From positions 1-33,177 of IMG/VR virus record IMGVR_UViG_3300032330_001458: a stretch of 33,177 nt of DNA; one strand, 5' to 3'. Both the position numbers and the translations under genes were made by a program. The DNA comes from a virus (Duplodnaviria > Caudoviricetes). This document shows positions 1-33,177 of this stretch, one piece after another (the stretch's first letter is position 1; each line of letters begins with the position of its first letter). The notes under the pieces are model-generated. The model had not been told where the DNA came from, ran no database searches, and saw nothing but the letters and a program-made list of their open reading frames with translations.

Positions 1-5
1 AAGCC

Positions 6-230
6 ATGAAGAAACCAACCAGAGGCGGAAAGCGCGAGAACGCAGGCAAGAAACCGAAGTATGACAAGCCGTTGGAAACGCTTTCACTTGCCATGACTCA
101 AGAGGCCATAGATAAGGCTACACTTGAGGCTAAGTGGAGTGGAGTTTCACGGGGCGAGTGGGTGCAAGGTTTGATTTTGAGAGCGAGCACGGGTGATAGG
201 CCGTCGAAAGTGCTGGATGCGCAAGGATAA
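6..230 (+). CDS. Small ribbon-helix-helix/CopG-like DNA-binding protein
   Basis: N-terminal RGGKRENAGKKPK basic motif, then a beta strand (TLSLAM) and two helices with an S-R-x-E-W-V turn, as in RHH proteins. Confidence 0.6.
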   Translation: MKKPTRGGKRENAGKKPKYDKPLETLSLAMTQEAIDKATLEAKWSGVSRGEWVQGLILRASTGDRPSKVLDAQG

Positions 231-490
231 TGGCACCACGTGCATTTGTTACGAGCCACCTCCTTCCCCCGTAGCTGATTTACAGCCACAGGGGAGAATC
301 TAGGGCGGATTCATCGCCACTCATCACAAGCGGTTTGCAGTGGCTACTTTCAAAGCTCTCTGCCCTACTGGCACATGAGTCTCACGGCTTGCTCATGGGC
401 AACGCAAGGTTTTCTCGCTGCTGTTTGGTGGCAGGCTTATTCGAGATGAGCCAGATTCTCATTTTAGCGCAACCTGTCAACCAAAAGCAT

Positions 491-523
491 AAGTTGCCAA
501 TTGCTACGATTAATTGGCAACTT
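491..523. promoter_or_regulatory. 12-bp perfect inverted repeat, candidate operator
   Basis: AAGTTGCCAATT-N9-AATTGGCAACTT, upstream of the HTH gene. Confidence 0.45.
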
Positions 524-563
524 CCTGGACTTTGGAGAATTTAGGGAGACATTAGAGTCGAAT

Positions 564-791
564 ATGACACCTGATTCAACACCCAAATCGGCGGCAGTCA
601 CAGTGCTGCCAGAATTCGTAGACTACCAAAACGCCCGCGCTCTGTTTGGGCTAAGCCGTAGCTATCTGTACGTGCTGGCAACTGAGCGCAAAATTCGCTC
701 TGTGAGCATTCGCAAGCCGGGAGCGATTCGAGGGCGGCGGTTGTTCGATTGCGCCAGTATTCGGGCCTTTCTCGAAGCTTCTTGCCGCTAA
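564..791 (+). CDS. Excisionase/AlpA-like helix-turn-helix protein
   Basis: ARALFGLSRSYLYVLA HTH followed by IRSVSIRKPGAIRGRRLFD wing; ATG at 564 preferred over the TTG at 501. Confidence 0.7.
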   Translation: MTPDSTPKSAAVTVLPEFVDYQNARALFGLSRSYLYVLATERKIRSVSIRKPGAIRGRRLFDCASIRAFLEASCR

Positions 792-824
792 TTAGTAGCC
801 TCAACGGTTCGGCTATGGAAAAAA

Positions 825-851
825 TGCCCATAGAGCAGCATTCTATGGGCA
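825..851. promoter_or_regulatory. 10-bp inverted repeat upstream of the terminase operon (operator or packaging-site element)
   Basis: TGCCCATAGA-N7-TCTATGGGCA. Confidence 0.4.
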
Positions 852-898
852 GTGAAAAAAGCATTTGACACAAAGGACTTTAGTCTGCGTGTGTCACT

Positions 899-1309
899 GT
901 GCTAACCAATCCAAAGCATGAGGCTTTCGCTAAGGCTGTCGCGTCGGGCAAATCCGGCGCTGAGGCTTATCGCGTGCATGTTTCAGAAGGCGATTGCAGC
1001 AACGCAACAGCGGAAGTCAATTCATCGAAGCTGCTCAAAGATGGCACCAAGGTTGCGCTAAGGGTTTCTCAACTTCGAGAAAAGATCGAGAAAAAGGCAG
1101 AAGCCAAGTTTGATCTTACCCGCGAAAAGTGGCTTGAAATGCTGCTTGAAAACGCCAAGGAGGCAAAGGTTCTAGGCGAAATCGCAGCGTCTACAGGCGC
1201 TCTAAAAGAGGTCGGAAAGGCAATGCCTGGATGGTATGCCGCCGAAAAGGTAGAGCACGGCATTAGCAACGACCTCGCAGCACTAATCGAGGAGGTGCGC
1301 GAGCGATGA
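899..1309 (+). CDS. terS: Terminase small subunit
   Basis: LTNPKHEAFAKAVASGKSGAEAYR N-terminal HTH typical of TerS; overlaps terL start (ATGA). Confidence 0.8.
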   Translation: MLTNPKHEAFAKAVASGKSGAEAYRVHVSEGDCSNATAEVNSSKLLKDGTKVALRVSQLREKIEKKAEAKFDLTREKWLEMLLENAKEAKVLGEIAASTGALKEVGKAMPGWYAAEKVEHGISNDLAALIEEVRER

Positions 1310-2928
1310 GCTACGCCATGACAGCTAAAGAGCTTTCAGAGGCAAAACGCCGCTCTGACCCTTCGCGCCTCGAAAAAGAGCCGCAGAAGGCGCTGAAAGA
1401 TCCAATCTGGAGACTATGCGCTGGCAAGCTTTACAAGTGTCTCAACAAGCCAGGGCGCAAAGGACTGCCAGCCGTTGAGGTGCCATTCATTCCAAGTCCA
1501 GAACAATTGCTTGTGATTTGGTGCATTCATGTTCGCGGATGGAAGCGGTTGATTATCCCAAAGGCGCGACAGCTTGGAATGTCTCTCGTCTTGTGCCTAA
1601 TGGGCCTTGATTTGTGCTTGTTCACCAGTGGAGCAAAGGCCGCATTGATTGATCAAACCGCGCCAGATGCTGAAAAGAAGCTTGCTGATAAGGTGGTTTT
1701 CGCGATTGAGCGCTTGCCTAAATCCATACTCAACGCATTGGATATCAAGCCCCTGGTTGAAGACGTCACCATTAAATCGAAGAAAGGCCCTGCGTCTGTC
1801 TTTGAGGCTGGAATCAAGTTCCGAGGGGGGACCTTGGAATGGTTGCACATTTCCGAATGGGGAGAAATTCAGACAAAGAACCGTCTTCATTCCGCAGAAA
1901 TCCGCGATGGCTCGCTACCTGCCGCAGAAGGTGGGATAACTATCGTTGAAACCACATGGAGCGGAGGACTCGACGGTGAGCCGGGGAAGTTGGTACAAGA
2001 GGCGTTGGACACTCCAGAAGATCAAAAATGCCCTAAATCATGGCGCGTGATGTTCTTTGATTGGATGTCTGAGCCGACATATACGCAAGAACACGGGTAT
2101 ATCGACAAGGCGTCAGCTAAACACTTCGCTGATTGCGAAGCGATGGGTGCTAAATTCACTCACGGCCAAAAGCTTTGGTATGCTGAGATTATCCGCACCA
2201 AAGGTCTGAATAAGGCAAAGTCTCAATATCCGACATTCCAGCATGAATGTTGGGAATCAGTGCCAGAAGGCAGCATCTACGGCGACTTGATCGAGCTATC
2301 ACGGGCAGAGGGTAAGATATTCGACTTCCCAATTCCTGATACTGCCGTTGATACATTTTGGGACTTTGGACACCCGATAAACACTGTCTGTTGGTTTGCT
2401 CAAATAACGTCATCAGAGATTCGCGTCATTGGATGCGACATGGATAGGGATATAGAACTCACAGACAGATTTGCAGATTACAAGGCGATTGGTTATGCGT
2501 TCGGAACACATTATTTGCCGTGGGATACAGGAGAAAAGCAATCAAGCGGCAAAACGCAGGCCCAAATGTTTACGGCTGATTTGAGGCTGGCAAAGCTTGG
2601 CGGGTGCGTAAAGATCGTGCCTTGCACTCCTACCGTGTGGGATGGAATTGGCGATCTAAAGAAGGTATGGTCGCGCTTAGTGTTCCATCAAACGAATACC
2701 AAGGAAGCACTGGCGCAATTGGCGCAATATCGTTTCATCCGTGAAAGCTCAACTGGCATTGTTAAGAACGTGCCAGTTCATAACAAGTATTCGCATAAAG
2801 GCGACTCACTCCGCCAACTTGGGCAGGCTTTGAACATGCCAATGGTAGCCTATGCGCCAATTAAGCAGGAAGACACGAATTACGGCTTCGCGACAAAATC
2901 AGCGGCTTTCGGGGAGGATGAGTTCTAA
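1306..2928 (+). CDS. terL: Terminase large subunit
   Basis: Walker A variant PKARQLGMS, Walker B WLHISE, ETT coupling motif, RNase H-like FWDFG, HYLPWD and SHKGDSLR. Confidence 0.92.
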   Translation: MSYAMTAKELSEAKRRSDPSRLEKEPQKALKDPIWRLCAGKLYKCLNKPGRKGLPAVEVPFIPSPEQLLVIWCIHVRGWKRLIIPKARQLGMSLVLCLMGLDLCLFTSGAKAALIDQTAPDAEKKLADKVVFAIERLPKSILNALDIKPLVEDVTIKSKKGPASVFEAGIKFRGGTLEWLHISEWGEIQTKNRLHSAEIRDGSLPAAEGGITIVETTWSGGLDGEPGKLVQEALDTPEDQKCPKSWRVMFFDWMSEPTYTQEHGYIDKASAKHFADCEAMGAKFTHGQKLWYAEIIRTKGLNKAKSQYPTFQHECWESVPEGSIYGDLIELSRAEGKIFDFPIPDTAVDTFWDFGHPINTVCWFAQITSSEIRVIGCDMDRDIELTDRFADYKAIGYAFGTHYLPWDTGEKQSSGKTQAQMFTADLRLAKLGGCVKIVPCTPTVWDGIGDLKKVWSRLVFHQTNTKEALAQLAQYRFIRESSTGIVKNVPVHNKYSHKGDSLRQLGQALNMPMVAYAPIKQEDTNYGFATKSAAFGEDEF

Positions 2929-4616
2929 TGGCTCGCAAGCGCACATTGGAAGCTGAAAACGCCTTGCCATTTAATGACTATGGCCGCGCTGGTTCAGTCA
3001 TTCCACAAGGCCCGATTGACAGGCTGGCAATGACTGCCGCGCCTTCTGGTGAACTGGACACGAAGCCTATATTCGGCGCTTCTGCAGTCCAGTTTATCCG
3101 CATGTCGATGTTTAATCCTCTGCGTGATTTCCGACCGCAGAAGTTATCGCTGTGGATTCAAGAGCAAGAGCAGGGCTTCTTGTCTTCCGCCCTTCGCGCA
3201 TGGGAGGCAATGGCCCGTCGTGATGATACGATTATCACCGTCAAAGGCAAAAAGGAAGATGCTGTAGCGCAAAGGTCGTGGTCTATCCTGCACACCTCAA
3301 AAGCTAAAGACGACGCAGGCACAGCGAGAGAGTCACAAAGCCAAAAGGAGCGACTGGAATACTTTTGGAACAACATGACTTGTATATCTGCGTGGGATCG
3401 CAACGTTAAAGGTGGTTTCGCTCAATTCTGCCGTTTTGTGGTTCATGTCCAATCCATGCGCTACGGTGGAATTCACTTTAATTGGAAGATTTCAAGCAAG
3501 GGGATCACTGCTGAACTGGAATTCGTGCCTGGATGGCTATTCGAGAATCTAACTGGAGAACTCCGATTCCTTGGAACTAATCCGGCAACTGTCTACGGGA
3601 TGCCGTTGGACCCGCAGAACTGGCTACCAATTGCTGGCCGTGGCATCATGGAAGCAGCGAGTCTTTGCTATGCTTACAAGCACTTAGGCCTTGAGACGTG
3701 GATTAAATTCTGCGCACGCCATGGTATGCCTTTCCCACTCGGGAAGACTCCCGCTGCTCCTAACTCGCCAGAGTGGCGACAGATGGAGCTTGCTGTTAAG
3801 GGTATCAATAACGACGGCGGTGCGGTTATCGGCGATGGCGCTGATATTACACTCATTGAGGCTGGCGGAAGCGCTGGCGTTAGTCCGTCCAAAGAGCTTA
3901 TTGAGCGCTTGGACCGTGCTCTTTCCGCTATGTTCCGAGGTGGCGACTTATCCACAATGTCTAGCACGGCAGGGCAAGGGACAGGAAGCAACCAGCAAAC
4001 GAACGAGGGTAAGATTGTAGAAAATGCCGATTGCCAATTCGTTAGCGAGGTGATGCAGCAAATCGAAAAGAAGGTTCTCGAATGGTACGATGGCGAAGGT
4101 GTAGAAGCTCTTGCGTTCGGTAACATCAAAGGCCCTTCAATGGCTGATACTGAGCAGGAAATGAAGATTGACGAAGCGGCAGTCAAATACGGTATTCCGA
4201 TTGCTGTAGCTGATTGGTGTGAACGATACAACCGCGCTCCTGCTGATTCTGGTGACGATATTCTGCGATCTTCCGCGCCTGTTGACCCGCTGACTAAAAT
4301 TGAACCGCCAACACCTGATAAGGCTGAGAATAGCAGGCCGCACCCGCAACCGGCAGATTTGGCTAATCAATTGGAGATTCAACAGGCCGTAGCTAAGGAC
4401 TTACAGGCCATCCATGATGCTATTGTTGAGGCTGGCGTTGATTCCGACAAGCTGCAAGCAATCGACTGGAGCGGTGCAGTAGATACCGTCATGAAAGGTA
4501 ACTGTGTAGCCGAATGGCTTAATGGCGCTGTAACACAGGCCGCATTCAAGGCGCTTGGACTGACTCCAGAGCAGGCGCAAGATATCCTTCACAAAGTAAC
4601 ACAACCAAAGCTATGA
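2928..4616 (+). CDS. Portal protein, Mu gp29/DUF935-like
   Basis: Follows terL; W-x-x-F-C-x-R-H-G-M-P-x-x-x-G-K motif and GGAVI...I-x-L-I-E region characteristic of DUF935. Confidence 0.85.
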   Translation: MARKRTLEAENALPFNDYGRAGSVIPQGPIDRLAMTAAPSGELDTKPIFGASAVQFIRMSMFNPLRDFRPQKLSLWIQEQEQGFLSSALRAWEAMARRDDTIITVKGKKEDAVAQRSWSILHTSKAKDDAGTARESQSQKERLEYFWNNMTCISAWDRNVKGGFAQFCRFVVHVQSMRYGGIHFNWKISSKGITAELEFVPGWLFENLTGELRFLGTNPATVYGMPLDPQNWLPIAGRGIMEAASLCYAYKHLGLETWIKFCARHGMPFPLGKTPAAPNSPEWRQMELAVKGINNDGGAVIGDGADITLIEAGGSAGVSPSKELIERLDRALSAMFRGGDLSTMSSTAGQGTGSNQQTNEGKIVENADCQFVSEVMQQIEKKVLEWYDGEGVEALAFGNIKGPSMADTEQEMKIDEAAVKYGIPIAVADWCERYNRAPADSGDDILRSSAPVDPLTKIEPPTPDKAENSRPHPQPADLANQLEIQQAVAKDLQAIHDAIVEAGVDSDKLQAIDWSGAVDTVMKGNCVAEWLNGAVTQAAFKALGLTPEQAQDILHKVTQPKL

Positions 4617-5809
4617 ATTACCTTTTGAAACTACTTGCTCGCTGTCTCTTTGAAGACGAAGCGCGTTATGAAATCGCCGAGCGATGGGAGGCCGCGAAGT
4701 ATTCGGCCATGCTTGCAATCAACGATGAACTACACCGTGATTCGTGCCTGATGTTCACGAACCAAGTTGCGGCAGAAGCTGGTAGTGAATGGGTGCAAGT
4801 AGCGCCGTGGGGCGAGCATCCGAACGCTAAAGGAATCCAGGTAACGACGCGCGAAAGCGTGCAACCGATGATTCAGGCTTTCAACGAACTGAAAGCCAAA
4901 CAGGGCGCTAATTTCCGTGGCGCTCCAATCTATGACCGCCATCCGACAAAAGATGATTTGCGGGCAGCAATCAAGCCCATGGGTCGAATCATGGCGATGG
5001 AATGCCGCGCAGACGGCCTCTATCTGAATCGCAAGCTAAACACCATTGGACTCGAAAACGACAAGGAAGGCTATCACCCGTACCCATCTATCGGCTGGTA
5101 TGTTAAGCCAATTGGAAACGGTAAGGTTGTTCCCATTGGTATTGATCATGTAGCTATGGTCGAGCACCCAAATATCGGGAGTGTACCAGCCTGGACTAAT
5201 GATGCCGATGGAGATCGCGACAATTCGCCAACAAACGAAACCGAAACCAACACAATGAATCCAGAAATCAAAAAGAAGCTAGGTCTGAAAGATGACTGTA
5301 CGCAGGAAGAATACGACGCCGCCGTGACAGGAATGCACGACAAGGCCGCTATCGCTGAGGCCGCAAAGAACGAAGCCGAAAAGCGAGTGAAAGAACTTGA
5401 AACACTCCTCACCAACGCTAAGGCAGACGCAGAAACCAAGATCAAAGACTTGGAAAAAGCGGTCAATGTCGCCACTGAAAAGCACGTTGACGCTAAGCTA
5501 CAGCTTGCAATCAACGAGGGCCGAATCACGCCAGCCGCAAAGGATGAGTGGAAGCCTAAGCTTTTGGTCAATGCCGATGATCCAACTTTCCTTGCCATCA
5601 AGCCGCGCATGAGTACGGGCCGCCTAGTGGTCAATCGTCAGACGGTAAGCGAGGGACAACTCGCCGTGAATGATGCACGCTCGCAGCTTGGCATTTTGGT
5701 AAACGAACGTTTCGCCAAAAACAAGAGCGCTGGACTTATTGCCGCGAATGCTGCCGTCTGGAAAGACCCTGCCAACAAGGCGCTAGTTGACGCCGCTCTT
5801 GCCGAATAA
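4613..5809 (+). CDS. Mu gpI-like prohead protease with C-terminal scaffold
   Basis: WVQVAPWG, PIYDRH, YPSIGW and HVAMVEHPNI motifs; C-terminal coiled coil and AINEGRITPA scaffold motif. Confidence 0.85.
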   Translation: MNYLLKLLARCLFEDEARYEIAERWEAAKYSAMLAINDELHRDSCLMFTNQVAAEAGSEWVQVAPWGEHPNAKGIQVTTRESVQPMIQAFNELKAKQGANFRGAPIYDRHPTKDDLRAAIKPMGRIMAMECRADGLYLNRKLNTIGLENDKEGYHPYPSIGWYVKPIGNGKVVPIGIDHVAMVEHPNIGSVPAWTNDADGDRDNSPTNETETNTMNPEIKKKLGLKDDCTQEEYDAAVTGMHDKAAIAEAAKNEAEKRVKELETLLTNAKADAETKIKDLEKAVNVATEKHVDAKLQLAINEGRITPAAKDEWKPKLLVNADDPTFLAIKPRMSTGRLVVNRQTVSEGQLAVNDARSQLGILVNERFAKNKSAGLIAANAAVWKDPANKALVDAALAE

Positions 5810-5826
5810 CTCCACCTCACAAAATC

Positions 5827-6039
5827 ATGGAACCTACACAAGAAGCCATTGACGAAAAAATCAAAGAATCCGGCAACGTCCTTACTCGCGATCAAGCCCG
5901 CGCTGTTCTTATCGCTCACGGATGGGAAGAAGAATCACCGGCTGAATTTGAGCCATTGAATCAAATTCAATCGGACAAAGAGCAAGATGCAGCGCCCCGC
6001 CGTGGCCCAGGTCGCCCTTCGACCAAAACGGCAGAATAA
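5827..6039 (+). CDS. Small head-module protein with AT-hook-like C-terminus
   Basis: Acidic 70-aa ORF ending PRRGPGRPSTK, between the protease and decoration genes. Confidence 0.55.
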   Translation: MEPTQEAIDEKIKESGNVLTRDQARAVLIAHGWEEESPAEFEPLNQIQSDKEQDAAPRRGPGRPSTKTAE

Positions 6040-6066
6040 CCAATCCAAAACACGACAACCAACACA

Positions 6067-6549
6067 ATGAAAATCAATACATTCATCCGCGCAATTGCCG
6101 CGATGTTCTCGCCAACTGCCAACGCTACGTTGGCGGTCAATGCTGTTACCTTCAATCCTCCTGCTGAGGGTGTTATCAACCTCCTGCCAACTGCCGCGCA
6201 CGCCGCTAATGTGTTGGTCAAGTGGGGCGCTGATGAAACCAAGTACGCTGTTTGCACCGCATCCACTGACTTCCCGCTTGGGATTGTTACGTCTGCTGTT
6301 GCGAGCACTGAACTTACTCGAAACCAAGCCGTTTATTTGCTTGGCGCATGGCGTAAGCCTGAGCTTGTGAATTGCTCTGAAGCTATCGCCATCACGGACG
6401 AGCTGTATCCAGCCGCAAGCGGTGGCGTGCAAAACAAGCCTACCGCATCCGGCACGCATTACCGCATTGGACGCCCACTTTATCCCGGCGTCAGCGGCTC
6501 ACCAGTCGCCGCGCAGCATTGCTACCCGCAGGCTGTGGTTGTCCCATAA
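6067..6549 (+). CDS. Capsid decoration/cement protein (DUF2190-like)
   Basis: Directly upstream of MCP; PLGIV, AIAITDEL..AASG and YRIG pattern of beta-tulip cement proteins. Confidence 0.7.
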   Translation: MKINTFIRAIAAMFSPTANATLAVNAVTFNPPAEGVINLLPTAAHAANVLVKWGADETKYAVCTASTDFPLGIVTSAVASTELTRNQAVYLLGAWRKPELVNCSEAIAITDELYPAASGGVQNKPTASGTHYRIGRPLYPGVSGSPVAAQHCYPQAVVVP

Positions 6550-6584
6550 TCTGAGCTACCAACAACGAACACAACGAACACAAA

Positions 6585-7655
6585 ATGAAATCTAATAGCA
6601 AACAACGCGAAGTTGGCAAGCTGGCGGAAAAGGCAAGCGTCATGCTTGGCGCTCTCAACGCACCGCTAACAAACTTTGGTAACAGCCATATCTTTGAAGT
6701 GGCGAACAATGATACGGTTTTTTCTACCGGCGGTCTTGCCGTCAATGATTTGGCCAGCGCTGACAAACTCCGCGCCCCTCTGGAAACGCTGGTTCAAACA
6801 GCGGCAATGAATGATGACCTTACGCCCGAAATCGACTTTCTCGCCCCTCGCGTGGATGTTAGCGGGCAGAATGGTTACTTCTCGTACATGGATCGCTCTG
6901 GCGGCATCAATACGCTGACTTCGTTGAATAGCATTGAACGCGCAATTAACGGCACTGTCAGCTTGATCGACGGCGCGGGCACTGAAGTAGCTGGCTTCTG
7001 TAAATCTTACGGCCTCGGCTCTGAGATTGATGAAGATCGTTGCGGAGATGTGCAGCTTGAAATGCAAACACGTATCATGGAGATCATGGAATTGATCTCT
7101 CTGAACCGTTTGCAGATTCGTATTGCGGCACTGGTTGCCATCGCTAACAACACCGCTAAGACCTGGGGCAGCTCGGCTAATCCAGACGGCGACGCTCGCG
7201 ATGTTATTCAGACAGCGCTTACCGGTTCGGGCATCCGTCCGAATTGCGCGTATTACGACGTTGGCGCGTGGAATGCTCGCCAGTCGGCATACGAACGGCA
7301 AGCAACGGCAGGCGCTTTCCAAGGCACCTTGCGCGATGAAGCTGGGCACGCCGCATACCTCAAGCTGCGTCAAACCATCGTTTCCAAGGCTCTCCAGAAG
7401 GATGCTGCGGGCACGCTGACTGCGCTCTACAGCAACAAGGCTATGTTCTTCCGCAACAATGCGGCAGCAACCCGCCGTAGTAACGACATTCTCAAGACCT
7501 TCTCTTGCGATGACAACGGCGTGCAATTCCGCACTCACCAGCGGCAAGTGAGTGAAAAGGTCTGGCGTGTTGCGGTTACGTTCCGCGAAGTTGTGCTTGT
7601 GACCGGCCCTGTAACTGGCAATCCAGTTCAGCAAATCACCGTGACACCGGCCTAA
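6585..7655 (+). CDS. Major capsid protein (HK97 fold)
   Basis: Size and position, FLAPRVDV and G.RPN motifs, strong A/C-rich leader, terminator directly downstream. Confidence 0.82.
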   Translation: MKSNSKQREVGKLAEKASVMLGALNAPLTNFGNSHIFEVANNDTVFSTGGLAVNDLASADKLRAPLETLVQTAAMNDDLTPEIDFLAPRVDVSGQNGYFSYMDRSGGINTLTSLNSIERAINGTVSLIDGAGTEVAGFCKSYGLGSEIDEDRCGDVQLEMQTRIMEIMELISLNRLQIRIAALVAIANNTAKTWGSSANPDGDARDVIQTALTGSGIRPNCAYYDVGAWNARQSAYERQATAGAFQGTLRDEAGHAAYLKLRQTIVSKALQKDAAGTLTALYSNKAMFFRNNAAATRRSNDILKTFSCDDNGVQFRTHQRQVSEKVWRVAVTFREVVLVTGPVTGNPVQQITVTPA

Positions 7656-7666
7656 ACAACCAACTA

Positions 7667-7700
7667 AGGGCGGCGGGAAGGTCTCGCCGCTCTACTTTCT
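7667..7700 (+). terminator. Rho-independent terminator after the capsid gene
   Basis: AGGGCGGCGGGA-AGG-TCTCGCCGCTCT stem (two G-U pairs on +) followed by ACTTTCT. Confidence 0.65.
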
Positions 7701-7705
7701 GACTT

Positions 7706-8170
7706 ATGTCGTGGTACACACCAACGGTAGCAGATGCGAAGCTTCTAGGATTGCAGAATCAAGAAGTAACGATCATCACGAATGGACTGCCGACAGGCCG
7801 GACCATTACGGAGGCTATTCAAGCCGCTATTGATGCGGTGGTGTCCAACATTCGCTTTTATATCACGATGCCAGGGCGCACGCCTGGAGAAGATGGCACG
7901 ATACCAAGAGAAGCGACAATTCATTTCATTCCATTGGTTCGCCGCGCTCTATTCGGGCAAGTGACCGGCGCAACCGCCGAAAAGCTCTATACTGAAATCA
8001 GAACGCAAGAGGCCCTTCGCGCTGATGAGTGGCTAAAACTCGTAGCCTCAAAACTTGGCGGCATCACAGCGCCAGAAACTCCCGCAGATACGCAACCGGC
8101 TGGGCCTTCCGTGTCTCTTGTCGGTCTAACTCCTTCCGCATGGTCTGCTGAATCAATGAACGGCCTTTAA
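7706..8170 (+). CDS. Head-tail adaptor (Mu gp36/DUF1320-like)
   Basis: Helical 154 aa after MCP; AIDA...I..YI and EWLKLVAS motifs. Confidence 0.7.
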   Translation: MSWYTPTVADAKLLGLQNQEVTIITNGLPTGRTITEAIQAAIDAVVSNIRFYITMPGRTPGEDGTIPREATIHFIPLVRRALFGQVTGATAEKLYTEIRTQEALRADEWLKLVASKLGGITAPETPADTQPAGPSVSLVGLTPSAWSAESMNGL

Positions 8171-8171
8171 T

Positions 8172-9038
8172 ATGCTCCTAACCGACGAACAAGTGACAGA
8201 AGCATTTGAGCAGGCCGCAGGGCGTGTTGCAATGCCGACGACACTTGACACGGAGATGTTGCGTCTAGTGTTCACTCGGTCAATGCGCGAAAGAGTTCAT
8301 GTTTCTGCCCGCGTGACGTTGGCAGATTTTGCCACAGTCCTAAAAGAGTCGGTCGATCAAGTGTTAACAGGCACTGCCAAGCAAAAGGCAATTGCCGCGA
8401 TGGTTGAAAAGCTGAACGCGTCTAAGTACACACCAGAAACCGGATTCCCTGGAGATCTTGGGCGCGGCATTCCAGCGGCAAGACCGGGAAGCATTACCGA
8501 CATTTCTTCATTCGCTCGGCTGAATCTCGTTATTGAAACAGAATCGGCGCTAGCTGCCGGGAAGATTCAGCAACTCAAAGGAAATTCACAAATTGCCAAG
8601 CACTTTTCGCCAGCATGGGAGTTAGTCAGACTATGGGAGCCTGAGAAACCAAGAGACTGGCCTGAACGATGGGAGAAGGCGGGAGGCCCGCCAGCGCTCA
8701 ATGGTAAACTGATAGCGCCAAAGGATCATGAAGTTTGGCACAACATAGGCAGCTCCCGTTTGTTCGATGACGCGCTAGACGTTTCTTACCCTCCATTCTG
8801 GTTCAATTCGAGCGGCAGTTTAAACGCCGTCCCTCGCTCATATCTCATCGCTCACGGAGCCATGACAAAGGATGGCGCGTGGAGCGCTGACTACGCTCCT
8901 TCTGATTCGCTTGAAGTCTCGCCAGCATTGCCAGCGCCAGAAGCGAACACAAAAAGGATTGATCCTGAGATTCAGAAGGGCCTAGACGATGCCTTGAGAA
9001 TGAGTCGCGAACGATACGCAAGGAGGGATGCTGCATAA
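8172..9038 (+). CDS. Minor head morphogenesis protein (Mu gpF/SPP1 gp7-like)
   Basis: RLNLVIETE..LA..G, APKDHEVW and YPPFWFNS motifs. Confidence 0.7.
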   Translation: MLLTDEQVTEAFEQAAGRVAMPTTLDTEMLRLVFTRSMRERVHVSARVTLADFATVLKESVDQVLTGTAKQKAIAAMVEKLNASKYTPETGFPGDLGRGIPAARPGSITDISSFARLNLVIETESALAAGKIQQLKGNSQIAKHFSPAWELVRLWEPEKPRDWPERWEKAGGPPALNGKLIAPKDHEVWHNIGSSRLFDDALDVSYPPFWFNSSGSLNAVPRSYLIAHGAMTKDGAWSADYAPSDSLEVSPALPAPEANTKRIDPEIQKGLDDALRMSRERYARRDAA

Positions 9039-9775
9039 TGCCTCTAGCGCTGTCATTGTCTACCACAGGGCACAAAGAGCTACAGAACATGCTCTCCACG
9101 GCTCACGCTAAGATTAAATCGCCAAGGCGCGTCAATGAGTACATTGCTATTGCGATGCACGATGGTGGCAAAGATCCGGCTGGACGCGAACACCTTGGAA
9201 TTAAGCGCCATATCACGGAAGCCTCAAAGACTCGGCACAAGACCGCGACACGGTTAGGAGCGAAGCCAACTCAGTACCTCGCAAAGGCTGCGGGCTACCT
9301 GACAACTAGCGCAACGAACGAGACGGCAACGGTCACGATCACAAAGAGCAGTGAGATTTTTTCCAGAACTAACGGACCTGTTACAGTGAGGCCTACGGGT
9401 AAATTGAAATGGATTGCAATTCCGGCCCACAAAGACACATGCGGGAAATGGCCTCGCAACTTTCCAGAGGATTCAATGGATTTTGTGGTAATCAAAGAAG
9501 GCAAGCTTGCTGCGCTTTTTGAGAAAAAACCAAACTTAAATGAGCCTGATCCCGTAGACCCTGATGCTCCAGAAAAGCCAAAACGCGCAGCGAAGGCAAG
9601 GACCGCCAGGAAAGCAGACAAGCCCAAGAACCTAAAGCGCAAGGTTATGTTTTGGCTCGTAAAGTCTGCAACTCTACCACATGATAGGGGACTTTTGCCG
9701 ACAGATAAAGAATTCTATGAACTGGTATTCCTCGGAATTGATAATGCCCTAGTTCAATCAGGCGCTAAACTATGA
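9038..9775 (+). CDS. Neck/virion morphogenesis protein (basic)
   Basis: Position; very basic; VRP...KWIAIP and FWLVKSATLP.R..LP motifs as in gpG/HK97 gp10-like neck proteins. Confidence 0.55.
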   Translation: MPLALSLSTTGHKELQNMLSTAHAKIKSPRRVNEYIAIAMHDGGKDPAGREHLGIKRHITEASKTRHKTATRLGAKPTQYLAKAAGYLTTSATNETATVTITKSSEIFSRTNGPVTVRPTGKLKWIAIPAHKDTCGKWPRNFPEDSMDFVVIKEGKLAALFEKKPNLNEPDPVDPDAPEKPKRAAKARTARKADKPKNLKRKVMFWLVKSATLPHDRGLLPTDKEFYELVFLGIDNALVQSGAKL

Positions 9776-10596
9776 TTTCCATCACCACAGAAAGCGTTTT
9801 AAACTCCGTTCATTCGGCTGTCGAGGCGTATCTCGATTCAGACGCGCAGTTTGACGATTTCGCGCAGCACAAGGTTGTGCCAGGTCTGACGCCAAGTGTA
9901 GCGGGAGCGGAGGAAAGCTTTCTAACGCTATCGAAATCAGGCAAGCAGGGCGTCGCCATCCTGATTCACCCGCCAGATATTGCCAAGGTGACGAACAATG
10001 ATGGCGGCGTAGGGCTTCCATTAGCTGAAATCAGGCTCAGTATCGTCTCGCTCTATGACCTAAATTTCAGTGACGCAGGACCAAGTAAACCGATTGCAGA
10101 TATTGCTTGGCGCTTGTGGGACTCGCTAAACAACCGTCAGTTTGACTGGATTCGTGGCGTTAGACTGATCTGCGCAGGAACCAATCCAATCAAGGCTGAA
10201 AACCACGGAGAAGGCGACACTGAAAACCAGTCGTATGAAGTGGCTTTACAGTTCTTCTGCCCCGCTGGATACAATCCACGGGTAAAACGGCCCGTTGGCA
10301 CAGAGCTAAGCAATGGCGTGTGGTCTTTCGCTTGCGCAACGTCTGGCGCGTCGATCTATTACACGACCGCTGAAACTGGAGTTGTTCCAGCCTATCCAAC
10401 GACAACGGCAACGCTAGTTAGCGGCAACGTCACTTTTGAATCATCTTGTGAAGTGTTAGTTTCTGCGTATAAATCTGGAGTCGTAGCATCTGAGGTTGCT
10501 TATTACTCAGTGACGGTCAATGAAAATACAGGCTTCACAGACGAAAGCGGAAACCAATTCACGACAGAAGGCGGCCAAACAATCATACCCGAATAA
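9772..10596 (+). CDS. Tail completion/terminator-like protein fused to an Fn3-associated (chitobiase C-terminal-like) domain
   Basis: N-terminal ~165 aa in tail-terminator position; C-terminal CATSGASIYYTT...PT...VSAYKSG..SEVA motif; ends FTDESGNQFTTEGG. Confidence 0.6.
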   Translation: MISITTESVLNSVHSAVEAYLDSDAQFDDFAQHKVVPGLTPSVAGAEESFLTLSKSGKQGVAILIHPPDIAKVTNNDGGVGLPLAEIRLSIVSLYDLNFSDAGPSKPIADIAWRLWDSLNNRQFDWIRGVRLICAGTNPIKAENHGEGDTENQSYEVALQFFCPAGYNPRVKRPVGTELSNGVWSFACATSGASIYYTTAETGVVPAYPTTTATLVSGNVTFESSCEVLVSAYKSGVVASEVAYYSVTVNENTGFTDESGNQFTTEGGQTIIPE

Positions 10597-11942
10597 TGAA
10601 ACACACCCTCATCATTGCGCTGGCTTTCATTGCTAGCATTACCACGGCTCAAGTGAAGTTCTCAGAGCTTCCGGCAGCTACTACCGTTTCCAGTTCTGAC
10701 AAGTTCATTATCCTCCAAGGAACTGGCACCGGATCAAACAAGACCGCCACAGGAACGGTTTTGGACACTTGGATTAGCGGGACATATGTTCCAAAGACGC
10801 TGACGATTAACAGTCATGCTCTGAGTGCTGATATTTCGCTAAACGCCGCAGACATCGGAATCACAACCTCAACTGGCGGCAATGGGGCGGCTGATTCGGG
10901 CGCGTATGTGCTTTTTGGTGCTAGTGGTCAATTGACGGCAACAACGGCAACAAATGTAACAAATAGCGATGGAACGCTAACCATGCGGACGCTGCCAAGC
11001 TCGATTGAAATGGTAGATTCCAGCAACGGTTTCACGGGCGCATTCAGTTTTCCAAGTTTGACGACAAACGTTAGTTGGACCCTCCCAAATGCAACCGGAA
11101 CATTGCTTTTAACGACTGGAAGCGGGTCTGCGCTGACATCACTGAACGCTAGTAATATCAGTTCTGGAACACTGGCGGGCGCTCGTTTGCCAAGCTTCAC
11201 CGGCGATGTGACCAACAGCGCTGCGGCTCTCACCCTTGCAACAGTCAACTCGAATGTGGGCACTTTCACTAATGCCAGCGTGACAGTAAACGCCAAAGGA
11301 TTGGTTACGGCGGTTTCAAATGGATCAACGCCAATAGGCGGAAGCACGGGCGCTACAACTAACGCCATCTTAAAAGCCAACGGAACAGGCGGCAGCACAT
11401 TGCAGACATCTGGAATCACTATTGATAGTACCGATGCAATTACTACTAGTGGCGCTATCACGCGCATTCGCAATGGAACAACGGCGCAAAGCTTCGAAGT
11501 GTACGATACTTACACCAACGCCAGCAACTACAGCAGATTGGAAAGCCTGTGGGCTGGTGGTCAAATGTATCTACGAACCGTTGGCGCTGGCACTGGCGGC
11601 AGTGGTTCAAACTTAACCGTTTCCTCTGGCGGCGGCATTCTCAGCCTTCAAGGCGGGTCATATTTGACTGTAGCCGTTGGCGGCACCACTAAAATGCTTT
11701 TTGCCAGTGACGGCCTAATCGCTCAAACTGACAACACTTATACTTTTGGGCGCACGGGAGCGAGTCGATTTAGCACGGCTTATCTTGGCACATCGGTTGT
11801 TGTTCCTGTTGTCAATTACACGCCAGCAACCGCGCCAGCTTCTCCCACTTCTGGATGGGTTATCTATTGCGATAGCGGAGACAGCAACAAACTCAAAGCC
11901 AAAGCAAGCACGGGCACAATCGTATTGCTAGGCACACCATAA
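10596..11942 (+). CDS. Fibre-like structural protein with a predicted Sec signal peptide
   Basis: MKHTLIIALAFIASITTA then KFSELPAAT...D fibre-attachment motif; GTFTNASVTVNAKGLVTA fibre repeat; Thr/Gly/Ser-rich. Confidence 0.7.
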   Translation: MKHTLIIALAFIASITTAQVKFSELPAATTVSSSDKFIILQGTGTGSNKTATGTVLDTWISGTYVPKTLTINSHALSADISLNAADIGITTSTGGNGAADSGAYVLFGASGQLTATTATNVTNSDGTLTMRTLPSSIEMVDSSNGFTGAFSFPSLTTNVSWTLPNATGTLLLTTGSGSALTSLNASNISSGTLAGARLPSFTGDVTNSAAALTLATVNSNVGTFTNASVTVNAKGLVTAVSNGSTPIGGSTGATTNAILKANGTGGSTLQTSGITIDSTDAITTSGAITRIRNGTTAQSFEVYDTYTNASNYSRLESLWAGGQMYLRTVGAGTGGSGSNLTVSSGGGILSLQGGSYLTVAVGGTTKMLFASDGLIAQTDNTYTFGRTGASRFSTAYLGTSVVVPVVNYTPATAPASPTSGWVIYCDSGDSNKLKAKASTGTIVLLGTP

Positions 11943-11962
11943 TTTCAAAACCAACAAACGAC

Positions 11963-13297
11963 ATGAGCGCCATATTCTACACCGCCCCTTGTTCCGTCGC
12001 TATCGGCGGAGTTACCTACACGACGTTGGATAACGTAGTGGTCAATGCAGTTCAACCCATGGCTGATGTTCAGTCGATTCTCGGCGGGCCACATAATCAG
12101 TTTCAGACGGCATATGAGCACACGATTACTTTCACTCCGCACGGCGTTGTGAATAATACCAATCTCACCAACTTCTTCCCTCTGCTTACAAAGAGCGTTG
12201 GTTCTCTGGTGTTCAACGATTCCACATGCGTGATTACGGATGTTAACGGCAACGTTGCAACCTATCACAATGCGGCAGTCACGAAACAACCAACAATCAA
12301 GCTTTCCCTCATTGAGGCTTCTCTGTTTGGCTCCATTGAAATCAAGGCGCTTGTTGCAAAGAGCGGTACTAATGCAGGCTTGCTTGTCACTCACTCGACT
12401 GGAGGGACATTCGATTACACCGCGATTCCGACAAATCGTTTCAGCGCGATCCCAAAACTCACTTGGTACACTTCACGCACTGCGGGCCTTGCGTATGCTG
12501 TCGGCACTCTCACGCTAACAGGTAACGCTGTAGCCGATGAGACGGTGACGATTGGCAGCAAAACATATACCTGGAAAGCCTCCGTTTCAACCACGGCAAA
12601 CCAAGTCAAGGTTGGCGCATCTGCTGCTGCCTCCATCACAAACTTGATTGCGGCAGTTAATGGCGGCACAGGTTCAGGCACACTTTACGGCTCCGCAACG
12701 GTTGCCAGTACGCAGGTAATTGCAGCACAGGGGAGCGGCACTTCAATGACAGCAACCGCCAGAATCGGCGGAACTGCTGCGAACTCCTACGCTACAACCG
12801 ACACGATGACTAATGCGACATGGGGCGCGGCAACTCTAGCAGGCGGAACAGATCAGGGAGCTGCAAACGCGCAAGGCTATGTCGCCTCGCCTGCTGATAA
12901 GGGATGGTTTGAAATCGAGACTAGCAACGGAATCACGATCACGCCAAGCGCAACCCTTGTGGCTCGCTCAAGCTCTGCGTATGGCAATATTGCGAACTAC
13001 GCTGTAACCGATTCAGGCGCTTCTGTTGAGTTTGTGCCTGTTGATCTAACAAACGCCGCCTTCCGATCCGCGCAACCTTCTACGGTTGGCGGGAATGCCG
13101 CCCGTGGTAATATTGTTATCACTGCTGACGGTGGCAGCGGTCTTAACATGACAATCACTATCACGGCATGCTCTTACGCTGGCAGCAACGTAACGCATAG
13201 CAATTCCGAGCTTTACCAAGGCTCTTGCTCGCTGCGTTCAAATGTGGTTCAAGAGGGCGGAATCCTTCTGCCGGAACTCGCAATCTCAATCGCTTAA
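11963..13297 (+). CDS. Major tail (tube) protein with inserted beta domain
   Basis: Strong A/C-rich leader; beta-rich halves flank an AVGTLTLTG..DETVTIG..YT...LAGG insertion. Confidence 0.6.
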   Translation: MSAIFYTAPCSVAIGGVTYTTLDNVVVNAVQPMADVQSILGGPHNQFQTAYEHTITFTPHGVVNNTNLTNFFPLLTKSVGSLVFNDSTCVITDVNGNVATYHNAAVTKQPTIKLSLIEASLFGSIEIKALVAKSGTNAGLLVTHSTGGTFDYTAIPTNRFSAIPKLTWYTSRTAGLAYAVGTLTLTGNAVADETVTIGSKTYTWKASVSTTANQVKVGASAAASITNLIAAVNGGTGSGTLYGSATVASTQVIAAQGSGTSMTATARIGGTAANSYATTDTMTNATWGAATLAGGTDQGAANAQGYVASPADKGWFEIETSNGITITPSATLVARSSSAYGNIANYAVTDSGASVEFVPVDLTNAAFRSAQPSTVGGNAARGNIVITADGGSGLNMTITITACSYAGSNVTHSNSELYQGSCSLRSNVVQEGGILLPELAISIA

Positions 13298-13307
13298 TTT
13301 CCCTGCC

Positions 13308-13913
13308 ATGGTGAGCATATCCAAGGGCAATGATGTACGGCTTCCAGGTCCTCGGACATGGTTAGCCGGTTGCCCTTGGGTATCGCCTAACGCTTGGATG
13401 CCGGAAAACACCGCGCCGCCAGCATCAAAGCGCAAGCAATTCATTGCCAGCGGGGCAGGTTGGCAACGAGTCAAGGCTTACGATTTGGGCAACACTCAAA
13501 TCGAATGGTCTTTTACCTCGCAAATCCAACTCGCCAACTTCCAAGCGGCGGCACAGTTAGCCGCAACAATTGGCGATGTGGGGCAGTTTCAAGGCGTCCT
13601 AGAATGGTGGATTCAAGATGCCGCATCCGTTGCCTACAACGTATACAGGGCGACAGATTGCGCTGTCACTGCGGAAATTCTAACGCTTGAAAATGTCGGC
13701 ATCACACTCGGCTACAAGGCAACGTTCGGCGGACTTGTCTTTTGCGGAAGTGAGACTCCTTATCCCGATGTGCTAGGCGATGGATTGGGTAACGTTTTAG
13801 GCGATGGAAATGGTAACATTCTAGGTTGTTCAATCAATGGCCTGATCACTGACCCGTCTACATGGACAATTGAAAGCACGGGCACCGGAACAATTGAGAC
13901 GACAGGGGATTAA
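13308..13913 (+). CDS. Distal tail (Dit)-like protein
   Basis: ATG at 13308 after the tube stop; YDLGN...WSF pattern; C-terminal LGDGLGNVLGDGNGNILG repeat. Confidence 0.45.
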   Translation: MVSISKGNDVRLPGPRTWLAGCPWVSPNAWMPENTAPPASKRKQFIASGAGWQRVKAYDLGNTQIEWSFTSQIQLANFQAAAQLAATIGDVGQFQGVLEWWIQDAASVAYNVYRATDCAVTAEILTLENVGITLGYKATFGGLVFCGSETPYPDVLGDGLGNVLGDGNGNILGCSINGLITDPSTWTIESTGTGTIETTGD

Positions 13914-13915
13914 AT

Positions 13916-14389
13916 ATGGCAACACTCGAAAATCCAGGGGATAGGCCGGTAGTCACAACAATGAGTTTGACTGATGCCTTTCGCGTCCGCATTGGCTCCA
14001 TTTTCAAAGAGGTGGCTCTGTCTAGTTTGAAGCTCATTCTTGCTGGCGGGACTCCTTCCATTGCGGCGGGAGCAGGCGCAGGAACAGGCGCTTCCGTGAC
14101 TCTTGATGCAAACGCTACAGACATGTCTGGATGTGTTACAATCGTTACTGGCACGACTCCCACAGGTGCAAACGCTGACATTTTCACTGTTACATTCTCC
14201 ACTCCATTTGCGACAACTCCACATGTGATGTTTTCCCCCGGCAATGAAAACGCCGCAGCATTAGGAGGAACGCAGCGCTCATTTATTGACGCCGCCAGCC
14301 TATCAACATCCTCATTCAAAATGATCTCTGCGACATCGGCGATTGTTGCCAGTCGGACCTATATTTTCTTCTACCAAGTAAGCCTCTAA
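13916..14389 (+). CDS. Small tail fibre/spike-like protein
   Basis: N-terminal attachment-like segment, then GAGAGTGASV and FTVTFSTPFATTPHV beta-sandwich. Confidence 0.6.
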   Translation: MATLENPGDRPVVTTMSLTDAFRVRIGSIFKEVALSSLKLILAGGTPSIAAGAGAGTGASVTLDANATDMSGCVTIVTGTTPTGANADIFTVTFSTPFATTPHVMFSPGNENAAALGGTQRSFIDAASLSTSSFKMISATSAIVASRTYIFFYQVSL

Positions 14390-14393
14390 AATT

Positions 14394-14984
14394 ATGGCAC
14401 TCCTAGATTCATCGCGACTGTTTGACGTTTCGCAACTTGACACTGCGCCAATTCCTTTGGCCGATACTGATGTTGTCGGAATTAGTCGGAGTAATGCCAC
14501 AAAGCCTACAGCGCTAAGCAATGTTCTGGGCTACATCCAATCGGCGTTAACTTCCGTTTTCACATGGGGCGGAATCACTGCGTTTCCTTCTATTACTGCC
14601 AAGGACGGTTCATTCCTTGAAGTCTTGCCGGGAGCGACTGGCGTTGCATGGTCTGGCGGTACTGGCACGGGTGGAACTGTCACGCAGGCGACTAACAGAA
14701 GCACCGGCGTTACCTTGAATAAGATCAGTGGCGAAATCACGATGAACGCCGCAAGCCTTGCCGCTGGCGCTAACGTGTCATTCACGGTCACTAACTCAAG
14801 TGTTGCGGCCACAGACATAATCATTGCCAATATCAAAAGCTTTTCCACCGGCCAGCCAAGCGTGCATGTTATCACCGTCGCTGCTGGTTCATTCACTTTG
14901 ATGGTACGCAATAACCACGCCTCAACGGCAGATACTACCGCTGACAAGATTGCGTTCAGAGTTATCAAAGCTTCCATTTCCTAA
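14394..14984 (+). CDS. Small tail fibre/structural protein
   Basis: VSQL...LADTD N-terminus; GGTVTQAT..STGVTLNK.SG.ITM..A.LAAG...SFTVTNS domain common in phage virion proteins. Confidence 0.65.
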   Translation: MALLDSSRLFDVSQLDTAPIPLADTDVVGISRSNATKPTALSNVLGYIQSALTSVFTWGGITAFPSITAKDGSFLEVLPGATGVAWSGGTGTGGTVTQATNRSTGVTLNKISGEITMNAASLAAGANVSFTVTNSSVAATDIIIANIKSFSTGQPSVHVITVAAGSFTLMVRNNHASTADTTADKIAFRVIKASIS

Positions 14985-14992
14985 TTCATCCC

Positions 14993-17338
14993 ATGGCTGA
15001 ACGCGTCTATGACATCAAGATTCGCAACACGGTTGAAAATCCGCAGGCATATGCGCAGGCTCAACAGGGGATTGAATCAGTAGCGCAGGCCACAGAGAAG
15101 GCGGCAAGGGCGACAGAACACCAAACGCAGGCCGACAAGGATCTTGCGGCAGCACGGGCAAGCCTAGAGAAGTCTTTCGCGAATGCGGATAAGACGCTTG
15201 CGGGCGCTAAAGCAGGGCTTCCAAGCGATGGGCCGAAAGACCTTGCGGCAGCGATCAAAGACAAGGTAAAGGACATTCGCGCCGACAGTCGCGCAGTCCG
15301 TGCTGGCTCAGACACGTTAGGCGATTTAATGGACCCAGAGGGGATGCTGAAAGAGGAAGTAGCAAACCTTTTCAGCAAGTTTACATCCTCCATTCCAATG
15401 CTTGCGGCCGGAATGGCAACTGTCACAGGCCTATTTGCTGGCGGTAGAATGGCTATCAAAGGCCTTTTGGAGGAAGATAAAAATCTTGGGCCTGCTGTCG
15501 ATAACCTGTCAAAGGCTTTCCAAGGTTTGGCAGTCAATGCGCTCAAACCATTTATCGGCGAGGCCGCAGGCATCACTAAAGCTATCAACTGGATAACTGA
15601 GGCGATGGGCGGCGAAACGGAAGCCATGAAGGCCGCGCATGGCCCGATTCAAGGCCTAATCTCGCTGCACGAGAAAGCAAAGACAGCAACGGAACTTTGG
15701 AGCGATGCCTTAAAGGACATCAAAGCAGACGTTGACGGTGCTAATACTGCAATCGAAGGCTACAACAAGACCCTGGCTCTCCTGGACAAAGGAGAGATGG
15801 CGGAACTTGAGCGCCAGCACGCCGAAGAGCTGCGACAGATTAACGAGGATCAAGTAGCGTCAGAAGAGGATAAGACAGTTCGCATAATCGAAGCCGCAAC
15901 ACGCCTTGAAGATGCGAAGGATGAACTCAACGCACGATCAAGAGAGCGTGAAATGGAGGCGGCACGCGAGCGCCAGAAAGTTCTGGAGCAAGAGGAAGCT
16001 GACATCGCAGAAGAGTTTTTGCAGCAACATGAACGTGTTGAGAAGCTGAATAAACTTGCGGTTGAAAGAGACAAAGTAAATAGAGCGAGGGCAGCTTTAG
16101 AAGAAGCAAACGCCAAGCTTGAAGGCCGTGATGGAAAAGGCAAATACATTAGCGCGGGCATGGGTGGCGCTACATACGTACCAGACCTGACGTATGACAA
16201 AGACATTGCCGAAATGCAGCGCAAACAGCGTGCATTTGATGACGCCGAAAAGAAGCGCAAAGCCGTAGCTGATTCGATTGCTGGCGGCACAGAGGGAGTC
16301 AATCCAGATGAAGAAAAGAAAGCCCTAGATGCCAAGCGCGAAGCCCTGGATAACAAGGAAAAAGAGCTGCAAAAGAAGCGCGAAGAACTCCAGAACAAGG
16401 AGAATGACAATGAGATTAAGCGCCAGCAAGAGGAACAAGCTTCCGAGCAACGGCGCAAAGATGCACAGCGGAAAATAGATCAAGCCACGGGGCAGGGTGA
16501 TTTTGCTGGCCAAGGTGGTATTGATCAAAAGGCCGCAGACGCCGCAGCACTGGCGGCAGATGAGAACGCCTGGAATGAATGGGGCAAAGACAACGGAACG
16601 AGCCAGAAAGGCCCTTCAAACGGCAGCCAAGGCGGTTCTGGTAGTGGAAGCGTTGGAACTCTGAACGTCAACACCCTCAACGTCAAAAATGCTAATGGCA
16701 TGGGCGGGGGCAGCGGAAAAGGCGGCGGTGGAAATGGCGGTAATGCCGATTCTGGCGACGATTTCAACGCGATGGTTGATGGGACTAACGCCGCAATTGC
16801 AGAAGAGAAACGAGGTCGCAACGCCAAAGCAGGATTGCACGCTGGCGAGAGCGCGGCAAAAGGCCAGCTTTCCGACACGGTTGGTAACAATGAAGGTGTG
16901 ATTACGGGCCATCACGGCGGCGGTGGTGCTCACAAGTCGGCAGGAGGCGCTTTTAGTTCAGGGCTGTCGTATGGACAGCAAAAGGCTTTTGATAACGGGG
17001 TGGCAGATTCCGGCGTAAACTACGGCGTCAATTCTGCCGACAGACAGAACGCAGAAGCGAACGCTGAACGGTTGCGCCGTTTTGGTAATACCAACGGAGT
17101 GGGGGATCGTGGCATGGCCACCCCTGCCCACATTGAGCAGCTAATCAAATCATTTGAATCGAAAAACGAAGGATCTGCCAAAGCTCTTGGACTGACTGCC
17201 AAATCTATGGAGAAGGCCGCAGATTCGATCAACTCAACTATGACAAACGTCGGGGCGAAGCTGGCGACAGTGAGCAACCATCTTGACGCCATTGGAGGCC
17301 GTACTAGCCAATTCGATAAAATCGTTGCTGGGCACTAA
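14993..17338 (+). CDS. Tape measure protein (helical, with Gly-rich C-terminal third)
   Basis: YDIKIR N-terminal strand, Ala-rich helices, a hydrophobic stretch and long coiled coils; largest tail gene. Confidence 0.7.
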   Translation: MAERVYDIKIRNTVENPQAYAQAQQGIESVAQATEKAARATEHQTQADKDLAAARASLEKSFANADKTLAGAKAGLPSDGPKDLAAAIKDKVKDIRADSRAVRAGSDTLGDLMDPEGMLKEEVANLFSKFTSSIPMLAAGMATVTGLFAGGRMAIKGLLEEDKNLGPAVDNLSKAFQGLAVNALKPFIGEAAGITKAINWITEAMGGETEAMKAAHGPIQGLISLHEKAKTATELWSDALKDIKADVDGANTAIEGYNKTLALLDKGEMAELERQHAEELRQINEDQVASEEDKTVRIIEAATRLEDAKDELNARSREREMEAARERQKVLEQEEADIAEEFLQQHERVEKLNKLAVERDKVNRARAALEEANAKLEGRDGKGKYISAGMGGATYVPDLTYDKDIAEMQRKQRAFDDAEKKRKAVADSIAGGTEGVNPDEEKKALDAKREALDNKEKELQKKREELQNKENDNEIKRQQEEQASEQRRKDAQRKIDQATGQGDFAGQGGIDQKAADAAALAADENAWNEWGKDNGTSQKGPSNGSQGGSGSGSVGTLNVNTLNVKNANGMGGGSGKGGGGNGGNADSGDDFNAMVDGTNAAIAEEKRGRNAKAGLHAGESAAKGQLSDTVGNNEGVITGHHGGGGAHKSAGGAFSSGLSYGQQKAFDNGVADSGVNYGVNSADRQNAEANAERLRRFGNTNGVGDRGMATPAHIEQLIKSFESKNEGSAKALGLTAKSMEKAADSINSTMTNVGAKLATVSNHLDAIGGRTSQFDKIVAGH

Positions 17339-18822
17339 TGAACACCTTCGCAATCACTGTTAACGATGGCCCAAAGCTCGATTGCGAGACTTACGGAATC
17401 GCTATCCAAACGCGATCCGAAAAGAATCAAGCAGAAGGACAGGTAACGCTGGCGGTTGCCCGCAGGCCAAACGAGCCCTTCCTTTTCAATGTTGACGACA
17501 TAGTGACGATCTATCGCAATGGCGTTCAGTGGTGGCGCGGCGTTTCCGGCCCTGCAACGGCCATGATGAGCGCCGATGACTTTTGGCACGCGCACACGGT
17601 CAAAGACCCGTGGACTGTGCTAGAAAACTGCCAGTGGAGATTTTCTTCTGGCGATAGCTTGCCCACCTCGTTACCCACTTCAAACTCGGCATGGAAGCTC
17701 CTGGCTGATTGGGCTAGCTCGCACCTGTCAACCTATCTAACTTTCCCGTACTGGCCGAATTCTGTCACTCAACAGATTTACCCGATATGGCCCAATAAGA
17801 CGGGCCCTGTCGCGCAGAATGTGACGAACCTGCTAAAGCCTATCCCTCTTGCGTCCGTGCATTGGGACCACTCCACAACGCCTCCGACAATGGTTGTCTG
17901 GAATCAGGGTGACTCAGTTCTGAATCTTGATTACAAGACGCACAACATAGGAGACGCAATACAGTTCACCCGCCGCGATGATCTAGCGCCGTCTGTTGTT
18001 GAGCTATCCATTATCGACACGGCAGCTAACGAGGCGGCATGGGGCGAAATGGCTCCGATTGTACCGATTGCCGCAACGGCTTACTCGGTCTATCCACCAA
18101 CTGCAACCGTGGGCGGGTATGGCTCCGTTCTGTCGATCAACACGACAATCACAAACGCTCAAATCAAGGGCGGGATTGCTCAGTATTTGCACTCCCTGCT
18201 ATCGGTTAAAGTGTGGGAGGGATCATTCACCGTTGCAACGCTTGAATCAGGTCTATTGATTCAGCCTGGAATGACTGTCAATATCTCAGGCAATCCGGTT
18301 TATTCCAGCGATTGGGCCGCTATGAACGCTGTTGTTCAATCCGTTACAACTAACGTCATGACCGGCGTTTCTACGGTCACTGTTGGCGCTTCCGGCTATG
18401 CCACGATGCAAGACCTGATGACACGGGTGCGGTGGATGCTCCAAATGAAGTTTTGGGATCATCTATATCCTTCGCTGCCGTTCCAAAATGTCACCATTGC
18501 GGAGCCTGGAGCAGGGGCGGGGACTGATGCCAATGTAACAGCGACAGGTGAATACACTACTGGAGTCGGTGGAATTGTGTCCGTCACGGAACAGATGGGG
18601 CCTAGTGGTTTCGCCGGGACTAACTTCGTTGACGTTTACTTGCCTGCCGCGCTGTCGCCAAATGGCTTTAGTGCTGTGCTAGCGAACTCGAATGCTACAG
18701 CGATCACGCTAAATGCAACCGTGACAGTAATTTCAACGACTCAATTCAGGATCATGAAGAACGTCAATTCACCCATTGCGAACTCTATTTGTCAGTGGGC
18801 AGTGTTCCTGACGCCACTCTAA
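17338..18822 (+). CDS. Baseplate hub/tail tip protein
   Basis: Follows TMP; DIVTIYRNG..W.RG and IQPGMTV...VVQSV......TVTVG hub motifs. Confidence 0.65.
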   Translation: MNTFAITVNDGPKLDCETYGIAIQTRSEKNQAEGQVTLAVARRPNEPFLFNVDDIVTIYRNGVQWWRGVSGPATAMMSADDFWHAHTVKDPWTVLENCQWRFSSGDSLPTSLPTSNSAWKLLADWASSHLSTYLTFPYWPNSVTQQIYPIWPNKTGPVAQNVTNLLKPIPLASVHWDHSTTPPTMVVWNQGDSVLNLDYKTHNIGDAIQFTRRDDLAPSVVELSIIDTAANEAAWGEMAPIVPIAATAYSVYPPTATVGGYGSVLSINTTITNAQIKGGIAQYLHSLLSVKVWEGSFTVATLESGLLIQPGMTVNISGNPVYSSDWAAMNAVVQSVTTNVMTGVSTVTVGASGYATMQDLMTRVRWMLQMKFWDHLYPSLPFQNVTIAEPGAGAGTDANVTATGEYTTGVGGIVSVTEQMGPSGFAGTNFVDVYLPAALSPNGFSAVLANSNATAITLNATVTVISTTQFRIMKNVNSPIANSICQWAVFLTPL

Positions 18823-19204
18823 TTTCACGCTCTGCGCGACTTGCTGAACTAGCAACCAGCGCAACGGAATCATCTAGCTTGGTTAAGCTCCGTTCGCTCG
18901 CAATAATGATCGCAGCTTCTTTGTACGACGCTGCGATTGATTTGAGCTTATCACCAATCCGTGAATCAACGTGGCCAGAAAGGCTCAGAAGCTTGTCCTT
19001 CGCGGGTAGTAAAATGCTGTTGGCGTATGCTTCACGCTCCGCAATTGTCCAGGGACTGCGCAATGGTCCAACATCCTCAATAATCGCCAACGCCTCCAAA
19101 ACTGGCGCTCTATCTGCCTTTACTTTGGCTTCATGCTGCATTCTCAACCCTTGCGCCATCATTAAGAGCGCGAAGAAAGCGGCAACCGTAAGAATCTGTT
19201 TCAT
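18785..19204 (-). CDS. Membrane-anchored/secreted helical accessory protein
   Basis: MKQILTVAAFFALLMMAQG signal/anchor from ATG at 19204; convergent with the tail operon. Confidence 0.55.
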   Translation of the reverse strand: MKQILTVAAFFALLMMAQGLRMQHEAKVKADRAPVLEALAIIEDVGPLRSPWTIAEREAYANSILLPAKDKLLSLSGHVDSRIGDKLKSIAASYKEAAIIIASERSLTKLDDSVALVASSASRAEREIRVASGTLPTDK

Positions 19205-19286
19205 GCCGAAACGTTCGCTTACTTTTTCGGAAATCAACCAGTAAAATGGACTTGTCACGTATCAACGCATGATGATATGTTGATGC

Positions 19287-19598
19287 ATGGCTTTCCATAA
19301 ACCGTTCGTGTGGTGTCAACAGCTAGGGCTTGACTCTCACCATGCAATCTCTGATGGCGTGGCTTTATGCGGTGCTGGCGCTGCTACTCAATGGGCGGCG
19401 TGGATGCTGCTAAAGCCCGATGAGATGCGCCAGAATAAGCAGTGTCCTAGATGCCTTGGAAGGGTTGCGGAGATGCGGCAGAAGGCCGCAGTTTTAGGCC
19501 GCATTGGAGGCAGTCAGAAAAGCGCAAGAAAGATCGTGGCGGCAAGGGAAAGATGGGTGAAACGCAAATCTATAAGCGTCGCTTATACAATGGCTTAG
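19287..19598 (+). CDS. Small basic protein with CxxC and LGRIGG..KS..K..AAR motif
   Basis: Motif recurrent in small phage DNA-binding proteins; start uncertain. Confidence 0.45.
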   Translation: MAFHKPFVWCQQLGLDSHHAISDGVALCGAGAATQWAAWMLLKPDEMRQNKQCPRCLGRVAEMRQKAAVLGRIGGSQKSARKIVAARERWVKRKSISVAYTMA

Positions 19599-20047
19599 CC
19601 CTTCTGTTGGTACTCATCCTCCCGATTCATAGCCTCCCATCGCTCAAGAGAAGTGATAGCTTCTCGAACGTCTGTCGCAACGTCTTTGTGTTTGCGGCCG
19701 CATCGCAGGAGCTTTTTAATCGCCTGGAAAATCACAGGGTCAGTGATTCCGTACGCTCTGGCAATGCGGTATGGGTCGGCAATCACGCCGCCTATCTTGA
19801 TGGTGTAAACGTCGTCAGATTTTGCCGCATTGTCATAAAGCGACCTGCCTGGGATTATTGGCGGTTGATTGCCGTTCATCCATTCGTCTGAATGTCTCCA
19901 ATAAGGAAACATGTTCTTTGTACGAATCCTGTGGCATGAAGTGGCAGTGTTGCTTTTAACGTCAATCGTTCCAAATTGGTCGTAATCACTATCCTTCGGC
20001 GGATCGCTAGCAACATCGCGCCAAGGGTTGTTTGGGTTGTCGGTCAT
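19595..20047 (-). CDS. DUF3310/SaV-like domain protein
   Basis: C-terminal DPYRI..AY.ITDP...AIKKLLR.G...KD...D.REAI.SLER; N-terminal WRDV..DPP motif. Confidence 0.65.
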   Translation of the reverse strand: MTDNPNNPWRDVASDPPKDSDYDQFGTIDVKSNTATSCHRIRTKNMFPYWRHSDEWMNGNQPPIIPGRSLYDNAAKSDDVYTIKIGGVIADPYRIARAYGITDPVIFQAIKKLLRCGRKHKDVATDVREAITSLERWEAMNREDEYQQKG

Positions 20048-20182
20048 TTCAAATCCTCCAAAATCAAAAGTTTCACCTCATGTCTTGAGCGCAGTCAATC
20101 ATGTTGTCTGCAACTCGCTTCGAGTCTTCCGGTTGTAATACGTTCATAATATCTGTCGTTTGCGTTGTCTGTCTGGAGTGGG

Positions 20183-20434
20183 TTAGCTAACCGTTTCGGT
20201 GAATGTGCCGTTTTTGAAAAACTTTGGATCTTTTACAATGTCTAAAGCTCGATTGACAAGAGACTGCAAATCCTTGCCTCTGAGGTCGTATCCAGAGCCT
20301 AGAACAGTTTCGCCCTCTGCTTTGTGTGGAGTATATCCGGTAAGCTGGAATCCTTGCTTGTTCATTGCGCTGGCGGTAATCTTCACAGTCCCGTTCATTG
20401 AAAGTTGGAGAAGTTGATCTTGAAGTGTTGTCAT
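20183..20434 (-). CDS. Hypothetical protein downstream of the structured RNA leader
   Basis: ATG at 20434 with A/C-rich leader; the upstream extension runs through RNA hairpins. Confidence 0.55.
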   Translation of the reverse strand: MTTLQDQLLQLSMNGTVKITASAMNKQGFQLTGYTPHKAEGETVLGSGYDLRGKDLQSLVNRALDIVKDPKFFKNGTFTETVS

Positions 20435-20668
20435 GGTTTTGATTGCTGATTTACTGAATACCGGGAAGCGGTGAGCTAGAAGAAACGGCATAGGTTCCCC
20501 ATCAAGGAGAACCCATGCCAGACCGTTCAAGCGGAGCCGCTTAGAAGTTTCCGACACTCTCTTTCGAGACAGCATCTTTTACGGGGCTTCCAATCCGACA
20601 GAAAAGTTTTGTAGCTGAGTGTGTATTTTGCTGGCGACTGTATTTCAGTCCGTCGCCTCCGTAGAAAA

Positions 20669-20770
20669 GTGAGTAGAATTGAGCGGGCTGGATTTACACC
20701 AGCAACACCTCCCAGGCTTTAGCACCCCGACAGGGCCTCTATATTTGGGCTACCGCTCAATTCTACTCAC
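20669..20770 (-). ncRNA. tRNA-like cloverleaf with an 18-bp extended acceptor stem
   Basis: Perfect IR 20669-20686/20753-20770; UA-GCCC..AGAGGC D arm; GCUGG-UGUAAAU-CCAGC T arm; enlarged anticodon arm; no CCA. Confidence 0.6.
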
Positions 20771-20806
20771 AAGCTCTTATCATGGGCTAGCTATTCGCTT
20801 TCATGA

Positions 20807-20898
20807 CCTGGAACGAGCACAAAAAAACCGAACTGGTTCCAGCAGTCCGGCTTAGTTGCAAAGGCTCGCAAGTAGTCGGGATCACTCCTGGAACGAGC
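20807..20898 (-). ncRNA. C4/CI-like antisense attenuator (repeat-hairpin-repeat)
   Basis: 12-nt direct repeats at 20807-20818 and 20887-20898 flank a terminator hairpin whose loop is complementary to both repeats. Confidence 0.7.
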
Positions 20899-20918
20899 GA
20901 AACCTTTTCGATGCGCTT

Positions 20919-20946
20919 ACTATGACAATTCGCCGCAACCAATCAA
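20919..20946 (-). promoter_or_regulatory. Putative sigma70 promoter for the structured RNA
   Basis: TTGATT-N16-CATAGT on the minus strand, just upstream of the first repeat. Confidence 0.4.
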
Positions 20947-21105
20947 GCAAAAATGTATGATACGCATTATTTGACATATTTTGACTTTCCACCTGGGGGC
21001 GATGTGACAAATTTGAGAAATCCTACACTATCCTCGCATTTGATCGGATTGATTTCCCTTGCCTTTTTGCGTGGTTTTGGCAGTCTTGCGCGTCTACATG
21101 GTGTC

Positions 21106-21156
21106 GCCCGCTAGGCTTGAACGTGATGCACTCAGGCTTAGCGGGCATTTCATTTC
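21106..21156 (+). terminator. Long hairpin/attenuator in the leader of the lysis cassette
   Basis: 15-bp stem GCCCGCTAGGCTTGA/TCAGGCTTAGCGGGC (two G-U on +) followed by ATTTCATTTC. Confidence 0.5.
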
Positions 21157-21235
21157 CCGCTTGCGTTCGAGAAAGTTGGTTGATAAGTTGCGAAATACTC
21201 AACGTTTCCTTTAATATGTCACCCTTCCGTACTGA

Positions 21236-21709
21236 ATGAGCATTCAAGACCATGATGGCCGTGTGATTGTCAGGCTTAGCACCGTTCACGAATGGGCGTT
21301 CAAGATTGGCATTTGGGCCGGTCCGTTATGCGCTCTTTGGTTAGTCGCGACGGTAACGAGCCACGATAAGATACTGAGTGTTCATGAGTTCCGGCTCAAT
21401 TCAATTGACCATGTGAAAGGCTCCGCAAGCATATCACCGACGCAGACAACGACAGTCTCAGTGGGTCAAACGAAGGAAGAAAAGGATACGCGCAAGGAAT
21501 ATCTCACCTCTGCGGAAGTAGCGGAAAAACTGGAGATGCCAATCAGGACTGTAACCGATTGGGCAAAGCGCGGCAGGTTCTACCCGCAACCATTCAAGGA
21601 TGGCAACGGCGCTTATATTTTCGCCCCATCATTTTCAATCGTGCCGCAGAATGCCGCAACTGGCGGCATTTTGCCGATCACTTTCAATCCTAACGACTGC
21701 CAAGAATGA
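21236..21709 (+). CDS. Membrane-anchored HTH protein (TM plus MerR/excisionase-type HTH)
   Basis: TM IGIWAGPLCALWLVATV; C-terminal YLTSAEVAEKLEMPIRTVTDWAKRGRF. Confidence 0.7.
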   Translation: MSIQDHDGRVIVRLSTVHEWAFKIGIWAGPLCALWLVATVTSHDKILSVHEFRLNSIDHVKGSASISPTQTTTVSVGQTKEEKDTRKEYLTSAEVAEKLEMPIRTVTDWAKRGRFYPQPFKDGNGAYIFAPSFSIVPQNAATGGILPITFNPNDCQE

Positions 21710-21888
21710 AAACACTCCTAGCTCTTTTGCTCCTTTCGTCATGCACGACGACGAAAACAACGTCAATCGCTCGCACTGACAGCGGCAAGACGTTCACGGA
21801 AGTAACCGCGCAAAAGGTAGATGCGCCTTCTGTCTTGAGTATTCTCAAAGGTGTCGTTTCTGCCGCGACTACTATCATCGGGCTGTAA
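21706..21888 (+). CDS. Lipoprotein, candidate spanin
   Basis: MKTLLALLLLSS-C lipobox; hydrophobic C-terminus; located in the lysis cassette. Confidence 0.6.
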   Translation: MKTLLALLLLSSCTTTKTTSIARTDSGKTFTEVTAQKVDAPSVLSILKGVVSAATTIIGL

Positions 21889-22184
21889 TGCTCAACAACG
21901 GAACAACAGGCCGCATGGTTGAACACCAGAGGGCAGAAAACAAGCCAATCGACGCAACTCCTATGAATATCGTTCTCACGCTAATCTCCACCAACAAAGG
22001 GTGGTTTATCCGCCAAGCCTTGAAGTGGTCCGCTTACGGTGGCTCAATTGCGACAACTTGGCTCGTCAGTCACGGCGTTGCGTTGTCCGATCCTCAAGCA
22101 ATTACGGCAGCAATCGGGACAATCGCCATTGGCTTGATTGAGTTGATCCTCTCCAAAATGGCCGCGCCGATTGCCGCGAAATGA
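21888..22184 (+). CDS. Holin (two TM segments)
   Basis: Two hydrophobic helices, immediately upstream of the endolysin; alternative start at 21963. Confidence 0.65.
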   Translation: MLNNGTTGRMVEHQRAENKPIDATPMNIVLTLISTNKGWFIRQALKWSAYGGSIATTWLVSHGVALSDPQAITAAIGTIAIGLIELILSKMAAPIAAK

Positions 22185-22645
22185 ACGCTCCATTCAAAAT
22201 CACTGGCACATGTTCGACCTTTGGCGGGCCGGATGACACGGGCGTAAGCGCGTCTGAGGATCTGGCATTGTACGAGCGGCAGGACGTTTCTACGGCCCCA
22301 AAAGGCTTGTTTCTGGAGCGTCAACCAAAAAGCACCACGGGAACGGCACGGCGACTCAATCCCAAGGCGTTTTACGTGGCGATGCGCTGGGCATACAAGG
22401 ACGGTGACAGAGGCACGGTAAAGCCAGGGCTTGGCGTTTGCCTCCCCGTGACAACTCCAAGGGCATGGCTCAAGCAAAACCCTGTCACCGTGTCCGCAAA
22501 TGGCCACAGCGTCAAAGCGTGGGCCGTCGATTGGGGGCCAAATTCCAGGACGGGCCGAATCGTTGACATGTCGCCTGGGCTTGCGGAGGCGTTGGAAGTT
22601 CGCACCGACCAGAAAGTGACGGTGGAGATTCCGCCAGTTTTATGA
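22181..22645 (+). CDS. Endolysin candidate, RlpA-like double-psi beta-barrel
   Basis: G.CSTFGG.DD, YVAMRW and VDWGP...GRIVDMSPG.A.AL motifs of DPBB lytic transglycosylase-like domains. Confidence 0.7.
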   Translation: MNAPFKITGTCSTFGGPDDTGVSASEDLALYERQDVSTAPKGLFLERQPKSTTGTARRLNPKAFYVAMRWAYKDGDRGTVKPGLGVCLPVTTPRAWLKQNPVTVSANGHSVKAWAVDWGPNSRTGRIVDMSPGLAEALEVRTDQKVTVEIPPVL

Positions 22646-22902
22646 CTGAAATCGAAAAAAGCATAAGCCTTGCTATTGAGGTGGCGTTTTACGACTGCCC
22701 TCAAAGTGAGCGGCTGTCTCGATCTTGCTTTGACTCAATGGCCAAAGCGGCGTTGGATGCGTGCATAAAAGCGGTGCCTGACGGCGGGCCGTCAGACGAT
22801 CTGCTAACCTTCGCGGCTGATTCATCACTTGGAATCATTGGCCGACTCAAGGCCATGCGCAGAATCTGGATTCCTTTTTTCGTGAAGGCCAGCAAGATTT
22901 AA
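22642..22902 (+). CDS. Hypothetical protein
   Basis: ATGA-coupled to the endolysin gene. Confidence 0.5.
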   Translation: MTEIEKSISLAIEVAFYDCPQSERLSRSCFDSMAKAALDACIKAVPDGGPSDDLLTFAADSSLGIIGRLKAMRRIWIPFFVKASKI

Positions 22903-23039
22903 CGGGCGGCAGCTTTGCGCCAAAGTACAAGCAAAGCAGGGGCGGAGCCCGTCCCCATCAATTTCGTGACGCCACGAAAATGATCACCGTTTCCCGTTCA
23001 TCCTGAGAGTAGGCGGATAGCGTTTAAACAAGGCTATTT

Positions 23040-23317
23040 TGCCCAATTTGGTCACCGCCGCAAAACGTCGCATTTATCGCATTTGTCAAATCGTCGCCTT
23101 TGGTGCGGTTTTTGGTTCAGGCACTCCAGAACCGTTGATTTTCCAAGGACTGGCGACAAAAGGGAAATATAATTCAGCTGTTTTGACTGCCTGAAAGCTG
23201 TCGCTCTGGCGTCGATTCGCGCCTAGAGCCAAGCTGTTTGAATAAGATTTGAAGCAAAATGTGACAAATGTGAAGTTTAATACGACAAATTTGCATTTGG
23301 TGCGTTGTTTGGTGCGT
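23040..23317. other. Putative intact attP region
   Basis: Non-coding region before the integrase with tandem TTTGGTGCG-like repeats (12-bp period) at 23099/23111 and 23296/23308. Confidence 0.6.
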
Positions 23318-24433
23318 ATGGCGACAGTTTACAGGCGCGGCAAATCATTGATCTGGACGGCCAAAGTCAGGGCGTGGAACGCTGCAACCTGCGCTTGGGA
23401 TTGGCTGTCACACTCGACAGGGCAGACGGACAAAGCAAAAGCGATGGGAGTAGCGGCGACATTGGAAGGAGTCGCGGCACAAGCGAAGGCTGGCACGATG
23501 ACCAAGGAAAAGGCGATCGAGGCAGTCAATGCAATCTTGAGCCTTGCTGGCGTCCCTCTGCTCACTCCCGCGCCGTTGCTCAAGGATGTTGCAGACACGA
23601 TCATTGACAGGGCGAAAACCGATTCGACCCGCAAGAAGTACCTCCAAGCGTGGAAGCTCATAGAGGCATTCGGCGCAAAGCAAAAACTCGCCACGTTAAC
23701 GGACTGGACGCCACGAGCATGTGAGCAGTTTTACGTCTCGCTGACGGACGAATATGCAGCGAGCACAGCGAACCAGCACTTCGACATCCTGAACATGATT
23801 TTTGCCCGCGCCATCCGAACGGGAGCCGCGATGACAAACCCGACTGGAGATATTCAGCGAGCGCGGGAAACGCACGTAGAAAAGGCTGTAATCAGTCGCA
23901 AAGACCAAGCTGCAATCCTGCGCACAATGCGCCGTGAGAAACGCCGAGATTGGGCTCTATTCGCCTGTCTCGGCTGGCATACCGGCCACCGTATGCAGGA
24001 CTTGCTAGACACGACGACGTCGAACATTGAAGGCGATCTAATCACGATCACGCCGCGCAAGAAGGCAAACCGCAAGAACTCGCGCACAATCGTTCTTCCA
24101 TTGCCTCAATGGCTGGCGGCATCCATTCAGCGTTTGGGCTCATTCCAGAGCCTCGGAAACGCCAGCAATGCGAGCGGCATTGTCTCGACTCAGTTCGGGC
24201 AATGGATCGTCAAGGCCGGAATTGATCCGAAGCCAGTCAAGCGCAAGAAGGCGACAATCAACCAAGTCTCGCACCACTCCTACAGGCACGGGTTAACATC
24301 GCGCCTTGCTGCTGCTGGCGTTCCTGACTCAATCGCCAGAATGGTCACTGACCACGACTCGGCGGCAGTGCATCGCCGCTATCAACATGCGGAAGTGGAG
24401 GCGTTGCGTGAAGCTCTGCGCAAAGCTCGTTGA
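23318..24433 (+). CDS. int: Tyrosine integrase
   Basis: TGHR..D (R), PRKK (K), HSYRH (HxxR), DHDS (H) and RRY (Y); arm-binding-like N-terminus VYRRGKS.IW. Confidence 0.92.
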   Translation: MATVYRRGKSLIWTAKVRAWNAATCAWDWLSHSTGQTDKAKAMGVAATLEGVAAQAKAGTMTKEKAIEAVNAILSLAGVPLLTPAPLLKDVADTIIDRAKTDSTRKKYLQAWKLIEAFGAKQKLATLTDWTPRACEQFYVSLTDEYAASTANQHFDILNMIFARAIRTGAAMTNPTGDIQRARETHVEKAVISRKDQAAILRTMRREKRRDWALFACLGWHTGHRMQDLLDTTTSNIEGDLITITPRKKANRKNSRTIVLPLPQWLAASIQRLGSFQSLGNASNASGIVSTQFGQWIVKAGIDPKPVKRKKATINQVSHHSYRHGLTSRLAAAGVPDSIARMVTDHDSAAVHRRYQHAEVEALREALRKAR

Positions 24434-24569
24434 GGGCATCGCGCAACCTGTGCGCATGATCCACTAGCTCACTAGCCGGTTCAATGCGGTGCAAATGGTC
24501 GCGGTAGCAATCGATGAAATCATCGTGCAGGCATGAAATCAGGTGTTTGTTTTTAAAGCTTGGCTTCAT
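24345..24569 (-). CDS. Hypothetical protein overlapping the 3' end of the integrase
   Basis: Last gene of the coupled leftward operon (TGATG overlap at 24569). Confidence 0.45.
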   Translation of the reverse strand: MKPSFKNKHLISCLHDDFIDCYRDHLHRIEPASELVDHAHRLRDALNELCAELHATPPLPHVDSGDALPPSRGQ

Positions 24570-24913
24570 CACTTCCCCTCCCTCGTTGGAAGTTCGCGCC
24601 ATGCGGTGACCGATGTAAATTCATCGCCACCCTTGCGCACCCATTGGTTATTAGATCGGAATGCCTCGGCCTTGATGTAACGCCCATTGTAAAGTCCCTC
24701 CGCGATAACTGAGCCAAAGTCTTCCGGCAAGTCCTGAGGGTTCTTCACAAGGTCGTGCCATTGCGCGGATTCGTGGGCCGTGATTGCGGCTTGTAAGGCT
24801 ATTTTTTCCGCCTCAATATCTGACGGTTTGAGTTCATCCAATCTCGACAAACATGGATAACTTTTCTTGAGAGTTTGCCATTGCGCACGCATGGCGGCTT
24901 CGATGGGTGTCAT
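24569..24913 (-). CDS. DUF551-like phage protein
   Basis: WHDL.KNP.DLP and VTAWRELP motifs. Confidence 0.65.
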   Translation of the reverse strand: MTPIEAAMRAQWQTLKKSYPCLSRLDELKPSDIEAEKIALQAAITAHESAQWHDLVKNPQDLPEDFGSVIAEGLYNGRYIKAEAFRSNNQWVRKGGDEFTSVTAWRELPTREGK

Positions 24914-25092
24914 TTTGCTGTGAATTTATTTGTTCTGTGAAATTTACCTTTTCCCTGGACGCTGAAACGAGAGACAGGACAAGCCATGGTCTCAGCCTTG
25001 TGCCAACCTTTGGAGCGCCCGCATAGAGCGCATTTGGCATGGACTGTGATTTTCTGCCCGTCTGGATATTCGGCGGTTAGTTCGTGAATCAT
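24910..25092 (-). CDS. Small Zn-binding hypothetical protein
   Basis: CALCG....H......CP; ATGA-coupled on both sides. Confidence 0.5.
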   Translation of the reverse strand: MIHELTAEYPDGQKITVHAKCALCGRSKGWHKAETMACPVSRFSVQGKGKFHRTNKFTAK

Positions 25093-25277
25093 GCTTTCAT
25101 CCTTTCCTGAATCGCCGCTTCGACTGACTCCATTGTTGCAATGATTGGCTTGAAACCTTTCAAAAGCAGCGCCTTCGCTGCCGCTAGCTCGGTTTCGAGT
25201 TGGCGGGCGAATGCCAATGGTACGCCCTCGTTTGGGAGCCAAGATTCATGTGCTGCATCAGTTCTCGGTGTGTTCAC
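25089..25277 (-). CDS. Conserved-type phage hypothetical protein (TPRTDA...FARQLE)
   Basis: Recognisable motif; coupled overlaps. Confidence 0.65.
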   Translation of the reverse strand: MNTPRTDAAHESWLPNEGVPLAFARQLETELAAAKALLLKGFKPIIATMESVEAAIQERMKA

Positions 25278-25504
25278 GGCTTTTCATCCATGGCTTGTTT
25301 AGAATAAACAATAACTTCGCGAACAATACCCATGTCATCTTGTGACATGAATTCACCCTTTGAGAACTCGGTTAATAGACTCTCCATCCGCTGGGCTCGC
25401 TTGAGGTGGCGAATCATTTCCAAAACGATTAATGTATCAATCAGCATTGCGTCAGACTTAGGGTCTAACAAATCAAATTTAGCTAGCGATTCCTCAAGCG
25501 TCAT
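25274..25504 (-). CDS. Hypothetical protein
   Basis: ATG at 25504 overlapping the upstream stop. Confidence 0.55.
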   Translation of the reverse strand: MTLEESLAKFDLLDPKSDAMLIDTLIVLEMIRHLKRAQRMESLLTEFSKGEFMSQDDMGIVREVIVYSKQAMDEKP

Positions 25505-25830
25505 ACCTTCGATCCTTTCGCTAGTGCTTTGCGCAGCGCGTCCGCATAGCACCCAATTGCAGACGGTGGATGCGGGTCGCTATCGAGACTCAAAAGGTCG
25601 GACTCTGGATATTCAGCCAAAAGCTCAACAAGTTCCTTGGCTCGTTGGATAATATCCCCGACCGCCGTAGGGTCGATGCCTTGCGCGATTGTGGCGTTGT
25701 AGGCGGCAATGAAATCCGCAGCATCTCTATCGCCCCGTTCGTCTCTGTGGTGAGAGATCATCACGATGTCGTCACCTCTCATGATGAGTTGATCTATTAG
25801 CTTACAGGGCTCTGGCGTGTGTGTTTTCAT
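25501..25830 (-). CDS. HTPGPW-type phage early protein
   Basis: MKTHTPEP...DAADFIAAYN...ALRKALAK; first gene of the leftward operon. Confidence 0.6.
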   Translation of the reverse strand: MKTHTPEPCKLIDQLIMRGDDIVMISHHRDERGDRDAADFIAAYNATIAQGIDPTAVGDIIQRAKELVELLAEYPESDLLSLDSDPHPPSAIGCYADALRKALAKGSKV

Positions 25831-25880
25831 GTCAATGATTTTCTTTTTGTGCAGGCAATACCCGCCGTGTGTTGTGTTGG

Positions 25881-25966
25881 AGTGTATCCATTTCCGCCAT
25901 CGCTGCAAAAGAAAAATGAAAAAGTGTTAAAATAAATTTGACTGCGCGATGATCATCGCTTTTGAT
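25881..25966. promoter_or_regulatory. Divergent early promoters with palindromic operator
   Basis: Left: TTGCAG-N16-TACACT; right: TTGACT-N17-TTTGAT with perfect GCGATGATCATCGC at 25946-25959. Confidence 0.55.
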
Positions 25967-25990
25967 CAGTCGCCGAAACCAAAAAACACG

Positions 25991-26137
25991 ATGAAACAAG
26001 TTGTCACCAGACTCGAAGACAAGGAGCACGCCGCACTATCGGCCAAAGCAAAAGCAAACCGCCGCACGATGGGGCAGCAGCTTGTTGCTATGGCTTTTCA
26101 AAATTCTAAACCATCCAAACAGAAAGCATCCAAGTAG
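25991..26137 (+). CDS. Arc/Mnt-like ribbon-helix-helix regulator
   Basis: VVTRL...HAAL..KA..NRRTM.QQL pattern. Confidence 0.7.
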   Translation: MKQVVTRLEDKEHAALSAKAKANRRTMGQQLVAMAFQNSKPSKQKASK

Positions 26138-26138
26138 T

Positions 26139-26888
26139 ATGACCATTACTCCCTTCAACTTTAACGGAACAGAACTCCGCGCAATCAGCCGCGACGGTGA
26201 GCCATGGTTCATTGCCTCCGATGTTTGCACGGTGCTTGAACACTCCAACTCTCGGAAGGCTATCACCTCCCTGGAAGACGATGAAAAGGGTGTAACCATT
26301 AGTGACACCCCTGGAGGCCCTCAAGAATTCGCGATCATCAACGAGTCCGGCCTGTACTCCCTCGTTCTGCGTTCCCGCAAGCCACAAGCCAAGGCGTTCA
26401 AGAAGTGGGTCACTTCCGAAGTCCTGCCCGCGATCCGCAAAACGGGAGGCTACCAAGTCGCCTCTACCGCGATCCTCCCGCAAGACTACGCTACCGCTCT
26501 CCGCCAACTCGCCGACAAGTACGAGGAAACGGAAAAACTCAAGCTTACTATTGAGACTCAACGCCCCGCCGTGGAATACGTTGAACGGTTCGTCAAAGCT
26601 GACGGACTGTTTGGCATCCGCGAGACTGCGAAGATTCTCGGAGTGAAGCAAAACGCCTTCGTTGATCTTTGCCAAGGTGGCCGTGTCCTGTTCCGCGAGA
26701 ACGGCAGCTTGCAACCTTACGCCAAGTGGCTCGACGCTGGTTACTTTGAAGTTAAGACAGGCGAGGCAAACGAACACGCTTTCAAGCAAACGCGATTTAC
26801 TTCCAAGGGCCTCGAATGGGTCCGCAGCTATCTTGCGATTGACCAGCTTTTGGGGACTTCTAACGCACTCACCCTAACCCAAGCCTAA
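26139..26888 (+). CDS. ant: Antirepressor (BRO-N plus ANT/KilAC)
   Basis: GEPWFIASDVC, INESGLYSLVLRSRKPQAKAFKKWVTSEVLPAIRKTGGY, LPQDY..ALR.LAD, GYFEVK, TRFT.KG. Confidence 0.9.
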   Translation: MTITPFNFNGTELRAISRDGEPWFIASDVCTVLEHSNSRKAITSLEDDEKGVTISDTPGGPQEFAIINESGLYSLVLRSRKPQAKAFKKWVTSEVLPAIRKTGGYQVASTAILPQDYATALRQLADKYEETEKLKLTIETQRPAVEYVERFVKADGLFGIRETAKILGVKQNAFVDLCQGGRVLFRENGSLQPYAKWLDAGYFEVKTGEANEHAFKQTRFTSKGLEWVRSYLAIDQLLGTSNALTLTQA

Positions 26889-26895
26889 TAAACCG

Positions 26896-27126
26896 ATGAG
26901 CCCTTTACGTGAAACAATCGAATTTATTTCGCTCAATGATGCAACGGAGATTCCAGAAGGAAGTTTCCAGGATCAGCTTTCCGAAATGACGGGATGGCTA
27001 ACCATTGCAACTGCCGCCGTCGCACTGAACCGCACTCGCCATGACATAGCAGTTAGGGTTCATACTTTCCGCTTTAAAGGCCAACACATGGCTTCAAGCC
27101 GTCGCCTTGGAACCCCAGCCCAATAA
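26896..27126 (+). CDS. Hypothetical protein
   Basis: ORF flanked by a 24-nt imperfect direct repeat. Confidence 0.45.
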   Translation: MSPLRETIEFISLNDATEIPEGSFQDQLSEMTGWLTIATAAVALNRTRHDIAVRVHTFRFKGQHMASSRRLGTPAQ

Positions 27127-27130
27127 ACCG

Positions 27131-27259
27131 ATGACGCAAGTAATCCAAGCGATCACCAGCGCAGGCAAGGACGCTGATTCAATCTTGAGCAGTCTCATTG
27201 CTGCTAACTTCAATCGGACTGTGAGAGCAGTTCGCAAATTTACAAAGAAAGGCAAGTAA
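27131..27259 (+). CDS. Small hypothetical protein (42 aa)
   Basis: MTQVIQAITS...KKGK fills the operon gap; same leader as the previous gene. Confidence 0.4.
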   Translation: MTQVIQAITSAGKDADSILSSLIAANFNRTVRAVRKFTKKGK

Positions 27260-27260
27260 C

Positions 27261-27485
27261 ATGACGCAATCAATTAATGATTACCTGGAGCAGCTCGAGC
27301 TTATCTCCATTTACCATTCGCCATCACCATATTTGGTCAATGTTAGCGCGAAAAATGGCGACAATGTGATTGTTGTCGGGTTGCGTATTGACTGGAATCA
27401 TAGGCAGACGGTTGGACATTTTGCAGCGTTTGCTAATCAAGTTATTCGCGCTGGCGGTGCAGTCACAACGGAGGCCGTGAAATAA
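27261..27485 (+). CDS. Hypothetical protein
   Basis: Operon tiling. Confidence 0.5.
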   Translation: MTQSINDYLEQLELISIYHSPSPYLVNVSAKNGDNVIVVGLRIDWNHRQTVGHFAAFANQVIRAGGAVTTEAVK

Positions 27486-27486
27486 C

Positions 27487-27666
27487 ATGACCCTAATCGA
27501 ACAACTCCGCGCACAGTTAGACAGCGGATTCAAGCCAGAGATAGACGGCGAGACTCTGCAAAGGATCGTCACTGCTTTGGAGGCTGGCAAAGTCATCACC
27601 TCATTTAGCACAAACCTTCCCGAGCGAATCGACGCCATGTTAGTATTCAAGGAGGCCACGAAATGA
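27487..27666 (+). CDS. Hypothetical protein (59 aa)
   Basis: MTLIEQLRAQLD...EATK, ATGA-coupled to the next gene. Confidence 0.5.
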   Translation: MTLIEQLRAQLDSGFKPEIDGETLQRIVTALEAGKVITSFSTNLPERIDAMLVFKEATK

Positions 27667-28025
27667 TCGCTACAAATGACGGCGGGCCAGCTTTTCCTGG
27701 AGAACAAGGCCACGATGGATGTGGTACGTGCAAGCGCGAAATAGGAGCGGATGGAACCATTCAGTGGCTGAATCTCAACCAAGGCATGAGCTTGCGTGAT
27801 TACTTCGCGGCTAACTACAAAGTGGCGCATGATTCTGACGGCGACATACAAGGCGCAAGTCAGGACGTTATCGGTGCTGTTGTTGACATTCCGTATCCGC
27901 CCATGGATGAGAACAACAAAAGCAAGACATGGCAAGATCGTGTTCGGTGGCAGATCCAGGCAGAAGCCAAGCTGCAATACATGCACGCCGACGCAATGCT
28001 AGCAGCAAGGGAGGCGACGAAATGA
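27663..28025 (+). CDS. Conserved-type phage protein (GGPAFP...GMSLRDYFAA...ADAML)
   Basis: All three family motifs are present. Confidence 0.8.
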   Translation: MIATNDGGPAFPGEQGHDGCGTCKREIGADGTIQWLNLNQGMSLRDYFAANYKVAHDSDGDIQGASQDVIGAVVDIPYPPMDENNKSKTWQDRVRWQIQAEAKLQYMHADAMLAAREATK

Positions 28026-28270
28026 GCGAGATTCTAAACACGATTTCCCTGTCTGCTTGGGTATGGATCGGATGTGCAGGAACATGTTTCGGCGTGCTGC
28101 TTGGTTTTGTCTATGCCTATCACCGTCCGAAGCCCACAGCGCAGGAGAAGCAAGAGGCAGGAAAGTTAATCGGCTTAGTTCGTGGCCGTGGTCAATTCCC
28201 GGCCTTTAAAGACCCGAAAGATACGTTCAAACTTCGCGCGATGGATGAACTTCAAGACGACTATGAGTGA
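28022..28270 (+). CDS. Small membrane protein
   Basis: TM AWVWIGCAGTCFGVLLGFVYAY; ATG at 28022. Confidence 0.55.
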   Translation: MSEILNTISLSAWVWIGCAGTCFGVLLGFVYAYHRPKPTAQEKQEAGKLIGLVRGRGQFPAFKDPKDTFKLRAMDELQDDYE

Positions 28271-28499
28271 CTGGAATGCAATCTTGGCAGAATTCAACGG
28301 CTCCAAACGGGAGACAAACAGCCGGTCAAATTGGAAGCCAATGTATGACGGCCTGATTATCGCAATGAATGGCGACAACCTAGCCGAAAAAACACGCTAT
28401 CTAGTTACAAAAGGAGTCATTCCAGCGCCCAAAGAAATCAACGCTTATCAAGCATTTGCGGCAATCGAAAGAAGGAGGAAGAAATCATGTGCGCATTAA
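28263..28499 (+). CDS. Hypothetical protein
   Basis: ATG at 28263; operon tiling. Confidence 0.5.
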   Translation: MSDWNAILAEFNGSKRETNSRSNWKPMYDGLIIAMNGDNLAEKTRYLVTKGVIPAPKEINAYQAFAAIERRRKKSCAH

Positions 28500-28840
28500 A
28501 TGATGGACTAACAAAAAAAGACATCTTAGTTTCACTTGGATTCTTTGTCATAGCATCGCCTTTGATGCTCCCATTGCTAATCGCTATTGGCCTGTGTAAG
28601 GCAGCATCAAAGCTTGGTGAAGCTTTGACTGAGCTTGCAGACTATTCCAAGGAATGGCTAGACAAAGGGTGGGAAATATTGGTTTGCGCAAGATTTTTGA
28701 ACCAAGTACAGGACAAATTCGCAACACTCAAAAAACAGCGCGATGTCGCCGAACAACGGGCGCTTATTGCTGAGTGTGACCGCGATTTTGCTCAAAGGGA
28801 TTTCCTAGAACTCAAAGCCGCAAAGGAGGATGCAGAATGA
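28487..28840 (+). CDS. Membrane protein with coiled coil
   Basis: TM ILVSLGFFVIASPLMLPLLIAIGL. Confidence 0.55.
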   Translation: MCALNDGLTKKDILVSLGFFVIASPLMLPLLIAIGLCKAASKLGEALTELADYSKEWLDKGWEILVCARFLNQVQDKFATLKKQRDVAEQRALIAECDRDFAQRDFLELKAAKEDAE

Positions 28841-28989
28841 AACAGCTATTCCTACCCGACGACCAGCCTCGTTTCATCCTTCCGAGCGATAACGTAAAGC
28901 GTCTCGCAATCACCGCGATTCTGCAAAATCTGGCGCTACTTGCTGGAGTCGCTTGGTTCTTTTATCAACTAGCCACTCACCCATTTTGA
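28837..28989 (+). CDS. Small membrane protein (50 aa)
   Basis: ATGA-coupled; TM LAITAILQNLALLAGVAWFFY. Confidence 0.5.
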   Translation: MKQLFLPDDQPRFILPSDNVKRLAITAILQNLALLAGVAWFFYQLATHPF

Positions 28990-29048
28990 GGCTGAACCTC
29001 ACAACGTCCTAGTTCATCACACTTTCACCGCATGCCAACATTGGAAGA

Positions 29049-29108
29049 GGCTCCGGTAAGACGGGGCCGGACGTAACCGGCCAGGAGGGGCGCGACTCTG
29101 CAACGCGC
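29049..29108 (+). ncRNA. Structured intergenic RNA element
   Basis: Overlapping GC hairpins and a possible 3' H-type pseudoknot. Confidence 0.4.
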
Positions 29109-29129
29109 AAATTTCAATCAATCAGACTT

Positions 29130-29708
29130 ATGATTACACTTGATCAAATCAAACCATTCTGCTCAACCGATCTTTACAGGATCAAGCTAGCAGAACCATT
29201 CAACCTGGAAGAATGGACTTACGCGACAGATGGTCGCATTATTGTTCGCATCAAGCGCGGGCCTGAAACGCTGCAAACTACCAAGTATGTGGGCATAAAT
29301 CCGCTATCAGTGTACGAGGGTGTTTTCGCCGACTGGTTCAAGCTTCCCGCTTTTGAAGTTGAGCCTGAGCCTGTTCCTCCTGAGCCAAAGCGGATCAAAT
29401 GCGAGGAATGCGGCGGCACAGGCGAATGTGATTGCAATTGTCCGAAATGCGGGGGTGAGTGCGAGGAATGCGGGGGTGATGGGGAAGTAACCGACTTCGG
29501 ACCAAAACCGCCGCCTTGCCCTATCGGCATCATTAAAGGAACGATGTTTAATCTTTGGTTCATCGAGAAGATTCAACGCCTTGGCGAGATGGAATGGAGC
29601 CTCGGTGAAAAAGGTATGATGGCTTTCAGGAATGAAGATTGCGAAGGCCGAATCATGGCCATGGAAGGTAAGGTTATCAAAGAACGGCCATACATCACAC
29701 TAATTTAA
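29130..29708 (+). CDS. Beta-clamp-like fragment with a DnaJ-type Zn finger insertion
   Basis: YATDGRI motif, CEECGGTG/CPKC/CEECGGDG, C-terminal GRIMAM. Confidence 0.6.
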   Translation: MITLDQIKPFCSTDLYRIKLAEPFNLEEWTYATDGRIIVRIKRGPETLQTTKYVGINPLSVYEGVFADWFKLPAFEVEPEPVPPEPKRIKCEECGGTGECDCNCPKCGGECEECGGDGEVTDFGPKPPPCPIGIIKGTMFNLWFIEKIQRLGEMEWSLGEKGMMAFRNEDCEGRIMAMEGKVIKERPYITLI

Positions 29709-29709
29709 C

Positions 29710-29892
29710 ATGACCCGCACCCTCCAACTCCAAGAAATCCACAACGAGGCAAGTAACAACGAGCCTTGTATCTGCCCCTTCTGCGACTGCAACCATAAGC
29801 GCAAGTGGATTAATGGAGCTTGGTTTTGCGACATGTGCGAAGAAAACGAAATCACCCGAACAGATAACCGAAGAAACACCACGACAAAATGA
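29710..29892 (+). CDS. Small Zn-ribbon protein
   Basis: CPFC...WFCDMC. Confidence 0.5.
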   Translation: MTRTLQLQEIHNEASNNEPCICPFCDCNHKRKWINGAWFCDMCEENEITRTDNRRNTTTK

Positions 29893-30614
29893 GTAACGAG
29901 ACCCAGATAATAAACCCTCGCCCGCAATCGGCACCGCTTGAAATCGGTCTGGTTATCCAAGGTATTGTAACGCAGGGCGTGAGGCCGGAAGATGTTCAGT
30001 CTTTGGCGCTCATGATGGAGATGCACCAGAAGCAGCAAGACAGGCTAGCGGAACAGGATTTCGCGGCAGCGTTCAACGCGCTACAAAAGGAATCCGTCAA
30101 CGTGCGAGCAAATAAGCCAGTCCCTGGCAAAGATGGAATCAAGTTCGTTTACGCAAACTTCCAAGAGATCATGGATCAAGTCTCCCCGCTACTTGGCGAG
30201 CATGGTTTCTCGCTGTCATTTGAGCCACAGCGCGGAGAAAAGACTGTGACTATGACTTGCGTTTTGCAGCACGTTTCCGGCCACTCGAAACGCTATTCTA
30301 TGGAGGTGCGAATCGGCGCAGGCCCTCCCGGCTCCAGTGAATGCCAAGCAGACGGCGCGGCGTATGAGTACGCCAAGCGTCTTGCCCTCTGTTCTGCTCT
30401 AAACATCGTTGTGGACAAGTCGGATGTGAAGATCGAAGGCGATGCCATCACGCCAGAGCAGGCCGCTCAATTGGAGTCACGGCTACGCGCTGTGAATGGC
30501 GACGTTCAAGCCTTCTTGAAACTCGCCAAGGCCGCAAGCTTTGCCGAAATCCGAAGCACTCGCTACGGGATGCTGGATCGTGCGCTAACTACCAAGGAGA
30601 AAGGCGCGAAATGA
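29889..30614 (+). CDS. ERF-family ssDNA annealing protein
   Basis: YA....I...V.PLL.EHGFS, L.H.SG and QA.GAA..YAKR.AL...LNI motifs. Confidence 0.85.
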   Translation: MSNETQIINPRPQSAPLEIGLVIQGIVTQGVRPEDVQSLALMMEMHQKQQDRLAEQDFAAAFNALQKESVNVRANKPVPGKDGIKFVYANFQEIMDQVSPLLGEHGFSLSFEPQRGEKTVTMTCVLQHVSGHSKRYSMEVRIGAGPPGSSECQADGAAYEYAKRLALCSALNIVVDKSDVKIEGDAITPEQAAQLESRLRAVNGDVQAFLKLAKAASFAEIRSTRYGMLDRALTTKEKGAK

Positions 30615-31219
30615 AGATCCACGATGTAATCCAAGGGGCTGACGAATGGCTCAAGCTTCGCCTTGGCAGGCCTACCGCTTCCGAGTTCTCCAAACTGTTC
30701 ACTGAGTCGCTAGAACCGCGCAAGGGAGAGATGCCCAAAACGCTACTCGCGCAAAAAGTGGCAGAGATTTGGTGCGGACCTTTACCAACGTTTGGAACGA
30801 AGCAAATGGAGGATGGCAATCTAATGGAGGATGAAGCACGGCCATGGTACGAATTTACCTATGGCGTGACCGTTTCCACCCCCGGCTTTGTCGTGTCCGA
30901 CTGCGGGCGCTACGGTTGCTCTCCAGATGGCCTTGTAGACGGTGCTAGCGGTCTCGAAATCAAGTGCCCTGCTCCGACTACTCACGTTAGTTACGCGCTC
31001 GCTGGAAAGCTGCCTGGAGACTACGCCGCGCAGGTTCATGGGTCGATGATGGTGACAGGGCTACCGTATTGGGATTTTGTCAGCTATTCGCGCTTCATGC
31101 CGCCTCTGGTTGTTCGCGTTGAACATGACGAAACAATCTGCGCACGAATGGCGGAAGTGGTCGCAGCGTTTTGCGATCAGATCGAGCAGGCAAACGAGAA
31201 ACTGAAAGGAATGAAATAG
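30611..31219 (+). CDS. YqaJ/lambda-type exonuclease
   Basis: QG..EW..LR.G..TAS, GCSPDGL, LEIKCP, Q....M and WDFVSY. Confidence 0.92.
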   Translation: MKIHDVIQGADEWLKLRLGRPTASEFSKLFTESLEPRKGEMPKTLLAQKVAEIWCGPLPTFGTKQMEDGNLMEDEARPWYEFTYGVTVSTPGFVVSDCGRYGCSPDGLVDGASGLEIKCPAPTTHVSYALAGKLPGDYAAQVHGSMMVTGLPYWDFVSYSRFMPPLVVRVEHDETICARMAEVVAAFCDQIEQANEKLKGMK

Positions 31220-31286
31220 TGAACACAATCGAACAGTTAGAAATCGCGCTCCAAATCGAGCGAGCAAAAGCAGAGGGTAAGCCGCC

Positions 31287-31691
31287 ATGCCGAAAGGAGA
31301 AGGTGTAATGACCGCCAGGCAATTTCAGAAGAAGACCGAAGGATTCCGCACTGAGTACGAGCTTCAAAAGGCCCTTGTGGCATGGCTCCGAACAACTCAG
31401 AAGCAGGTTGTGAAGGATCGTTTTTTTGCCGTGCCAAACGCTGCTAGACGCTCACCAAAGACGGCAGGAATGATGCAAGCGCAAGGCATGAAAGCGGGCG
31501 TTCCTGACCTTGTTTTCTATGCCCCTGGGGGCCGTGTCCTGTGGCTTGAATTGAAGAATGGCAAGCTAGGTAAACCAAGTGAATCACAAGTTAAAATGCA
31601 TGCCGATCTTTACCACTGCGGGCACACTGTCTGCATGGCGCACACCATCGAAGAAGCAAAAGCAGCAATAATCAATTTTTACGAAAACTAA
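31287..31691 (+). CDS. VRR-NUC domain nuclease
   Basis: E..LQ, FAVPN, GM.AGVPDL, LELK and S..Q; start may be 31308. Confidence 0.85.
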   Translation: MPKGEGVMTARQFQKKTEGFRTEYELQKALVAWLRTTQKQVVKDRFFAVPNAARRSPKTAGMMQAQGMKAGVPDLVFYAPGGRVLWLELKNGKLGKPSESQVKMHADLYHCGHTVCMAHTIEEAKAAIINFYEN

Positions 31692-31692
31692 C

Positions 31693-32103
31693 ATGTCAGA
31701 CCTAATTAACATCAATATCGACCTCGCTAAGTTGCAAGGCGCGGAAGTCCGCGAAAAGAACGGAAAGCACTTCCTCATGATCGACTTGTCAGAGAGTCGA
31801 GTGAAGCACTATCCGCGCAGCAATGGCAAAGACTCGGCCTACTGCTCACTTGAAATCAAAGCAAGCGACAAGCTCAAAGATGAAAAGACCCACCTTGTTA
31901 AGGAGTCGCGAACGAAGGATGAGCGCCAGCAACGCCTAGAGCTTCCAATCTTGGGCGATGGCCGCGAGTTCAATTTCAACAAGTCTGACCCCGTGCCAGA
32001 GCGTAAGCCGGTACGCCCGAATGCTCCAAATGTACAGCTTGGATACGTCGCGCCAGTGCAGGAAGATGATGGCGGATTTGGAAGCGAAGAGATATCATTC
32101 TGA
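31693..32103 (+). CDS. Single-stranded DNA-binding-like protein
   Basis: INIDLAKL..., K.ER....PILG.G motif, acidic C-terminal tail ending EEISF. Confidence 0.6.
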   Translation: MSDLININIDLAKLQGAEVREKNGKHFLMIDLSESRVKHYPRSNGKDSAYCSLEIKASDKLKDEKTHLVKESRTKDERQQRLELPILGDGREFNFNKSDPVPERKPVRPNAPNVQLGYVAPVQEDDGGFGSEEISF

Positions 32104-32104
32104 T

Positions 32105-32398
32105 ATGAACCTACCAAAGTTATTACAACACCTATCTGCCCTCAGTGATAAGTCTATCTCGCTCTGTGACCTGCGTGCCATGCTATTGATGGAGCAGACT
32201 CCAATACACAAGGCACAGACTCTAACAGCGCAATACGGATGGAGCGGCACTAAGGCTTCTCAAATCCTGCGCAGACTAAGAGAGGCAGGATGCGTTAAGT
32301 CAGGCGACGAACAAATGAGCGCGGGTCGGACATACAGCCTAACAGACGACGGGGCAAGAATCCTGCAAGTCTTGAGAATGGCGGGAGGTAAGTCATGA
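32105..32398 (+). CDS. Winged-helix DNA-binding protein (MarR-like)
   Basis: ASQILRRLREAGCV...RTYSLT..G. Confidence 0.7.
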   Translation: MNLPKLLQHLSALSDKSISLCDLRAMLLMEQTPIHKAQTLTAQYGWSGTKASQILRRLREAGCVKSGDEQMSAGRTYSLTDDGARILQVLRMAGGKS

Positions 32399-32619
32399 CT
32401 GATCTTTTCACCATCGAACCCTCGCCACGCCCCGCGCTTGAACTGGCGCTGGAGAGGTTAGAGGAAGCTGATAAGGCTTTTCAGGCATCGGGAGGCGAAC
32501 ATGCTTATATCCAGGGTCAGTTAGGCTCTGAGATTGACAACCTGTATGCTCACTTGATTGGAGCAGGGGAAAATGTGAAACGACTAGAGCGCGAAGAACT
32601 GGAGAAACGCAAAGTATGA
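32395..32619 (+). CDS. Hypothetical protein
   Basis: ATGA-coupled on both sides. Confidence 0.55.
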   Translation: MTDLFTIEPSPRPALELALERLEEADKAFQASGGEHAYIQGQLGSEIDNLYAHLIGAGENVKRLEREELEKRKV

Positions 32620-33177
32620 AAGTCTTGGTGGCATGTGAGTTTAGCGGCGAGGTACGCCGCGCATTTGCAGCGAAAGGGCATGATGCTTATTCCTGCGACT
32701 TGAGGCCAGCCGCATACGACGGCGAGCTTGATTTATGGCACTTCCAAATGGACTGGCGAAAGGCTTTTGCGCTGATCAAATGGGATCTGGTGTTAGGCTT
32801 CCCTCCATGCACAGACCTTTGCGTGAGTGGAGCCAGGCACTTTCAAGCAAAACGAGCGGACGGACGCCAAGCTAACGCTATCAACTTTTTCCTGGAGTTC
32901 ACAAAACTGCCTTGCAAATGGGCTATTGAAAACCCTATCGGAATCATGTCCACTCACTATCGGAAGCCTGACCAGATTATCCAACCTTGGCAGTTTGGGC
33001 ATGGCGAGACAAAAGCTACCTGCCTTTGGTTGAATGGACTGCCACCACTCAGACCAACAAAGATTGTAGATGGTCGCGAGTCTCGGATTCATCGCATGTC
33101 GCCAAGTAAAGACCGTGCTGAAAAACGCTCCATAACATACAGTGGAATCGCAAGAGCGATGGCTGAACAATGGGGAT
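32616..33177 (+). CDS. Short phage DNA cytosine methyltransferase-like protein (absent from the ORF track; stop spans the window junction)
   Basis: Translated by hand: MKVLVACEFSG, SCD, FPPCT, IENP, QPWQFGH, K.TCLWL.GLP, RS.TY.GIA.AMAEQWG. Confidence 0.88.
   Translation, partial: MKVLVACEFSGEVRRAFAAKGHDAYSCDLRPAAYDGELDLWHFQMDWRKAFALIKWDLVLGFPPCTDLCVSGARHFQAKRADGRQANAINFFLEFTKLPCKWAIENPIGIMSTHYRKPDQIIQPWQFGHGETKATCLWLNGLPPLRPTKIVDGRESRIHRMSPSKDRAEKRSITYSGIARAMAEQWG

Follow-up and report, generated by a model that had tools for sequence, protein, structure and literature searches.

A tRNA-like cloverleaf on an 18-pair stem in a phage record and its rebuilt-elbow leucine tRNA relatives

What phage RNAs shaped like tRNAs do has been an open question since the description of T4 species 1 RNA, and the virus record IMGVR_UViG_3300032330_001458 (Duplodnaviria; Caudoviricetes) poses it again. 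On the minus strand of the window, which here means the whole 33,177-nucleotide stretch that was analysed, lies a cloverleaf with the outline of a tRNA, closed by a perfect stem of 18 pairs and lacking a CCA end. Is it a working tRNA, the remains of one, a processing signal for its neighbours, or an RNA with a task of its own?

The 33-kb record is estimated to be 42% complete and encodes a terminase, a portal protein, an integrase, an antirepressor and recombination genes; the source phage is likely temperate. Both named best relatives of the integrase come from Verrucomicrobiaceae, a sequence likeness that may give a weak hint to the host, and the integrase was not found in the 301 genomes searched on the host side. 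No close relative of the phage was found by blastn against cultured phages or with two neighbouring proteins against viral contigs, and a protein search returned only the record itself, leaving the 27-nt arm, the stem extension and the leader described below with no close counterpart for comparison. No RNA dataset with this phage was listed, and the one DNA dataset gave a uniform contig, with no variants, joints or rearranged form. The cloverleaf belongs to a small minus-strand cassette (Table 1), which has plus-strand structural genes on one side and, on the other, a gene cluster of the plus strand resembling a lysis module. A 15-nt motif upstream of the cassette (21002-21016) recurs three times upstream of the integrase, in direct and inverted orientation (23077-23091, 23259-23294), and is a possible shared operator or integrase arm site; the frequency of its 10-nt core alone is not above chance.

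Table 1. Features of the minus-strand cassette, in the order of transcription (positions in the window).
Feature	Position	Strand	Remarks
Putative promoter	20919..20946	-	4/6 in each hexamer, 16-nt spacer, TG before -10; found by eye, below promoter-scan threshold, unlisted
Leader hairpin, antiterminator partner	20882..20900	-	7-nt loop within copy 1 of a 12-nt direct repeat
Terminator-like hairpin	20821..20853	-	11 pairs and U run; 7-nt loop is the exact complement of the leader-hairpin loop
Copy 2 of the 12-nt repeat	20807..20818	-	just 3' of the U run
Acceptor extension (stalk), 5' strand	20760..20770	-	11 bp
tRNA-like core	20679..20759	-	81 nt: 7-bp acceptor, U8A9, D arm, enlarged arm, T arm, A73; no CCA
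Acceptor, 5' strand	20759-20753	-
D arm, leucine-type	20735..20750	-	no GG; U18 = 20743, A19 = 20742 (register from relatives)
Arm at anticodon position	20708..20734	-	27 nt: 3 bp, bulge, 5 bp including two G-U, 9-nt loop
T arm	20687..20703	-	5 bp, loop UGUAAAU (G55, U56; U56 can pair with A19)
Acceptor, 3' strand	20686-20680	-
A73	20679	-
Acceptor extension, 3' strand	20669..20679	-	starts at A73
Downstream terminator-like hairpin	20486..20520	-	15 pairs, z -5.9; likely end of the non-coding unit
Orphan ORF	20183..20434	-	83 aa from this ATG (102-aa form in database); no relative found
150-aa ORF, last gene of the cassette	19595..20047	-	common phage family phrog_2452 (PHROGs match), function unknown

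The sequence, coordinates and anatomy given for the tRNA-like cloverleaf in the first-pass annotation all match the letters. The D stem has 3 bp and the D loop reads AAAUAUA, UGUU joins the 27-nt arm to the T arm, and the 3' strand of the extension is followed by four U, with 4 further pairs predicted beyond an internal loop. The perfect closing stem of 18 bp is borne out as well: its 18-nt arms show 100% complementarity free of G-U pairs, and among the window's perfect inverted repeats within 150 nt they rank first in length, the runner-up having 12. The cloverleaf is the minimum-free-energy structure of the element (-55.9 kcal/mol, z -6.06; 0 of 200 shuffles were equally stable), with pair probabilities of 0.94 for the D stem and at least 0.99 for the closing stem and the T stem, and the same cloverleaf is predicted for the 81-nt core without its extension. 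All pairs of the acceptor (7/7) and of the T stem (5/5) are kept, and the triplet at 20721-20719 is a possible vestige of a leucine UAA anticodon.

Programs that recognise tRNAs pass over this element. ARAGORN called 0 genes on it, so the expectation that it would not be taken for an ordinary tRNA held, and Rfam returned nothing at gathering score and only chance-level matches up to an E value of 10. Measured against the tRNA family (RF00005), it has the 7-bp acceptor, U8, A14 and the 5-bp/7-nt T arm, while G18 G19 with U55 C56, and the 5-bp anticodon stem with its 7-nt loop and U33, are missing.

The relatives of the cloverleaf tell more about these losses. A first set of motif patterns yielded 230 loci, the window's included, in which 67 five-pair T arms comprised 15 distinct UGUAAAU cloverleafs. 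Acceptor and T stems of these cloverleafs covary (99.5% paired, two-sided change in 10 of 12 pairs), which is partly built in, as members were chosen for pairing; their anticodon arms are mostly irregular, CCA is mostly absent and many lie within tRNA clusters. A second pattern, built from the window cloverleaf's own D arm and requiring G55 and not the loss of GG, gave 64 loci with 57 distinct matches. After a strict filter over all loci, 66 distinct cloverleafs with this D arm were retained, 58 with G55, 7 with U55 and 1 with A55; the filter kept out of this tally those whose T stems are imperfect, L255, L259 and L289 among them. A model of acceptor and T stems only (R1) was not used to define members, since normal tRNAs reach about 46 bits with it.

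A GG in the D loop is found in just 1 of the 58 G55 cloverleafs versus 6 of the 7 with U55, and in tRNAs called by ARAGORN it accompanies 102 of 103 TTC loops and none of 7 TGT loops (123 of 127 distinct genes scored). GG and TTC are thus lost jointly, as a rebuilt elbow. The window cloverleaf, with a D arm of this type without GG and a G55 T loop, belongs to what we call the rebuilt-elbow phage tRNA-Leu group, a grouping defined in this analysis and not a published family. The first-pass annotation was therefore right that GG and TTC are absent, but their absence is not decay: it is an elbow that recurs, and the cloverleaf is not a one-off.

The contacts 19-56 and 18-55 are described as those of the standard tRNA elbow (PMC10424219). 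Taken in a fixed register, with position 19 as the third-last base of the D loop, pair 19-56 is Watson-Crick in 52 of the 58 G55 cloverleafs; a shuffle control, which ignores relatedness, averaged 40.4 and was as high in 0 of 20,000 runs. The usual G-C is replaced by A-U in the window cloverleaf and by C-G in four related Streptomyces phages, the latter probably a single event. Among the nine G55 cloverleafs without C56, five pair at 19-56 and four have no Watson-Crick pair there. In a second UGUAAAU group, A19-U56 is possible only in a shifted register.

How such an elbow may come about is seen at locus L043 (1190-1350, minus strand), where a normal tRNA-Asn is followed or preceded in tandem, at a distance of 12 nt, by a sister element with the UGUAAAU loop: in the sister GG has become AG, the T loop is rewritten, the anticodon loop is enlarged and the stems are kept through compensatory change, so the rebuilt form can arise anew from a normal tRNA. 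As a separate observation, the elements at L047, L061, L099 and partly L038 have a common non-coding motif 50-250 nt upstream, which has no Rfam match and is possibly another unknown RNA.

Further scans set bounds on the distribution. None of 14 loci from a metagenome scan and 11 from a genome scan passed the cloverleaf filter, a further motif scan covering 22 of 64 parts added no new member among the 119 loci listed, the family pattern matched 0 of the 201 genomes sampled from the probable host phylum, and one motif pattern matched 3 of 401 genomes in host chromosomes, fewer than its reversed control. In the literature searches the family was undescribed; tRNA-like viral RNA candidates are reported in general terms in PMC10690425, whose supplement of 10,006 candidate viral RNAs may hold it.

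The decoding relatives point to the parentage. A regular anticodon arm is present in 34 of the 58 G55 cloverleafs, all of which are leucine tRNAs with a short variable loop, together covering all six anticodons; CCA is encoded in 15 of the 34. Of the 24 that fail the strict anticodon test, about 5 have near-regular loops and may decode, and the rest do not look decoding. A73 is kept in 14 of these 24 and missing from 10, and as their middle arms also differ, the non-decoding relatives need not have a single task or target in common. Between D arm and T arm the window cloverleaf has 31 nt, versus 23 nt in 42 of the 58. Taken with the ARAGORN and Rfam misses, these tallies support the earlier proposal that the element is derived from a tRNA, under selection and not an ordinary tRNA.

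Non-decoding cloverleafs are often alone, ARAGORN finding no tRNA at all in 12 of 16 loci examined and Rfam none in whole records with lone copies (3 of 3 and 5 of 5, the window's record included). No consistent partner gene emerged among the 42 of 65 listed neighbouring ORFs that were scanned. Several side observations concern the same loci. Lone mimics stand immediately before the major capsid gene in unrelated phages (L247/L263, L281), and others before long U runs (L258/L297). Of 14 loci scanned, 7 (L253, L258, L269, L289, L297, L302, L011) have an HNH or endonuclease VII gene close by, within the set of nearest ORFs, a count without a background control. Among the decoding relatives, L248-L310 (e.g., L252 2494-2874 and L257 2494-2731) contain phage tRNA-Leu genes that are widespread, often in tandem, and combine an A18/G55 elbow with a short variable loop. 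L255 (2490-2565, minus strand) holds a short-arm tRNA with a Tyr anticodon, a Leu-type D arm and a possible U19-A56 pair, which ARAGORN misses.

Bacterial LeuRS is described as reading A73 and D/T-loop contacts and not the anticodon, and E. coli tRNA-Leu variants can still be charged after loss of the anticodon arm and the variable arm (PMC9976931). A leucine tRNA is for this reason a natural parent, because its anticodon arm could drift while the body stays recognisable, and LeuRS or a defence enzyme directed at tRNA-Leu is for the same reason the foremost candidate target. E. coli LeuRS also depends on G18:U55 and G19-C56 (PMC9976931), and both are changed in the window cloverleaf.

Through a weak blastn match (E about 1), an RNA without annotation came to light in Stanwilliamsviridae that infect Streptomyces, where 22 of 23 records match, 17 of them over at least 80% of the query. 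This conserved, tRNA-like RNA of about 105 nt adjoins a tRNA-Asn (L231 1428-1530, that is, NC_070785 about 74999-75107, and L232-L237) and combines a small arm of 4 bp with a long arm whose loop is conserved. In an alignment of seven members, 97.6% of cells are paired and 9 of 24 pairs show two-sided change across five helices; Mildred21, in which only 30 nt matched and the D-arm motif was not shown, was excluded. The RNA is unannotated in all 6 of the annotated records that carry it, where it sits between annotated tRNAs or ORFs, and it has no match in Rfam. The Streptomyces-phage RNAs are the best-scoring relatives of the window cloverleaf, with differing middle parts, and their sequences indicate that several genera of Streptomyces phages conserve derivatives of this kind. 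As the conserved version occurs in cultured, genetically accessible phages (Wakanda, BillNye, Genie2, LilMartin, Tomas, Coruscant and Naboo), its function is directly testable.

The 11-pair extension has a different history. That a decaying pseudogene would hardly keep it was the original argument for selection, and this argument is weakened, for the extension is private to one copy (1 of 66; the next longest is 10) and a single inverted duplication could yield it. Eleven given pairs would come about by chance roughly 2 times in 10 million (arithmetic), so the extension arose either by selection or by one inverted duplication, and the evidence for selection comes from the relatives. In the extension the leader is base-paired to A73 and the trailer, with a probability of about 1.0 for leader and trailer, and bacterial RNase P is described as contacting single-stranded leader bases -3/-4 and the 3' CC (PMC13254310); since these are here paired and absent, respectively, the stalk would impede RNase P, and in the predicted fold it would hide the leader and 3' end used by RNase P and by CCA addition. 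RNase III, in turn, is reported to need a helix of about 11 bp at minimum and ideally 22 (PMC3867540), which 18 bp plus 4 predicted pairs provide, all 21 of 21 genomes sampled from the probable host phylum have RNase III, and in B. subtilis it releases the scRNA from a flanking stem (PMC1935012). By analogy, RNase III would release the cloverleaf from its stalk; of the processing signal for RNase P or RNase III suggested at the outset, the RNase III half stays plausible, but the RNase P half is weakened.

Upstream of the cloverleaf lies an attenuator-like leader (20807-20900, minus strand), which has no Rfam match and a fold z of -3.3. For a nascent RNA ending at 20835 the minimum-free-energy structure is the antiterminator (-24.2), whereas in the complete leader the terminator (-32.9) beats the antiterminator (-28.9). 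The 15-pair terminator-like hairpin follows 150 nt downstream of the cloverleaf, the intervening stretch having ordinary structure (z -0.6). These predictions outline a non-coding unit of roughly 430 nt, of which the cloverleaf is probably the main structured content and into which read-through is probably regulated. Two tiny ORFs of 5 and 6 codons lie between the leader terminator and the cloverleaf (20787-20804 and 20762-20782, minus strand); the second stops within the stalk, and translating it could open the extension.

From these elements the following reading may be assembled. An attenuator-controlled non-coding unit would yield a transcript that carries the cloverleaf, RNase III would cut the 18-pair stem and set free a tRNA-shaped RNA, trimming could then expose A73 for CCA addition, and the freed cloverleaf would bait a host factor that recognises the body of a tRNA and not its anticodon. 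Its parts differ in how firmly they can be held. That the cloverleaf is a selected, non-decoding tRNA derivative we regard as very probable. Its transcription together with the leader is probable, and nearly as much may be said of an L-shape kept through the predicted A19-U56 pair. Release by RNase III, with trimming that could afterwards expose A73 for CCA addition, is an evenly balanced proposition, and action in trans, as decoy or ligand, falls slightly short of even. The whole, a leucine-tRNA-derived mimic that is released by RNase III and works as a trans-acting decoy for some tRNA-binding factor of the host, is accordingly put forward tentatively, with a little more doubt than any of its parts. 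As to the target, a variable arm on a kept body points to a factor that reads the body and not to an anticodon nuclease; the earlier idea of a decoy for anticodon nucleases specifically is weakened, as a regular 7-nt loop is missing from the arm, which differs freely from one relative to the next.

A broader reading is speculative and rather unlikely to hold in full: phages would repeatedly have turned tRNAs, above all leucine tRNAs, into widespread, unannotated, non-decoding RNAs with a swapped elbow, which escape tRNA handling and bait host proteins of tRNA-targeting defence or sensing; phages without tRNA clusters would carry one as a regulated cassette, and the present one would have gained an RNase III stalk for release without RNase P. 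Independently of this, the group is one that standard annotation misses, with a traceable parent (a rebuilt-elbow tRNA-Leu) and a covarying tertiary pair, and the parent tRNAs, with their short arm and A18/G55 elbow, bear on how far the architecture of tRNA can be rewritten. If the derivatives are decoys, they would amount to an RNA-only counter to tRNA-targeting defence.

The cloverleaf could instead work in cis, as a processing or stabilising signal whose cutting (by RNase III, or by RNase P after opening) or whose blocking of nucleases sets the level of the transcript that carries it, the released RNA being jobless. This is an unlikely account, though one with several points on its side: relatives that stand alone are intergenic, upstream of the major capsid gene (L247/L263 and L281) or of U runs (L258/L297), the middle arm is variable, A73 and CCA are frequently lost, and the cloverleaf itself is inside a leader region upstream of two ORFs. 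A plain hairpin would however suffice for such a signal; the D/T elbow pair covaries, the Streptomyces version, which lies among tRNAs, has a conserved loop, and the strong terminator-like hairpin stands between the cloverleaf and the ORFs.

Decay is appreciably less probable than that. In this account, a rebuilt-elbow tRNA-Leu was copied, acquired an inverted duplication at some point and is functionless now; the account draws on parent tRNAs that already had neither GG nor TTC, on an extension whose uniqueness and want of G-U pairs also fit a single recent inverted duplication, and on the failure to find close relatives that would support conservation. Against this stand the perfect acceptor and T stems, the change of the 19-56 pair on both sides, a record that (at 42% complete) has no tRNA as a source, and the like derivatives conserved in several Streptomyces phage genera.

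A shade less probable than decay is that the cloverleaf is the effector RNA of an antisense immunity switch like C4 or CI, which would control termination in its own leader. The 12-nt repeat does flank a terminator whose loop is its complement, and C4 and CI RNAs are described as processed phage RNAs (PMC5499578). The complementarity, however, lies in the terminator loop and not in the cloverleaf (about 7 pairs, G-U included, which a rough estimate places at chance level); a genome target scan, which had no control, gave only bulged duplexes and no clear target; Rfam has no C4 match; C4 and CI have no T loop; and the antirepressor is 5 kb away and lacks the 12-nt repeat. A mimic of a CRISPR repeat was also considered and dropped, as no repeat hairpin forms and Rfam is blank.

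That the element is a working if odd leucine (UAA) tRNA, or an amber reader with CUA in another register, is very improbable. The Leu-type D arm, A73 and a UAA triplet rightly placed relative to the 3' stem strand would suit it, and an encoded CCA is dispensed with by more than half of the decoding relatives, but the wide spacing between D and T arms, a 9-nt loop without U33 and ends locked in the stalk speak against it. Stop-codon recoding was rejected, TAG ending 1 of 23 long plus-strand ORFs. Least probable of all is that the inverted repeat acts as DNA, in a cruciform, a miniature transposon end or an attachment-site remnant, for which one may cite its 18 Watson-Crick pairs without G-U, a plus strand that folds too (-50.6 versus -54.5) and the operator-like motif common to 21002-21016 and the region upstream of the integrase, but which is countered by its single copy in the record, by inner 7 pairs that are the acceptor stem of a strand-specific tRNA fold, by an integrase 2.5 kb away and by the lack of a rearranged form in the one contig examined.

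Among known systems, C4 RNA (P1/P7) and CI RNA (P4) are processed small phage RNAs and have a site-antisite-site layout. The leader described here has a like layout, which is served by its terminator loop and not by the cloverleaf; C4 and CI pair with targets, whereas the cloverleaf has no clear one. The stalk finds its counterpart in RNase III release stalks such as that of the B. subtilis scRNA precursor, in which the flanking sequences form a long stem with a structured RNA in its loop, as predicted here. rRNA stalks are further examples. In the literature searches, an RNase III release stalk on a tRNA mimic was not described.

With canonical tRNAs and bacterial tRNA-Leu, the window cloverleaf shares the 7-bp acceptor, U8A9, A14, A21, the 5-bp/7-nt T arm, U54, A58 and A73, but it lacks G18G19, U55, C56, U33, CCA and a long variable arm, and has a 27-nt arm and an 11-bp extension instead. 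The annotated tRNA-Ile(GAU) of Salmonella phage PVP-SE1 has both GG and TTC replaced too (A18, G55, G19-C56); unlike the cloverleaf, rebuilt-elbow tRNAs of that type possess CCA and an anticodon arm of regular form, and they receive a tRNA call.

Species 1 RNA (rnaC, 139 nt) and species 2 RNA (rnaD) of T4 are stable phage RNAs from a tRNA region. In rnaC the T arm closes on an acceptor-like stem and the 5' part is remodelled, which makes for a likeness, but it has a canonical UUCGAAU T loop, is located in a tRNA cluster and has neither such a D arm nor a stalk. To our knowledge, no function has been assigned to rnaC. The Y RNA YrlA, also found in phages, is described as a tRNA mimic with D, T and acceptor parts, one such RNA being cut by RNase P and gaining CCA (PMC4201824), and has tRNA mimicry in common with the cloverleaf. 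According to the same source, YrlA adjoins Ro60 and has pseudouridine 55, whereas the cloverleaf has G55 and no Rfam match, and no Ro60 was found among 45 ORFs compared with PHROGs and 16 compared with Pfam in this 42% complete record. The window cloverleaf is thus a tRNA mimic like T4 species 1 RNA or YrlA and a member of neither, since YrlA needs Ro60 and U55 and rnaC keeps its TTC loop.
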